This document shows, piece by piece, positions 1-64,000 of a DNA stretch of 64,000 nucleotides. The translations under genes and the position numbers were made by a program. Position 1 is the stretch's first letter. Each line of letters begins with the position of its first letter. The notes under the pieces were generated by a model that was not told the origin of the DNA, searched no databases, and saw only the letters and a list, made by a program, of their open reading frames with translations. Source of the DNA: Planctomycetota bacterium (GTDB taxonomy: Bacteria; Planctomycetota; SZUA-567; H5-PLA8); assembly GCA_038227875.1 (NCBI GenBank), contig JBBRPR010000016.1:1-64000 (forward strand). The letters are read 5' to 3'.

Positions 1-142
1 CGAAACGTGTCTCCCGCTGCCTGCGGCCCCATCCTGCCAACCTCTTCCACTATTTCGTCACTTTCCATTTTCATCGCTCCCATACCTTTCTTCATCGGCA
101 CGGGACGCTCTTCAATTTTCAACAATCAGTGGGACGCTTCCC
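1..142 (-). mobile_element. Left end of a probable IS element (IS256-like) with start of transposase, running off the window
   Basis: Minus strand reads GGGAAGCGTCCC from 142, exactly where the neighbouring kinase loses its expected continuation. GGGACGCT is repeated at 102-109 and 131-138. An ORF MESDEIVEEVGRMGPQAAGDTF.. (ATG 68, GGAG upstream) recalls N-termini of planctomycete IS256 transposases (from memory). Confidence 0.5.
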
Positions 143-814
143 TAAACGGACTGCCTCAAGTTCAAATGCGAGTCCTATTCCGGATCGAATTCGGCTGACG
201 TCCAGCAGTTCCCGCAGCATGGACTCAAGGCGTTCCAGATTCTTGCCAATCTTGTCTGCGACATGCAACGATTCCATCGACGCGGTGGAGTCCTGCTTGA
301 TGATATAAACGCCCATCGTCGCTGCGTGGATGGGGCTCCGCAAATCATGCACTAGCGTGAGCGCAAATTGCTCTTGAGTTTGCCGTTGGATCTCAGCAAA
401 TTGGGTCGCCGCCGCAGTTAGCGCCTGGTTGATTACGCTAATAATCGTCTTCCGGTCATTTGTGGGAATTGAATATTGCTCTTCCAGGATTTCCAAAATG
501 ACCCGTTGCAAGATCTGGAATTCCAAAATTACTTCTGCTAGCGTGTAGTGCAACGGTTCAATCGCACGACCGCCTCCATGCACCTTCGCAAAATTGACAA
601 TATTCAATTTGTCTTGTGCCGCACGAACCTCAGTTTTCTCCACGGTAGTCGAGAGTTCGTCTGCCAAATACTCCAAAAAGGAATGAATTGCGTTTTTTAA
701 TACTAAGGAAGTTACACCTGCTGAGGAGAGAATGTTCTGGTAGGCCTGCTCTTCCCAAATGGCGAGAATTCTGGGTATATTGCGCCTCAGACTTTCAGAA
801 ATCCCGTTTTCCAT
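119..814 (-). pseudogene. Truncated sensor histidine kinase (helical N-domain + HisKA, no HATPase domain)
   Basis: H-box LVHDLRSPI and LLDVSRI are present. The ORF ends FELEAVRL-GKRPTDC* with no N/G boxes. ATG at 814. Confidence 0.75.
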
Positions 815-948
815 AACTCTTTTTCCCTTTCTGCGCACTGCGTTGTTTGATCGAAGCGGGATGTCGCTTGAAACATTTTGTGAGTGACAGCCTGGTCGAT
901 TTAAGGAATTTACTGCGGGTAATTTCCAATGTTACCCCTTTATCTTCG

Positions 949-1143
949 TTAGAAACCAGGTACCGTGCGTTTCATTTCGATCACTGCGGGAGTTCCGGCA
1001 GTAGCGATTACACGGTAACAGCAGCCGCATTCCGAGCAGCGCCAGTAAGTCAGCAGGGTGCCATTGCCGGGTTTGTGTATCTTCTGGGCTACGCCGCAGG
1101 AGGGTGTTGAGCAGAAAATTAAGTCAGATTCCAGCCGTTTCAT
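949..1143 (-). CDS. Possible small Cys-rich (zinc-ribbon-like) protein
   Basis: MKRLES..CSTPSC..CSECGCC; short, no clear RBS. Confidence 0.3.
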   Translation of the reverse strand: MKRLESDLIFCSTPSCGVAQKIHKPGNGTLLTYWRCSECGCCYRVIATAGTPAVIEMKRTVPGF

Positions 1144-1589
1144 AATCCGTAATTTCGCAATTTGGGTGCCGACCGGTCTGGTCGAAAGGTTTTGAGTGAT
1201 GCCATAGATAGGCCTAATCTGGCATATTTTCTGGCGGCTTGTGTTGCCAGCCATTTGTGTGTGTTGACTCAGTATCAGGCAGATCATGTCAGTGGGTAAC
1301 GGTCCAACCCTGAGCGTACTTGCCATTTTTTCACGCCTTTACGCGGGAAGATCATGGGAGCCTAGAACTTTCCTGGGAACGGCAGGCATGCAGCAACCCT
1401 CGAAGTTTGGAAAAAATTCATATCCGATGGATACGAAACGGGCGAATTTCTATTCGAGTCAGGTTTGCAACACTTCGGTCGGGGTCGGTTCGACCGCGCC
1501 TGACGATGTATGCAAGTCAATATGCGAATCCGAGGCCGGAATTCCCGCCTATGAGTGTGGGTTAAGCCTGTCTCAAAGTAATCCAAGCC

Positions 1590-3230
1590 TCAGGCAAAAA
1601 GCGATTTCAAATCGGATCGCGGTTCCCAAGCCGCCGGCACCCCGAGTGAACCGATCAATTCGATCAGTAATGCGGGATCGACGGGCTTGGTTAAATTCAG
1701 ATCGAAGCCCGCCTCCGCAGCGCGTCGTTTGTCGCTGGGTTGGCCGTAGCCCGTCAGAGCGACGAGAATCCTGTGCTGGAAGGCGGAATCGGCTCTGCAC
1801 GTTCTGGCAAACGCGTATCCGTCCATGTCGCCGGGCAGTCCGATATCGCACACAATAATTTCCGGACCTGACATTTGCGCGGCACGCAGTCCCGTTGCCG
1901 CGGTTAAGGCGATCGTGACCTCATGCCCTTCCTGCTGCAGTAAAATGCACATCATCTCGGCGGTGTCCACGTTGTCTTCGACGATCAGGATGCGGCGGCC
2001 CTTTCCTTTCAGCACCGGAATCGGGCTGGCCTGGACCAGTTCCGGCGTGCTCTCGAGCGGAAATTGAATCGAGATTTCCGACCCCAGGCCCAGTCCCCTA
2101 CTGGTCGCCTTCACATGGCCGCCATGCAATTCAACTATTCCTTTTACCGTCGACAAGCCCAGCCCCAAGCCACCGTTGGTTCGGGCAATCGGCTGTTCAG
2201 CTTGTGTAAACGGTTCGAAAATGGAGCCCAGTGTTTCTGAAGTCATGCCCAGCCCGGAATCGCTGACCATTAGTTCCGCCTGCGTCTCAGACATGGCCGA
2301 CACCCGCACCGAGATGCGATCGCCGGCCCGTGTGAACTTCTTCGCATTTTGAAGCAAGTTGCCCAGCACCTGGCAGATACGCGTGGGGTCAGCCATGATC
2401 CACAAGGGCTGCGGCCAGTACTCCGTCGTTACGGATGCGCCGGACCCTTCGACCTCTGTCCGATAGTCATCGGTGGTCTGCCGGGTCAGCTCGTTCAATT
2501 CGATATGTTCGTTATGCAGGACGATATTCCCCTGAGAAAATCGCGCCAGGTCGAGCAGGTCATCGACAATCCGGGTCATGTGTTGCGACTGGCGAAGAAT
2601 GATGCCGCAGGCTTGCTTCAGCCCGGGGTCGTCTTTCAACGCCTGTTGCAGGACGTGAGCGGCCGCGCGAATGGGTGCGAGCGGATTGCGCAGTTCGTGG
2701 CCCAGCATGGCGATAAAAACATCCTTCTGCTTGCCGGCCCCCTGGAGCATGCAACGCTCGTAATCCGCCAGCTTGCGCGCTTCCTGTTCCTTCCGGGATG
2801 TTTCGTTGTTCTGGATCAGCGCGAGGTCTGCCTGCCGCTTGTCTTCGCGCAATCGCTTCTGTTCCAGCGCCTGAGCCACCGCCTGTCCCAGCCGCGCGAG
2901 CCGGTCTTTCATGATGTAGTCGGCCGCACCGTGTTTCATGACCTCGACTGCGCGTTCTTCGCCGATAGTTCTCGAGACCAGTATGAAGGGAATTTCGGAC
3001 CGGAGCTGATTCAGAATTTTCAGTGCGGACAAGGCATCAAATTCAGGCGTGGAAAAATCGGCGAGAATAACATCCGGCAAGGGCGTCAGAGCCAATTGAG
3101 TCCGGAATGTCTGTTCGGTCTCGACGCGCACGGCAACCGGCGCAAACTTGGTATGACGGAGCGCGTTCAAAATGAGTTCCGCGTCCGACGGGTTGTCCTG
3201 AAGAAGAAGAATGCGCAGCGGTATGGTCAT
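1590..3230 (-). CDS. Hybrid histidine kinase/response regulator (REC-HisKA-HATPase-REC)
   Basis: N-terminal REC, HELRNPL H-box, NLLQNAKKF, DSGLG, GLGLGL, C-terminal REC (IVEDN, CDIGLP, KP). Confidence 0.95.
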   Translation of the reverse strand: MTIPLRILLLQDNPSDAELILNALRHTKFAPVAVRVETEQTFRTQLALTPLPDVILADFSTPEFDALSALKILNQLRSEIPFILVSRTIGEERAVEVMKHGAADYIMKDRLARLGQAVAQALEQKRLREDKRQADLALIQNNETSRKEQEARKLADYERCMLQGAGKQKDVFIAMLGHELRNPLAPIRAAAHVLQQALKDDPGLKQACGIILRQSQHMTRIVDDLLDLARFSQGNIVLHNEHIELNELTRQTTDDYRTEVEGSGASVTTEYWPQPLWIMADPTRICQVLGNLLQNAKKFTRAGDRISVRVSAMSETQAELMVSDSGLGMTSETLGSIFEPFTQAEQPIARTNGGLGLGLSTVKGIVELHGGHVKATSRGLGLGSEISIQFPLESTPELVQASPIPVLKGKGRRILIVEDNVDTAEMMCILLQQEGHEVTIALTAATGLRAAQMSGPEIIVCDIGLPGDMDGYAFARTCRADSAFQHRILVALTGYGQPSDKRRAAEAGFDLNLTKPVDPALLIELIGSLGVPAAWEPRSDLKSLFA

Positions 3231-3502
3231 GAACGAATGCCTCGTTGAGCCGGGTCATTTCGCAGGAAAGTCGACCAGGCCGCGGCTGCTTGTTGAACCG
3301 CAGCAGTAGTAGCCCAATTGTCGCGCTGCTTCGCTGACCCATACCGCGCGATAACATGGCATTTTGAGAGCTCTCGAATTGGAGAAATACTCAGCTTAAT
3401 TAATGATCAGATTAGTCCACCTGGAGTCGGCTCCAGGCAGCCCGAAAGAATGGAAGTCCCACGTCTGCGTTAACTCTGCGGATTGACGTTGCAGTTCCCA
3501 TG

Positions 3503-3697
3503 TTACACCAGGGCCCGTTCTTCCAGAGCGGGCCGCCTAGTCGACGTGTAACCCGATTGCATCAGCACCATTTTTTCACTACAGGAACAGAGGAGCTTCT
3601 GCGTTTCCTGGTGCCCTGAAGTCTGGGCACCGGACAAGACCATGAGCTGCAGGTGGCAGTTAAGGCATTCATAAACATCGCCGCGGCGTGGCATCAT
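3503..3697 (-). CDS. Small desulforedoxin-like metal-binding protein
   Basis: GDVYECLNC...LLCSCSEKM resembles the desulforedoxin pattern GDVYKCxxC...LVCCGEDM. AGGAG RBS upstream. Confidence 0.55.
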   Translation of the reverse strand: MMPRRGDVYECLNCHLQLMVLSGAQTSGHQETQKLLCSCSEKMVLMQSGYTSTRRPALEERALV

Positions 3698-4025
3698 CGT
3701 CGAACTCCTTAAAAGCGATCACGCTGCTATCTCATCACGAAGTTCGCGATACACCCAGCGCCGCAATACCCACCGCACCACAATCACGGCGATGGTGTAT
3801 CCAACCGGGTTGCTCTGCAATTTGTGTAGTGACACGGCGACTCTCCTTGAGGACGGTCGATTCGCGCAACGGAGGGCATTCCAAAGCACGTCAAAGGCCA
3901 ACGGCACCAAATCCTCTTGAAATTGTAACTGGCTCGAGCAGGTTATGAATTCCAGGCTTCGTGACAGAAATGAAAATCAGTCAGGTTGCCGCTAAATCGC
4001 CTTTTGAAAATATCGAAACGGAGAA

Positions 4026-4040
4026 TGGCAGAATTCTTGC
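4026..4040 (+). promoter_or_regulatory. Candidate sigma-54 promoter
   Basis: TGGCAG-N5-TTGC with correct GG/GC spacing. Confidence 0.45.
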
Positions 4041-4233
4041 GACAGGCGGAAGCGGCACTCGTACAGGGCGCGTGAAAATACTTCTGGAAAACGGACCCTT
4101 TCGTTGATCCATTATCATTCAGGCCGAATCGGAATCAGTCAGGAACCACATCGGGAGGGCGATGGATTTGGACTGTAATTCTCTATAATTTGACCAGCAC
4201 AGGAGTGACGGTGGGGGCAGCCATGTTGCGTCT

Positions 4234-4255
4234 ATTAATTAATTAATTAATTAAT
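4234..4255. repeat. Palindromic (TTAA)n tract
   Basis: ATTAATTAATTAATTAATTAAT in a GC-rich genome. Confidence 0.9.
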
Positions 4256-4294
4256 GAAGATGATCTGAATCAGTGCGCACTTTACGCCGAAGAA

Positions 4295-4603
4295 TTGACC
4301 GACGACTGCCACGATGTCGTGTGCGCATCAAAACGGATTGCAAGCGCTGGAAGTGATTCGGCGACACCTTCCCGACCTAGTGATAGTACCGGGCAGCGGT
4401 TGATTGGTGAGAGCCCCGCCCTCCGCCAGTTCTATGCCGTAAAACTGAAGGAAGCGGAGGACGCTTGCGAAAAATGCCATGTCGAAATCGCCGCCGCCAT
4501 TCTTTCTCGTTCCGTTACGCTCGACCTGCTTCACGAGGAATCCACTGCAGGCAAACTCAACACTGAAGAGTACGACCGGAAAATCCTCATAACGCGCTCC
4601 TAG
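4295..4603 (+). CDS. Possible hypothetical protein
   Basis: ORF ends 11 nt before the sigma-54 activator; no recognisable motif; start uncertain. Confidence 0.25.
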   Translation: MTDDCHDVVCASKRIASAGSDSATPSRPSDSTGQRLIGESPALRQFYAVKLKEAEDACEKCHVEIAAAILSRSVTLDLLHEESTAGKLNTEEYDRKILITRS

Positions 4604-4614
4604 AGAACATTTCC

Positions 4615-6534
4615 ATGCCAGGTAAATCGACTGCAAAAGAGAGCGCCCCAGTCGATTTGATCGCTCGTCGCATCGCTGCTCATCAAAGTGTTGCCCGCGT
4701 GCTCTCCGAAGCCGAGACGCTGCGCGATGCATCGACCCGGATTCTGCATGAGATTGCCGGAGCGCTCGGATGGAGCATCGGCATTCTCTGGCGCGTGGAC
4801 AACGACGCGCAGGTAATGGTCTGCGAAGAAGTCTGGAGCGCCCCGGCGCTTCATTCGGAAAAGTTCATCGCCAAGGTCAAGGATTCCTGCTTGGCGCCGG
4901 ACGCCGGCCTCGCCGGCCAAGTCTGGAACTCATGCCAGCCCGTCTGGGTTGATGACTATGCCGACCCCGACCTGCCGCCCAAATCCGACGCGAAAGTGAA
5001 TGCGCGCGGCGCCGTCTGCATTCCCATCAAGCTGAAAGACAGAGTCTTGGGCGCGATGGAATTCCTGGGAAACGACCAGCGCCGCCCGGACGCCTCAATC
5101 GAAGAGATAATGGTTGTCATCGGCAACCTCGTCGGCCTGTTCATGGAACGGCTCTCCACCGCCGATGCACTGCGCGAGAGTGAAGAGCGCTACCGGCTGC
5201 TGGCGGATACGTCCGCCGCGGATGTGCTGGTCACCATCGACGAAACTCTGAAAATCCTCTTCGTTAATTCCGCGGCCGAACGGGTCTTTGGTTTTGCGCC
5301 ACGCGAGCTGATTGGACTACCGTTGACGCGGATCATTCCAGAGTTCGCCGCTCGCGAACGTCTCTTCGATCGGACTGACCGGCCCAGTTCAGACAAGTAC
5401 ATCGAAATTTCAGGCGTAAAGAAGTCTGGCGAAAAAGCGGCCCTCGAGGCTGCTTTCGCGCCATACCTTGGGAAGGGAAAGCGCTACGCCACCGGCATTC
5501 TTCGCCACATCGGCGAACGCAAACGCGCCGAACTGACGCTCCGCGCCAGCGAGCAGAAATTTCAGAGCGGACTGGCCACCACGCCGGCCGGGCAGATCAT
5601 CGCCGAATCGCCGGTTATGATCGAACTTCTCGAACGCGTGAAGAAGTCCGCCGCCAGCGACGCGCCGATTCTGATTCAAGGCGAAACCGGAAGCGGCAAG
5701 GAATGCATCGCGCTCCTCCTGCATCAGCACTCCGTGCGCGCCGGCATGGCGTTCGTGGCGCGGAATTGCGCGGCCATTCCCGCCAATCTCTTCGAATCCG
5801 AAATGTTCGGCCACAAAAAGGGCGCCTTCACTGGCGCGGAACGGGAACGCAGCGGCGCCTTCGTCGAAGCCGACCGCGGTACGTTGTTTCTCGACGAGAT
5901 CGGCGATCTGGACTACAGCCTGCAGACTAAACTGCTGCGTGCGATCCAGGAAAAAATTATCCATCCGCTCGGCAGCGATCGGGAAGTCCAAGTCAATCCA
6001 CGCATCGTCTGCGCCTCTAACAAGGACCTTCGCGAGTGCGTGAAGTCCAAGCTCTTCCGCGAGGACTTATATTACCGCGTGGCGACAGTCGTACTGATTG
6101 TCCCGCCGTTGCGTGAGCGCCGCGCCGACATCATGCCGCTGGCCCGTCACTTCGTCGGTGTAGCCAGCAAATGGTCGCGAACACTGGCCGACAACGCGGA
6201 AGAAGCCCTGCTGGCGTATCCCTGGCCCGGCAACGCGCGCGAATTGCGCTCGCAGATGGAACAGGCCGTCATTTTCGCTCTCGGAAGCGAAATCCAGGCC
6301 TCAGAACTCACCTTTCCCATATCGCTGGGCATGTCCGAGAACCACAGCCAATCGCTGGCTGAGGTGGAACGGCGCTATATTCTTCAGGTGATGCAAACCA
6401 CCAATCAGAACAAAAGCGCCGCCGCAAAAATTCTCAAGCTCGCGCGAAGCACCCTGTTGTTGAAACTTCGCTCCTTCGAATCGCGAGCCACCTCGGCGAT
6501 CCCGCCCAGCATTCCCCAAGAACTGCCAGAATAG
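4615..6534 (+). CDS. Sigma-54-dependent activator (GAF-PAS-AAA+-Fis HTH)
   Basis: GETGSGKE, ESEMFGHKKGAFTGA, LFLDEIG, FREDLYYR, WPGNAREL, C-terminal HTH. Confidence 0.95.
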   Translation: MPGKSTAKESAPVDLIARRIAAHQSVARVLSEAETLRDASTRILHEIAGALGWSIGILWRVDNDAQVMVCEEVWSAPALHSEKFIAKVKDSCLAPDAGLAGQVWNSCQPVWVDDYADPDLPPKSDAKVNARGAVCIPIKLKDRVLGAMEFLGNDQRRPDASIEEIMVVIGNLVGLFMERLSTADALRESEERYRLLADTSAADVLVTIDETLKILFVNSAAERVFGFAPRELIGLPLTRIIPEFAARERLFDRTDRPSSDKYIEISGVKKSGEKAALEAAFAPYLGKGKRYATGILRHIGERKRAELTLRASEQKFQSGLATTPAGQIIAESPVMIELLERVKKSAASDAPILIQGETGSGKECIALLLHQHSVRAGMAFVARNCAAIPANLFESEMFGHKKGAFTGAERERSGAFVEADRGTLFLDEIGDLDYSLQTKLLRAIQEKIIHPLGSDREVQVNPRIVCASNKDLRECVKSKLFREDLYYRVATVVLIVPPLRERRADIMPLARHFVGVASKWSRTLADNAEEALLAYPWPGNARELRSQMEQAVIFALGSEIQASELTFPISLGMSENHSQSLAEVERRYILQVMQTTNQNKSAAAKILKLARSTLLLKLRSFESRATSAIPPSIPQELPE

Positions 6535-6580
6535 ACTCGCGGCAAGGGAAGCAGAACTTCAATTCGTCTGGGGCATTACT

Positions 6581-7009
6581 CTAGTTCGATTCCATGTAAA
6601 CGTCGTAATTGCTTTTGGTCAAGTAGGTACTAATCCGGGACGGAAAGGCCCATCCGTTCTTGGCGTAGAGCAGGTACCAGTGGGCCACTTCCAATTTGTC
6701 GCTTGCGGTTAGCGGATTGGATCGATTTTCTTCGAAATGCTTTTTCTTTTCGAAAAAGAAATCCAGCAATTTATCGTTGGCATAAGATGCTTCGTCTGAA
6801 ATTGACCCGTTTTCATTCATCGCATCGGCGGCCCGGGAGTGAAACGCGCGTACCCAGGATGCGTCCACGGTCTCCTGGCTGTAAGCATTGAGATACGATT
6901 GCACCTCGTCAGCGAGTGTCTCCTCTGCAATGGCGTGGGTGCATGAGGCAGCGACGAGCGTTCCAGCGACGAGGATGAGTCCAAATCGGTGACTTCGAAT
7001 CCATTTCAT
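6581..7009 (-). CDS. Exported hypothetical protein
   Basis: GAGG RBS; signal peptide MKWIRSHRFGLILVAGTLVAASC. Confidence 0.7.
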   Translation of the reverse strand: MKWIRSHRFGLILVAGTLVAASCTHAIAEETLADEVQSYLNAYSQETVDASWVRAFHSRAADAMNENGSISDEASYANDKLLDFFFEKKKHFEENRSNPLTASDKLEVAHWYLLYAKNGWAFPSRISTYLTKSNYDVYMESN

Positions 7010-7348
7010 GGTTCACCTCAGTTTTATGCGCTCACTGCGCGCTACAGCATCAATCCTCACAAGCTACAAGTAAGCACTTCCCGCGCCGCGATTCTAGCGC
7101 GTCGCCTGTATTCATTCAGGGCTGGCGCTTATCGTTGTCGTCATCGCCTTCTCCTTCTCCGGCCTCGCTCCGGAGTCGCCCGCGCGCGGAGGATCACGTC
7201 CCCAGTTGCTGACGTAGGCATTGCCACCAGTTGTTGTGACCACCGTATACGCGCATCTGACACTTCTGCCGTGAAGAGTAGAGGCGCCGCAGCGCTCAGC
7301 ATCACAACTGCGATTTATAAGTCATTGAAGCAATGCTGTGATTGCTAA

Positions 7349-7363
7349 TGGGACAGTAGTTGC
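7349..7363 (+). promoter_or_regulatory. Candidate sigma-54 promoter
   Basis: TGGGAC-N5-TTGC. Confidence 0.35.
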
Positions 7364-7719
7364 CGAATTGAATACACACCTTGAACGCAAGCCCTGCGTC
7401 CATTGCAAGGGTTCCTCCCGCCAGCCAAAGTGCCGCGCAGTTTCAGCGATTCGTTGGCTTCGTGGATATATTCGACACCGTTATTCATCGTCACGCGTTT
7501 GCTGCGCCGCTGCCGAGCAGCGTCGAAAGTCAGATAGGCAGTGACGCAAAAACGAGACGGCCAGATGGTGCGCTGTTGACGGTTTAAGTACTCGCGTCTG
7601 CTCGATTGAAGCTACGTACACAGGAAGAACCGAATACTAATCGATTATTGAACTCGCGCGCCAGTAAGGCCGACCGCTTGCTCCACTGCAACACGGTGAA
7701 GGACATAGGAGGTACGGTT

Positions 7720-7791
7720 ATGCTAGGTTACGGATTGCTGGGAACGGTGCTCGTCATTTTGTTGATCGTGTATTTGGCGAAGCGTGTTTGA
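7720..7791 (+). CDS. 23-aa single-helix membrane peptide (DUF3309-like)
   Basis: AGGAGG RBS then MLGYGLLGTVLVILLIVYLAKRV*. Confidence 0.65.
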   Translation: MLGYGLLGTVLVILLIVYLAKRV

Positions 7792-8074
7792 TTGTGTCAA
7801 TGTCAACGCCCGCCCCCTGGATTTCGAGGGGGCGGAGTGGTTGACCCGATGAGGTCTGTATTTGTCTGAACTCGACTGCCAACGCCTTCATTGGAATTGA
7901 ACGGCGAAGTACCCTTCGCCACCGCGCATTAATTCGTGAGGGCAAGCAAATAGCTCCTCTTTGTTGTGGATTATTTCGCTACGGCGGAATGTCGATAGTT
8001 GTCCGAAAACCACTTCATCATGCTTCGGGTGAGAAATTGACGTTCGGAATATTGAATGTAGGAATTCGTATCGA

Positions 8075-8400
8075 AGGCCACCGCCATGCGTTTGCCATCG
8101 ACGTTGATTTCTTCGCCGTGTTCGGCTACCCACTGGTGGCGGCGAAACCCAATTAATCCCCACGGGGTACTGGGCTTCGGGTGATGGAGTATAGTTTACG
8201 AAAACTGCTGCGGCCCCGGAACCCACCACGAGGTTGCGCACAAACCGTTCGTGCGTTGGGTAATCGCCAAGCACCCAACCGCCGCCGTGGAAAAACATGA
8301 AAACCCGCAGGTCATTTTCATGCCAGCCGGACGCACCACGGTAATCGCAGGTTTTTTGGCTTTCGGTCACATCGCATTTAGGAAGATCAGTTTTAAGCAA
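8075..8400 (-). pseudogene. Frameshifted fragment of an HSL-family esterase
   Basis: FFHGGGWVLGDYPTHERFVR..VNYTPSPEAQYP continues in another frame as WVAEHGEEINVDGKRMAVA and ends before the catalytic GxSxG. Confidence 0.8.
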
Positions 8401-8979
8401 TTCCTGTGATTTAACGAGCACCACACGAGCACGCAGCGCGATTCCTTCGATCATGGTCGCTGCCGGCGCTCGAAGAACCAAGACGAGTTGCCGGACCTTT
8501 TCGGAAGAGCGATCCGACTGTTTGCGAACGCGATGATTCTTTTCCAGCAATCGGCAGCAGCGCCAGGCCGTGTTCCCTTCGTTTCTGCGGAGCGCATGGC
8601 ACTGCTCCAGACCGGAGTAGGATTCGCCCGATGCCCAGCCCAGGTAAATCTTCAAAAACAACGCCGGTCTTTCGCGAACGTCTTCGATTGTCATTCCAGA
8701 CTTCCGATCACCACCATTGCGCTTGGCCATTCGCTACCTCCCAGTCTTGTGGCGGCGCCGCAGCGTCGCCGGGTTACCGCGGTTCGATGGAACCCCGGAG
8801 CCAGACATTAAGGGAGCGTGTCAATGCGGTCGCGCACTGTCCACAGTTGATTTTCGGAATTGACCGACTACGACTAGGGCATTGACCGTCGAATCACGGA
8901 AGCGCGATACCATCAGGTTATCGAATTAGGATAGAGGGTAAAAACGAGAGGTAATATAAAAAATGCAAGTACTTTGTCA

Positions 8980-9023
8980 GTAACACTTTAATATCTCGTC
9001 ACATACTGTAACATTTTGTAACA
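8980..9023. promoter_or_regulatory. Phased GT(A/C)ACA direct repeats
   Basis: GTAACA 8980, GTCACA 8998, GTAACA 9008, GTAACA 9018 (the last three on a 10-bp period). Confidence 0.5.
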
Positions 9024-9106
9024 TTCGCCTATCAAAAGTTGTGGTACTTCACACCGTGCAATTCGGCGAAATGTTACAGGGTTGAACGGCAAACGGCCAA
9101 ACAGAC

Positions 9107-9142
9107 GGGATCGCGGATCGGGAATCGCGGATCGGGAATCGG
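9107..9142. repeat. Heptamer tandem repeat (GGAATCG/CGGATCG)
   Basis: Direct reading. Confidence 0.8.
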
Positions 9143-9180
9143 TGGTTAGGTTGGCGCAGGGTGCTGACCATCTTCACCCA

Positions 9181-9216
9181 GACCTTTGTGCCTTTGTGCC
9201 TTTGGGCACAAAGGTC
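9181..9216. terminator. Hairpin built from CCTTTGTG units downstream of the ABC permeases
   Basis: GACCTTTGTGCC...GGCACAAAGGTC, 12-bp stem. Confidence 0.5.
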
Positions 9217-9307
9217 TGTCATCTTCATCGCACTCAACGCGCAACAGACAATTCGACTTCGCTAAAAGTAGTCCAATTACTCGATGCCCCCGATCCTATC
9301 CGTCCGT

Positions 9308-10213
9308 TCAGTTCGTGCCATACGGCTTTCCCAACGCCGCCGGCGCGGTCCGTTTCTGCGACTTCATGCACAGCGCGACCAGCGTCAGCGCGTACGGCAG
9401 CATCTCAATCAGGTCCGGGGCGAGGCTCTGCGAAGGCAGCGCGTCGCGCGAATAAAACGCGGCTCCGAAAAACAGGCACGCGGCAGCCGTGCCGAACGCG
9501 CCGTAGCGGCCGAGCACCACCGCGGCCAGCGCGACGAAGCCGCGGCCTTTCGTGCAGTTCGGCGCGAAACTGGCCGTCTGCGAGATCGTCAGGAACGCGC
9601 CGCCCAAGCCGCAGAAAATCCCGGCGGCCAGGCACGCCTTCCAGCGGCAGCGGAGCACGTTGACGCCGCTGGCTTCCGCCGCGGCCGGATTTTCGCCGAC
9701 CGCGCGTAGCTCCAGTCCGCGCTCGCTCCGTTCCAGGTAGTACCAGACGCCGAGGATGCTCGCGAGCGCCAGCCATGTCAGCGGCGTCTGCGCGAAGATC
9801 AGCGGACCGATCACCGGCACGTTCGACCAGCCGGGCAGTTCGCTATCCAGCGTCTTGAACGTCGGCGCGGCGAGCGCTTCGCGGCTCAGGCGCATCCACG
9901 CGGTGCCGGTCAGGCCCAGCGCGACGAGGTTCACGGCCATGCCGGTGACGATCTGGTCGGCGGAAAAGCGCAGCACCAGCGCGGCAAAGATCAGCATGAT
10001 CAGCGCGCCGCCGATCATGCCCGCCAGCGCGCCGACGAGCGGAGACTGGCAATACCACGAGGCAAAGAAACCCGAGAAGGCGCCGGCGAGCATCACGCCT
10101 TCGATGCCGATGTTGATCAGGCCGGAGCGTTCGAGCAGGACTTCGCCCAGGCCCGCGAAGAGCAATGGCGTTCCAATGCGCACAGTGGCGGCGAAGGCGG
10201 CGTTGCCATCCAT
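9308..10213 (-). CDS. Nucleoside/sugar ABC transporter permease (BPD_transp_2)
   Basis: ERSGLINIGIEG, LRAVGENPAAAEASG, GRGFVALAAVVLG. Confidence 0.92.
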   Translation of the reverse strand: MDGNAAFAATVRIGTPLLFAGLGEVLLERSGLINIGIEGVMLAGAFSGFFASWYCQSPLVGALAGMIGGALIMLIFAALVLRFSADQIVTGMAVNLVALGLTGTAWMRLSREALAAPTFKTLDSELPGWSNVPVIGPLIFAQTPLTWLALASILGVWYYLERSERGLELRAVGENPAAAEASGVNVLRCRWKACLAAGIFCGLGGAFLTISQTASFAPNCTKGRGFVALAAVVLGRYGAFGTAAACLFFGAAFYSRDALPSQSLAPDLIEMLPYALTLVALCMKSQKRTAPAALGKPYGTN

Positions 10214-10216
10214 GCG

Positions 10217-11293
10217 CTACACCCCCGCCTTGGCCGCAGCCGAGCCTTCGCTCGCACGCGACCGGGAGCTGGCGACGTGGCGGATCAGCACGGCGAGAAT
10301 GATCAGCCCTTCGACGAGGTAGACGACTTCATGCGAAACGCCGGCGTTGCGTTCCATGCTTCCCGTTCCGACCTCCAGCGCCGCGAAGAGCAGCGCCGCG
10401 GGGAGCGTCCAGAGCGGTTTGAGATCGGCGACCAGCGCCACGGCGATGGCCATGAAGCCGTAGTCGTCGCTGGGGTAGGGCGCCTTGTCGAGGCGGTAGC
10501 GCACGAGCACGCCCATCGCGCCGGCAAATCCGGCCAGCGCGCCGGCCATCGCGAAGGTCTTCAATTCCACGGCGGCAACGTTGATCCCGCAGGTTTTCGC
10601 GGCGGCGGGATTGAGTCCCGTGGCACGGAGCGAAAATCCCGACGGGGTATGAAAGAGGTAGACGTTGGCCCACGCCAGCAGCGGAAGGACGAGCAGGATG
10701 CCGGTATGAAATTCCGTCGCGCCCCAGCTCTGCAACTGCAGCCCGGCGGGAATCACATCGCTCTGCGAAATCACGCCGCGCGATTCGCGCAGCAGCGCCG
10801 GGTCGCTCAACAGATAACGCGCCAAAGCCAGTGCGATGAAATTGAGCATCAGCGTGCCGATGACTTCCGGTACGCCTCGCCAGCGCCGGAGCACGCCGGC
10901 GATCAGCGACCAGCACGAACCGACAATCGCGCCGAACAGCAACACCAGTGGAATGCCGAGGAACGGAACGGAAGCCAGCGTGCGGCCCGGTCCGTTCACG
11001 GCGATCGCGGCGGCCACGATCGCGCCCATGCGCGACTGGCCTTCGGTACCGATGTTGAAAATGCCGGCGCGGAAACTGAGCACCACGCCCAGCGCGTAGA
11101 AAATCAAGATCGCCGCGCGCGACGCGGTATCGGTCGCGGCATCCAGCGAACCAAACGCGCCCCGCCAGAGCGTCAGCAGTGCTTCACCGGGGTTCTGCCG
11201 CTGGCCGAACGCGAGAATCGCCAGCGCCAGGATGCTCACGGTGGTGCCAATGAGCAGCAACGGCCAAAGTGCGCCACGGAGAGTCGGATGCAT
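10217..11293 (-). CDS. Nucleoside/sugar ABC transporter permease
   Basis: FRAGIFNIGTEGQ, EVIGTLMLNFIA, LRATGLNPAAA. Confidence 0.92.
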   Translation of the reverse strand: MHPTLRGALWPLLLIGTTVSILALAILAFGQRQNPGEALLTLWRGAFGSLDAATDTASRAAILIFYALGVVLSFRAGIFNIGTEGQSRMGAIVAAAIAVNGPGRTLASVPFLGIPLVLLFGAIVGSCWSLIAGVLRRWRGVPEVIGTLMLNFIALALARYLLSDPALLRESRGVISQSDVIPAGLQLQSWGATEFHTGILLVLPLLAWANVYLFHTPSGFSLRATGLNPAAAKTCGINVAAVELKTFAMAGALAGFAGAMGVLVRYRLDKAPYPSDDYGFMAIAVALVADLKPLWTLPAALLFAALEVGTGSMERNAGVSHEVVYLVEGLIILAVLIRHVASSRSRASEGSAAAKAGV

Positions 11294-11345
11294 TGTGGCT
11301 GTGTTGTAGATTCAAATTGGAGAACAATCCAATTCAGAACCGGCC

Positions 11346-11366
11346 GTGCAGGCGGGACGCCTGCAC
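11346..11366. repeat. REP-like palindrome
   Basis: GTGCAGGCG-GGA-CGCCTGCAC, intergenic. Confidence 0.7.
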
Positions 11367-11377
11367 ACCCCGGCGGT

Positions 11378-11707
11378 TCATTGCGTCTTGATGCGGATCT
11401 TCTCGGCGGCGCGCGATTCGAGATCAGTCAGCGCCGGTCCGGTTCCCGCGAGATAGTCGACCAGGCGCGGCACGTCGGCTTCCGTGACGCCGGCCAGATA
11501 CGTGCCTTCCGGCCAGATCACGGCGTTGACGCCGTCGCGGCACAGGCCCATGCAGGTGCACTCGCCGTCGCGGAAGCGCTTGCGCAGCCCGCGTTCGCGC
11601 AGGGTTTGTTTCAAGAGCGTGCGCACGGCCACGCCGCCCTGCGGTCCGCAGGATTCGCCGTTGCAGACCAGCACGTGTTTCTCGAGGTACTTCGGGGCGT
11701 CGCTCAT
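11378..11707 (-). CDS. Thioredoxin-like [2Fe-2S] ferredoxin
   Basis: HVLVCNGESC...CMGLCRDG..IWPEG. Confidence 0.88.
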   Translation of the reverse strand: MSDAPKYLEKHVLVCNGESCGPQGGVAVRTLLKQTLRERGLRKRFRDGECTCMGLCRDGVNAVIWPEGTYLAGVTEADVPRLVDYLAGTGPALTDLESRAAEKIRIKTQ

Positions 11708-11737
11708 CGTCCGCGGTCTCGGCCTCTCAGGGTGGCA

Positions 11738-12523
11738 TCAAGGCTGAACGGTATTGAACGTCGGCGCGTTCAGCGGCAGGATGCTGAAGCTGCTGGCCGA
11801 GGCATCAAAGCGGGGCAGGTACTTGTCGAACGCATCTTCGCGCACGCTCCCGCTAATGCGATAAAAACGCGGCGCGTCGTCGACGACGTACTGCACGGTC
11901 TTGACCGTGGTCACGGTGTTGTCGGAGTTGGGCGACGACCACGTGTAGACCAGCCGCACGGCCTGGTACTTATCCTTGTCGATCTTCACGGTCGATTCGC
12001 TGACGAACTTGATGCTCGGATCTTCGGCCTGCAGACGGCCCTTGTATTCCTTGATGTACGATTCCAGTCGGCCGGCGGCGACGTCGAGGCAGATGGTCAT
12101 CAACGGAATGTAGCCGCGTTCCTTCGGTCCCTTGATATAGAAGTTGCGGCCGTCATGCGGATCCTGGAGCGTCCAATTGGCCGGCGGTCGGATCGCGTAG
12201 GTGTTCACGGGATCGCGGAACTCTTCGCCCAGGGTCGGAGGTCCGTCGGCTTTCGGCGTATTGCTCTGCACCATCAGGATGATGATCACGCCCAGCAGCA
12301 ACATGGCCAGGATCGTGGCGCCAAAGACCAGTTTCCACGCCAGTTTACTCAACGGGCTGGCCGGCGGAGGCGGCCCCCACTTTTTGCGCGGCGGTGGCTT
12401 GATGGCCAGCTTGGGCTTGGCGTCAGTCGTTGCGCCGGCCGGAGTTCGTTCCGACGTGGCCGGACCATCGCCTACTGGAGCTGGCGAATCGGGTGCGGTG
12501 TTCTCGACGGGTTCTGACGACAT
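11738..12523 (-). CDS. Single-pass membrane protein with PsbP/DcrB-like domain
   Basis: Pro-rich N-terminus, one TM helix, YAIRPPANW...FDASASSF; AGGAG RBS before ATG 12523. Confidence 0.65.
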   Translation of the reverse strand: MSSEPVENTAPDSPAPVGDGPATSERTPAGATTDAKPKLAIKPPPRKKWGPPPPASPLSKLAWKLVFGATILAMLLLGVIIILMVQSNTPKADGPPTLGEEFRDPVNTYAIRPPANWTLQDPHDGRNFYIKGPKERGYIPLMTICLDVAAGRLESYIKEYKGRLQAEDPSIKFVSESTVKIDKDKYQAVRLVYTWSSPNSDNTVTTVKTVQYVVDDAPRFYRISGSVREDAFDKYLPRFDASASSFSILPLNAPTFNTVQP

Positions 12524-12622
12524 GGTTTTGCTCCTGATGCGTACAGATATTACGCACAAGGTCGCTAAAAATCACAGAATATTTGTGAGGAGATGGCTGT
12601 TGACTGTCGGGAAGATTGCCGC

Positions 12623-13660
12623 TCAGCCTGCCTGGCTGGGCATCAGGACATACAGCGTTGAGCCTTTGCCGAGTTCCGACGACGCCCACACCTGGCCGTT
12701 GTTCTGGTTGACCAAGGCGCGGACGATCGAGAGTCCCAAACCGGTGCCGGGGAATGTCGCGCCGGTGTGTTCGACTTTGTAGAATTTCTGAAAGATGTTG
12801 TCGAGCTCGTCTTTGGGGATGCCAATGCCCTTGTCGCGAACGTAGATGCGCGTGGCCGTCGAGACCCGGGCTCGGTGGCCGGAATCGGTGGCCGAGGCCG
12901 GATGGCTGTGATCCGGCGTGATGTTCACCAGCTCCGCGCCGAGGATCACCGTCTGTCCGGCGGAGAATTTCTGCGCGTTGTTGAGGAGGTGACGGAGCAC
13001 TTCGATCATCGCCTGCCGATCGGCGTAGAGAGTCGGGCCGTCGGGTTCCGGCGAGAGGCGGATCTGGACGTCCATCGTGGTCGGGGTATTCGCCGTCGCC
13101 AGCGTTTTCAGCACGTCGTCGAAGAGTGCCTTGGCGCTGAAGACTTCGGGGGTGCGGCGCGAGCCAGTCTGCTCGATGTCGGAGATGTCGAGCACGTCTT
13201 CGATCAACTTACCCAGCCGCTGCGCTTCCTGGCTGACGATGGTAAGGAACTGGCGGCGGATTTCAGGCGAGACGAGCTCGGGATTGGATTCCGTCGGCCC
13301 GACGGTCTCCATCTTAAGCAACGCGCGCGCGAAGCCGTCGATGGACGCCAGCGGCGTGCGCAGTTCGTGCGAGACATTGCGGATGAAGCGGGACTTCATC
13401 CGCTCGATGTCCTCGACTTCATCGCGGATCAAGCGGAGTTCGGTGTCGTCGTGTTTGTTCTTAAGGCGGCGGGCGCAGACTTCCGTCAGGGAGGAGAGAC
13501 CCAGGATCAGATCGTCGACGGTGTCAACTTTTTCGGGGAATGGCGCGCTGCCGATGGTGGCAAGCCGGCGGCAGATGCGCCGAAAGGATTCCAGTTGACC
13601 ATCCGTAATATGATTTGGCTCGGCAGGACTGCCGGCCGACTCCTCGTCCTCATCAGTCAA
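12623..13660 (-). CDS. Cytoplasmic histidine kinase (HisKA-HATPase)
   Basis: VSHELRTPL, NAQKFS, DKGIGI, GTGLGL; no TM; TTG start overlaps the upstream stop. Confidence 0.92.
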   Translation of the reverse strand: MTDEDEESAGSPAEPNHITDGQLESFRRICRRLATIGSAPFPEKVDTVDDLILGLSSLTEVCARRLKNKHDDTELRLIRDEVEDIERMKSRFIRNVSHELRTPLASIDGFARALLKMETVGPTESNPELVSPEIRRQFLTIVSQEAQRLGKLIEDVLDISDIEQTGSRRTPEVFSAKALFDDVLKTLATANTPTTMDVQIRLSPEPDGPTLYADRQAMIEVLRHLLNNAQKFSAGQTVILGAELVNITPDHSHPASATDSGHRARVSTATRIYVRDKGIGIPKDELDNIFQKFYKVEHTGATFPGTGLGLSIVRALVNQNNGQVWASSELGKGSTLYVLMPSQAG

Positions 13661-14103
13661 TGGTCGCTGCCCCCAAGAAGTTCAGTGGGCTCAGCAGACT
13701 CGACGATCGTGTACTCAAATAGGTGATACAAATGAGCCATATGCAAAAAGCGACCGACCTGTGGTGAGACCAGCACATCGATCGTTTTTCCATTGGTCTG
13801 CATGGAGGTTATGGCGTCGACCAACATTCCGATGAAAAGCGAACTGACATATGTGCAGCGTGTGAGATCGAGCACCACGTGTGGTGACGGAGAATGCACC
13901 AGTCCATTGCACGCTTCCTGAAACGCGGCATAGTCTGCGCGTTGCAAAGTGCATTGCACTTGTAAGCGATCCTTCTCGAGGATCACTCGCTTCTCAGTAG
14001 TAGGCTGTGCAAATCGCGACACGGCTGGTTTAGACGGAACGGTCCCGTCTCTCCGGCAGAAACTAGTTAAAACGCGCCACAAACACCGATTCATGACGCG
14101 CAT
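13657..14103 (-). CDS. STAS-domain anti-anti-sigma factor
   Basis: VVLDLTRCTYVSSLFIGMLV; true start may be GTG 13986. Confidence 0.8.
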   Translation of the reverse strand: MRVMNRCLWRVLTSFCRRDGTVPSKPAVSRFAQPTTEKRVILEKDRLQVQCTLQRADYAAFQEACNGLVHSPSPHVVLDLTRCTYVSSLFIGMLVDAITSMQTNGKTIDVLVSPQVGRFLHMAHLYHLFEYTIVESAEPTELLGGSDH

Positions 14104-14136
14104 TGCGACAGCAGTGACACACGTATCTGATCTGCG

Positions 14137-14151
14137 GCAAGGTAGGTGCCA
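14137..14151 (-). promoter_or_regulatory. Sigma-54 promoter of the STAS-kinase operon
   Basis: Consensus match TGGCAC-CTACC-TTGC on the minus strand. Confidence 0.7.
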
Positions 14152-14203
14152 ATGACGTTCGTAGGTGAGGAATTATGTCGCCAAGGGAGGAATATAATGA
14201 AAC

Positions 14204-14227
14204 CGGAGCAGGTTTGTACCTGCTCCG
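14204..14227 (-). terminator. Hairpin after the TPR gene
   Basis: CGGAGCAGGT-TTGT-ACCTGCTCCG; short U tail. Confidence 0.55.
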
Positions 14228-14273
14228 ATCACATTGCTCTTTTTTAGACGTTCGCCTGCGGACTGTTTTCCAG

Positions 14274-15677
14274 CTATTCCTCAACGCGCTTGGTGATGTC
14301 CCGAAAGCTCACGTCGATTTCGTAGATTTCGAGAAAAAACTGTTTGGCTTCGTCTTTCCGGCCCGCTTTCTGCAACGTGTCGGCTTTGAAGTACATCAGA
14401 TTCTTCCACGCATCGTTCTTCATTTCCATGCCCTTGAGCGTCTCGTCGAAACGCTTCAACGCCAGTTCGTACTGTGGCGGCGTCTTGGCGGCGAAGGACT
14501 GGCCCATGCGCAGACCCGATTCGATGCGGAACTTGGGATCCTGGAAAGTGCTCTGGAAGCGTTTGATGGCTTCATCGAAGTACGACTTGTCCTGCTTCTC
14601 GATCGCCAGTTCCTGGTAGATGTAGCCGAGTTCGAACTTGGTCTTGCTGTCGGTCGAATACGCTTTCTCGCGGTCGACGAATGATTTCAAACGGTACTCC
14701 AGCAACGCCAGGCGGTCCTTCTTGTACTGCGCCATCGCGGCCGGATCCTTGGCTTTGACTTTGACTTCGAGCTGCTTGAGGCCGTTCATCATCTTCCAGA
14801 TCTCCAGGTCGTGGAGCTTGAAGAGGAAGGAGGGATTATTGGGATCCTTCTCGCGCGCCAGATCGTAGTGCTTCTTGGCTTCGGCGTAGTTGCCGCCGCG
14901 CTTGTGGAGATCGCCGAGGCCTTCGTAAATCTTCGGATCGTCGGGGCGCTTCTGCAGGTCGGAGAGCTTGTCGTTGATCGCCAACTGCAGGTCGGCGTCG
15001 TTTTTGATTTCGCTCGATTCGCGTTCCAGCCGGTCGGCGACCTTTTTCTGGTCGGCCGTCTGCGTCGAACGGGCCGCGCCGCCGCGCACGCCGGAACTGG
15101 CGGCCGTTTCGATCTTCAACTGCATCGTCTTGGCGGAAAGGTCGCGCATCTTGGTCGTGGCTTCGCGATCGCCGGGGGCGAGCTTGTTGACCTTCGACCA
15201 GATATCACTGGCTTCCGTGATCTTGCCGTCGATCTCGTAGGCCTGCGCGAGGTCGCGGAGCGCGCCGATGAGCGCCTTGTTGTTGCCGCCGGCGTTCATG
15301 GTGTTGATGTCTTCGAGCGTAACGATGGCGCGCTGACGGTAACCACCCGCGAGCGCCGCCCGCGCCAGCAGCACCAGCGCGTTGATGTTGCCCGGCTCGG
15401 TCTTCAGCACGTCTTCGACGGTGGTCAGGACCGAGTCGTATTTCTTGGCGACTTGAAGCGTCTGCGCCTTGGCCAGCAGCGCGGAGTTCTTGGCCTTGGT
15501 CATGAACGACGTCGGCTTTTCCTTCGCGAGCCGGATTTCAACGGCGCGCAGGTCTCTGCAGGCCGTGGCGCTATCGGGCGAAAGGGTTAACGCCTGGAGG
15601 TACAGATCGATCGACATGTCGTAATTGCGTTTGTCGGCACATTCTTTGGCTTTTTCGAGGAGCTTCGAGACATCCAC
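14274..15677 (-). CDS. TPR repeat protein
   Basis: Multiple TPR motifs; GTG start with AGGGGG RBS. Confidence 0.85.
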   Translation of the reverse strand: MDVSKLLEKAKECADKRNYDMSIDLYLQALTLSPDSATACRDLRAVEIRLAKEKPTSFMTKAKNSALLAKAQTLQVAKKYDSVLTTVEDVLKTEPGNINALVLLARAALAGGYRQRAIVTLEDINTMNAGGNNKALIGALRDLAQAYEIDGKITEASDIWSKVNKLAPGDREATTKMRDLSAKTMQLKIETAASSGVRGGAARSTQTADQKKVADRLERESSEIKNDADLQLAINDKLSDLQKRPDDPKIYEGLGDLHKRGGNYAEAKKHYDLAREKDPNNPSFLFKLHDLEIWKMMNGLKQLEVKVKAKDPAAMAQYKKDRLALLEYRLKSFVDREKAYSTDSKTKFELGYIYQELAIEKQDKSYFDEAIKRFQSTFQDPKFRIESGLRMGQSFAAKTPPQYELALKRFDETLKGMEMKNDAWKNLMYFKADTLQKAGRKDEAKQFFLEIYEIDVSFRDITKRVEE

Positions 15678-15904
15678 CGGATATCCCCCTTGGACGTGGT
15701 TGGTTTCGCTGACACCGAAGGAACTCAATCTTAAGCGAAAATTCCAAGTTGGCTAGTTAAAAGGCGGGGCGGCGCTGACGCACAGAGGGGTTAGGGGCCA
15801 CGGACCAGGGGTCTGAGGTGGGCGCGAGCAAGGAGGTGACTTAGGATGTGAGCGCGGTGGCGCGTGTGGGGCGACGACGTGCGGTCGGCCGGGATTATCG
15901 CTCG

Positions 15905-15959
15905 CACGGATGAACAGCCACCTTCGCTACGCTCAAGTGTCTGCGCATCCGTGGCACCA
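15905..15959. repeat. REP-like element (degenerate copy of 20620-20680)
   Basis: CACGGATG...CTACGCTCA...GCGCATCCGTGGCACCA. Confidence 0.7.
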
Positions 15960-15977
15960 TCTCGCAAACCAGCGCGG

Positions 15978-16739
15978 CTACCGCACGCCAATCGTGAGCG
16001 AGACCACGGCGGTTACGTCCTTCTCGATCGACGAGGTGTCGTTCATGCCGGAGGAGCTGACTTCGCTGGAGTTGGGACGGGTGATTTGGAGGACGCCCAT
16101 GCGGGCACTGTGAATGTCGGCCAGCGACGAGCCGGCGTTTACGGCGATCTGGTCGGCGCGGGAGCGCGCGTCCTTGGTGGCTTCGCCGATCATCTCGATC
16201 TTCAGTTCGCCCAGTTTCGTGTAAAGGTACTCCGGGGCCAACGATGCGACGCTCAGTCCGTCCTGCACCAGCTCCGTGACATCCGCGGCCGGTGCGGCGA
16301 TCGCTTCGACGCGCGAGGTTGTCACCGTGAACGTGCGGGAGAGCGTGTAGCCGGCGATCTCGGGCGTGTCGTTGCCCTTCTCGTTCTGCGTGTAATGCGT
16401 CTGCGTGTCGATCGCGCCGAGGACGATCTCGTCGGCTTTGAAGCCGCGCTTGTCGAGGAAGGTGGTGACGCGTTCGACGGCGGGCTTCAGATCCTGGAAG
16501 GCGCCTTTCAGATTCTTGCCGCTGCCCATCACGCGGATGTTCCAGACGGCCAAATCGGAGCGGATGCGCTTACGTGCGGAGCCTGTCACCGAGAGCGATT
16601 GCTCCGCCTGCTTGGTCAATTCGGCTCGCGCCTGGTACGCGCGCGAAGCGAGCAGCGTGCTGGCAATCAGCCCGCCTGCGCCGCCGACGGCGAGAATGAA
16701 AGCTGCGCTGAGCAGCGTGGATTTGAGCGTGTTTTCCAT
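15978..16739 (-). CDS. SIMPL (DUF541) domain protein
   Basis: Signal anchor, SVTGSARKRIRSDLAVW, ARMGVLQIT, DTSSIEKDV. Confidence 0.88.
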   Translation of the reverse strand: MENTLKSTLLSAAFILAVGGAGGLIASTLLASRAYQARAELTKQAEQSLSVTGSARKRIRSDLAVWNIRVMGSGKNLKGAFQDLKPAVERVTTFLDKRGFKADEIVLGAIDTQTHYTQNEKGNDTPEIAGYTLSRTFTVTTSRVEAIAAPAADVTELVQDGLSVASLAPEYLYTKLGELKIEMIGEATKDARSRADQIAVNAGSSLADIHSARMGVLQITRPNSSEVSSSGMNDTSSIEKDVTAVVSLTIGVR

Positions 16740-16830
16740 AACAGTTTTTGACCCCTTAATTATTTTCGATCAGGGGCGTGGGGGACTATAGGTTATTGCG
16801 TGGATTTCGTAAGAAAAATTAACAGATGGG

Positions 16831-16963
16831 ATCGGGGATTGGGCATCTGGCATCGGTCGTTGGGTGTGAGCACGAAGTAGTCGCGCAAATTGCAGGGATA
16901 GTTAACTGCAGTTCAAAGTGGGGGACGTTCCCATTAGCAGATGCCTGATGCCCGATCCCCGAT
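16831..16963. repeat. Element bounded by 24-bp inverted repeats made of heptamers
   Basis: ATCGGGGATTGGGCATCTGGCATC vs GATGCCTGATGCCCGATCCCCGAT (2 mismatches). Confidence 0.8.
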
Positions 16964-16980
16964 GTCATTCGTCGGGTCGT

Positions 16981-17211
16981 TCAGCTTCCCGAGTTATAAT
17001 CCTTCAGCGCATTCCGCTCCTGCGTGCGTTCCTGGCGGACTTTGGTCTCGTGTGCCTGTCGGCGTTCGGCGAGGGCGGCAGCTGCGGCGGCCTTGCTGCC
17101 GCTGCCGCATCCGCTGGCGCTCACGACCAGCGTCAACACGCAAGCCACCACCGACACGCGCCGCAGCAGAGCATTTTCAAGATTCATCGCCATCCTCCTG
17201 CTCGTCATCAC
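16981..17211 (-). CDS. Small lipoprotein
   Basis: Hydrophobic stretch plus ASGC lipobox; AGGAGG favours a start at MAMNLE. Confidence 0.6.
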   Translation of the reverse strand: MMTSRRMAMNLENALLRRVSVVACVLTLVVSASGCGSGSKAAAAAALAERRQAHETKVRQERTQERNALKDYNSGS

Positions 17212-17239
17212 TTTAATGAACGCTGCCGACGCACTCCCA

Positions 17240-17267
17240 AGAGCCTAGAGCCTAGAGCCAGGAGCCA
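17240..17267. repeat. Heptamer tandem repeat (AGAGCCT)
   Basis: 4 imperfect units. Confidence 0.8.
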
Positions 17268-17269
17268 AC

Positions 17270-18331
17270 TTAAGAGCCAGCCACCGCGCTCGGCACCAGA
17301 CCGTGCTGCTTTTCCCACGCTTCAATTTCGCCGGTGAAATACAGCAGGCGGATCTTCTTGTACTCCTTGTAGGAGTACAACGTCGCGAAATCCTTGACGC
17401 CGGTTTTCTGGGAGAGCTCGGCCAGATAATCGTCGCAGGACGCCACCTTCTTGGAGTGGACCATGGTGAACACGTTGTAGGGCCAGTCGGGATACGTCGG
17501 GCGCAGGTAGCAGTGCGTGATCGGCTGCTGCGTGGAGAAGAATTCGCCGACTTCATCGACGCGTTCCTTGGGCACGTTCCAGACGCCCATGCCGTTGGCG
17601 CGGAAACCGGCGTGGCGATGGTTCATGATGCCCGCGACGCGGCGCATGCGACCAATCGCCTGGAAATTGCGGCACCACTCGAAGATCTCTTCGGTCGTCG
17701 TGCCCAACTGCTGGGCAACCGGAGCGAACGGATCGGGGCGCACTTCCATGTCAACCTGGAGCGCTTTCACGTAACGGATGTCTTTTTCCGACAGCGCCGG
17801 CTTTTCACCTTCGCGCTGTTTGTCGGAGTACATCGGGCCGTCCTCGTCGACGCCGGCCTTCTTGGCCTTGCCGTCGGTCATGTCCAGCTTCATGCCGATC
17901 TTGAACAGGCGCAGCGTGGGCATCAGGCGGATGGACTGCGCGCCGCTGAGTTCCTGCAGCGTGTCCATGTGCGCCTGCAGGCTGGAATTTCCCGGAACGG
18001 CGATGGTGAACCAGATGTTGAAGTCGTGCTTGCGCGCGTAATTGTGCGAGACGCCGGGATGCTGATTGAGAATCTCAGCGACCTGGTCGGCCTTGCCTTC
18101 CGGCGCTTTGCAGGCGACGAGGCTGGACTGGTAGCCCAGGCTGCGCGTATCGAAAATCGTCGAGATCTGGCGGAGAATCTTGTCTTCCTTGAGCTTGCGC
18201 ACGCGCGCCACGATCTCGTCTTCGCTCAAGTCGAGCTTTTCGCCCAGCACCTTGAACGGACGGTCGACCAGCGGGACTTCATCCTGCATCAGGTTGAGCA
18301 GAAACTGTGATTTTTCGTCGATGTCGACCAT
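17270..18331 (-). CDS. ahbAB: Fused siroheme decarboxylase AhbA-AhbB (NirDL/GH-like)
   Basis: Two AsnC-like halves: GVSHNYARKHDFNIWFT and ITHCYLRPTYPDWPYNVFTMVH, EYKK; GGAGG RBS. Confidence 0.88.
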   Translation of the reverse strand: MVDIDEKSQFLLNLMQDEVPLVDRPFKVLGEKLDLSEDEIVARVRKLKEDKILRQISTIFDTRSLGYQSSLVACKAPEGKADQVAEILNQHPGVSHNYARKHDFNIWFTIAVPGNSSLQAHMDTLQELSGAQSIRLMPTLRLFKIGMKLDMTDGKAKKAGVDEDGPMYSDKQREGEKPALSEKDIRYVKALQVDMEVRPDPFAPVAQQLGTTTEEIFEWCRNFQAIGRMRRVAGIMNHRHAGFRANGMGVWNVPKERVDEVGEFFSTQQPITHCYLRPTYPDWPYNVFTMVHSKKVASCDDYLAELSQKTGVKDFATLYSYKEYKKIRLLYFTGEIEAWEKQHGLVPSAVAGS

Positions 18332-18398
18332 GGAACCTCCGCCGTGATTGTTTTTCAGGACCACACGGTAACAGGTTTTGCGGGGAGATTCAAGCCGT

Positions 18399-19088
18399 TC
18401 AGGCGCGCTGCTTGTCGGCCATCAACAGGCCCTTGTCGAGATGCAACTGCCGCCGCGCGGTTCCGGCCACGCGCGGGTCGTGCGTGACGACGATGATCGT
18501 CTTGCCAAAATCCTTGTTCAGCGAGACCATCAGGTCCATGATCTCCTGCGCCGAATGGGCGTCGAGATCCCCGGTCGGTTCGTCGGCCAGCAGCAGATCG
18601 GGATCGGTCGCCAGCGCGCGGGCGATGGCGACGCGCTGTTCCTGGCCGCCGGAAAGTTCGTCGGGGCGGTGGTGCATGCGCTGTTCGAGCCCCACGATTT
18701 TCAGCGCCATCTCCACGTGCTCACGCCGCTCGCGCTTGGAGAGCGGCAGCAGCGTCAGTGGCAATTCGACATTCTGATACGCCGTCAACACCGGCAGCAG
18801 GTTGTAGGCCTGAAAGATGTACGCGACGTGGTCGGAGCGCCAGCGCGCCAGTCCGCGCGAATTGAGCTGGCCCAGGTCTTGTCCGCAGACGATCACGCTT
18901 CCGTCGGTGGGCGTGTCGAGACCGCCGAGCAGGTTGAGCAGCGTGGTTTTGCCGGAACCCGACGGACCCATCAGCGCGACGAAGTCGCCGGCGTCGATGG
19001 TCAGACTGACGTTGTCGAGCGTGCGGATATCGACTTCGCCCTTGGTGTAAATTTTCGTCGCGTTGATCAGTTCAATGATGGCAGGCAT
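18399..19088 (-). CDS. MacB/LolD-type ABC ATP-binding protein
   Basis: GPSGSGKT, LSGGQEQRVAIARA, ADEPTG, VVTHD. Confidence 0.95.
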   Translation of the reverse strand: MPAIIELINATKIYTKGEVDIRTLDNVSLTIDAGDFVALMGPSGSGKTTLLNLLGGLDTPTDGSVIVCGQDLGQLNSRGLARWRSDHVAYIFQAYNLLPVLTAYQNVELPLTLLPLSKRERREHVEMALKIVGLEQRMHHRPDELSGGQEQRVAIARALATDPDLLLADEPTGDLDAHSAQEIMDLMVSLNKDFGKTIIVVTHDPRVAGTARRQLHLDKGLLMADKQRA

Positions 19089-19105
19089 TTACATTTTCCC
19101 GCCGG

Positions 19106-20536
19106 TCACTTGTTCGCGACGCGGACTTTCTGGCCGTCCTGGGTGAGCTTTGCGGCGTTGGTGGTCACGACGGTGTCGCTGGCGTTGAGGCCGGTCTGGA
19201 TTTCGACCAGGTCGTCCTTCGCTTCGCCGACGGTGACGACCTGCTTGCGTACAGTGTTCTCCGCGTTGATCACCCAGACGAATTTGGTGTTGTCGGCGGC
19301 GAGCACGGCCAGTTTCGGAATCACGAGCGTGTCCTTGACCGCTCCGGATTCGATGCCCTCCGGCGCATCGTCGGGCAGGAAACGCACGCGCACACCCATT
19401 TCGGGGAGCACGCCGTCGTCGCGTTTGAGGAATTCGACGCGGACGAGCACCGTGGCCTTGCTGCGGTTGGCGCGGGGGAGAATGCGGATCGTTTTTCCCG
19501 GGAAGACCTTGTCGGCGAAGGCATCGACGGTGATCGCCGCGCGTTGGCCGGGCTTGATTTGATGGATGTAGGTCTCCGCGACGTCGACTTCCGCCTGGAG
19601 AGAATTCCATTCGGCGATGGTGGCAATCGAGCCGCGCGCCATCGAGCCGCCGATGCTGATGGGCGCGACGATCTCGCCGACTTCCGCCGCCTTTTCCGTC
19701 ACCACGCCGTCGAAGGGCGAGTAGATGAAGGCGTCTTCGAGCTGCGCCTTGAGTACGCTGACCGTCGCGGCGGCCGATTGCTCCGACGCTTCGCCCACCG
19801 CGATGTTGGAGCGCGCCACTTCCGACTGTGCTTCGGCGATCTTGATTTTCTGCTGGGCTTCGAGCTTGCGGAGTTCGGCCGTGGCGATCTGCGCTTCGGC
19901 GGCGCGAACTTCCGTGACGCGGTCGTCGACGGCCGACTGCGCCATGGCCTGGTTGGCGGCCACGTTTTTCGACATCTCCAGGCGGCGGTTGGCGTCGGCG
20001 AGCCGGATCTTGATCTCCGTGATTTCGGCGTTGAGCGTATTGATGGTCATCTGCGCCGCGCCGGTTTCGGCTTCCGATTGCGCCACCATTTTGCGGCGGC
20101 GTTCGACTTCGGTGTGAAGTTCCTTCTGCGCTGCTTCGGCCTGCCTGATCTGGGCATCGAGTTCGTGATGGTCGATCTCGGCGATCTCGTCGCCTTTCTT
20201 GACGCGCTGGGATTCGGCGACATTCAATTTTGCCAGCCGCCCAGTACCTTTGAACGCGAGCACCGATTGCCGGTCGGCAACGATGTAGCCGGCGGCGGTG
20301 AGTTCGGCGCTTTCGGCCTTGCCGGTACTGCTGGAAGGCGTGAACGAGCCGCCGCGCATTTTCACCACCGGCGCGGTGCCGACTTCGACCTCCAGAAATT
20401 TACTGACCTGCGGAAACGCGAACACGCCGCCGACGATCAGTAGGACGACGATGATCCATTTCCATGGCAGCCCCGCGGAGCGGCGTCGGGTGCGATCAAT
20501 TTTGAGAGCGGCGAGACCTTCGGATGACACGGACAC
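19106..20536 (-). CDS. Efflux membrane-fusion (periplasmic adaptor) protein
   Basis: TM anchor, lipoyl halves, long coiled coil, IYSPFDGVV; start approximate. Confidence 0.9.
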   Translation of the reverse strand: MSVSSEGLAALKIDRTRRRSAGLPWKWIIVVLLIVGGVFAFPQVSKFLEVEVGTAPVVKMRGGSFTPSSSTGKAESAELTAAGYIVADRQSVLAFKGTGRLAKLNVAESQRVKKGDEIAEIDHHELDAQIRQAEAAQKELHTEVERRRKMVAQSEAETGAAQMTINTLNAEITEIKIRLADANRRLEMSKNVAANQAMAQSAVDDRVTEVRAAEAQIATAELRKLEAQQKIKIAEAQSEVARSNIAVGEASEQSAAATVSVLKAQLEDAFIYSPFDGVVTEKAAEVGEIVAPISIGGSMARGSIATIAEWNSLQAEVDVAETYIHQIKPGQRAAITVDAFADKVFPGKTIRILPRANRSKATVLVRVEFLKRDDGVLPEMGVRVRFLPDDAPEGIESGAVKDTLVIPKLAVLAADNTKFVWVINAENTVRKQVVTVGEAKDDLVEIQTGLNASDTVVTTNAAKLTQDGQKVRVANK

Positions 20537-20619
20537 CTCGTGGATGAACGTTTGACCCAGACATCTTAGCAGAGGTGTGCCGCGAGGCAAACGGCGAGTT
20601 GGCAGAATGGTGATGCGAA

Positions 20620-20680
20620 TGGTGCCACGGATGCACGGATTTCCTCACTACGCTCAGAAACCCGCGCATCCGTGGCACCA
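20620..20680. repeat. REP-like palindrome
   Basis: TGGTGCCACGGATGC...CTACGCTCA...GCATCCGTGGCACCA. Confidence 0.85.
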
Positions 20681-20734
20681 GCCAGAACCTCCGTCCGCAC
20701 TTCAAAACCGCCGCAAACGCGTTACGCTTTCGGG

Positions 20735-21394
20735 ATGAAAAATTCCAGCGCTCACAACATCGACGCAGTGATTTTCGATATCGGCGGCGTGCTCGTTCGC
20801 ATTGAACTGAGCGCGATCCTCAAGTCGGTCTCGCAGCTCTCGAAGAAATCTCCATTCGAACTCGCGGCCATCTACAAGCATCAGTCGATACTCGATTTTG
20901 AAGTCGGGAAGATCACCGAGCGCGAATTTCATCGCGTTCTCGAAGGGCTGCTGGGCTGCCCGTTTCCCTATCCTCAATTCTGCGAAACGTGGAACAGCAT
21001 CTTCATCGGCGAGATCGAACCGACCGTGACACTGATGCACGCGTTGAACGCGCAGCCGGAATTGAAGGTCGGCATTCTCTCCAATACCAACTGCCTCCAT
21101 TTGGAATGGATGCGCGCGCGATTGAAGACGTTCGATGGCATCAAGCATTTCTACGCCAGCAACGAAATCGGCCACCGCAAACCCAACGCGTCGGCGTATC
21201 ACTACGTGCTGGATAAAATGGGCGTCGCGCCGGAGCGGGCGGTGTTTATCGACGATCTGTCCGAAAACATCGCGGCGGCGAAGGCGGTGGGAATGCATGG
21301 AATTGAGGCAACGGATGCGGCGGCCGTCCGGTCCGGATTGGCATCTTTGGGTATTTTTTGTGCGGAGAACCCTGCCAGCACCCGAATAATATAG
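20735..21394 (+). CDS. HAD-family hydrolase (YihX-like)
   Basis: IFDIGGVL, LSNT, KP, FIDD. Confidence 0.9.
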   Translation: MKNSSAHNIDAVIFDIGGVLVRIELSAILKSVSQLSKKSPFELAAIYKHQSILDFEVGKITEREFHRVLEGLLGCPFPYPQFCETWNSIFIGEIEPTVTLMHALNAQPELKVGILSNTNCLHLEWMRARLKTFDGIKHFYASNEIGHRKPNASAYHYVLDKMGVAPERAVFIDDLSENIAAAKAVGMHGIEATDAAAVRSGLASLGIFCAENPASTRII

Positions 21395-21398
21395 GACG

Positions 21399-21905
21399 AT
21401 GAACTACAGTCCAACTCCGGCGGCGGCACCGAGTATGAGTGATCAGGTCGAAGCGCGTTTGGCTCAAGCGGGTCTGATGCTACCCAAACCGTCCAAACCG
21501 GTCGGCATGTACGCTTCGGCAGTGCGCTCTGGGAATCTGTTGTTTGTCTCCGGCCACGGGCCGCTCAAGGCCGACCGCACCTTGGTTCGCGGACGGGTGG
21601 GGGAGACGCTCACAATAGTGGAAGCCGCCGAAGCGGCTCGAGTTACGGCGATCAACATGCTCGCCACCGTGAAGGTTGCCGTCGGTTCACTCGATCAAGT
21701 CGTGCGTGTGGTGAAGGTGCTCGGTCTGGTCCGCGCGGTGCCGGATTTCACGGACCAGCCGCGCGTGATCGATGGATTCTCAGAAGTGATGCGGATTGCG
21801 TTTGGCGATCCAGCGGGGATGTCGGCGCGATCCGCGATCGGCGTCGCGAGTTTGCCAGACGGAATCTGTGTGGAAGTAGAAGCGATCTTTGAAATTCGAG
21901 ACTGA
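21399..21905 (+). CDS. RidA/YjgF family protein
   Basis: LFVSGHGP, ARSAIGVASLP, VEVEAI. Confidence 0.9.
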   Translation: MNYSPTPAAAPSMSDQVEARLAQAGLMLPKPSKPVGMYASAVRSGNLLFVSGHGPLKADRTLVRGRVGETLTIVEAAEAARVTAINMLATVKVAVGSLDQVVRVVKVLGLVRAVPDFTDQPRVIDGFSEVMRIAFGDPAGMSARSAIGVASLPDGICVEVEAIFEIRD

Positions 21906-21918
21906 CCGGAGTTGGCGC

Positions 21919-22641
21919 GTGGCCAAAGTAGCCGTCGTCACGGGATCGGGTGTGCGTCTGGGCCGGGCCATCGCGTTGGCGCTGGCGGAGCAAGGGTACG
22001 ATTTGGTGTTGCACTGCCGGAGCTCCAAACGCGAAGCCACAGCGCTGGCGAAGGACGTGCAATTGAAGGGGCGAAAAGCTGCGGTGCTTCAGGCGGATCT
22101 CAGCAAGGGCGCTGAAGTTGTGAAATTTGCGCGGGCCGCGGAGAAGGCTTTCGGACGGGTCGATCTGCTGGTCAATAGCGCGGCGATCTTCTGGCCGACG
22201 CCGCTGGAGAAGCTCAATGAGAAGGAACTGGATGCTTTCTATAATGTAAATCTGAAGGCGCCTTACTTGTTGTGCAGTGAGCTGGGCCGACGAATGAAAA
22301 AGCGGGGCGGGGGGGCGATCATCAACATGGCCTGTCTCTCCGGTTTGCGAGCGTGGAAGAATTTCGTGCCCTATTCGATCAGCAAGGCCGGTGTGGTCGC
22401 CCTGACCCAAGGAATGGCCAAGCTGCTGGGGCCAGAAGTGCGGGTGAATGCGATTGCACCGGGAACGGTGCTGCCGCCGCCGAAAATGAATGCCGCGGAT
22501 TTGGAGGTTATTCGGGAGCGCTTGCCATTGAAGCGAATCGGCACTCCTGAAGACATCGTGAAGGCCGTGTTGTACCTGGTTGAAGCCTCATTTGTGACCG
22601 GTCAAATTCTGTGCGTGGACGGCGGGCGCTCTATCGTGTAG
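21919..22641 (+). CDS. SDR oxidoreductase, pteridine reductase-like
   Basis: VTGSGVRLG, LVNSAAIF, YSISK, VNAIAPG. Confidence 0.88.
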   Translation: MAKVAVVTGSGVRLGRAIALALAEQGYDLVLHCRSSKREATALAKDVQLKGRKAAVLQADLSKGAEVVKFARAAEKAFGRVDLLVNSAAIFWPTPLEKLNEKELDAFYNVNLKAPYLLCSELGRRMKKRGGGAIINMACLSGLRAWKNFVPYSISKAGVVALTQGMAKLLGPEVRVNAIAPGTVLPPPKMNAADLEVIRERLPLKRIGTPEDIVKAVLYLVEASFVTGQILCVDGGRSIV

Positions 22642-22760
22642 CAATATGGGAGAGCGCTTTAAGGAAGGGACTGGATTCCAAGTCGTTTGTGCTGCTAAAC
22701 TTCGCAGAACTGACTCGCAGTGCGGAAGAGCCCCACTGGCAGCGGCTATTAGGATAACGA

Positions 22761-23672
22761 ATGTCGAGACGCGCGATCATATCCGATGTCCACGGTAACT
22801 TGGTGGCGTTGGAGGCTGTTCTGGCAGACATCAAGACCCAGAACGTGTCAGAGATTCTCTGTCTTGGCGACATCTGCGGCTACGGTCCTCAGCCGATCGA
22901 ATGCATCAAACTCATCCGCCAATCCTGCGCCTGGTCGTTGCGCGGCAATCACGACGAAGCACTTTTTGTCGACCCCACGGACTTCGGCAAGAACGCACTT
23001 ACGTCGATTCTCTGGCAGCGCAAGATCCTGGAACCCAAGCCTGACAGCACGCCGGAAGACATCGAACGCTGGGAGTGGCTGAAGGGTTTGCAGCCGGAGC
23101 GCAAAGAGAAAGACGTGGCCTTCGTCCATGCCTCGCCGCGCGATCCGCTTTACGAATACGTGCTGCGCGAAGATTTTGACGAAGGCCTGGGTCCGACACA
23201 GAAAGCCAAGGACATGTTTGCGTCGATGGACTGGCTGTGTTTCTGCGGACACTCCCATCGTCCGGGTGTCGTGGCTGAAGATTACAAATGGTTTCTGCCG
23301 TCAGAATTGAACAAGGGGACGTACGTCATCAAGAAGGGCTTCAAGACCATCGTCAACATTGGTTCTGTTGGCCAGCCCCGCGATGGCATTCCTGATTCCT
23401 GCTATGTCATTTTTGAATACGATCCAATCGAGCACCCGCCGGTCGTGCCGGCTCAACCGGGATCGGGCACGTTCATCCAGGTGAAGTCGGCCGTCGATGA
23501 CGAAACGCGTTTCGGCAAGGAGCTCAACCAGGCCCGCGATACGGCGATGATGCGCTTGCCCAAAGTTCATTTCCGCCGCGTGACGTACGACGTCCCCGGT
23601 GCGCAGGCCCGCTTCCGGGCGATCAAGGAATTGCCGGAGCACAACGCGGCACGGCTGGCTTCGGGAACGTGA
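22761..23672 (+). CDS. Calcineurin-like metallophosphoesterase
   Basis: SDVHGN, LGDICGYG, GNHD, GHSH, NIGSVGQPRD. Confidence 0.9.
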   Translation: MSRRAIISDVHGNLVALEAVLADIKTQNVSEILCLGDICGYGPQPIECIKLIRQSCAWSLRGNHDEALFVDPTDFGKNALTSILWQRKILEPKPDSTPEDIERWEWLKGLQPERKEKDVAFVHASPRDPLYEYVLREDFDEGLGPTQKAKDMFASMDWLCFCGHSHRPGVVAEDYKWFLPSELNKGTYVIKKGFKTIVNIGSVGQPRDGIPDSCYVIFEYDPIEHPPVVPAQPGSGTFIQVKSAVDDETRFGKELNQARDTAMMRLPKVHFRRVTYDVPGAQARFRAIKELPEHNAARLASGT

Positions 23673-23681
23673 GAACGGCAA

Positions 23682-23702
23682 TTTTGAGTTTTGAGTTTTT
23701 AG
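23682..23702. repeat. Heptamer tandem repeat (TTTTGAG)
   Basis: 3 units. Confidence 0.7.
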
Positions 23703-23726
23703 TTACGGAAGGATACGACGGTTACC

Positions 23727-24761
23727 ATGCAGAAGCGCGCACTTATCACGGGAATCACGGGCCAGGACGGTTCGTATCTGGCGGAATTGCTTTTAGGCAA
23801 GGGCTATGAGGTCCACGGCCTTATCCGCCGCACCAGCACATTCACGACCAGCCGCATCGAACACCTCTACCGCGATCCGCACGAAACGGGCGTTAAATTG
23901 TTTCTGCATTACGGCGACTTGGTGGATTCAGGAAGCCTGGTGACACTCTTCCGCAAGATTAATCCGGACGAAGTTTACAATCTCGGCGCGCAGTCGCACG
24001 TCGCCGTCTCGTTTCACAATCCGATCTTCACTGCCGATGCCGACGGACTGGGTGTATTGCGTTGCCTAGAAGCGATCCGCAACATGGACAAACCGCCGCG
24101 CTTCTACCAGGCGTCGTCGAGCGAAATGTACGGCAAAGTCCTGGAGACGCCGCAGTCGGAGAAGACGCCGTTCTATCCGCGCAGTCCCTACGCCTGCGCG
24201 AAAGTCTACGGCTTCTGGCAGACGGTAAATTACCGCGAGTCCTACAACATTTTCGGCTGCAACGGAATTCTCTTCAATCACGAATCACCCCGCCGCGGCG
24301 AAACGTTCGTGACGCGCAAGATCACGCGCGCCGCCACGCGCATCAAGCTGGGCCTGCAGAAGAAGCTCTATCTGGGCAACATGGAAGCCAAGCGCGACTG
24401 GGGCTTTGCCGGCGATTATGTCGAAGCGATGTGGCTGATGTTGCAGCAGGACCAGCCCGACGATTACGTCGTCGCCACGGGGGAAACGCATTCGGTCCGC
24501 GAATTCGTCAACGAAGTCTTTGGCTACCTCGAACTGGATCCGAAGAATTACGTCGAACAGGACGCCCGCTACTTCCGTCCGGCCGAAGTCGATCTGCTGC
24601 TCGGTGATCCGACGAAAGCAAAGCAGAAATTGAATTGGACGCCGAAAGTCGGTTTCAAGCAGCTCGCTCGCATGATGACCGATGCCGACCTGGCGTTGGC
24701 CAAGCAGGAGAAGCTCCTGGCCGACGCGGGACATAAGACGATTCATGCGGAAAATGACTGA
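23727..24761 (+). CDS. gmd: GDP-mannose 4,6-dehydratase
   Basis: [42 protein letters not shown]. Confidence 0.97.
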
Positions 24762-24887
24762 ACTGCCGGACAGATGCTCGATCTCCGATGACATTCTTTC
24801 GCACCCCCACACGTGCACCGATTTCCCTTGATTCTGCCGCTACTTCGTCACACAGTCTCTCCCTAGGACACTATCCTAGCGGGTGCC

Positions 24888-25463
24888 ATGGCAGACGATC
24901 GGGATTTGAAGACGCTGGTTGCGTTGGCTCGCGGGGGCGACACGGACGCCTTTGGTACCCTCGTGTCGCGATTCAGCGGCGCGGTGCGCGCGGCGTGCCT
25001 GCTTCGTGCGGCGGATCCCAGCCGCGCCGACGATATTGCTCAACAGGTCTTCCTCACCGCGTGGCGCCGGCTGCCGGATCTGAGTGAAGATGGCGCGTTC
25101 TGGCCGTGGATCGATGCGATTACGCGGCGGCATTTGATGAACGAATGGCGCCGGGTGCAGCGCGAACGGGGATTGCGCCAGCGCTACACGCTGCAGTGGC
25201 TCTCCACGCAGGATCAGGAAGAACTGGCGGAAGGCGATGCGGCGGAATTGGAAGTGCGCGTGGAAAGTCTGCGCATGTGTATGGAGAAGCTGCCCGAAAA
25301 TCTGCGCAAGATCGTGAAGATGCGCTACCACGATAATTGCACCTCGCAGACGATTGGAAAGTTGACGGGGCGTTCGGCCGATTCCATCCGCCAGACGTTC
25401 GTACGCGTGCGCGAGAAATTGCGCGAATGCATCGAACGGCGCATGGCGGAACGGCGCGTGTGA
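24888..25463 (+). CDS. ECF sigma factor
   Basis: Region 2 (ADDIAQQVFLTAW) and region 4 (CMEKLP..MRY). Confidence 0.9.
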   Translation: MADDRDLKTLVALARGGDTDAFGTLVSRFSGAVRAACLLRAADPSRADDIAQQVFLTAWRRLPDLSEDGAFWPWIDAITRRHLMNEWRRVQRERGLRQRYTLQWLSTQDQEELAEGDAAELEVRVESLRMCMEKLPENLRKIVKMRYHDNCTSQTIGKLTGRSADSIRQTFVRVREKLRECIERRMAERRV

Positions 25464-25480
25464 GCCTAAAGAGGTAGAGC

Positions 25481-27694
25481 ATGTCCGAAGAAATCGAGAG
25501 CGATCCGACCCAGTTCGAAAGCCTCGTCGGACGATTTTTCGACGGCGAGCTGACCGACGCGGAAGATCGTGAACTGGTCGCGATGCTGGAAGCCGATCCG
25601 ACTCTGGCGAAGCGTTTTGTCGAGATGGCGCGGCTGGACCGCGCGCTGGCGGCGATTGCCTCACAGCACCGCGTCAGCGACGCGGCATTTGACGCGGCGG
25701 TACGCAAAGGTCTGGAGCTTTCCGAGGAAGGCGAGAGCCGTGAATTCGCCGCGGTGGTCGTGCAGATGGTCCGCGACGGTTCCGACCGCCGGCGCACGCG
25801 GCGGTTGGCTTCGGCGCAGCAGGAACGCCGCGCGGGGCAGTTCTCCGCCGCAGCCATTGCGGCGATAGCCTGCGTCACGGTGGCGGCGCTGGCGCTGCTC
25901 TTTTTCAGCCGTACTGAAGCACCGGTTGCCAGTGTGCCCAATAAAGTCACCGCTCCAGCAGACATAGTTGCGGCAGCACCCAACGAAAATGTGCCGCCGC
26001 TTGGCGCGGCAAAGCCCGAGGTGGCACCCGCGAAGCAGAATCCGCGTCGCAATACGCTGGCCGCCGCACCCCCTAGGAATGCGACTCCACCTGGCACCAT
26101 GCCAATCTGGAGCACGGAGACGGGCATTCCGGAAGTCATCCCGCCGGATTCCCAGGAAGGCGTCCGTGAAACAGCCGCGATCGACGATCCGGTGACACCG
26201 GACATGCCGGGCAACTTCGCAGAAGAAGGAGCGGTTGCTTCATCTCCGGCGAACAACTCGGCATTAGAGAAGGTGGCCGGACTCGCGAAAGTCGCGCGGC
26301 TGACGAATGTCACAGCGGCCGTCCAGCGCAACGGAAAACGCGTGGATGCGACTGGGCCGATGCTGGAAGGCGATGTGCTGCGGATTTCGGCGCTCGATTC
26401 CAGCCCTGGTGAAGCTGCACCCGCGAAGTTCGTAGCCGGCGCCACGCCCGGCGCGGACGTGATGCTTTCCGACGGGAGCAGATTGTGGCTTTCGGCCGGC
26501 TCGGAATTCCGTTTCCACGTCGAAAATCAGAGCATCTGCCCCACCTTGGACGCCGGCGAAGTTGTGGCGCATATCAAGCCGCAGCCCGCTGGACATCCGT
26601 TGAAAATCCGTACACAACAGGGACCGGTCGTTGAAGTGGTCGGCACGGTTTTCACACTCTCCGCGGAAACGGCGAAAAAACGCGTCAGTCTGCGCGTCGA
26701 TGAAGGCAAGGTGCTCTTCACCGCGCAGAGTGTGGAACGCAAAGTGACCGCCGATGAGATGTGCGATGCAGAAGACGGCCGCGCGCCGGGGCAGATCGTG
26801 CGCGTGAAGTCGTCTCTTGCCGCGGCCTTCGGTGTCGTCTTGGACAAGGCGACGGGCAAGCCGTTTGAAAACGCGGTGCTCTTCGCCGTACCTCAGGCCA
26901 AGCGCAAGTCCGACGTTCGTTCCATCGCCGTCAAGGCTGATGCACAGGGCAAGTTCCGCTTCGATGCTCTGCGCGAAGGCAATTACTTTATCGTGGCGCA
27001 GCCGGACAATCTCAACGGCGCGGCGCAGGTTCGTTTCGCACTGGCGCGCGCGCGATTGAAGGCCGGGGAGGAGATACAAGTCAACCTCCTTGCGGATAAG
27101 CCGGCCGTCGTGGTGGGTGCGGTCGAAGAAAGCGGCAAGCGGCTGCTCATGACCAATTACCGCGTGCGCTTTCTGGCGGAGGGCGGCGACGGCTTGACCG
27201 TCCATCCCATTCTGGTCAGCGACAATTCGCGCGAGACCGACTACCACTGCGCCGTGATCGAAGGTTCGGGTAAATACGTGCCGATCGTCGAGAAGCCCGG
27301 GCTGCTGATCAAAATCCGCACTCCGCAGCGCGTGCAGTTGCTCAACGACCGCTTGAATCAGTGGGTGCTGGACGTTCAGACGTCGCCGTCGGCATCGATT
27401 AAAGGACGCGTGATCGACGCCGCAACCAATACCGCGCTCGGCGACGAGTCCGGCGCCGACGCCAATGATCCGCGCTCACCGCGCACCACCATTACGCTCA
27501 CGCCGTCCAGTGGCCTGTCCTACGTTGCCGCCGCGGAAAGCGATGGCACGGTATTCTTCAACACGAACCTCGACACCGGAACGTACGAACTGAAAGTGCA
27601 ACGCTTCGGCTTCGCGCCGTTCACCAAGCGTGTCAACCTGACCGCTGGGCAAGCGCTGGAACTGGATCTGCCGCTGGAGCGGGCTAAGAAATAG
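25481..27694 (+). CDS. Anti-sigma factor: ASD, TM, FecR domain, carboxypeptidase-regulatory-like domains
   Basis: FFDGEL N-terminus, one TM, VEVVGTVF/VDEGKV FecR motifs, GVVLDKATGKP / ADAQGKFRF. Confidence 0.82.
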   Translation: MSEEIESDPTQFESLVGRFFDGELTDAEDRELVAMLEADPTLAKRFVEMARLDRALAAIASQHRVSDAAFDAAVRKGLELSEEGESREFAAVVVQMVRDGSDRRRTRRLASAQQERRAGQFSAAAIAAIACVTVAALALLFFSRTEAPVASVPNKVTAPADIVAAAPNENVPPLGAAKPEVAPAKQNPRRNTLAAAPPRNATPPGTMPIWSTETGIPEVIPPDSQEGVRETAAIDDPVTPDMPGNFAEEGAVASSPANNSALEKVAGLAKVARLTNVTAAVQRNGKRVDATGPMLEGDVLRISALDSSPGEAAPAKFVAGATPGADVMLSDGSRLWLSAGSEFRFHVENQSICPTLDAGEVVAHIKPQPAGHPLKIRTQQGPVVEVVGTVFTLSAETAKKRVSLRVDEGKVLFTAQSVERKVTADEMCDAEDGRAPGQIVRVKSSLAAAFGVVLDKATGKPFENAVLFAVPQAKRKSDVRSIAVKADAQGKFRFDALREGNYFIVAQPDNLNGAAQVRFALARARLKAGEEIQVNLLADKPAVVVGAVEESGKRLLMTNYRVRFLAEGGDGLTVHPILVSDNSRETDYHCAVIEGSGKYVPIVEKPGLLIKIRTPQRVQLLNDRLNQWVLDVQTSPSASIKGRVIDAATNTALGDESGADANDPRSPRTTITLTPSSGLSYVAAAESDGTVFFNTNLDTGTYELKVQRFGFAPFTKRVNLTAGQALELDLPLERAKK

Positions 27695-27933
27695 CCGTTC
27701 TATTCTCGTTCTTTTCGCTCCAAAGTTGCTTCCAAATACCGCTGAAGTTGGCTGCTGCAGAGCCGCAATTTCAGCGGTTTTTATTTCATTGTTTTGCTTG
27801 GAAAGCCTTGTTGAGTAACGATTTATTGAATACTTTCCAAGCAGCCCGTAGTCTGTCGCGCACATTTTCACCATTTTAATCAACCTGCCCCTGTCAAAGG
27901 CGGCGATTTTCATCAGAAGCAGAATGGAGCATT

Positions 27934-29310
27934 GTGACTGATCACGAGTTGCTTGCATCGTTTGTAGATTCCAACTCCTCTGAAGCCTTCGCGGAGCTGG
28001 TGAACCGTCACATGTCGTATGTGCTGGGTGTCTGCCGTCGCGTGTTGGGGGACGAAGCGCTGGCGGAGGATGCCACGCAGACGACGTTTCTTTTCCTCGC
28101 CCAGAAAGCGCGGCAGATTCCTCCACAAACAGTGCTTGCCGGATGGCTGTATCTCACCGCACAGCACTCTGCTCTCACCATCCGTCGGACGGAGATGCGG
28201 CGCCAGAAGCGGGAGCAGGAGGTCAGCATGATGCGAACTCGAGCGGCGGAAGATGATTCGCGCCGCGCGGAAGAGCACTGGGGCGACATCCGTCAGCATG
28301 TGGACAATTTACTGACGACGCTTCCTTCATTGCAGCGGGAAGCGATTCTGCTCCGCTTCTTCTACGGATTATCCCAAGCCGATGCCGCCAAGGAAGCTGG
28401 CTGCCCCGTCGAGACCATGCACTGGCGTGCAACCAAAGGCATCGAGAAATTGCGCACGGCGCTGAAGCGACAAGGCGTGGCAATTTCGAGCGGTAGCCTG
28501 GCCATGGCGTTGGCAATGCCGGCGACGGAAGCGCTGCCGGCACATCTGGCCGCGCAGGTCAATTCGCTGGCCGCTGGAACATCCTCTGCCAGCGCTCTGG
28601 TGACCAATACCGTTTCTGCGTTGCGTGTATCGGCTTCCTCCGGCACGAGCGCACTCTCCCGGAAAATCACGGTGTACGGCATGGCGGCACTCTTCGCGGT
28701 TGCAACGGGCGTCGCGGTGGTCCATTACTCCAGTACTGCGAACAAGGCGTCAAAGGGGCGCGTGATTTTTGAGGAGAATTTCATTGGCGGAAACGCGTCA
28801 CGCTGGACCTTTACCAACGCCACCACCAAAGCCGAAACCCTGAACGCGGAGAGTGGCACGATCTGGGGACTGCAACTTTCGGCGGTGGATCCGAAGGCTC
28901 CGGCCGAAGCACATGCAAATTTGCCTGAATTGCCCTCGGCCATCGCAGTCGAAGCGACGATCTTTGCGCCTGAGCCGGCCAGCGGAGCCGGCAACAGCGT
29001 TGTCATTGGAGTTGATTCGACCGATGTGTCCGGCGGACCTCCAACGCAAGAGTTAGTAAAGCCCCAATACGTTCAACGGGCGGCACCTGAAGCAGGCGGC
29101 TGGCGCCATCTTCGCATCGAACTCCGGCAACTCGCCGAGCCCCGCAGCCCGCGTTTACGCATCACGTCGTTTAATGACAACACACTGATCGACGACAGGA
29201 TTATCAGCGCGACACTCGGACGGAAAATAAAACTTTCCGCCACAAGTCTGAAACCCTTTTTTACTGCCATTCGTGTCCTGGAACTCAATACGGAACCCAA
29301 TCCGCACTAG
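27934..29310 (+). CDS. ECF sigma factor with C-terminal TM and extracytoplasmic extension (planctomycete type)
   Basis: DHELLASF, AFAELVNRH, AEDATQTTFLFLAQKA, LAGWLY, TM near residue 250. Confidence 0.9.
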   Translation: MTDHELLASFVDSNSSEAFAELVNRHMSYVLGVCRRVLGDEALAEDATQTTFLFLAQKARQIPPQTVLAGWLYLTAQHSALTIRRTEMRRQKREQEVSMMRTRAAEDDSRRAEEHWGDIRQHVDNLLTTLPSLQREAILLRFFYGLSQADAAKEAGCPVETMHWRATKGIEKLRTALKRQGVAISSGSLAMALAMPATEALPAHLAAQVNSLAAGTSSASALVTNTVSALRVSASSGTSALSRKITVYGMAALFAVATGVAVVHYSSTANKASKGRVIFEENFIGGNASRWTFTNATTKAETLNAESGTIWGLQLSAVDPKAPAEAHANLPELPSAIAVEATIFAPEPASGAGNSVVIGVDSTDVSGGPPTQELVKPQYVQRAAPEAGGWRHLRIELRQLAEPRSPRLRITSFNDNTLIDDRIISATLGRKIKLSATSLKPFFTAIRVLELNTEPNPH

Positions 29311-29334
29311 CCGCACACATCTGGAGGCAGCGCC

Positions 29335-32300
29335 ATGAGCCGGTTCGCCTTTTTCCTGCTGTTGACGCTTTCCCTGGCCTTCAACGTTGTGCACGCGAGT
29401 CAATCGCAAGTCGTCGGGTCGCAATACACCTACCACCATCATCGTGAACTTCCCGACGCCATTGCCAATAAGAGTTACACGCGCGAGATTGTCATTCCTC
29501 ATCTTCCCACCGATCGTTTTCAACTTCTTGTGAACCAGACGTTGCCGGCGGGCCTGACGCTCGATCCGGTCACGGGAGTCATCTCGGGTATTCCGACCGT
29601 ATCCGGACCCAACACGTTTGCGGTGCAGGTGGGCAGTCTGACGTACGTCATTCATTTAATGGTCATGCCGGCGGGCGGCGAGACGCTCGCTCCGGCGTAC
29701 TACGACGGCCAGGGGCCGTATGCCGTCACGCAGGAAACCACGACGATCAGTTTTGCGGCGGGTGAACTACCGTACACGCGTGCACTCAGCGCCCCGGCGC
29801 TCATTTCGTATCCTGCGCTGGCCGGGAATGGCGCGCAGTTGGCCGCCGGCCGATTTCCCGTGATTTCCTGGATGCATGGCAACAGCTACCAGGGCACTGA
29901 TTACACGCAGGTGTTGAAAATCATTTCCAGCTACGGATTCATCGTCATCGCTCCGACGCGGCCGCAATGGGATGGTGCGACCAGCTCGGTCTGGTACGAA
30001 TGGCAGATCTACCAACGCCGCGGGTACGAAACGTTGCTGCAACTGGACCTGTCCAGCGCCTCGAAATACTTCGGCCATGTCAACCGCGACGCCATTGGCC
30101 TGGTCGGACATTCCTGGGGTGGTGCGACGACAGAATTGAATGTCTTCCAATCCCCGGCGCGTGCGTTTGTGTTCATCGACGACATGTCGCTTCTCAATAA
30201 CGTGGACGAATGGAATAATTACTTCCAATGCTTCTCGCAGCCGCATCCGTTTCCAGCCAATCCATTGATGATTTTGAAGGGCGGGATTTCGTCGTACACG
30301 AATTCCTGCATCGAGTTCGAAGGCGCGTTTACCGGACCGCGATTTATGGCGACTTTCAACAACGCCCTCCATGAGAATTTTTTGAATGTCGGCTGGAACT
30401 ACCAGTTTTACTCTCCCGTGCAGGATGTCAGCGACTACACCCTTCGCAACTCAGCGCACCACATCGTTTCCTTTTTCAAACGGTATCTGCTGGATGATGT
30501 GGGCGCGGGCGCGAACCTGTACACGCCGTTTGCGTTGCAGCAGGCCGGATCGATCTCGCCGTATAATGGCGCGCTGGCCGCGGTGCGACCCGGCTGGGCC
30601 GGTCAGTTGATGATCGATGACTTCTCCAGCAGTTCTCTGATCACAAATAAATTGGGGCTGCCCGTAACTTCCTCATTGAACACCAGCCTGGGCATTCCGT
30701 ACCTTAACAGTACGACGGCGCCCAACACTGCGGAGCAGGCGGTCGTGGCTCATCCGCAGTACCAGCATTTGCATATCACCCAGACCGCCGGCGCGCCTCC
30801 GGGGGCTGTCAATGAAACGCTGGGCGATGTAGCCCTGCCGCTGGACGCATCGTTTTACAATTACGTTGCATTCGAGATCTCGCAAAAAGGAACTGTCGGG
30901 CAAAGTGTCCCCAGTACCTTTCCACTGACCATTCAGTTGCGTGATGCCACGGGCGCCAGCGCAGAGATGCCGCTGACCTTGAGCGTGCCCGTCGGCGGCT
31001 TCAAATCCGTTTTTGCCCATTCAATTCTGTTGCCGCTGAGCGCCTTTGGCGGCGTCAATCCGGCCAAACTCGTCTCGCTGGCCATCAAGCTGGGCACGCC
31101 GGTCCAGGATCTGAATCTGGAGCTCGACAATCTGCGTTTTGAACGCGTCGCTGCCGCCGGGAACCTGCCGCCCAGCGCGGTGGGTCAGTCGGTCACGACC
31201 AGTACTAACACCGCCAAGTCGATCGTGCTCGCAGCGACGGATCCCAACGGGGATGCATTGAGCTACTCCGTCGTCCTTCCTCCAGCGCATGGAACTGTGT
31301 CTCTTGCCGGGAACACCGTGACGTACACACCGGCCGCGGGATATCAAGGCACCGACGTCTTTCAATTTCAAGCCAGCGACGGCAGACTGCAAAGCAACAC
31401 CGCGGTCGTAAACGTGACGGTTATTGGTGCAGATCGGCCACCGGTCGCGAACAACCAGAGCGTCACCACGCCGAGCACGACCGCGGTGAATTTCACCCTG
31501 ACAGCGACCGACCCGGATAGCAATCCGCTGACGTATTCCATCGTCACGGTGCCACGTCTTGGGGGGCTTACCGGAACCCTTCCGAATTTGATCTACACGC
31601 CCTATGTCGCGGGTGGGACCGACTCGTTTACGTTCAAGGCTAATGACGGGATCATGGACGGCAATACCGCCACGGTCAGTATTACAATCACCCCGGTCAA
31701 TTCACCGCCCTACGCGAACAATTCCAACCTCGCCACGTATGCCAACCATGCTCGCGCGATTCAACTGAGTGCTGGAGACCCGGACAATAATCCGCTGACG
31801 TACACGATTTCTTCGCCCGCACACGGATCGCTCAGCGGCACCCCGCCCAATCTGACGTATTCGCCGGCGCTGAACTACACCGGGTCTGATGCGTTTACCT
31901 TCAGCGTCAGCGATGGGAAGGCATCGAGTGCGCCGGCTATCGTCAACCTTACTATTCACGCCGCCAATTCCGCACCCACTTGCAATAGCTCCAGCGCCGC
32001 CGTTCAAAGCGGTTATCCAGTAGTGGTCTATGAGGCGGGGAGCGACGTCGATGGCGATCCGTTGACCTATTCGATTATCAGCGGACCTGCGCACGGCACG
32101 TTCAGTGGACCCATCGTTACCTGGATGGGAAATGCATTGACCTATACGCCCAATGCTGGTTTCGTCGGGACCGACACCATTACCTATAAAGTCAACGATG
32201 GCGTACTCGACAGCACGCCCGGAACCCTCACGTTTACAGTTACGCTGCCGGAATTGCCGCCAGTCGCCGCATTTCAAGCGCTAAGCACGCCTGACAATGT

Positions 32301-34488
32301 GCCGCTGCCGATTGCGTTGTTCGGGACTGATCCCAACAATGATCCGCTGTATTTCGAAGTGCTGACCCAGCCTTTACACGGCGTGTTGACCGGCACGCCT
32401 CCGAATTTAATTTACACCCCGACGCTCTACTATTCGGGTCCCGATGCGTTTCTGTTCAGAATCGGCGACGGCAAGCTGTTCAGCGCCGCGGGGATGATTT
32501 CAATCACCGTCTCACACACCAATATTCCTCCGACTGTTGCCATCACATCGCCAGTGAACAATGCATCGTTCGCGGCGCTCTCGCCCATCGTCCTGACCGC
32601 CACCGCTGGAGATGTTGATGGAACAGTATCGAAAGTTGATTTTTATCAGGGCACAACTCTGATCGGAACGGCTACCAGCAGTCCTTTTAAGCTCACGTGG
32701 AATTCGGTTCCGGCCGGCACCTACAGTTTGACTGCAGTAGCTACGGACAACTCCGGCGCAACGACGACCTCTGCAATTGTGACGGTCACGAGCGCCAAGA
32801 CCGTTCCCGTCGTGAGTTGGAGCAATCCAGCGGCGGTGGTTTACGGAACCGCGCTGAGCGCCACGCAACTCAATGCCACGACGAGCGTGCCGGGAACGTT
32901 TGTCTATACGCCCGCCAGCGGCGTTGTGTTGAACGCAGGCGCCCAAACACTTTCGGTTACATTCAAGCCGACGGATGTCGTGAATTATACCAACGTGACC
33001 CAGACGGTTACGCTCACGGTGAACAAGGCTCCGCTGACGATTACTGCTGACGCGAAGACCAAGAAAATCGGCGCGCCACTGCCAGCCTTGACGGCCAGCT
33101 ACTCTGGATTCGTCAACAACGACTCTGTTGCCTCGCTCAGCATCGCGGCAACGCTGACGACGACAGCGACCGCCGCCAGTCCCGCTGGAACGTACCCGGT
33201 TAATGTCAGCGGCGTCGTCAGCACAAATTACGCGATCACCTACGTGGCAGGAACGTTAACCGTAACGAATTTAGTCGTCCCGACGATCACCTGGGCCAAC
33301 CCCGCAGCGATTACCGCAGGCACAGCGCTCAGCGCGACGCAGCTTAACGCCACTGCAAGCGTGCCGGGGACGTTCGTTTATACGCCCGCCAGCGGGACTG
33401 TACTGAGCGCGGGTACACAGACGCTGTCCGTTACCTTTACTCCAACCAATACTACAGCGTATTCCACCGCGACGGCGACGGTTTCAATTCTGGTGAATAA
33501 AGTCACGCCAATCATCACATGGACCAATCCCGCTGCGATTACTTTCGGAACCGCGCTCGGCGCCACGCAGCTCAGTGCATCCGCAAATGTCCCCGGAGCG
33601 TTCGCGTACTTGCCAACCACTGGAACCGTGCTCGCCGTGGGAGCCCAAACGCTCACCACCATATTTACGCCCACCAACACAGCACTGTATGCCACCACAC
33701 CTGCGCGGGTGACTCTCCAGGTCAACAAGGCAACGCCGGTCGTCACGTGGCCCAATCCCCCAGCGATCCCCGTGGGGACCGCCCTCAGTGCCGCGCAGCT
33801 CAATGCGACCGCGAATGTCGCCGGCACCTTCGCCTACACGCCAGGCAACGGTACCGTTCTGACGGTTGGGACTCACACCGTGACCGTCGTCTTCACACCG
33901 AGTGACTCGTTCGACTACACACCCGTGACTCAGTCGGCCATCGTCACCGTGACGGCGTCGGGCGCTGGAACTGTCGGCGGGGTCGGCACACCGAATGACG
34001 TGGGCGCTGCGGGCACCGCACGAAATCCAATCCCGATAACGATGACCAAAGTACAAGGCGTCGTAAAACCGGCAGCCGGACATGATTCCGCAGTACTTTC
34101 GGGAGTCATCCCGAACGTCGCCAGGGGATTCTCGCCCGCTGGCAAAGTGCTTTCAGTCACTCTCAATGGAGCCACCGTCGACTTCACTCTTACAAGCACC
34201 GGCCATGCGAAATCGGCCAATGGAGCGAGCGTCGCGAGCCTGAAATTCAAACCGGTGCTCCACAGCAAGACCACGCCCAAATCGCTCTTTCAAGGCGGCA
34301 ACGTCTCCTTCACCATTGCGCTAAAAGCGGGAACGTGGTCTTCAGTCTGGGGCATGAATCCCAACATTGGCGCGACGTCGCTTGTCGATCTGGCCACGAC
34401 GATCGTTCTTGATGGTACTTACTACGCAGCCACATTCGAAGTGAAGCTGACGTCGAAGCCCAAATTGGGCGGCTCCTTCAAAAACTAG
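29335..34488 (+). CDS. 1717-aa secreted protein: alpha/beta hydrolase on an Ig-like repeat stalk
   Basis: Signal peptide, He_PIG-like domain, GHSWGG hydrolase, 5 cadherin/Big_9-like repeats, 1 Big_7-like, 4 WxNP..GTAL.A.QL repeats, 1 MBG-like, basic C-terminal domain; GGAGG RBS. Confidence 0.88.
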   Translation: MSRFAFFLLLTLSLAFNVVHASQSQVVGSQYTYHHHRELPDAIANKSYTREIVIPHLPTDRFQLLVNQTLPAGLTLDPVTGVISGIPTVSGPNTFAVQVGSLTYVIHLMVMPAGGETLAPAYYDGQGPYAVTQETTTISFAAGELPYTRALSAPALISYPALAGNGAQLAAGRFPVISWMHGNSYQGTDYTQVLKIISSYGFIVIAPTRPQWDGATSSVWYEWQIYQRRGYETLLQLDLSSASKYFGHVNRDAIGLVGHSWGGATTELNVFQSPARAFVFIDDMSLLNNVDEWNNYFQCFSQPHPFPANPLMILKGGISSYTNSCIEFEGAFTGPRFMATFNNALHENFLNVGWNYQFYSPVQDVSDYTLRNSAHHIVSFFKRYLLDDVGAGANLYTPFALQQAGSISPYNGALAAVRPGWAGQLMIDDFSSSSLITNKLGLPVTSSLNTSLGIPYLNSTTAPNTAEQAVVAHPQYQHLHITQTAGAPPGAVNETLGDVALPLDASFYNYVAFEISQKGTVGQSVPSTFPLTIQLRDATGASAEMPLTLSVPVGGFKSVFAHSILLPLSAFGGVNPAKLVSLAIKLGTPVQDLNLELDNLRFERVAAAGNLPPSAVGQSVTTSTNTAKSIVLAATDPNGDALSYSVVLPPAHGTVSLAGNTVTYTPAAGYQGTDVFQFQASDGRLQSNTAVVNVTVIGADRPPVANNQSVTTPSTTAVNFTLTATDPDSNPLTYSIVTVPRLGGLTGTLPNLIYTPYVAGGTDSFTFKANDGIMDGNTATVSITITPVNSPPYANNSNLATYANHARAIQLSAGDPDNNPLTYTISSPAHGSLSGTPPNLTYSPALNYTGSDAFTFSVSDGKASSAPAIVNLTIHAANSAPTCNSSSAAVQSGYPVVVYEAGSDVDGDPLTYSIISGPAHGTFSGPIVTWMGNALTYTPNAGFVGTDTITYKVNDGVLDSTPGTLTFTVTLPELPPVAAFQALSTPDNVPLPIALFGTDPNNDPLYFEVLTQPLHGVLTGTPPNLIYTPTLYYSGPDAFLFRIGDGKLFSAAGMISITVSHTNIPPTVAITSPVNNASFAALSPIVLTATAGDVDGTVSKVDFYQGTTLIGTATSSPFKLTWNSVPAGTYSLTAVATDNSGATTTSAIVTVTSAKTVPVVSWSNPAAVVYGTALSATQLNATTSVPGTFVYTPASGVVLNAGAQTLSVTFKPTDVVNYTNVTQTVTLTVNKAPLTITADAKTKKIGAPLPALTASYSGFVNNDSVASLSIAATLTTTATAASPAGTYPVNVSGVVSTNYAITYVAGTLTVTNLVVPTITWANPAAITAGTALSATQLNATASVPGTFVYTPASGTVLSAGTQTLSVTFTPTNTTAYSTATATVSILVNKVTPIITWTNPAAITFGTALGATQLSASANVPGAFAYLPTTGTVLAVGAQTLTTIFTPTNTALYATTPARVTLQVNKATPVVTWPNPPAIPVGTALSAAQLNATANVAGTFAYTPGNGTVLTVGTHTVTVVFTPSDSFDYTPVTQSAIVTVTASGAGTVGGVGTPNDVGAAGTARNPIPITMTKVQGVVKPAAGHDSAVLSGVIPNVARGFSPAGKVLSVTLNGATVDFTLTSTGHAKSANGASVASLKFKPVLHSKTTPKSLFQGGNVSFTIALKAGTWSSVWGMNPNIGATSLVDLATTIVLDGTYYAATFEVKLTSKPKLGGSFKN

Positions 34489-34530
34489 CCACTGCTCCAC
34501 GTGAGACCGAGCGACGATGCGTAGAGGCGA

Positions 34531-34559
34531 ATGACATCCCATAACGCCCATGGTATACT
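34531..34559 (+). promoter_or_regulatory. Sigma-70 promoter of metG
   Basis: ATGACA-N17-TATACT with extended -10 TG. Confidence 0.6.
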
Positions 34560-34606
34560 TCCAGTTCCGCATGCCTGGCATGCGTTGAACCGGAGGCACT
34601 GCTGCA

Positions 34607-36337
34607 TTGAAAAAAGTTCTCGTAACCAGCGCGCTACCTTATGCCAATGGGCGCGTCCACATCGGGCATCTCGCGGGCGCTTATCTTCCATCTGATATTT
34701 ACGTGAGGTGGCTGCGGCTGAAGGGCTGCGACGTCCGCTACATTTGCGGCTCTGACGAACACGGCGTCCCGATCACGCTCACGGCGCTGAAACGCAAAAC
34801 CACGCCGCAACTGGTGGTTGACGAATTCCACGCCGCCAACGGCGCAGCCTTCGAAGCAGCAGATGTGAAGTTCGATATCTGGGGGCGCACATCCAGCGCC
34901 GAACATCATGCGCTGACCCAGCAATTTTTCACGCGGCTCTACAACAAGGGCTACATCGAGAAACGCACGACGCAGCAGTTGTACTCCGAAAAGTCGAAGA
35001 TGTTCCTGCCCGATCGTTACGTTGAAGGAGAATGCCCCGTCTGCCACGACGCCAATGCGCGCGGCGATCAGTGCGATAAATGCGGGAGCACGTACGAAGT
35101 CACGGAGTTGATCAAGCCGCGAGTTGCGATCGAAGGCGACGGCTCGACGCCGGTGCTGAAGTCGACGGCGCATTGGTTTTTGAAGCTCGACGCGTTCTCC
35201 GACCGCTTGAAACAGTGGGTGGCGACGCACGCCGACGGCACGCCGCAGACGTGGCGCGTCAATGCGCAACGCGAAGCGAATTCGTGGCTGAAGCGCGGCC
35301 TGCAGCCGCGCGCGATCACCCGCGATACAAGCTGGGGCGTGGAAATCCCGTTGCCCGAAGATGCTGACGCTCCAGGCAAACGACTGTACGTCTGGTTCGA
35401 CGCGCCGATCGGGTACGTCACGTTTACGCAACAGTTATTCGCGAAGGAAGGAACGCCGGAGCGTTGGAAGGAGTTCTGGCAGAATCCCGATGCGGAGATC
35501 ATCAACTTCATCGGCAAGGACAACATTCCGTTCCATGCGATCACATGGCCTGCGATGCAGATCGGCGCGAACGAAGATGTGCCGGCAGGCGAGAAGCCGT
35601 ACCAGCTCGTCACACAAGTTGTCTCCAATGAATTTTTGAATCTCGGCGAGGACAAGTTCAGCAAATCGCGCGGGAACATCATCGAGATCGGCTGGTTTGC
35701 CGAAAAGTACGGCAGTGAAGCGCTGCGTTACTACCTCACGGCCGTCGCGCCGGAGGGCAGCGACAGCACATTCACATGGGACGATTTCCTGCAGCGCTAC
35801 AACGGCGAACTCGCGGACATCCTCGGCAACTATGTTCATCGCGTGGTGACGTTCGCGGTCAACAAGCTCGGAGCGAAGGTTCCTGAGGTGAGCGATCTGG
35901 GCACTCATTCGGCGTTTGCAGCGGAGACGCAGACGGCTGTGTCGACGACGGGCGTGCTGCTGGATGGCTTTCAGTTCCGCAACGCGATCTCCACCGTGAT
36001 CGCCAGCGCGCGCGCGGGCAATGTGTACTTCGATTCCAACGCGCCGTGGAAGTCGATCAAGAGCGATCCGGCGGAATGCAACCGGCTGATCTATGTCTGT
36101 CTGTGCCGCGCGGCGGCGATCGGCTTGATGCTCCGCCCGTTCCTGCCCAAGAGCGCCGCGGCAATCCTGAAAAACTTCGGCCTCGAGAATGCATTTGCGG
36201 CCGGAAGTTCGAACCTGCGCGCTGAAGATGTGGTTAAGCCCGGCGCGATAATCAACAAGCCGGAAGTACTGTTCAAGAAGCTTGAAGCGAAAGATCTGCC
36301 GCAGGACGAAGCGGCGCCGAAAGACGTGAAGAAGTAG
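34607..36337 (+). CDS. metG: Methionyl-tRNA synthetase (no C-terminal Trbp domain)
   Basis: ALPYANG..HIGH, GSDEHG, Zn knuckles, YVWFDA, GKDNI, KFSKS. Confidence 0.97.
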   Translation: MKKVLVTSALPYANGRVHIGHLAGAYLPSDIYVRWLRLKGCDVRYICGSDEHGVPITLTALKRKTTPQLVVDEFHAANGAAFEAADVKFDIWGRTSSAEHHALTQQFFTRLYNKGYIEKRTTQQLYSEKSKMFLPDRYVEGECPVCHDANARGDQCDKCGSTYEVTELIKPRVAIEGDGSTPVLKSTAHWFLKLDAFSDRLKQWVATHADGTPQTWRVNAQREANSWLKRGLQPRAITRDTSWGVEIPLPEDADAPGKRLYVWFDAPIGYVTFTQQLFAKEGTPERWKEFWQNPDAEIINFIGKDNIPFHAITWPAMQIGANEDVPAGEKPYQLVTQVVSNEFLNLGEDKFSKSRGNIIEIGWFAEKYGSEALRYYLTAVAPEGSDSTFTWDDFLQRYNGELADILGNYVHRVVTFAVNKLGAKVPEVSDLGTHSAFAAETQTAVSTTGVLLDGFQFRNAISTVIASARAGNVYFDSNAPWKSIKSDPAECNRLIYVCLCRAAAIGLMLRPFLPKSAAAILKNFGLENAFAAGSSNLRAEDVVKPGAIINKPEVLFKKLEAKDLPQDEAAPKDVKK

Positions 36338-36381
36338 GGCGCAGCGTCGTCCGTCGTTTACCTGCGGGAGACAGAGTCCGA

Positions 36382-37308
36382 ATGCGACATGTAATTCTGG
36401 CCATGACACTGCTCTGTTCCGGAATTTTTGCGGCCAGCGAAAAGCCGTCCGGCACGGAGATCAAGGCGGCGCTGGAGCGCGGAAAAATCGTACGCGACGT
36501 CAAGGAACTCATTCCCGCTGCGCTGGGCAAGAATGCGTTTGTGATCAAGATCAACGGCGTGCGTTGCGGACACGGAATTACGACGCTGGAAGACGCGAAG
36601 GGCGAAGGCGGCGCGGTCTACAAACTAACGGAAGAAGCCCGCTCGGCGCAGGCCGACGACGATTCGGCGCGGATCTATGACTATAAAGGGACATACCTCC
36701 TCAACAGCCGGCTCGGGCTGGTTTCCGGCACGTTACGCTGGAAAGAGACGACTAAAAATCTCGCTGAGAAGAAAGACGATGTGACGGAAGAATCCTGTTC
36801 CATGCGCGTGGAGAAAGACGTGCTGAAATGGGAGGCGACCGTCGGAGGCGAGACCACGAAAGACAGCACGCCGCTCAATGGAGAAACGCCGATTCCGCAG
36901 AGCATCCTCTGCTCGCTGTCGGCGTTTCTTGGAAAATCGAGCGAGGGATTCGGCAAGCCGATCTGCGTGCCCGAACTGTCACCGCGCGCAGACAAGGATG
37001 CGTTCGACATTCAGACCGCCTGGGTCACGTTCGAGCAAGCCAAGGAGAAATCGACCGCCGGATTCGCGAAATTGATTCACCTCGTCGGTGCGCCGGAACG
37101 CAAAGAGATCGAAGGCCTGTCCAGCGTGTCGTGGTCCGCGCCACAGGTGCTGACGCTCGATGGCGTATCGATCACGAGCTACCCGGCGGCCGCGCCTGGA
37201 ATTGATGTAGAGCCGATTGCTCCGGAGAAGCTGGATCCGGATGCGTCCCTGGACCTTGCCAAAATCGCGGCGGCGGCAAGCGAAGTCATGGGGCCAAAAA
37301 AGCCGTAA
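36382..37308 (+). CDS. Exported hypothetical protein
   Basis: Signal peptide, host-like codon usage. Confidence 0.75.
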   Translation: MRHVILAMTLLCSGIFAASEKPSGTEIKAALERGKIVRDVKELIPAALGKNAFVIKINGVRCGHGITTLEDAKGEGGAVYKLTEEARSAQADDDSARIYDYKGTYLLNSRLGLVSGTLRWKETTKNLAEKKDDVTEESCSMRVEKDVLKWEATVGGETTKDSTPLNGETPIPQSILCSLSAFLGKSSEGFGKPICVPELSPRADKDAFDIQTAWVTFEQAKEKSTAGFAKLIHLVGAPERKEIEGLSSVSWSAPQVLTLDGVSITSYPAAAPGIDVEPIAPEKLDPDASLDLAKIAAAASEVMGPKKP

Positions 37309-37351
37309 TTAAAACGCAGCGAAATCGTCGAACTCCTGAGATTCTGAATCG

Positions 37352-39037
37352 ATGGAGCAGCACAGTATGCGGGTTCGCGCGGCATTGACCTTCCTGATAC
37401 TCGCAATGCTGCCTCTTCACGCAGCGACGGTATTACTGAAGGACGGCTCAACGCTCAGCGGAGACATTCAAAACGTCGAGTGGGATTTCTACTCGGTCCT
37501 GCAAACCACGAAATCCGGCACCGCGCGCCGCATCATTCCGCGCTCAGACGTTGTGAAAATTGACGGCGCATCGGACGCTGAAAAAGCAATTCTTGGGCGC
37601 CCCGATCCGGATTTCGATACCAGCGAAGAGCAGAATCGCAACGAGTTGCCGATCGAACGGCACCTGGCGGTCGAAGCGCTGCAAGCGTGGTACGGCGCGG
37701 ATCTGGATTTAAAAGGCGACGCGGCGCTCGCGAAATCCGTGCAGCGCGCGGAGGCGCTGATCATCGGCTACCTGCGGGTGAATGATGCGGCCAAGCGCAA
37801 ACTGTGGCTCGACGAATTGCAGGACCTGAAACTCGAGCCGCAAATGGTGCGCGCAATTCTGCAGAGCGGTCCGTATGCGCTGGGCGCGGAGTTGAAGACC
37901 GGCCGCTTTCGCATGCGCACTCCCGTGAACGGCGTCGAGGGCGGCATCGTCAATTTCACGGCGCACGTTCCGGAAAGTTACACCAGCAGGAAGAAGTGGC
38001 CGGTGATTCTGCTGCTGCACGGCACGCTGAACAACGGCGATCAGTACATGAATTTCTGGCTGAAGGACGAGATCGCAGCCGGCTATATCCTCATCGCGCC
38101 GTGGGCCAATCACGCGCACGCATATGGGCCTTCCGTTCTGGGTCGCGGGCAGGTTTTCGCGGCGCTCGAATGGGCGCTGACACATTACCGCGTCGATCCC
38201 GACCGCGTGTATATCACGGGATTGAGTATGGGCGGCGCAGGCGCCAAGCGTCTGGCAATTTTTCAACCCGACCGATTCGCGGCGGCTTGTTCGGATTCTG
38301 GCGCGCCGCTGGATCCCTCGCTGGAGGCGCAGTACAAAAATCTTTTCACTGTGCCGCTCTATTCGTGGAGCGGCGCGCGCGATCAGTTGGTGCCGAATGC
38401 GGTAGTACTCCACGAGAAGGAACTGGCCGAGGCGCTCAAACTTCCCCTCACGTACGCGATCGATCCCAATGGTGATCACGGCTCAAATCCCAACATCGCC
38501 GCGGATGCCGTGAAATTTTTCGAGGACAAAAAACGCTCGCGCTACCCCGATCGCGTAGTGCTGGCCTCGCAGGAGGACGAGCAGGGACTGCGGCATCACT
38601 ACGTCGAGATCACCCGCGCTGACGAGGCCGCAAATGTCCCGTATATGTTCAACGTGCTGAACATTATGAAAGTCGTCGACTATCCAAGCGGCGATCTGGA
38701 CAGAGCGCGCGATTTGAAAACAATGGTGGAGAAAGGCGGCGAGATCATCGTCGACCACCGCCGCATGTGGCGCAAAGCACGTGAGCTGGATCTACATCTC
38801 GATAAAGCCAAGAACACCGTGGTGCTCGACAGCGCCGCGTTGGTCCGAGCGTTCCGGATTTTCGTTGACGACGAGATGCTCGACCTCGATCAGGAGATCA
38901 AGGTCAGCTACAAAAATCAAATCGTGGCCACGCAGAAAATTACGCGTTCGATTGCGTTCATGCTGGAGGAAGCACGAAAGCACGGCCGACGAGATTTGTC
39001 GTACTGGGGCGCTATTGATGTGAAGCTCGCGCAGTAA
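37352..39037 (+). CDS. Secreted esterase/peptidase (alpha/beta hydrolase)
   Basis: WPVILLLHG, VDPDRVYITGLSMGG, GARD, GDH. Confidence 0.85.
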   Translation: MEQHSMRVRAALTFLILAMLPLHAATVLLKDGSTLSGDIQNVEWDFYSVLQTTKSGTARRIIPRSDVVKIDGASDAEKAILGRPDPDFDTSEEQNRNELPIERHLAVEALQAWYGADLDLKGDAALAKSVQRAEALIIGYLRVNDAAKRKLWLDELQDLKLEPQMVRAILQSGPYALGAELKTGRFRMRTPVNGVEGGIVNFTAHVPESYTSRKKWPVILLLHGTLNNGDQYMNFWLKDEIAAGYILIAPWANHAHAYGPSVLGRGQVFAALEWALTHYRVDPDRVYITGLSMGGAGAKRLAIFQPDRFAAACSDSGAPLDPSLEAQYKNLFTVPLYSWSGARDQLVPNAVVLHEKELAEALKLPLTYAIDPNGDHGSNPNIAADAVKFFEDKKRSRYPDRVVLASQEDEQGLRHHYVEITRADEAANVPYMFNVLNIMKVVDYPSGDLDRARDLKTMVEKGGEIIVDHRRMWRKARELDLHLDKAKNTVVLDSAALVRAFRIFVDDEMLDLDQEIKVSYKNQIVATQKITRSIAFMLEEARKHGRRDLSYWGAIDVKLAQ

Positions 39038-39042
39038 CCGCG

Positions 39043-39810
39043 TCAGGCCTGACCCAGCAACTCGGCCGAGTTGAGTTCCCGTACGCGGCGGAGCGTTTCA
39101 GGGGAAACATCGCTGCCGACGTTCAGCTTTTCCGCAACCGCTTCGAAGTAATAGAACGGCGAGTGGCTGCCAAAGACGATCCGCTCGCCACTGACGATCT
39201 TGAGCGCGTTGACCAGAGACTCACCGGATTCAACGGACGAAAGTTCGACCCATAGATTTTTCGCGGCGCTCTGCAGGTGCTTGAGTTCCGCATGATACGC
39301 TCCGCAGGCGAGGAAGCGGTTCTTCGGATGCGCGGCTGCCAGGGCGGCAACGTCCGCCGCCGGAACTCCGGGCACTTTCATCAGCGGGTGGTGCGCGCGC
39401 TCATCGACCATACGGAGCTGGAAGCTCACCGGCACATTTTCGGCGGCGGCCATCTCGAGCAGTTTTGTTACGCGTGCATCGTTGACCGGAAAGGAGTGGT
39501 AATTGGGCAGGAGCTTAAAGCCGCCGCAACGCCAATTTTTCAGGCAAGCGGCCGCATCGTCGAGATAGGTCGCCAGCGACACGTCAATCACCGCGAAGGG
39601 CACAAAAAACGGATCGGCTGAAACGGAAGTGAGCAGCGGCTCGTTACCCTCCATGGGATCGGGCAGGAGCACAGATTCCACCGCGGCAACCCAAGCCTGG
39701 GTCACGCCATGTTGCTTGAGATGAACCTTCAGGCCTTCGAATTCGGTCTGCGCAAGCTGGCGGAACGGCCAGTGACCGCAGAAAACGCTGGTATCGACAA
39801 GCGGAGTCAT
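39043..39810 (-). CDS. Amidohydrolase-2 family protein (degenerate metal site)
   Basis: GHWPFR, KLLPNYH, IVFGSHSP. Confidence 0.82.
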   Translation of the reverse strand: MTPLVDTSVFCGHWPFRQLAQTEFEGLKVHLKQHGVTQAWVAAVESVLLPDPMEGNEPLLTSVSADPFFVPFAVIDVSLATYLDDAAACLKNWRCGGFKLLPNYHSFPVNDARVTKLLEMAAAENVPVSFQLRMVDERAHHPLMKVPGVPAADVAALAAAHPKNRFLACGAYHAELKHLQSAAKNLWVELSSVESGESLVNALKIVSGERIVFGSHSPFYYFEAVAEKLNVGSDVSPETLRRVRELNSAELLGQA

Positions 39811-40634
39811 CGGCGTGCCTCCTGTGCCAATTGAGGTACCGGATTGAAGCGGAGTACGCGCACGGCGTTATCGTGAAGGATCAGGCGGAGCTGCTCCGGC
39901 GTCAATGCCGCGCCGAGGACACGGCCGACCTGCGTGCCGAAGTCTCGGATGGGCCAATCGGAGCCGTAAATCACGCGCTCCGCGCCAAGTTGCCGCACCG
40001 CGTACTCCACGAGCGCGGCCTCTGGCTGCCCGCCGGACGTATCGATCAGCACATTCGGGCAATCGGCGATGTCGAGTACGCCGCGCGCGCCATCCCCGGT
40101 GAGATGCGCCATGATGATTGTGACTTTCGGAAAGCGCCGCGCCAGGTCTGCGACTTCCGCGGGCGTGGATTCTCCCGTTTCCTCCACGTTAGGGGTCTGC
40201 TTGTACCAGGCGTGGTAAAGGATCGGGACGTTCAGCTCCTCGACGCGGCGGAGAATTGGATCGTGACGGCGATCGGTGGCCTTCACCGCGACCCAGAATT
40301 TCAAGCCCTTCATCCCGCCGCGGACGACGCAGCGTTCGATTTCTCCGAGCGTGAATTCCGGCGGGTGGCTGACGTTGACGTAGCAGAATCCGGTGAAGAA
40401 TTCCGGATGTCGTTTCATTGCGGCAAGCGTGTTGGAATTGACGGTCGTTACATGCTCGGGCTGCGGATTCCAGCCGCCCACAGAAATCAGATTTCCCAGC
40501 ACAACACTGTGCTCCACGCCGTGGCGCCGGGCGAGCCGTATCATCGTTTCCATCTCCACTTCGGATGGAACAGGTCCGCCGGATTCGAGATGCGTGTGAA
40601 TATCAATAATGGGATACGGAGGTGCGCTGCCCAT
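39807..40634 (-). CDS. Amidohydrolase-2 family protein
   Basis: IDIHTH, ILYHAW, IMAHL, YGSDWP. Confidence 0.9.
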   Translation of the reverse strand: MGSAPPYPIIDIHTHLESGGPVPSEVEMETMIRLARRHGVEHSVVLGNLISVGGWNPQPEHVTTVNSNTLAAMKRHPEFFTGFCYVNVSHPPEFTLGEIERCVVRGGMKGLKFWVAVKATDRRHDPILRRVEELNVPILYHAWYKQTPNVEETGESTPAEVADLARRFPKVTIIMAHLTGDGARGVLDIADCPNVLIDTSGGQPEAALVEYAVRQLGAERVIYGSDWPIRDFGTQVGRVLGAALTPEQLRLILHDNAVRVLRFNPVPQLAQEARR

Positions 40635-40688
40635 GATTGTTCCCCGCGTGCTTAAGAATTAGTTCACGGGGATTGTACAGAACGCCGC

Positions 40689-43601
40689 CTATCCGCGCCA
40701 GACCTGCAGCAGTTTGTTGGCGGCCAGCGCCACGTCTTTGCGTTTGTCCTGTGCGAGCGCTTCGATCAGCTTACGCAGCGCGCGGGCGCGGTGCGTTGCT
40801 GCGGCATCGAGCGCCGCGCGGACCACCGGCGCCGCCGGGTCGCGCAGCGCCTCGGCCCAGAACGGACGGTTGAGTTTCAATTCCTTGCGCGAGCAGTGAA
40901 GCGTGCCGCGCAGTACAGTCTGTCGCGCGCTGACGCTCATGTCGAGGAACACCTGCAGCAGCGGCAGGCAGTCAGTGAATTCGTAGCGGTAACTGAACAG
41001 GCACCACGCCACGCCTTCGCGATCGCCGGCGGCGGCGCGCTGGCGCAGTAGCAGCAACAACACCTGTCGCCAGACTTTAGAATCCATGCGTTTGCGCAAC
41101 GTATTGAGGAAACTCAACCGCGCCTGCAGCGGTTGTTGCGTCCAATTGGGCATCGCTTCCAGATCGTCCCGTTCAGCGGCGCAGGCCATCGCCTCGACCA
41201 TCGCGTTGACGATCCCAGTCTCTTCGCGGCGCGCGCGTCCCCAGCGGCTCCACAAGCGTCCGAAATATTCGGGAGGCGAGTATATCGCGACGGCGGCGAG
41301 CACACGGTTGACGCCGACATTGCCGAGCAGCGGATCGAGCGAGAGCAGCACCGACGGCCAGTGTTCGGTGTCGAGCCGGTACGAGAGCGAGCGGGCTTCG
41401 CGCAGCAATTCTGCCATCGGCGTGTTCCTGGGCCGGTTGCAGAGATCCGTAAGAATCCGTTCACAAGCGTCGCCGGGATCCTGCCGTGCGCTGGCGCGTT
41501 TATGTGGACCGAGGCGCAAAATCGCATCGACGAATTTCGTGGCCAGCCATTCGGCGCCGTCGACGATGTCCTTGCGACTGCAGATTTCGCGCACCCATGC
41601 ATGTGGGTCAAGCGACTCGCTGCCGACTTCGAGCACGTAATGTCCGTCAAAGCCCGACCAGTTTCCGCCGACATGCTTGCGCAGCGCTTCTCCCACAAAT
41701 GCGCCGCACGCTTCCAGGTCGTCGTCGTCGAGCGACGCGGCGTCGGCAAAGACGGCGCTGGCGATCAGGCCGATGCCTTCTTCATCGAGCGTCAGCAGAT
41801 CGTCGCCTTCGCCCCAATATTGCATGACGGCCTGCGCGAGTTCCGACATGCGCTGATCGATCTCGTTCTCCGGCGCCGGCAGTTCGCGAACCGCCCGAAT
41901 GTCGGGGCGCTCTTCCAGCGAGGGCCCCTGCGCGAGCGGACGGTCGAGCGCGCGGTCGACCGTCGCAACGCGCAGATGACGTAGGAGCGCGTCGCGCTGA
42001 TCGGCCTTCAAGCCGTGAAGTTCCAATCGCAATCCACGTCCCGGATGGAGCGGCGGGAGCAGTCCGGCGGGCAAGCCTGGAGTTCCCTCGCTCAGTGACT
42101 TCGCCTTCTTACGGCCGCGCGGTACGCCGGAGAGCACGGCTGCATCGAGCCGAATCCAACGCACGTCCAATTCAGGCTCCAGAGCCTTGTCGTTTTTGCG
42201 CGGAAGCGTCGGCAGCACGCGCCGTGCTTTCCAGCGGACCACCGCGCTGGGGTGCGCGCGCGCCAGCCGTTCGACGTGCGCGCGAATACCGGCCGCGACG
42301 GTGTCGGTCATGGGAAGGCTCAAGACATGCCGCAATACGCCCGGCGCCTTGCTGCGCAACGCACGGCGGAGCATCGCCAGAACGCGGTTGGAATCCAGCC
42401 ATGCGTGTAGCGACCAGTGATCGGGCAGGCGTGCTTTGAAGAGTTCCGCCTGCCATTGTTCCAGGAGTCGTTCCTGTGCGTTGGGATTGCCCATCACCGC
42501 CATCCACAGCAGCCTCGCCGCGTGGGAATCATCGGGGACGTAACCCCGCAGGCCGGGGAAGAGCAGGTCGGGAAAATGATCGACGTCGGGAATGCCCTGC
42601 GCGGCGAAGCGTGCCAGCAGCGCTTCGGATTCCGCATTCGCCCCCAGCCGCGCCAGTTCGCGTGCGATAAAGAGGTAGTCGTGGTTGCCCTGCGCGGGCA
42701 GCGGCGGATTTTTTCCCGGACGGCCCAGCCCGGCCACATTCAAGAACCAGCGCAGATCGTCGATCGCTTCCTTGCGATCACACGCCCCGGCGGCGAATTT
42801 CGCGGCCGTCAGGTGGCTCCATGCTTCCGCGTACACCCAGATCGACGCGGCGGAGACCGTGGCGTCTTCAATAATCCACGCGCGCAGCACAAATTGAATG
42901 TCGAATGCGCCCATGCGGCCCAGTGGTGTGAGCAGATGTTGCAAACGGACCTGTCGGTGCGCGCGCCGTGCGGCCAATGCTCGCGACCAGAGTTCCCCGG
43001 CGTGTTCGCTCTCGCCCAGCGCGCCCAGTGCTTCGGCGGCGGGAATGCGCGCGGGGCTCAGCTCCCAGCAGAGCGGCAGGCATTCGACGAGCAGTTCGCG
43101 GCGCTTGAGTTTCCAGATCGCCAGCGCGGCGATCTCGCGCAACTTCGGCGAATGGTGCTGCAAGAGCGTACGAATGTCGTTTTCGCGCAGCGGCGCTTTG
43201 ATCGAACATGCCGCATCGACGAGCGCCCGGATTCGCTCAATCGCTTCGGCGTCCGGCGTGGCGTGTTCTACGCGCGCCGCTTCGCGGTGGAAACGCTGCG
43301 CGATGGCCGCGCCGGTTTCATACCAACTGTCAACCGTGGCTGCATGCAGAACGGCTTCGAGTTCCTTGAACGACCGCGCGTGCAGAATCGTGGCGACGGC
43401 ACGACGAATCACAGCGTCGCCGCCCAGCTGCTGAAAGAGGTCCCAGATTTCGCGGCGCTGGCGTTGATCTTTTAAATGCCGGGGAGCATGGAGCAGGTTG
43501 TGAGCGAGCGAATCGGGATTGCTTTGGGCAAGTTTTGTCACATCGACAAGGCGTTGTCGCCGTTTGCGCTGAACCAGCCGTCTACCGTGTCGTAGTGGCA
43601 T
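40689..43601 (-). CDS. Large HEAT/ARM-repeat protein
   Basis: Repeated PBS-lyase/HEAT-like motifs (LREIAALAI, AAEALGALG, DPAAPVVRAALDA). Confidence 0.7.
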   Translation of the reverse strand: MPLRHGRRLVQRKRRQRLVDVTKLAQSNPDSLAHNLLHAPRHLKDQRQRREIWDLFQQLGGDAVIRRAVATILHARSFKELEAVLHAATVDSWYETGAAIAQRFHREAARVEHATPDAEAIERIRALVDAACSIKAPLRENDIRTLLQHHSPKLREIAALAIWKLKRRELLVECLPLCWELSPARIPAAEALGALGESEHAGELWSRALAARRAHRQVRLQHLLTPLGRMGAFDIQFVLRAWIIEDATVSAASIWVYAEAWSHLTAAKFAAGACDRKEAIDDLRWFLNVAGLGRPGKNPPLPAQGNHDYLFIARELARLGANAESEALLARFAAQGIPDVDHFPDLLFPGLRGYVPDDSHAARLLWMAVMGNPNAQERLLEQWQAELFKARLPDHWSLHAWLDSNRVLAMLRRALRSKAPGVLRHVLSLPMTDTVAAGIRAHVERLARAHPSAVVRWKARRVLPTLPRKNDKALEPELDVRWIRLDAAVLSGVPRGRKKAKSLSEGTPGLPAGLLPPLHPGRGLRLELHGLKADQRDALLRHLRVATVDRALDRPLAQGPSLEERPDIRAVRELPAPENEIDQRMSELAQAVMQYWGEGDDLLTLDEEGIGLIASAVFADAASLDDDDLEACGAFVGEALRKHVGGNWSGFDGHYVLEVGSESLDPHAWVREICSRKDIVDGAEWLATKFVDAILRLGPHKRASARQDPGDACERILTDLCNRPRNTPMAELLREARSLSYRLDTEHWPSVLLSLDPLLGNVGVNRVLAAVAIYSPPEYFGRLWSRWGRARREETGIVNAMVEAMACAAERDDLEAMPNWTQQPLQARLSFLNTLRKRMDSKVWRQVLLLLLRQRAAAGDREGVAWCLFSYRYEFTDCLPLLQVFLDMSVSARQTVLRGTLHCSRKELKLNRPFWAEALRDPAAPVVRAALDAAATHRARALRKLIEALAQDKRKDVALAANKLLQVWRG

Positions 43602-43611
43602 AAAATTATGG

Positions 43612-44349
43612 TCAATCCAGGACTGCACGAGTGATGGAACACGCTGCAATCGCCGCTGTTTCTACTCTAAGCACGTTCCTTGCCAGTTTTACCTGTCGCA
43701 ATCCGTGCGTCTTTCCCAGCGCCAACTCCTCCGGCGAAAACCCGCCTTCAGGTCCGATAAATATCAGCACCGATCGAGAGACCAGATTTGAGCGCTCTGC
43801 TTGAAGTAGGTCGACAAGGCTCATTTCCGCTCGCGGTTCGGCAATCAATGCCAGCGAGCTCTGCGCTTCGAGCTCGATGGCCTTCGCAAACGAAATCTCC
43901 GCGGAAATCTGCAGCGGTTCATTGCGGCCGCTCTGCTTGGCCGCTTCGTCGGCGATGCGCCGCAGCCGAGCGACGCCTTCGGCCTCGTCGTCTTTCGTCA
44001 CCACGCTGCGCGAGTAATGTATGGGGATCAGGCGATCAAGACCCAGCTCGCTGCACTTTTCAACCAATACTGAGGCGCGTTTGCCTTTCGGCCAGGCCGC
44101 AGCGATGGCAAGCCGATGGACATTTGTCTGCGGTTGATTGACGGACTGGATGCGCGCGGCGTATTCCCCGGCCGTTGTGGTGAGGACCGCAGTGGCACTG
44201 CGGCCGGCGCCGTCGAACAATTCAATCGGCGCGTCGTGATCCAGGCGCAGCACGCGGGCATGGCGAAGCTCGTCCGGCGGCAGGATCAGCGCATCGCCCG
44301 GGCCGACATGCTCCAATGATTCCACGCGAAAACGGCGCACTTTCGACAT
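43612..44349 (-). CDS. rsmE: 16S rRNA m3U1498 methyltransferase
   Basis: HARVLR, VEKCSELG, EAAKQSGR, IGPEGGF, LRVETA. Confidence 0.95.
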   Translation of the reverse strand: MSKVRRFRVESLEHVGPGDALILPPDELRHARVLRLDHDAPIELFDGAGRSATAVLTTTAGEYAARIQSVNQPQTNVHRLAIAAAWPKGKRASVLVEKCSELGLDRLIPIHYSRSVVTKDDEAEGVARLRRIADEAAKQSGRNEPLQISAEISFAKAIELEAQSSLALIAEPRAEMSLVDLLQAERSNLVSRSVLIFIGPEGGFSPEELALGKTHGLRQVKLARNVLRVETAAIAACSITRAVLD

Positions 44350-44382
44350 GACCTGATTTTCTCCGCTCTGCTCGCTACGACG

Positions 44383-45192
44383 TTACCCGCGCGCGAAGGA
44401 TGCTGCGCGGATATTTTTGATTCCGGCTGCGTGCAGCGTGCGCGCGCATTCGGAAACGGTACTGCCGGTCGTAATCACGTCGTCGATAAGCAGAATGGAA
44501 GAGGCGGCGAAGCGCCTGGCCAGTTTGGAATTGCATGCGAATGCGCCATCGAGATTGACGCGGCGCCTTTCACGGCCCAGCGTGGCCTGGGCTGGAGTGG
44601 GGCGGATCTTTTCGAGCAGCGCCGGTTCGCAGCGCAGCTTCAAGCGTCCGGCGACGCGGCGCGCGAGCTCTTCGGCCTGATTAAAGCCGCGTTCGCGCAG
44701 ACCCCGCCGCGTCAGCGGCGCAGGCACCACGATACAATCGGGCTGAATCAGCTTTGTGGCTTCGATGCGGCGCGCCAGAATCTCTCCCATCAAATGAGCG
44801 ACGTGGATATTGCGTCCAAATTTCAGCGCGAGCACAACGTCGCGGACCGGTCCCTCAGAATAGACGGCGGCCGCTGCAATCGCTTCGATGAAACGCGGCG
44901 GAAACGAGCGGCACGAACCGCATTCCGCGACCATGCCCGAACCCAGGCCCACTGCATCGCCGCAGCGGCTGCAGCGGTCGGAGCCGATCCAGCGCACGCG
45001 CGTGGCGCAGGCGAGGCAGAGCACCTTATTCTGCGCCGGCTGCAGCGGAATGCCGCAGGAACTACAATGCGGCGGGAAGATCAGATCGAGCAGGGCGTCC
45101 GCGCCACGGCGGAGCCGTGGCAGCGGCGCGGTGCCGGCGAACGCAGGTGACTCGAAGAGGAGCGTGCGGGTTTCGCGATCGAGTGTTTGCAA
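44383..45192 (-). CDS. comF: ComF family (double zinc ribbon + PRTase)
   Basis: FPPHC..C, RGFNQA, LLIDDVITTGST. Confidence 0.88.
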   Translation of the reverse strand: MQTLDRETRTLLFESPAFAGTAPLPRLRRGADALLDLIFPPHCSSCGIPLQPAQNKVLCLACATRVRWIGSDRCSRCGDAVGLGSGMVAECGSCRSFPPRFIEAIAAAAVYSEGPVRDVVLALKFGRNIHVAHLMGEILARRIEATKLIQPDCIVVPAPLTRRGLRERGFNQAEELARRVAGRLKLRCEPALLEKIRPTPAQATLGRERRRVNLDGAFACNSKLARRFAASSILLIDDVITTGSTVSECARTLHAAGIKNIRAASFARG

Positions 45193-45295
45193 GAAGCGCG
45201 TCCTTGAAGCGTGTTGAGTTCGCAGGTTCCCGTTTAGAGCTGTATTTCCACCATTTCTTTTATCACAAATCGGCAGTGCTCAAATGCGAATCCGG

Positions 45296-47518
45296 TCACT
45301 CGATTGGCGGACGCTCCGCGACGAAATTGTAAATGTCCTGGCCCAGTCGCGGATCCTCCAGATTTTGAGTCGTGACCAAGCGCTCGCCGTCGAAATGACG
45401 AAGGACAAATCCTTGCCGATGCAGATCGCTTAAAAGGATGCGTGCCGTGTAATGGAAGCTGTACGCAGCGACATCGACGGCTTCAAAAAAGAGCGTGACG
45501 TCGCGACAACGTGCCAGGGTTTCGTGCGCACCCTCCAGCACCAGACGCTCCGCGCCCTCGACATCGATCTTGAGCACGTCGACGCGGGCCACATTCAGCT
45601 CTTTCAGTGCCGCGTCAAGCGTAGTGGTTTCGACGGATTCCCACTTTTCAATCTTCTGTCCGGCGTGGGCAGTTTTGGCCAGCGAGTTCATCGCGCCATC
45701 GGTGGAGATCGCCAGCGATGCCGTGCCCGCCGAGGCGCTGACAGCTTTCGAGACGATCGTAACATTGGTCAGTTGATTTAAAGAGACATTTCGCCGCAGC
45801 AGTTCAACGTTGCGCGGATCGGGCTCGAAGGCGATGACACGGCCTTCGGGTCCCACCACGCGCGCGGCAACGACGGTGAAAATGCCGCCGTTGGCTCCGA
45901 TATCGACGAAGATTCCGCCGGATTTCAGACGTTCCCGGATGAATCGTAGTTCCGCGCCCTCGAACGACCCGTTGAACAGGCAGAACCCGATAATTGAATC
46001 GGCTGGATAGACGAATTTAGAGCCGTCCGGAAGAGTAAAATTCGCCAGACCTGGTTTTAAAATGCAACGCACGCGCCAGAGTTTATTCATCACGGCGACG
46101 CGGAAATCGGAGAGACCAAACATGGCGATGATGCTAACACCGCACGCGAGCACGCGCGAAGCGTCGTTCGGCGCGAGCCAGCACAGCGGAATTCCGAGAC
46201 CGAAAGCAACCATCGGACGGGCCAGCCAGCCCAACCACATCCGCGAGGTCACATGCGCGAGGCTGAAACCGAGAATGGTCAGCAGCCACGCCAACTGATA
46301 GCCGGCGTTTCCGGCCACTGCGCCGTTCAGCCCAAACTTGGACGCGCCGAGCGCAATAGACGCGATCGCGAGCAGCGCGCTGCAAAGGACGATTGCTGCA
46401 GTTTCGCGCGTGGCTTTCAGGCCCAGGCACAGCATGTAGCCGGTCGCATTGAGCGAGTAGAGCGCGTAAATCACCATCGCCAATCGGAACGGAAGAACGA
46501 AATCGTCGACAGGAAGCCCCGGCAGCATCAGCGCCAGAATCCGCGCGGCAAACGCGAAGAAAATCACCGCGAGCGCCAGCGCGACGATCGCATTAGCCTC
46601 CAACGCGCGACGGAGCCGCGGCCGCGCGTACACGGCGTCCTGTGCGGCGAGCAACCGGCTGACTTCCGGCAGCAGAGGTTGCACGCCGATCGCCGAGAGC
46701 GAATTGATTTGCCCTGCAACGGAGGTGATTGCCGCGTAGATGGCAGCCACCGAAGCGCCGAGAATGCTGCCCACGACGAGACGGTCAGCCTGGCTGAAAA
46801 TCTGTGAACCGAGTGTCGAGAGGCAGGTCCACCACGCTTGAGTTCCCACCTCGCGCGCGCGCGCACGGTTCCAAGCGGGTTTCAGGCGAGCCGGACCGAG
46901 TAGCAGCGCTGCGTAGGCACCATGGATCAGCAGACCTGCCGCACTGACCCAGACCTGCCAGTGCATGAACTCGACGGTCTGGCCACCGCGATTTGCCAGT
47001 ACAATCATGCCGAGATTTGCTGCACTGGATTGCAGCGTGAGCAGCACATTCATCGGTCCGTAGCGCTGAAATCCCTGCTGTACGCCCAGCGCGAGTTGCT
47101 GCATCAAACGCGTCCAAACCCACGCACTTCCGAGACGCAGCGCTGCCGCGAGTTCCGTGCATTGCAGTGCGGTGAGCTTGCTGAATTGTGCGGCAATCAG
47201 TTCGGCATCGAAGTAAAGTCCGACGGACAGCACGGTAGCCATGACGATGGTGAGGGCGCTTAAAAAGGTCAGCGATGCTGTGACATCCCGCGGTTCGTCG
47301 CGGTCGCGAGCGACAAAAACGATCGTGGTGAGATTCAGTGCCGACTCGGCCACCGCGACCAGGGCGACCAGCGAAGCGGCGAGCGTCCAGACGCCGTAAG
47401 CTTCCAGTCCCGCGAACTTGACGACGTAGCGGATCGTGGCGAGGCCCACGGCGGTGCGGACCAGCGCGCCAGCGATGTTGTAAATTCCGTTTCGCGACAC
47501 AGGACTTATTCTATGCAA
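45296..47518 (-). CDS. Wzx-like flippase fused to FkbM-family methyltransferase
   Basis: Multi-TM N-part (GLEAYGVW, QADRLVVG..AAIYA) then FVDIGANGG, AFEP, LKIDVEGAE in one frame. Confidence 0.85.
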   Translation of the reverse strand: MHRISPVSRNGIYNIAGALVRTAVGLATIRYVVKFAGLEAYGVWTLAASLVALVAVAESALNLTTIVFVARDRDEPRDVTASLTFLSALTIVMATVLSVGLYFDAELIAAQFSKLTALQCTELAAALRLGSAWVWTRLMQQLALGVQQGFQRYGPMNVLLTLQSSAANLGMIVLANRGGQTVEFMHWQVWVSAAGLLIHGAYAALLLGPARLKPAWNRARAREVGTQAWWTCLSTLGSQIFSQADRLVVGSILGASVAAIYAAITSVAGQINSLSAIGVQPLLPEVSRLLAAQDAVYARPRLRRALEANAIVALALAVIFFAFAARILALMLPGLPVDDFVLPFRLAMVIYALYSLNATGYMLCLGLKATRETAAIVLCSALLAIASIALGASKFGLNGAVAGNAGYQLAWLLTILGFSLAHVTSRMWLGWLARPMVAFGLGIPLCWLAPNDASRVLACGVSIIAMFGLSDFRVAVMNKLWRVRCILKPGLANFTLPDGSKFVYPADSIIGFCLFNGSFEGAELRFIRERLKSGGIFVDIGANGGIFTVVAARVVGPEGRVIAFEPDPRNVELLRRNVSLNQLTNVTIVSKAVSASAGTASLAISTDGAMNSLAKTAHAGQKIEKWESVETTTLDAALKELNVARVDVLKIDVEGAERLVLEGAHETLARCRDVTLFFEAVDVAAYSFHYTARILLSDLHRQGFVLRHFDGERLVTTQNLEDPRLGQDIYNFVAERPPIE

Positions 47519-47559
47519 GCGCTACAATTCGCACGATCAAATCACGGCGGAGGCGGGCG

Positions 47560-48303
47560 ATGTCGCGGGTCAAAGATATTCTGTTTGCATTGCGCAATTC
47601 CGAGCAGCTCCACATCTATCGCGACTTCCTGAGTGATCATTACCAGCGGCACAATCTCGCGCGCCTGCAGCATCTCGCCAGCCTGGGGCTCGAACTGGAC
47701 CGCAAGCACGTACTCGAAGTCGGCGCGGGAATCGGCGACCACAGTCTCTTCTATCTGTATAGGGGTTGCGAGGTACTGCCGACCGATGGCCGTCCGGAAA
47801 ACGTCGACTTCATCCGCAAGCGCCTGGGCATCCGCGCCGAGGTGCTCGACCCGGAGCAGCATCCCGAACAACTGGGCGCGCTGGGTAAGTTCGACCTTCT
47901 GCATTGCTACGGCTTTCTATATCACATCGCGAATCCAGAAGTCTTTCTCGAACACGCCGCGAAATCCGCGCACACGCTTTTGCTGGAGACCTGCGTCTCG
48001 TGGGGCAAGGATGTGCAGAAAAACGTGGTTTCGGAGCAGGCAGAGGTGCTTTGCCAGGCTCTGCATGGGAAAGGCTGCCGCCCAACGCGGCCTTGGATTT
48101 TTCAGACGCTGCAACAGCACTTCAAATATGTCTACTGTTCCCGCACGCAGCCGAAGCATGCGGAATTTCCGCTCAATTGGGAGCAGCCCTTCGCCAATCC
48201 CGCGCTGCTTTCGCGCGCTGTTTTTGTCGCCAGCCACGCGCCGGTGGCGAGCGTGAAGCTGACGAGTGAGTTGCCGATGCACTATGAGGATCATTCAAAA
48301 TGA
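47560..48303 (+). CDS. Class I SAM methyltransferase
   Basis: VLEVGAGIG, FDLLHCYGFLYH; GGAGG RBS. Confidence 0.88.
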   Translation: MSRVKDILFALRNSEQLHIYRDFLSDHYQRHNLARLQHLASLGLELDRKHVLEVGAGIGDHSLFYLYRGCEVLPTDGRPENVDFIRKRLGIRAEVLDPEQHPEQLGALGKFDLLHCYGFLYHIANPEVFLEHAAKSAHTLLLETCVSWGKDVQKNVVSEQAEVLCQALHGKGCRPTRPWIFQTLQQHFKYVYCSRTQPKHAEFPLNWEQPFANPALLSRAVFVASHAPVASVKLTSELPMHYEDHSK

Positions 48304-48304
48304 T

Positions 48305-48333
48305 TTGCGCACGATCAATTCTTGAGGTACATT
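48305..48333 (+). promoter_or_regulatory. Sigma-70 promoter of the DAHP synthase leader
   Basis: TTGCGC-N17-TACATT. Confidence 0.55.
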
Positions 48334-48355
48334 AGACAAAGTTTGGAGGTTGTTT

Positions 48356-48433
48356 GTGAATTCAATGGGTCTGTACTTTTACGCATACTTTACCTTTCCC
48401 TGGCGTCGGCCAGGGCTGAGGGAAGCTGCGTAA
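48356..48433 (+). CDS. Aromatic amino acid leader peptide MNSMGLYFYAYFTFPWRRPGLREAA
   Basis: GGAGG at 48345; GTG 48356 (in-frame ATG 48365); 7 of 10 consecutive codons are Tyr/Phe/Trp. Confidence 0.88.
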   Translation: MNSMGLYFYAYFTFPWRRPGLREAA

Positions 48434-48460
48434 ACGTTCCAAACGTTTAAGCCGTCCTTC

Positions 48461-48488
48461 AAGCCCTGGGTGATCTCAGGGCTTTTTT
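48461..48488 (+). terminator. Attenuator terminator
   Basis: AAGCCCTGGG-TGAT-CTCAGGGCTT followed by a U run. Confidence 0.9.
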
Positions 48489-48542
48489 GTTTCGCCAAAC
48501 GTGCGGCGTGAAGGTCCCCGGGACACCAGTAAAGGATCAGAG

Positions 48543-49601
48543 ATGAAAGAGAAAATCGAGAACCAGAACATCCTGGAGGCTACGCCCTTGGTGTCCCCGA
48601 ACGCCGTTCAAAAGAAGCTGCCCATCTCGCCGGGCGCCGCGGACGTGGTAATCAATACGCGACAGGCGATCCGCGACATCATTCACGGCCGCGATACCCG
48701 CCGCATCCTCATCGTCGTTGGTCCCTGCTCGATTCACGACACCGAAGCGGCGCTCGACTACGCGAAGAAACTGAAAGCCGTCGCCGACGTCACGCGCAAC
48801 GAGCTGGTCATCGTGATGCGCACCTATTTTGAGAAACCGCGCACGACCGTCGGCTGGAAGGGACTGATCAACGACCCGCTGCTCGACGGCTCCTGCAACA
48901 TCGCCGAAGGCTTGAATCTCGCCCGCACGCTGCTGCTGAACATCAACGCCATGGGCCTGGCCTGCGCCAGCGAAATGCTCGACCCAGTCACGCCGCAGTA
49001 CATCGCGGACCTGGTGAGCTGGGCGGCGATCGGCGCGCGCACGACCGAAAGCCAGACGCACCGCGAAATGGCCAGCGGATTGTCGATGCCCGTGGGCTTC
49101 AAGAATGGCACCGACGGCAGCCTGCAAGTCGCATTGAATGCCATGATTTCCGCGCGGCATGCGCACAGTTTCCTGGGCATCAACGCCGACGGCATGACCT
49201 CCGTGATCAAGACCAAGGGCAATCCCGATCGTCACGTCGTGTTGCGCGGCGGCGGCGGTGAAACGAACTTCAGTCCCGCCGACATCGCCGCAGCGGCGGA
49301 GCTCGTGAAAGACGAAGGCGTCGTCCGTCCGGTGATGGTGGATTGCTCGCACGGCAACGCCGACAAGGATCACACGCGCCAGGCCACGGCCTGCCGCGAA
49401 GTCGCCCGCCAGATCGCCTCCGGCCAGAACAAGATCATGGGCCTGATGATCGAAAGCCACATCAACCCCGGCAAGCAGAGCTGGAAGCAGGGCGTGAAAC
49501 TCGCGTACGGCGTGTCGATCACCGACGCCTGCATCGGCTATCCGGAAACGGAAGTGCTGCTGAAGGAACTGGCGGAAGCGGTGAAGCAGGGCGGGAAGTA
49601 G
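48543..49601 (+). CDS. aroF: DAHP synthase, class I-alpha (AroF/G/H family)
   Basis: GPCSIHD, EKPRTTVGWKG, IGARTTESQTHREMASG, DCSHGN, SITDAC. Isozyme specificity not determinable. Confidence 0.95.
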   Translation: MKEKIENQNILEATPLVSPNAVQKKLPISPGAADVVINTRQAIRDIIHGRDTRRILIVVGPCSIHDTEAALDYAKKLKAVADVTRNELVIVMRTYFEKPRTTVGWKGLINDPLLDGSCNIAEGLNLARTLLLNINAMGLACASEMLDPVTPQYIADLVSWAAIGARTTESQTHREMASGLSMPVGFKNGTDGSLQVALNAMISARHAHSFLGINADGMTSVIKTKGNPDRHVVLRGGGGETNFSPADIAAAAELVKDEGVVRPVMVDCSHGNADKDHTRQATACREVARQIASGQNKIMGLMIESHINPGKQSWKQGVKLAYGVSITDACIGYPETEVLLKELAEAVKQGGK

Positions 49602-49609
49602 CGTTTCTA

Positions 49610-49812
49610 AATCTCGCGCAAAGACGCAAAGACGCAAAGAACAGCAACGGAATTGGGATTGCTCTGACACTCTCGTCTCGGGCGCGGGCACGCATGTCCG
49701 CGCGCGAGACCAGCAGTGGGCCAATTGGCCCACTGGTCAAAAACAAACAATTGGACCGTCAAAATCAAAGTCCGTTGCCGTTCTTTGCGGCTTCGCGGCT
49801 TTGCGTGAGATT
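49610..49812. repeat. ~200-bp nested palindromic element between convergent genes
   Basis: ~42-bp imperfect terminal IRs of CGCAAAGA units; inner hairpins at 49675-49710 and 49714-49735. Confidence 0.85.
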
Positions 49813-50524
49813 AAAAACCCCGCACGACCGGCCAGACCGCTTTCCACGCCGCCGTCAACGCGGCCGAGGCTGTGTCACTGCGCTTTTTCAGTTCCATCAA
49901 GCGCGCGATGTTGGTCGGACGCTTGAAAATGAAGCGCGTGATTTTTCCCGCGCGTACATTGCCGTCGGCATCGAGAAATTTCGAGACTTCCGACGGAAGT
50001 TCGTCGTCCACCGAATCGCTGACCACGCGTAGCACGAACGGCGTGCATCCGCCGGCTTTTGCAGCCGGAGTGGCGATGGCGAACGATTCCATGTCGACGG
50101 CGACAGCACCGGACGAAATACCGAGCGCCCGTTTGTCTTCGCGGAGGAAGACCGGTTCGCGGACGGAAGTCAGCGGCCCGGCGTGAAATCGGACACCGGC
50201 GGAACTTAGCGCGGCGGTGATCTTGCCCACCAGCGTGGCATCGACATTGATTTTTTCGACGGAATCGCCACGCAGAATTTCCGTCGCGACGATGATGTCG
50301 CCGACTTCAACTCCGTCTTTCAAGCCGCCGCAAAAACCGGTCGAGCAGACGAATTTCGCGCTGGCGAAATCAAGCCCGGCAACCGCGCGGGAGGCTGAAT
50401 CCGGACCGACGCCGCCACGGATCAAGTTCGCGCGAGAGTGCTCGGAAGGTGAAATGCCTCTGCCAACGGCGGCCAATTCGTCGCGAATTGCGCCAATGAT
50501 AATCACGGAGGGAAGGTCGGGCAT
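49811..50524 (-). CDS. Nucleoside phosphorylase/nucleosidase family (HpnG-like)
   Basis: STGFCGGL, AVAVDMES, LRVVSD; near hpnA. Confidence 0.82.
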   Translation of the reverse strand: MPDLPSVIIIGAIRDELAAVGRGISPSEHSRANLIRGGVGPDSASRAVAGLDFASAKFVCSTGFCGGLKDGVEVGDIIVATEILRGDSVEKINVDATLVGKITAALSSAGVRFHAGPLTSVREPVFLREDKRALGISSGAVAVDMESFAIATPAAKAGGCTPFVLRVVSDSVDDELPSEVSKFLDADGNVRAGKITRFIFKRPTNIARLMELKKRSDTASAALTAAWKAVWPVVRGF

Positions 50525-50629
50525 GGACGCACCTTTTACCAGATAGCTATAGAGCAGCACAGAAGGATTCACAGCATCAATCAGAAAGTTCACCGATAAC
50601 CTATTTGTTCAAATTCCATCAGCGGTTCC

Positions 50630-50645
50630 CGGCGTGCAACTTGCA
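50630..50645 (+). promoter_or_regulatory. Candidate sigma-54 promoter
   Basis: CGGCGT-N5-TTGCA, ~100 nt upstream of the response regulator. Confidence 0.45.
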
Positions 50646-50743
50646 ATGCTCCTATGTCCTGCTGTCGCATTAACTTTCCAACTTCTGGCCCTTGTTTTGT
50701 GCTACTTACGCGGCCAGACCATCGCATCTGCGGAGCAGGAACA

Positions 50744-51184
50744 ATGGAATCTCAATCCCGGGAAACGTCCAAACGGCCCGCTCGAATTCTAATCGTGGAG
50801 GATGATCCGGGTGTCAGCTATGCCGTCTCGCGCTGGATGCAGGAACAGAACGTCAAATCGGTGATCGCCGAATCGACGCAGGAAGCGTTGGACATGCTCC
50901 GCGACGTGGTGTTCATCGAGGCCACGTTCGACGGCTTACTGGTCGACTACAACCTCCCCGATGCCACCGGCATGCGCGTGATCCAGGAATTCCGCGACGA
51001 GTTTCCGAACATGCCCGTCGCGCTGATGACCGGCAACGTCAACATCTACATGGAACTCTGGCTGCGCGCTCGCAAGATTCCGCTCTTCCGCAAGCCGCTC
51101 GAACTGGTCTCACTTCAGGCCTGGGTCGAGGCGCTGAAACCGTCGGCAGTGAAAGCCAGTTCGCCGCCGCCCGCGGCCACCTAA
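50744..51184 (+). CDS. Single-domain response regulator
   Basis: ILIVEDD, LVDYNLPD, MTG, KP. Confidence 0.9.
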   Translation: MESQSRETSKRPARILIVEDDPGVSYAVSRWMQEQNVKSVIAESTQEALDMLRDVVFIEATFDGLLVDYNLPDATGMRVIQEFRDEFPNMPVALMTGNVNIYMELWLRARKIPLFRKPLELVSLQAWVEALKPSAVKASSPPPAAT

Positions 51185-52158
51185 ACGTATTTGTTTTCGC
51201 GGTACCACGCGACGGCCCGAGCCAGAGCTTCTTCGGGCGGCGTTTGCTTCAATCCCAATTCCTTCACGGCCTTCGCGCAGTCGACCCACATCCGTTTCTT
51301 GGCCATGCGCACGCCTTCCAGCGAGATCGTCGGCGTCTTGCCCAGCATCAGTGAAATCTTGGTGTTGAACCAGCCGCCCATGTACGCGAAGGCGTAGGGC
51401 ACATGCATCGTCGGCGCGGACTGGCCGGAGATTTTTCCGAGCGCCTGGCAGATTTCCATCAGCGTCATGTTTTTGCAGCCGAGGATGTAGCGTTCGCCGA
51501 TCTTACCTTTATCGGCGGCGAGCAGATGGCCTTCGGCGCAATCGCGGACGTCGATCAGATTCAATCCGGTGTCGATGACCGCGGGCATCTTGCGCTTCAG
51601 GAAGCGGACGACCATTTCGCCTGTCGGCGTGGGCTTGTTATCCAACTCGCCGATCGGCGCGGTCGGATTGACAATAACCACCGGCAAGCCCTTCGCCGCG
51701 AGTTCCCGTGCGACCTGCTCGGCCTGAAATTTCGTGCGCTTGTATGTGCCGACCATCAGGTCCAGCGAGACCGGCGTCTCCTCCGTGCCCAGCCCATCTT
51801 TGATGAATCCGATGCAGCCGACCGTCGAGGTGTAGACGATGCGCTTCACGCCCGCGGAGCCGGCGGCTTCGAGCAGATCGCGCGTGCCTTCGACGTTCGA
51901 TTTGTACACTTCCGTCGGATCGGAGACGTCGAAGCGATAATCGGCAGCCACATGGTAGAGACCGGAGCAACCTTTGACCGCCGCGTCCAGCGACGCCCGG
52001 TCGCGCAGGTCGCCCTGCACCGTTTCGAATTTCAAATCAGAGAGCCACGACAGATTACTGGTCTTACGCACCAGCAATCGTACGGCTTCTCCGCGTTTGA
52101 TCAGGGCGCGCGCAACGTGGTTGCCGACGAACCCGGTGGCACCGGTGACGAGTATCAT
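51181..52158 (-). CDS. hpnA: Hopanoid-associated sugar epimerase
   Basis: VTGATGFVG, HVAADYR, YKRTKF, VNPTAPIG..KPTPTG, TGLN. Confidence 0.88.
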   Translation of the reverse strand: MILVTGATGFVGNHVARALIKRGEAVRLLVRKTSNLSWLSDLKFETVQGDLRDRASLDAAVKGCSGLYHVAADYRFDVSDPTEVYKSNVEGTRDLLEAAGSAGVKRIVYTSTVGCIGFIKDGLGTEETPVSLDLMVGTYKRTKFQAEQVARELAAKGLPVVIVNPTAPIGELDNKPTPTGEMVVRFLKRKMPAVIDTGLNLIDVRDCAEGHLLAADKGKIGERYILGCKNMTLMEICQALGKISGQSAPTMHVPYAFAYMGGWFNTKISLMLGKTPTISLEGVRMAKKRMWVDCAKAVKELGLKQTPPEEALARAVAWYRENKYV

Positions 52159-52179
52159 GAGAGGAAGACGGTTACCCGA

Positions 52180-52206
52180 AAAATCGAAAATGGGAAATGG
52201 AAATTG
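52180..52206. repeat. Heptamer tandem repeat (AAAATGG-like)
   Basis: 4 imperfect units. Confidence 0.6.
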
Positions 52207-52236
52207 CAGTTGCTCCGGTTGCGTTTGCGACGCGGA

Positions 52237-53820
52237 CTACAAACTGCGCATCGTTTCGCGCCAAACGCTTTTCAACGCATCGCCTACTGCTCCACCGGTG
52301 TCGATCATACAAACGGCGTCGAACCCTTCGTCCGTCGTCGGCGCTTCGAATCCCGCGAGCTGCTCACGGGCGACGGCGAGATCGGCTTCCGAGCCGTGAA
52401 GTTCGCCGGACGTCGTTCGCGCTGAGATGTGTTCCGCGATTTTTTCGGCCGGACAGTTTGCCCAGATCAAAATCGCGCGCGCTCCGCAGCGCTTCGCCAC
52501 CTGAAGCGGCTGCGCGCGCGTCGCTTTGCGGGTGTAGGTACCATCGAGGACAATCGCACGCTTTTCCCCGAGCGCCTTCGCCGCGCGCTCGTGAAGTGCT
52601 TCATACACGCGTTGGGATACAGCCGGCGCGTAGCGTTCGGCCGCGGGAGTGCCGCGCGGCACGATCTCATCGCGGACGAAATCCGTGGCGGCGTGTTCGC
52701 ATTTCAAGCGTGACGCCAGAGAACGGGCGAGGGAGCTTTTTCCCGAACCGGCGACGCCGCAGAAGACGAAGAGTATCGGCTGGTTCTTAATCGCGTAGCG
52801 CACGCAGAGATCGAAAAGCATCCGCGCCTGCTCGCGCGATTTCGCGCGCTGCGCTTCCGCGACGTGAACATCGGCCTGAATCCACGCCGCGACCTTCCCT
52901 TTAATGAACGCGCGGTAGCCGAGATAAAAATCGAACAGCTCCGCCGGCATCTTTGGGTCGCAGCGCTTCATGTAGCGATGGAGTAGTGCGGCGCTCAAGT
53001 CTTCGCGGCCGCGCGAATCGAGATCCATCGCCAGGTATGCGACGTCCAGCGCGCTGTCGACAATGCGGAAGCGGTCGTTGAATTCGATGCAGTCGAAGAG
53101 TAGCGGCGGCGCGTTTTCCGGCAGACAGATGTTCTCTGCGCGCAAGTCGCCGTGGCCGTCGACCACGAATCCGTCGCTCGCGCGCCGCCGGATTTCGTCG
53201 GCGTGGTTGGCGAGGTAGCGGTTGGCGCGCCGGGCGATCAACTGCAGCGCTTCCGGCGCGAGAATCGCGGAATCGAGCTCCTTGCCTTCGCGCAGGTTTT
53301 CTTCCACGTTGCCGCGCACCGATTCCAGATCGCCGAGGCCGCCCGGTGGAATCGTACCGCGCTGCGTGAGATAAAATGGCGCGAGCACCTCGGCCATCGC
53401 TTCCGCGTCCCTGGTCGTGACGCGATGTTTGTTCAGCAGATCATCGAGCATCCGGTCGGCCGGCAGCCGGCGCATCCAGACGCACCAATCGATGACTTCG
53501 CCGGCTGGTGGCGTTTTCGCGTCGGTCTGGATTTGCGCGGAGCCGTCGGCAGTTTTCAGAACAGGAATTAGGCCGCGATAAAGATCCGGGCAGAGACGGC
53601 TGTTGAGCGTGATCTCGCGATCGCACGCCCAGCGGCGCTGTTCCAGCGTCGTGAAATCGAGGAAGTCGAACTTCACGTGCTTCTTCAATTTGAATGCGTA
53701 CGAGCGCATGAGGTAGATCCAGCCGATGTGCGTCTGCAGCAATTCGACCGGCCCTTCAGCGGCGTCGAGGCCGAAGGCTTCGGGATTGAGCGGCAGGGCG
53801 CCGGCTTGTGGAGAGCTCAT
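52237..53820 (-). CDS. Bifunctional aminoglycoside phosphotransferase-like / AAA_33 kinase
   Basis: QTHIG, HGDLRAENI, FDCIEFNDRFR, GVAGSGKS. Confidence 0.9.
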   Translation of the reverse strand: MSSPQAGALPLNPEAFGLDAAEGPVELLQTHIGWIYLMRSYAFKLKKHVKFDFLDFTTLEQRRWACDREITLNSRLCPDLYRGLIPVLKTADGSAQIQTDAKTPPAGEVIDWCVWMRRLPADRMLDDLLNKHRVTTRDAEAMAEVLAPFYLTQRGTIPPGGLGDLESVRGNVEENLREGKELDSAILAPEALQLIARRANRYLANHADEIRRRASDGFVVDGHGDLRAENICLPENAPPLLFDCIEFNDRFRIVDSALDVAYLAMDLDSRGREDLSAALLHRYMKRCDPKMPAELFDFYLGYRAFIKGKVAAWIQADVHVAEAQRAKSREQARMLFDLCVRYAIKNQPILFVFCGVAGSGKSSLARSLASRLKCEHAATDFVRDEIVPRGTPAAERYAPAVSQRVYEALHERAAKALGEKRAIVLDGTYTRKATRAQPLQVAKRCGARAILIWANCPAEKIAEHISARTTSGELHGSEADLAVAREQLAGFEAPTTDEGFDAVCMIDTGGAVGDALKSVWRETMRSL

Positions 53821-53929
53821 GCAAACATTCTACGCACCATCGGGCAACTTGCGAAAGGCTAATGCTATGCCGATATCCGGACGAAAACGCAAAAGGATTC
53901 GAAATTCCGTGAAGTTTCACTCTAAAAAT

Positions 53930-53958
53930 TTGACAGGTTGAATTTTGAAGGGTAAGTT
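53930..53958 (+). promoter_or_regulatory. Sigma-70 promoter
   Basis: TTGACA-N17-TAAGTT. Confidence 0.75.
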
Positions 53959-53996
53959 TCGGCATCGATTTTCCGTGCGCTTCGGAACACGAGTAC

Positions 53997-54134
53997 ATGC
54001 AAACGCCACACATCATTCTTCTGCAGCAAAGCAAGGGTTTGTCCTCGGCAACCCGTGCGATCGATCGTGCCTCCCGGCTTTGGGCGTATTTGAAGTTTGC
54101 GCGTCCGCAGGTTCGTGGAGGTCTGGCACCGTAG
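53997..54134 (+). CDS. Putative 45-aa leader peptide
   Basis: MQTPHIILLQQSKGLSSATRAIDRASRLWAYLKFARPQVRGGLAP* between promoter and terminator; weak RBS. Confidence 0.5.
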   Translation: MQTPHIILLQQSKGLSSATRAIDRASRLWAYLKFARPQVRGGLAP

Positions 54135-54159
54135 GTCGGTCTTAAACGTGTTTGCGTTT

Positions 54160-54197
54160 AAACCTTCCTGGGTGCGAGCCCCGGAAGGTTTTTTTTT
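54160..54197 (+). terminator. Leader terminator upstream of ABC transporter
   Basis: AAACCTTCC...GGAAGGTTT stem, run of 9 T, 34 nt before the ATG. Confidence 0.88.
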
Positions 54198-54231
54198 GCA
54201 CCGATCAAATTCTTGAAGAAGGGGAAGCGTC

Positions 54232-56514
54232 ATGTCCAGTCAGACTCTTGCTGACGACCGCGCGATTATCGAGACGTATCTCGAGCAGCCGTCTCAGTTG
54301 CCCCGCGACCTGCGCAGCCGCATCGAAGCGCAATGGGGCGGCGGCCCGGTTCAACTTTACGCTCTGGCCGACCTCGACGCGTCCATGAATCTGGCGCAGA
54401 CGTGGGTGGCACTCGGGCCCAAACACATCGCACTCGCGACCAGCGACGGCCAAATCCGCGCGTTCGAACGCTCACGCATCAAAGCGGTTCGCAAAAGTCC
54501 GGGCTTGAGCTGCACGACCGTCACGTTTCAAGACGCGCCGGGCGAACCTGCCGTCGCGGTCATCCGCTACACGCACCGGCAGCGGCGCGCGATGGAAAAT
54601 CTGCAGTACGTCATCGAGCAGCAACTGAAAGGCGCGCCAGATCCTGAAGGCGATGCCGACGGCATCTATTCCAGTTCAGTCGCACACGCGATCAAGGAAG
54701 CGCAGTCTTCCGTAACGAAGAACAAACTCGCGGTGCTGTGGCGATTGACGGCCTACTTGAAGCCGTACCGTGTTCGCATGGGGTGGGGGATGGCCGGCGC
54801 GACGCTGATGACCTTGATCAGCCTCATCCCGCCATACCTCACCGGCTACATGCTCGACAAGGTCATCCGACCCTACGAAGCGGGAACGTTGCCGCAGGAC
54901 GCGGCCGTTCACATCGGCTGGCTGCTGATCGCCGGCATCGCGGCGACGTACCTGATCCGTGAAGTGTTCGTCTGCGTCCGGTTGAGGACGCTGGCGATGC
55001 TTGGCGAGTTCGTCGCGCTGGACATCCGCACGGAGCTCTACGAACATCTGCAGACGCTGAGTCTCAACTTCTTCTCGAGCAAACGCACGGGAAGCTTGAT
55101 CAGCCGCGTGACGTCGGACACCGACCGGCTCTGGGAATTCCTGGCCTTCGGCGTGGTCGAAGTGGTGCTCTCCGGCGTAATGCTGATCGGTCTGGGGTGC
55201 GTGTTGATCAGCCTCGACTGGCGGCTGGGCTTGATGATGGCGCTGCCGGTGCCCGCACTTTTCTACGCGATCTACTGGCATGGGCAGAGCATGCAGCGAA
55301 TTTTTCTGCGGGCGTGGCGGAAGTGGTCGCGTGTGACCGACGTGCTCTCCGACACGATCCCCGGCGTGCGCGTGGTCAAGGCGTTCCATCAGGAAGATCA
55401 GGAGAAGAAACGCTTCGCCGTTCGCAACACGGATGTAACCGAAGAGTTCAACAACATCCACGCGTCATGGACCACGTTCTGGCCGATCTTGATGCTGGCG
55501 ATTCATCTGCTCTTTATCGGCGTCTGGATGTTCGGCCTGCCGCGCGTGCTCCACGCGGGCACGCCGGGCTGGGCGCCGCTGACGTCGGGAACATTCGTCT
55601 CGTTCCTGCTCTATTCGACGATGTTCGGTCAGCCGATCGAAGTGATCGGCCAGACGGCGCGCATGATGAATCGCGCGACGAGCTCCGCGTATCGCATCTT
55701 CGAAGTGCTCGACACCCGGCCGGAGATCAAGGAATCGGCCGACGCGATCAAGCTCAGTCCTGTGCGAGGCGCAGTGCAGTTTGAGAACGTGACGTTCGCC
55801 TACGACGGCGTGCGGCAGATTCTGAAAGGCGTGTCATTCGATGTTCAGCCCGGCGAGATGATCGGACTCGTCGGGCCATCAGGCGCCGGGAAAACAACGA
55901 TAACCAATCTGCTCGTCCGGTTTTTCGAAGCGACCGGCGGGACGATCAAGATCGACGGCGTGAATTTGAAGGACCTGGACACCGGGCATTTCCGGCAGCA
56001 GGTCGGGATGGTGCTGCAGGATCCGTACCTCTTTCACGGCACGATCCTGGAGAACATCCGCTACGGCCTGCCTGCGGCGAATCTGCCGGAAGTGATCGCG
56101 GCGGCGAAAGCGGCCAACGCGCACGACTTCATCTGCAAGCTGCCGTACGGTTACGACACGCTGGTGGGTGAACGCGGGCACACGCTCTCCGGCGGCGAGC
56201 GGCAGCGGGTCTCGATTGCTCGGGCGGTGCTGACCAATCCGCGGATTCTGATTCTCGACGAAGCGACCAGCAGCGTCGACACGGAGACCGAGCGGAAAAT
56301 TCAACAGGCGCTCGACCGCTTGATCGCCGGCAGAACCGTCTTCGCCATCGCGCACCGGCTCTCGACGCTGAAACGCGCCAGCCGCCTGTTCGTGATCGAA
56401 GATGGAAAACTCGCCGAAGAAGGTACGCACAGTGAACTTCTGGCGAAAGAAGACGGCATCTACCGGAAGCTCCACAACCTGCAGCAGGAGCTGCACGAAA
56501 TGTACGCGGTCTAA
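54232..56514 (+). CDS. ABC exporter (N-terminal extra domain + TMD + NBD), DUF1854-associated type
   Basis: GPSGAGKT, LSGGERQR, LDEATSSVD, IAHRLST. Confidence 0.93.
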   Translation: MSSQTLADDRAIIETYLEQPSQLPRDLRSRIEAQWGGGPVQLYALADLDASMNLAQTWVALGPKHIALATSDGQIRAFERSRIKAVRKSPGLSCTTVTFQDAPGEPAVAVIRYTHRQRRAMENLQYVIEQQLKGAPDPEGDADGIYSSSVAHAIKEAQSSVTKNKLAVLWRLTAYLKPYRVRMGWGMAGATLMTLISLIPPYLTGYMLDKVIRPYEAGTLPQDAAVHIGWLLIAGIAATYLIREVFVCVRLRTLAMLGEFVALDIRTELYEHLQTLSLNFFSSKRTGSLISRVTSDTDRLWEFLAFGVVEVVLSGVMLIGLGCVLISLDWRLGLMMALPVPALFYAIYWHGQSMQRIFLRAWRKWSRVTDVLSDTIPGVRVVKAFHQEDQEKKRFAVRNTDVTEEFNNIHASWTTFWPILMLAIHLLFIGVWMFGLPRVLHAGTPGWAPLTSGTFVSFLLYSTMFGQPIEVIGQTARMMNRATSSAYRIFEVLDTRPEIKESADAIKLSPVRGAVQFENVTFAYDGVRQILKGVSFDVQPGEMIGLVGPSGAGKTTITNLLVRFFEATGGTIKIDGVNLKDLDTGHFRQQVGMVLQDPYLFHGTILENIRYGLPAANLPEVIAAAKAANAHDFICKLPYGYDTLVGERGHTLSGGERQRVSIARAVLTNPRILILDEATSSVDTETERKIQQALDRLIAGRTVFAIAHRLSTLKRASRLFVIEDGKLAEEGTHSELLAKEDGIYRKLHNLQQELHEMYAV

Positions 56515-56518
56515 CGGA

Positions 56519-56556
56519 AGGGGTCAGGGGTCAGGGGCCAGAACAGCGAACAGCAG
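56519..56556. repeat. Heptamer tandem repeats (AGGGGTC, GAACAGC)
   Basis: Direct reading. Confidence 0.75.
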
Positions 56557-56573
56557 AAAAAAGGAGAGGGAAA

Positions 56574-57101
56574 ATGCCTGTACTTGAAGCCATGGCGCCA
56601 CGGCGGGATTCACGCCGGGCGCAGACGAACTCCGAGCATTGTACCGCGCTGTCCGTCGGGCGAACGCCGGACGGGCAGCTTGCGGCGAGCAAGGACGGCG
56701 TGACCACGCCCGTCCGCGTCTGCCGCTGTTTTCCGTGGAGCGAACCGGCGAAGTTTATTTCGTTGCGCGATGAGAAAGAAAATGAAATCGCGCTGATTGA
56801 AAAACTCGCCGACCTCGATCCGAAATCGCGCGCCATCGTCGAAGTCGCTCTGGCCGAAGCCGGATTCGTGCTCCAGATCGAACGCATCGAAGCGGCGGAA
56901 GAAGTGTTCGAAATCCGTGCGTGGAAAGTTCAGACCAAGCAGGGGCCGCGCACGTTTCAGACCGCGCTCGACGAGTGGCCGCGCGAAATCTCCAGCGGTG
57001 GTTACCTGGTCCGCGACATCTCCGGCGATCTGTTCCACATCGCCAATCCGGAAGGGATGGACGACAAGAGCCAGAAGATTCTCTGGTCGATGGTGGATTA
57101 G
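56574..57101 (+). CDS. DUF1854 family protein
   Basis: RCFPWSEPAKFISL, WKVQTKQGPRTF, MDDKSQKIL. Confidence 0.82.
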   Translation: MPVLEAMAPRRDSRRAQTNSEHCTALSVGRTPDGQLAASKDGVTTPVRVCRCFPWSEPAKFISLRDEKENEIALIEKLADLDPKSRAIVEVALAEAGFVLQIERIEAAEEVFEIRAWKVQTKQGPRTFQTALDEWPREISSGGYLVRDISGDLFHIANPEGMDDKSQKILWSMVD

Positions 57102-57137
57102 TTCTGACTCATTCCAATTCTAAAGAGGAGCGATGCG

Positions 57138-57908
57138 ATGAACGCGTATCACAAAGCCAATCAGATTCGCTGGGAACACGCCTCCGCGAGCTGGGCGCGC
57201 GGCGCCGAAAGCCGCGGGCTCTGGCGATCGGCGTACAGCAACTCCGCCGCGGTATTGCTGGCGGAGGAACTGGCGATCCTCGGCGACATCCGCGGGAAGT
57301 CTGTCTGCGTGCTGGGCAGCGGCGATAATCAGGCGGTCTTTGCGTTCGCCGGTCTGGGCGCAGTGGTGACGTCTGTCGACATCTCACAGAAGCAACTGGA
57401 TGTCGCGAGGCAACGCGCGGAGACCCTTCGCGCATCCGTCAAGTTTGTCTGCGCCGATGTCAGCAATTTGAAGGCGATCGCTGCGAACTCGTTCGACATA
57501 GTCTACACCGGAGGACACGTGGCGGTGTGGGTCTCGGAACTCGCAAAGTACTACGCCGAAGCCACGCGTATACTCAAATCTGGCGGACTGTTTCTGATCA
57601 ACGAGTATCATCCGTTCAGGCGGCTCTGGCGCGATGCGGCGCCGAAACTGGAACTGCAGTACGGCTACTTCGAGCGCGGGCCGCACGCGCACGATTACAC
57701 CGACGACATCCTCGTTCGCAAACCCGGGTCGTTGCGCTGTTATGAATTTCACTGGACGGTCAGCGATTTCATGACGGCCGTGTTGAAAGCCGGCAACGAA
57801 ATTGTAGCCGTTCACGAAGTCGGCGACGAAAATGAAGGCTGGGAATCCACACCCATGAAAGGCCTGCCGCAGTGTCTCGTGATCGCGTCGCGAAAGAGGA
57901 ACGCATGA
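57138..57908 (+). CDS. Class I SAM methyltransferase
   Basis: VCVLGSGD, VDIS, FDIVY, LKSGG, EYHP. Confidence 0.9.
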   Translation: MNAYHKANQIRWEHASASWARGAESRGLWRSAYSNSAAVLLAEELAILGDIRGKSVCVLGSGDNQAVFAFAGLGAVVTSVDISQKQLDVARQRAETLRASVKFVCADVSNLKAIAANSFDIVYTGGHVAVWVSELAKYYAEATRILKSGGLFLINEYHPFRRLWRDAAPKLELQYGYFERGPHAHDYTDDILVRKPGSLRCYEFHWTVSDFMTAVLKAGNEIVAVHEVGDENEGWESTPMKGLPQCLVIASRKRNA

Positions 57909-58693
57909 ACATCCCGCTCTACCAGGTCGATTCGTTTTCGCGGACGGTCTTCGGCGGCAATCCGGCCGCGGTCTGTCCGTTGGAACGGTGGCTAACCGAC
58001 GCGCAGATGCAATCAATCGCGCTGGAGAACAATCTCTCGGAAACGGCTTTTCTCGTCGGCAACAACGGCACATACGACCTGCGTTGGTTCACGCCCACGC
58101 GGGAAGTGGACCTCTGCGGACACGCCACGCTGGCCAGCGCGTACGTCGTCTGTACATATCTCGAAGCTGCGAGCAAGCAGGTAGCATTCAGCACACGCAG
58201 TGGAATTTTAAACGTCCGCCGCGACGGCGACTTGTTCGTCATGGACTTTCCCGCGCGACCGAAAGAAACCGTTGCCGCGCCACCCGCGCTGGCACAGTCT
58301 CTCGGCGCGGTGCCGCGGGAAATTTACTGGTCGGTCGATCGGTTCCTGGCTGTTTTTGATTCCGAAAAAGACGTGCGCGCTCTTGCGCCGGACTTTTCAC
58401 GCATGGCGACGTTGTCGGGAAGTATTGGCGTTATCGTCACGGCTAAAGGCAGCGGCGAGACGGATTTTGTTTCTCGCTTTTTTGCTCCGCAATCGGGCAT
58501 TCCGGAAGATCCCGTCACCGGCTCTGCCCATTGCACGCTTATTCCATTCTGGTCACAGCGACTGGGAAAGACGCGCCTGTACGCGCGGCAAGTTTCCGCT
58601 CGCGGCGGAGAGTTGTTTTGCGAATTGCATGGCGCGCGCGTGGATATCGCCGGTTACGTCGCTCCTTATTTACAGGGCACCATTAACTTGTAG
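57905..58693 (+). CDS. PhzF family isomerase
   Basis: GNPAAV, NLSETAF, EVDLCGHATL, EDPVTGSAHC; ATGA overlap. Confidence 0.93.
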   Translation: MNIPLYQVDSFSRTVFGGNPAAVCPLERWLTDAQMQSIALENNLSETAFLVGNNGTYDLRWFTPTREVDLCGHATLASAYVVCTYLEAASKQVAFSTRSGILNVRRDGDLFVMDFPARPKETVAAPPALAQSLGAVPREIYWSVDRFLAVFDSEKDVRALAPDFSRMATLSGSIGVIVTAKGSGETDFVSRFFAPQSGIPEDPVTGSAHCTLIPFWSQRLGKTRLYARQVSARGGELFCELHGARVDIAGYVAPYLQGTINL

Positions 58694-58741
58694 TTGTTGG
58701 ACTTTTTGGCACACTGGCCTTCCTCGGAGCGCTGAAACACC

Positions 58742-60004
58742 ATGTCGTCCGCGATGAAAACGTTGATTTCGCTCGGTCTCGCTCACGCGCTGCTGGAGTG
58801 GTTTTCCGGCGTCTGGCCGATCTTCAAAGTTCTCGCGCATCTCGACCTCGCCACGTCTGCAAAAATTGTCGCCGCCACCAGTTTTCTCGCATCGATTCTG
58901 CAGCCCGTCTTCGGCATGTGGGCCGACAAGGGTTATGCCAAACGGATGGCCTTGATCGGCACGGCCGCCACGTTTCTATTGATGCTCGTCGGACCAATCA
59001 GCAACCAGATGCCCGTGTGGGGGCCGCTCTGCGTTTATGCGGTTCTCGGCGGAGTGACGCTGCTGTCCCGACTCGGTCATTCGGCGTTCCATCCGGCCGG
59101 CGCGTCGCTGGCGGCGCATGCGTTTGATGGCCAGCGGCACACCTCCAGCATCGGCATCTTCATCAGCATGGGCTGGATCGGCTATGGCCTTAGCCAGATC
59201 GCATTCAGCGCGGCGTATTTGAACTTGAACGGCCACACGGAAATTCTGCTCATCCCCGGCGCGATTGTGATGCTCTGGATCATGGCGTGGTGCAAACCCG
59301 CCAGCCAGCCTCATGCTCGTGCGCATTATCCGTGGTCGGAAAAAATGCGCGACATCTGGGGTTACCGCCGTGACATCGGTTTACTCTTTGCGCTGCTGTG
59401 CCTGACCGGCGCGGCTAATTCGGCGCTCTTCTTTCTCTTCCCGGAGTTCCTCGCCGAGAAAGGTTACTCGGGATGGGTCCTCAACGGCGGCGCGCAGGGA
59501 TTTATGATCGCCGGCACCGCGCTGGGCGTCGTGATCAGCGGCTACTGCGCCGAAAGCATGGGCGAGCGCTTCGCGCTGCTGGTCGCCATGGCGATGAATA
59601 TCATCGCTTGGCACGGCTTCCTGATGATGCCGCTGCTGCCCGGTACGGTGTTTCTGCCGGCGTGCCTGGTGATCGGCTTGCTCTTCGGTTTCGGCAGCAC
59701 GCTGCCGATTTCCATGGGCCAGAAATTGATCCCGCGCAATGCGAGCATGATCAGCGGCGTGATGATGGGCTGGACGTGGGCGCTGGGCAATCTCGCGCCG
59801 ATGGCCGCTGCGTACCTCGCCGAAAATCCGCAGCTGCGCATGTACGGCGCGTTGACGATCCTGGGCGTGCTGAACGTGCTGGCACTGATCTGCGCCGTCT
59901 TCCTGAAGCCCGCGCCGCAGGCGAGCCCCGCGATTCATGTCGCCGCGCCGGTTTCGACAGTTGCGACGTCGCAGAGTTCCACGCGACTGCCCGTACAGTC
60001 CTGA
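58742..60004 (+). CDS. MFS transporter (Fsr-like)
   Basis: ~12 TM, QPVFGMWAD, GHSAFHP. Confidence 0.88.
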   Translation: MSSAMKTLISLGLAHALLEWFSGVWPIFKVLAHLDLATSAKIVAATSFLASILQPVFGMWADKGYAKRMALIGTAATFLLMLVGPISNQMPVWGPLCVYAVLGGVTLLSRLGHSAFHPAGASLAAHAFDGQRHTSSIGIFISMGWIGYGLSQIAFSAAYLNLNGHTEILLIPGAIVMLWIMAWCKPASQPHARAHYPWSEKMRDIWGYRRDIGLLFALLCLTGAANSALFFLFPEFLAEKGYSGWVLNGGAQGFMIAGTALGVVISGYCAESMGERFALLVAMAMNIIAWHGFLMMPLLPGTVFLPACLVIGLLFGFGSTLPISMGQKLIPRNASMISGVMMGWTWALGNLAPMAAAYLAENPQLRMYGALTILGVLNVLALICAVFLKPAPQASPAIHVAAPVSTVATSQSSTRLPVQS

Positions 60005-60010
60005 CTGCAG

Positions 60011-61516
60011 TTACTTCTCGCCAATGCAGTAAAAATTCTGCTCGCCGCGCAGGTACATCCGCCCGCCTTCGTAGATGGGCGTGCTGAGCGTGATTTCGTG
60101 GTACTTCTCGATCCAGTAATTCTGCTCCCAGCCTTTGGGCATCGTGTAGTCGATGTTATTCTTCGCGACGAGCTTGAATTCGCGCCCCGGTTCGATCACC
60201 AGCGTGCAGCCGGCGTTGTCGGTCATGTAAATGTATTTTCCGACGAGCGCCGGGCTGGCGCCGATTCCGCATCCCAGCGTTTTCCGCTGCTTCGGATTTT
60301 TGAAATCGAACGGCAGATTCTTATTGTACACGATCGCATCGGCCTGTTTCGTCTTGGTCGTATCGACCACGACCAGCTTGCCCCAGTTGGAAAGACAGTA
60401 GAGCAGCCCGTCGTGATAGATCGGCGACGCGGTATAAAAATTGAACATCGGTTCCCACTTCTTTGACGGATCGTCGATTGGAAATGAGACGCGGTTGTAT
60501 TCTTCCTGAATCAGCGGCGTGTACTTGAGTTCCCCGGCGTTGCTGTCGATCTTGAAAAACGCCGCGTTGCCGCCGGTGTAGTAGACGGTGTTTTCATGCA
60601 GCGCAGGTAAATTACCGCCGACGTCCCGGGGCGATGGCAGGACGATTTTGCCGTCGCTGACGCGGATCACGTTGCAGCCCACAATGGCATAGTCGACGCC
60701 GTTGACTTTATACGGCAGGATCGAATAGCCGCCGCCTGCCGTGCGCCACAATTCAGCGCCGGTGGTTTTGTTGTAACCGACGAGCGCCGTCGTTTGCGCG
60801 ATCAACGTGTCGCCGATCAAGGCGGGCGAATTGGCCTGTCCGTGCTCGCCCCACACCGGCGTCATCGACTCGTAGTGCGACCACTTTTTATTGCCATCCA
60901 AGTCGTACGCCGCGGTAACGCCGCTGCCGGAAGTAATGTAGATCAGCTTGCCGTCCGAGCACGGCGTTGCGGCCGTGTAGCCCGACCAGCTTTCCACCCA
61001 CATGTCCGGTGGCAATTTCACCTTTCGATCCGCCTTGCCGGTCAAATCATTGATCTTTTTCTGGAGCTCGTACTTCTGATTATAAAGTTCCTGCGTCCAT
61101 CCGCTGGCGACGAAGCCGTCGTTGATCTTCTGCAACTGCCCGACCAGCGGTTCGATCTCGGCAAAGGCCGGATTCGCTTTTTTCTCCTCTGCGGTCAGGT
61201 TGTCGATCGGCGGATGGGAGCGGATCCACAGCACCTTGCCGGTATTCTTGTTCATGCAGACCAGATCGTAGGGCTCGGAACGCGTGATCAACTTGTCGCC
61301 GATGATGATCGGCGTTGACCACGTGTAGCACGGCAGCTTGGTCTCCCAGACGATATTTTTCTTCTCGCCGCTTTCGCTGCGCGACCAGGTGGTCGGTGGA
61401 TGCGCGTCCGGATAGACGCCGCTGCCGTCGCCGCGCCAGCCGACGTTCGTCTCCGCTGCGATTGTCGGTAAGGAAATCACGGCCAGAACAGTCAGCAGGG
61501 CTTTTCGGAATTGCAT
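60011..61516 (-). CDS. Secreted PQQ-like beta-propeller protein
   Basis: Signal peptide, GWRGDGSG, STPII, ATPCSDG, MYLRG. Confidence 0.87.
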   Translation of the reverse strand: MQFRKALLTVLAVISLPTIAAETNVGWRGDGSGVYPDAHPPTTWSRSESGEKKNIVWETKLPCYTWSTPIIIGDKLITRSEPYDLVCMNKNTGKVLWIRSHPPIDNLTAEEKKANPAFAEIEPLVGQLQKINDGFVASGWTQELYNQKYELQKKINDLTGKADRKVKLPPDMWVESWSGYTAATPCSDGKLIYITSGSGVTAAYDLDGNKKWSHYESMTPVWGEHGQANSPALIGDTLIAQTTALVGYNKTTGAELWRTAGGGYSILPYKVNGVDYAIVGCNVIRVSDGKIVLPSPRDVGGNLPALHENTVYYTGGNAAFFKIDSNAGELKYTPLIQEEYNRVSFPIDDPSKKWEPMFNFYTASPIYHDGLLYCLSNWGKLVVVDTTKTKQADAIVYNKNLPFDFKNPKQRKTLGCGIGASPALVGKYIYMTDNAGCTLVIEPGREFKLVAKNNIDYTMPKGWEQNYWIEKYHEITLSTPIYEGGRMYLRGEQNFYCIGEK

Positions 61517-61734
61517 GCGGATACCTCTTCAATCAATGGTCGACGGCGTCGCGGTCACATCTACTTTATCCTGAATTGGCCCCATCCATGGGAAGGAATT
61601 TGCAAATCCAAGGATCAGCGCCGTGCGTTGTGCCGAAGTCAATCGTGGCATTCATCTTCGATGGATCCACACGCGCGGTAACTTGAAGCGTGGTAGGGAT
61701 CGTTTAGGATGCCAGCATTCCAAATCGAGGTCCC

Positions 61735-61980
61735 ATGATTAAAGCCATCGAAGTGCCGCCGCTGGGAGAGCAGAAGCAGACGGAAACGCAGCTCAACGCG
61801 TGGTTCGTCACCGTCGGTCAGGACGTGAAGGCTGGTGACGACATTGCAGAGCTGGTCACCGACAAGGCCGCGTTCAATCTTCCCGCGTCGGAAGCCGGTA
61901 AGATCGTGAAACTGCTGGTGAAGGAAGGCGCAAAGATCAAGCCGGGCGACCGTTTGGCAGAGATTGAAACCGGTGGCTAA
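61735..61980 (+). CDS. Stand-alone lipoyl-domain protein
   Basis: ELVTDKA lipoylation motif; GAGG RBS. Confidence 0.88.
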   Translation: MIKAIEVPPLGEQKQTETQLNAWFVTVGQDVKAGDDIAELVTDKAAFNLPASEAGKIVKLLVKEGAKIKPGDRLAEIETGG

Positions 61981-62716
61981 CAGCCCGTTGAAAAAGCTCA
62001 ATTCCGCCGAGTTTCACCGTGAAACGCCTGGCAGTAAAGGCGTTTCGCGGCGCAGCACAGGGGTTTATCAACGGGCTGCTAAGCGGCCGAAGAAAAAATC
62101 AAACCGCCGTGGACGATTCATTGTTTTGGACGGTCCGGACGGAGCGGGGAAATCGACGCAGGCCCTGCGGCTCGCGGAGCGCCTGAAAGCGCGCGGAATC
62201 GACGTGCTCGCGCTGCGCGAACCCGGCGGCTCGGCAGTCGGCGAAGCGATCCGGAGTCTCGTGCTGGAGCACCGCAAAGAAAAAATGTTCGCGCTGACGG
62301 AAACGTTTCTCTTCCAGGCCGCACGCGCGCAGTTGATACAGGAGATCATTCAACCGGCGCTCGACGCTGGAAAGTGGGTGATCTGCGACCGCTTTCATTT
62401 GTCCACGCTCGTCTACCAGGGCTTCGCTGGCGGCGTGGATCCCAAAAGCGTGCGTACGCTCTCGACGCTCGCCTGCGACGGCGTGAAGCCCGATCTCTAC
62501 CTCGTAGTCTGGGTCGCGCCAAAGATCGGCATCGCCCGCCGGGCCGACCGCCCGGCCGACCGCATGGAAGCGAAAGGCGAAAAGTTCATCCGCGACGTCG
62601 CCAACGCCTACCGCCGCGAAGCGAAGCGCGACAAGCAGTACACATTCGTCGATGGCGTCGGCGGCCTCGAGGACGTCGAAGCCAGAATCTGGAAGCACGT
62701 GGAGCCGGAACTATGA
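61973..62716 (+). CDS. tmk: Thymidylate kinase
   Basis: DGPDGAGKSTQ, REPGG, CDRF..YQG; GTG start overlapping the lipoyl gene end. Confidence 0.95.
   Translation: MANSPLKKLNSAEFHRETPGSKGVSRRSTGVYQRAAKRPKKKSNRRGRFIVLDGPDGAGKSTQALRLAERLKARGIDVLALREPGGSAVGEAIRSLVLEHRKEKMFALTETFLFQAARAQLIQEIIQPALDAGKWVICDRFHLSTLVYQGFAGGVDPKSVRTLSTLACDGVKPDLYLVVWVAPKIGIARRADRPADRMEAKGEKFIRDVANAYRREAKRDKQYTFVDGVGGLEDVEARIWKHVEPEL
61981..62078. mobile_element. 98-bp MITE with 15-bp TIRs and CTAA target duplication
   Basis: CTAA|CAGCCCGTTGAAAAA ... TTTATCAACGGGCTG|CTAA; inner hairpin CCGTGAAACGCCT..AGGCGTTTCGCGG. Confidence 0.82.
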
Positions 62717-62857
62717 ATTGCGGATTGCGGAATGCGGATTGCGGATTGGATTGGCGTTATGCCAACCCCAAGTTCGATTTTCCCAATTCGAAAACGCAAT
62801 TTCATCGATGGGGATACCCACGCTCTAATCCACAATCCGCAATCCGCAATCCGCAAT
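62717..62857. repeat. Element bounded by 34-bp inverted (ATTGCGG)n arrays
   Basis: Left 62717-62750, right 62824-62857, 3 mismatches. Confidence 0.9.
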
Positions 62858-62876
62858 GGCCGTCGGAGACGGCCTC

Positions 62877-64000
62877 ATGAGTTTCGACGCGCTCATCGGC
62901 CAGGCGCCGGCAAAAACGTATCTGCGCTCCGTCCTCGCCTCCGGGCGCCGCGGACACGCGTTTTTGTTCAAAGGTCCCACCGGCGTGGGCAAGCGCACGG
63001 CGGCGTATGCGTTCACGCAGTTGATCCTCTGCCAGCATCCGCCGGCGCCCGACCGCTTCTGCGGCGAATGCCGCTCCTGTCGCTGGTTCGCGGCGCGCAA
63101 AGGGGCTCAGCTCGAACACCCCGATATGATCAGCCTGATCAAGCCGACGGCCGGCGACGACAAGCTCGTCGGCGATCATGAGCCGATGATCCGCCTCGAA
63201 ACCGTTCAGCATGTCTGCGAGCAGCTCCACCGTTCGCCGGTCTCGGGAAATTACCGCGCGGTGATCATCCCCGAAGCGCAACGCCTCTGCCGCGGTCAGG
63301 CGGAAGCCGCCAACGCCTTCTTGAAAACGCTCGAAGAGCCGCCGCAGTCGTCGCTCATCGTACTGACCAGCAGCCAGCCGGAAGGTCTGCTGGAAACCAT
63401 CGTCTCGCGCGTCCAGGCTGTCACCTTCAAGCGGCTCTCGACCAGCGACGTCCGCACCGGACTGAACGTGCGCGCCGCAAGCTCGGGCGGAAAATTTGGC
63501 GAGCAGGAAATGGAGCTGGCCGCGCGGCTCTGCGACGGCAGCCTTGGCCGCGCGCTGGAATTGCTCGACGGCGATTTGAAACACTGGCGCGCGCTGGTGC
63601 TCAAAGAGCTCGGCACGTTCGGCGCGCGTTCCTGCCCGCATTTCGGCGTGCTGCTCTGGGCCACCGCTGACGCGGAAGGCAAGCGCCTCTTTGAAGTGGA
63701 AGAAGCGGCCGGCAAGGCCAATAAAGAAGTAGAGGAAAGCGCTGCGAGTACCGATGATGATACTGAAGGGGAAGCTGAAGCCGCGAAGACCGAAGCCGGA
63801 TGGAAGCGCTATGTCTTCCGTCGCATGCTGGAAATCTGCGAGGTCTGCTTCCGCGATGGTATGATCCGGGCCGCCGTGAACTCGGGTGCAGCACCGGCGG
63901 GTAACGGCGGCGACGCCGGGGAGTTGCTGCTGCAGCCCGACCAGGCCGCGCTGGCCGAAAATCTGGCGCGGAAATTTGGCGCCACCGGATGCATGAAAGC
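62877..64000 (+). CDS. holB: DNA polymerase III delta' subunit (partial, runs off window)
   Basis: Translated by hand: MSFDALIGQ..GHAFLFKGPTGVGKRT, CGECRSC, HPD, ANAFLKTLEEPP, ETIVSR; follows tmk. Confidence 0.93.
   Translation, partial: MSFDALIGQAPAKTYLRSVLASGRRGHAFLFKGPTGVGKRTAAYAFTQLILCQHPPAPDRFCGECRSCRWFAARKGAQLEHPDMISLIKPTAGDDKLVGDHEPMIRLETVQHVCEQLHRSPVSGNYRAVIIPEAQRLCRGQAEAANAFLKTLEEPPQSSLIVLTSSQPEGLLETIVSRVQAVTFKRLSTSDVRTGLNVRAASSGGKFGEQEMELAARLCDGSLGRALELLDGDLKHWRALVLKELGTFGARSCPHFGVLLWATADAEGKRLFEVEEAAGKANKEVEESAASTDDDTEGEAEAAKTEAGWKRYVFRRMLEICEVCFRDGMIRAAVNSGAAPAGNGGDAGELLLQPDQAALAENLARKFGATGCMK

Follow-up and report, generated by a model that had tools for sequence, protein, structure and literature searches.

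A predicted aromatic-codon transcription attenuator upstream of a type I-alpha DAHP synthase gene in a family of Planctomycetota

Introduction

The gene for a type I-alpha 3-deoxy-7-phosphoheptulonate (DAHP) synthase in a planctomycete is preceded by a leader that most probably acts as a classical ribosome-mediated transcription attenuator of this monocistronic gene, sensing the supply of aromatic aminoacyl-tRNAs; on comparative sequence evidence we put the probability of this reading at about 0.85. The locus lies within the window, by which we mean the whole stretch of 64,000 nucleotides that was analysed (GenBank assembly GCA_038227875.1, contig JBBRPR010000016.1, positions 1 to 64,000 of the forward strand), and all coordinates refer to it. 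The mechanism is classical and its kind is already known, there being one precedent from experiment, also at a DAHP synthase gene, in Corynebacterium glutamicum, which belongs to another phylum. As judged by its homologues, the leader is a sizeable, uncatalogued sequence class of this known kind of attenuator.

The DAHP synthase gene and its leader

The DAHP synthase matches the TIGR00034 equivalog over its full length (484.8 bits, cut-off 173.2), and falls below both the AroG-specific cut-off (435.9 vs 568) and the AroH-specific cut-off (448.8 vs 463). The next gene downstream, at 49811-50593, lies on the opposite strand, and the upstream neighbour of the leader is a methyltransferase-like gene that ends at 48303. 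Between them, the following features were located:

48305..48333, plus strand: weak sigma-70-like promoter-like site, with -35 TTGCGC (48305-48310), a 17-nt spacer and -10 TACATT (48328-48333), 7 of 12 positions agreeing with the consensus
48345..48349, plus strand: Shine-Dalgarno sequence GGAGG, 6 nt upstream of GTG 48356 and 15 nt upstream of ATG 48365
48356..48433, plus strand: leader peptide ORF, 25 codons from GTG, with stop codon TAA at 48431-48433
48374..48403, plus strand: run of putatively regulatory codons, Y F Y A Y F T F P W, with 3 Tyr, 3 Phe and 1 Trp
48398..48415, plus strand: hairpin 1:2, predicted anti-antiterminator, CCCTGGC, loop GTCG, GCCAGGG; -14.8 kcal/mol
48410..48469, plus strand: predicted antiterminator 2:3, in which 48410-48423 pairs with 48455-48469; -35.6 kcal/mol
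48461..48488, plus strand: predicted intrinsic terminator 3:4, stem 48461-48470 with 48475-48484, 10 pairs of which 6 are G-C, loop of 4, T-run to 48488; -16.9 kcal/mol
48543..49601, plus strand: type I-alpha DAHP synthase, 352 aa; TIGR00034 aroFGH E 1e-145, NF009395 E 1.5e-152

The leader ORF is on the same strand as the DAHP synthase gene, 109 nt upstream of its ATG, and 54 nt separate the attenuator from the gene. The start of the ORF is ambiguous between TTG 48350, GTG 48356 and ATG 48365; the leader peptide reads (V)NSMGLYFYAYFTFPWRRPGLREAA, or MFVNSMGLYFYAYFTFPWRRPGLREAA from the TTG start, and the ORF encodes ...MGLYFYAYFTFPWRRPGLREAA. The GGAGG ribosome-binding site and the aromatic leader described in the original prediction are thus both in place. 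Its promoter stands in part: the hexamers at 48305-48333 exist and 7 of the 12 relatives carry a perfect TTGACA at the equivalent place, followed after 16-18 nt by a TAnnnT-like hexamer, but the match in the window itself is poor. A promoter scan of 47500-50000 returned 0 sites, the promoter call resting on the comparison of hexamers across relatives.

Such a density of aromatic residues is rare in the 9.3-Mb genome. Stop-free windows of 10 residues with at least 7 aromatics occur at only 30 loci among 18,666,724 six-frame windows, one of these loci being the present one, and none of the six other strongly aromatic loci that were inspected precedes an aromatic pathway gene. Because aromatic density of this order is rare genome-wide and the element is conserved in relatives (see below), the locus is more than a product of chance.

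The three helices each fold where the original prediction had placed them. They are mutually exclusive, since segment 2 is common to 1:2 and 2:3, and segment 3 is common to 2:3 and 3:4. The inner hairpin of the antiterminator occupies 48428-48452 and contains the leader stop codon. The minimum free energy fold of the whole leader, at -76.4 kcal/mol, includes the antiterminator (z -2.87; 1 of 200 shuffles folds as well). Scanning for terminators is nonspecific when used by itself, with 7 sites found against 2.9 +/- 1.6 in shuffles, and a genome-wide script that looked for a perfect Watson-Crick stem ending before a T-run together with an enriched short ORF misses even the present attenuator.

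A further DAHP synthase is encoded in the genome; it is of type I-beta and extended at its N-terminus (NF006421, E 9.6e-144), and no leader was seen before its gene. No type II DAHP synthase was found in this genome, which is 88% complete, and no leaders were seen before its pheA-like gene and its two chorismate-binding (trpE-like) genes. The genome also gives 4 matches to PSD1 and 8 to DUF1559-type N-termini, families that mark Planctomycetota, whereas 0 of 14 control genomes gave any. As a type I-beta enzyme with an N-terminal regulatory domain is also present, the attenuated type I-alpha enzyme is probably an extra, demand-driven entry into the pathway.

Conservation within the family

Among 41 related genomes the DAHP synthase protein was found in 12, every one a member of the window's family, and in 0 of the 24 genomes from other families of the order and class. 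On inspection, an alignable leader is visible in 11 of the 12 family upstream regions, and these 11 leaders were used to build a covariance model, R1, that carries the 1:2 and 3:4 helices and from which the antiterminator was left out. R1 matches 12 of the 17 family genomes, once in each, and these are exactly the 12 that carry the gene; the five family genomes lacking a match (83-93% complete) lack the gene too. The leader lies at most 65 nt upstream of the gene in 11 of the 12 genomes, while in the remaining one (G001) a PDDEXK_3 gene stands between them. Homologous leader ORFs are found in 12/12 family genomes carrying the gene. The alignment of relatives' upstream regions that had been proposed as a check retains the leader, its aromatic codons, hairpin 1:2, the antiterminator and the terminator in every one of the 12 gene-bearing family genomes.

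The genes upstream of the leader vary between relatives, and some end in a terminator of their own. As these upstream neighbours differ, the terminator at 48461-48488 is to be assigned to the leader, and the gene before it can be discounted as its owner.

Covariation and folding of the alternative helices

Within the family hairpin 1:2 is paired in 89.6% of alignment cells (11 family sequences) and the terminator in 99.1%, the corresponding values over 23 distinct sequences being 89.7% and 98.3%. The family cores CCCUGG, CCAGGG, CCCUGAG and CUCAGGG are near-invariant, hairpin 1:2 showing 0 double changes and the terminator 3:4 showing 1. Invariant cores are to be expected where every segment has two partners to satisfy, and with so little variation within the family the case from covariation rests on the cross-phylum sequences.

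The antiterminator, although absent from the model, is paired in 72.7% of cells, and 8 of its 14 pairs are changed on both sides. Its covariation score is 0.149 as compared with 0.110 in shuffles, and 0 of 500 shuffles reach it. The register of its lower stem is ambiguous: a slide of +1 gives 66.3% of cells paired and a higher covariation score, 0.184. For helices 1:2 and 3:4 taken together, 94.8% of cells are paired and both partners have changed in 5 of 17 pairs, values that are biased because the alignment was fitted to these helices. The linkage between the alternative structures can be followed at single bases. Where one base of segment 3 has changed from U to C, its partner in segment 2 has changed from A to G in two sequences and its partner in segment 4 from A to G in four, and in one family member (G009) a G to A change is matched on both partners. 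Such compensatory changes support the predicted terminator and the predicted antiterminator alike.

Folding that is free of any alignment gave the same picture, with the three alternative hairpins recovered in 23 of 23 distinct sequences. Hairpin 1:2 has a mean energy of -10.5 kcal/mol (range -4.7 to -14.8), the antiterminator -29.1 kcal/mol (-23.6 to -34.1) and the terminator -18.4 kcal/mol (-9.0 to -25.1). With its parts kept in 12/12 gene-bearing family genomes and in homologues labelled as other phyla, and with compensatory changes between them, the attenuation logic of the trp/phe/his type that the original prediction proposed is supported by comparison.

Proposed mechanism

Transcription would start from a sigma-70-type promoter about 15-25 nt upstream of the leader ORF, and the leader would be translated by a ribosome following close behind the polymerase. 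With tRNAs for Phe and Tyr, and probably Trp, well charged, this ribosome would reach the stop codon at 48431 and cover the lower part of segment 2; following its release at the stop, hairpin 1:2 would form, and in both situations segment 3 would be left free to pair with segment 4, giving termination at 48461-48488. If a cognate charged tRNA were scarce, the ribosome would stall within 48374-48403. If its A site held the last Phe codon (48395) or the Trp codon (48401), the stalled ribosome would cover segment 1 (48398-48404), allowing the 2:3 antiterminator to form in place of the terminator, and the polymerase would continue into the gene for DAHP synthase. The leader ORF of three relatives (G009, G013 and G016) stops sooner, where segment 2 ends on its 3' side, and the same outcome would be expected.

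Here we infer translation of the ORF, the geometry of the ribosome footprint and the response to each amino acid, with footprints drawn from textbook ribosome dimensions. On this geometry, a ribosome halted early in the run, at one of its first two or three aromatic positions (48374-48385, which include the first Tyr and Phe), would miss segment 1, and it may be that only the 3' part of the run is regulatory.

Selection on the aromatic codons

Of the 26 R1 matches (alignment A3), the 23 that are distinct were analysed for codon usage. An aromatic residue is encoded at aligned codons 3, 4, 6, 7 and 9 by 21/23, 21/23, 17/23, 21/22 and 20/22 sequences, respectively, although none of the three helices pairs the aromatic stretch that precedes stem 1. 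The aromatic codons follow the form T-[T/A]-[T/C], with the first base fixed as T, the second alternating between T and A (Phe or Tyr) and the third between T and C (synonymous), such that the mean column entropies for the three codon positions are 0.73, 1.41 and 1.01. The combination of synonymous changes and swaps between Phe and Tyr indicates that selection is acting on Phe/Tyr codons, not on a nucleotide motif.

This pattern bears on two other accounts of the locus. According to the first, the short terminated transcript would be a gene in its own right, a small RNA or the mRNA of a functional aromatic-rich micropeptide that merely adjoins the DAHP synthase gene. The leader does have a promoter-like site and a terminator of its own, and attenuated leader transcripts of other operons can double as small RNAs. 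Against an independent gene speaks the strict co-occurrence with a single gene (12/12 genomes with it, 0/5 without), on the same strand and directly upstream, and the peptide is kept only as a class of codons, with Phe and Tyr interchanging, the N-terminus free and the C-terminal residues set by the RNA stems. Moreover, the 5' arm of the terminator is common to a stronger alternative helix in 23/23 distinct sequences, where a plain terminator needs none. We regard such an independent gene as very improbable.

The second account retains the switch, attributing its setting to a protein or ligand (a TRAP-like protein, a T-box-like contact with tRNA, or a riboswitch), with the ORF incidental. Aromatic pathway genes of Bacillota are under TRAP-like, T-box-like or riboswitch control, and the switch is itself silent as to its trigger. 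However, when 47800-49000 was compared with Rfam by cmscan (E up to 10), no leader, T-box or riboswitch family appeared, the 7 matches being at chance level (best E 0.67) and falling on the terminator alone; TRAP-type repeated triplets are absent, and the sole strongly constrained unpaired stretch is the aromatic run, which changes as codons do and not as a binding site would. A trigger of this kind is hardly credible.

Whether tryptophan is among the amino acids read is a separate matter. Phe, Tyr and Trp are present in each of the 24 listed leaders, and the Trp position is TGG in 21 of 21 complete codons (23 distinct sequences, two of them gapped). Since this codon forms part of stem 1 (CCUGG), a structural constraint may explain why it is invariant in R1-homologous leaders. 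An attenuator that works yet reads Phe and/or Tyr only, with UGG kept for the sake of the CCUGG/CCAGG stem and no three-way integration, would account for an invariable TGG within segment 1, as a structural constraint would give. It would also parallel the aroR leader of C. glutamicum, which is without a Trp codon and for which an increase in transcription is reported under limitation of Phe only (PMC11802643). On the other hand, leaders that cannot be aligned, or are distant relatives at best, have Trp elsewhere in the run (...RFFWFGYW..., ...FTPFWYGYF..., ...AYVWYFFF..., ...QFWFTRY...), and four R1-type leaders (G011, L071, L114 and L172) possess one or two more Trp residues, a second or a third, away from stem 1. 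That Trp codons have been gained repeatedly speaks for their being read. We therefore consider restriction to Phe and Tyr unlikely, while allowing it an appreciable minority of the odds, and regard sensing of Trp besides Phe and Tyr as plausible; the integration of the three end products by a single leader is something we only infer.

Leaders outside the family

Over 151 genomes sampled evenly from the phylum, R1 recovered the elements of the family only, together with two weak matches that are different leaders. Homologues appeared instead in genomes labelled as other phyla. At E <=0.01, R1 matches 6 of the 80 closest DAHP synthase loci in one-genome-per-species contigs, labelled Myxococcales (2), Candidatus Binatia (2), 'delta proteobacterium' (1) and Thermostichus (1), the last being a possibly unsafe label on a 10-kb MAG contig, and 13 of the 80 closest metagenome DAHP synthase loci.

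A script that uses no model, and searches for a short ORF with at least 4 aromatics in 10 residues followed by a hairpin and T-run, flags 14 of the 80 genome loci, one of which (Lonsdalea) is apparently spurious, and 16 of the 80 metagenome loci, with six having less than 200 nt of upstream sequence. Flagged leaders that are invisible to R1 come from loci labelled Polyangiaceae, Dehalococcoidia, Spirochaetaceae and Planctomycetota.

The type I-alpha gene is present in 57 genomes of a 401-genome sample of the phylum, and outside the family its products are at most 56% identical to the protein of the window. The script flags 7 of the 22 such non-family loci that were examined, one of them doubtful and three of the loci with less than 250 nt upstream. 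The flagged loci carry a different and shorter aromatic leader, for example M..FWYFS..D. This second class, from other families of the phylum, resembles the leader of the window in that a type I-alpha DAHP synthase gene is preceded by a mini-ORF rich in Phe, Tyr and Trp together with a terminator; it differs in its shorter peptides and terminator sequence and goes undetected by R1, and is thus a separate sequence class. At one locus (L029) an antiterminator was looked for and none found.

Gene phylogeny and probable transfer

A FastTree phylogeny of 170 DAHP synthase proteins places the gene of the window in a set of 79 rows (support 98), 26 of them with an R1-type leader and 53 without. Forty-three of the 53 leaderless rows form one clade (support 97) labelled Nitrospirota, and no consistent aromatic ORF was seen upstream of these 43 genes, the few Tyr/Phe-rich frames there being non-recurrent. 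The nesting of these leaderless genes indicates that the device is dispensable. Across the tree the R1 label changes 7 times, compared with 27.3 in shuffles (0/500 as low), a statistic that shows clustering and not the number of events, since kin share labels.

The protein of the window is 63-69% identical to those of genes labelled Nitrospirota, Binatia and Myxococcales. From this unrooted comparison, gene and leader appear to have entered the family together by transfer. A leader of this type needs only the ribosome and polymerase of its host and so can travel with its gene, and the gene tree fits such a course. We tentatively suggest, at somewhat below even odds, that leader and type I-alpha gene make up an old, uncatalogued cis-regulatory cassette that has moved between phyla as a unit, was seemingly lost in the Nitrospirota-labelled clade, integrates Phe, Tyr and Trp, and implies a ribosome close behind RNA polymerase in Planctomycetota.

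Relation to known attenuators

In Escherichia coli, the trpL leader has two Trp codons only, and its stop codon lies between segments 1 and 2. The stop of the leader in the window, unlike that of trpL, comes after segment 2, inside the inner hairpin of the antiterminator. The regulatory codons of both are situated at segment 1, and in both 1:2 competes with 2:3, and 2:3 with the 3:4 terminator (Yanofsky 1981, as cited in PMC11802643). The pheL-pheA and pheST leaders of E. coli, as outlined in PMC11802643 and PMC3082878, likewise combine a run of aromatic (Phe) codons with alternative 1:2, 2:3 and 3:4 hairpins; each senses a single amino acid, and their targets are a terminal-branch enzyme or a synthetase, not the common first step.

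The closest parallel is at the aroF gene of C. glutamicum. A leader peptide with an F-Y-F motif was predicted there from RNA-seq by Mentz et al. 2013 (PMC4046766), and the aroR-aroF attenuator is attributed to Neshat et al. 2014 in PMC11802643 and PMC7356990. According to the first of these two, the attenuator responds to limitation of Phe and not of Tyr. This system shares with the present one a Phe/Tyr leader ORF directly before the DAHP synthase gene, with stalling reported to raise transcription, and hence the same step and the same logic. The aroR leader, from an actinobacterial host, has F-Y-F only and no Trp, whereas the leader of the window is aromatic at 7 of 10 residues, a comparison between a published description and a leader known from sequence. 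A 2005 survey of Actinobacteria (PMC1262725) reported no RNA element for Phe or Tyr genes.

A search of the full-text literature, with subscription-only papers such as the 2001-2005 comparative attenuator surveys excluded, turned up no leader of this type for Planctomycetota or the other phyla named. This agrees with the earlier remark that no description in Planctomycetota was known.

Biological implications

In one planctomycete family, and wherever homologous RNA occurs in MAGs labelled as other phyla, the committed step of aromatic biosynthesis would be under the control of tRNA charging by way of a mixed Phe/Tyr/Trp leader, and in other families of the phylum a different aromatic leader appears to do the same job. 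Such regulation is hardly in print outside C. glutamicum and is represented by no Rfam family, and a curated model would improve many annotations. For strain engineering the element would be a removable brake on the shikimate pathway, as is aroR in C. glutamicum, where the aroF leader has been removed in production strains (PMC7356990).

The arrangement also has a bearing on the cell biology of the phylum. A ribosome-coupled attenuator requires that translation follow close behind transcription. A segregation of the two processes has reportedly been proposed for Gemmata. Conservation of the leader would accordingly provide indirect evidence for the coupling of transcription and translation in Planctomycetota.

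Aromatic leaders and other elements upstream of DAHP synthase genes

Within the family of the window, one relative, G001, has an inserted gene of the PD-(D/E)XK nuclease superfamily (PDDEXK_3) that separates the DAHP synthase gene from its attenuator, which would then control both genes.

L002:1020-1403 (G001:C38), same strand as the elements on either side: PDDEXK_3 gene, 127 aa

In some relatives, at the loci L003, L004 and L012 (genus g10) and L011, no Shine-Dalgarno sequence is visible in the 20 nt preceding the leader ATG, and only 7-10 nt lie between this start codon and the end of a -10-like hexamer (TAGATT, TACAGT or TAGCGT). Translation of the leader peptide at these loci may start on an mRNA that is leaderless or nearly so.

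A further class of aromatic leaders, shorter and with its own terminator (ACCCCTGGTC...GACCAGGGGTTT type), is located 5' of type I-alpha DAHP synthase genes in other families of the phylum. Members of this second class, such as MRRFPQLWYFSHYLSD, MRLFSQFWYFSPHVPD, MKTTRYFWFIPTAISD and MIPPMRPQFWFTRYHSPRPD, were not detected by R1, the covariance model built from 11 family leaders of the window's attenuator class.

L205, L206, L207, L214, L217, L220: second-class leaders 5' of a DAHP synthase match
L093, L162: further second-class leaders

The type I-beta DAHP synthase, the second such enzyme of the window's genome, is preceded by a GC-rich hairpin flanked by a long imperfect inverted repeat of short TTTTCCATTTTCCATT/AATGGAAAATGGAAAA-like units.

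L112:1075-1195 (G000:C22, about 6095-6215): inverted repeat, just 5' of the type I-beta gene

Leaders and possible leaders upstream of other genes

In G054, from another family of the phylum, the leader VHLSGRFFFFSNFTTGQVAGGGVS and a terminator lie directly 5' of a chorismate mutase/prephenate dehydratase-like gene; this leader is of the Phe-type, pheA kind.

L028:1501-1622 (G054:C34:29348-29469), minus strand: Phe-type leader and terminator

In a genus of another family of the phylum, a Tyr- and Leu-rich short ORF (peptides MNAQYYLLNYLYLLLYSLTKRRCGDILP in G048 and MKNYLLLNYLYLYLYILRKGRRGDGLS in G186) has a strong terminator 3' of it. Immediately after this terminator comes a tRNA gene array, made up of tRNA-Leu (taa/tag/aag/caa) and tRNA-Tyr (gta) genes; its "Leu" tRNAs are only 74 nt long.

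L029:1489-1628 (G048:C1): ORF and terminator
L029:1638-2323: tRNA genes
G048:C1, about 3007257-3008091: whole locus
L197 (G186:C1:1945043-1945277): homologous locus

No antiterminator was seen at L029, and a search of 24 further genomes did not find the arrangement. It is possible that this is a leader peptide through which the tRNA genes would be controlled via their own codons.
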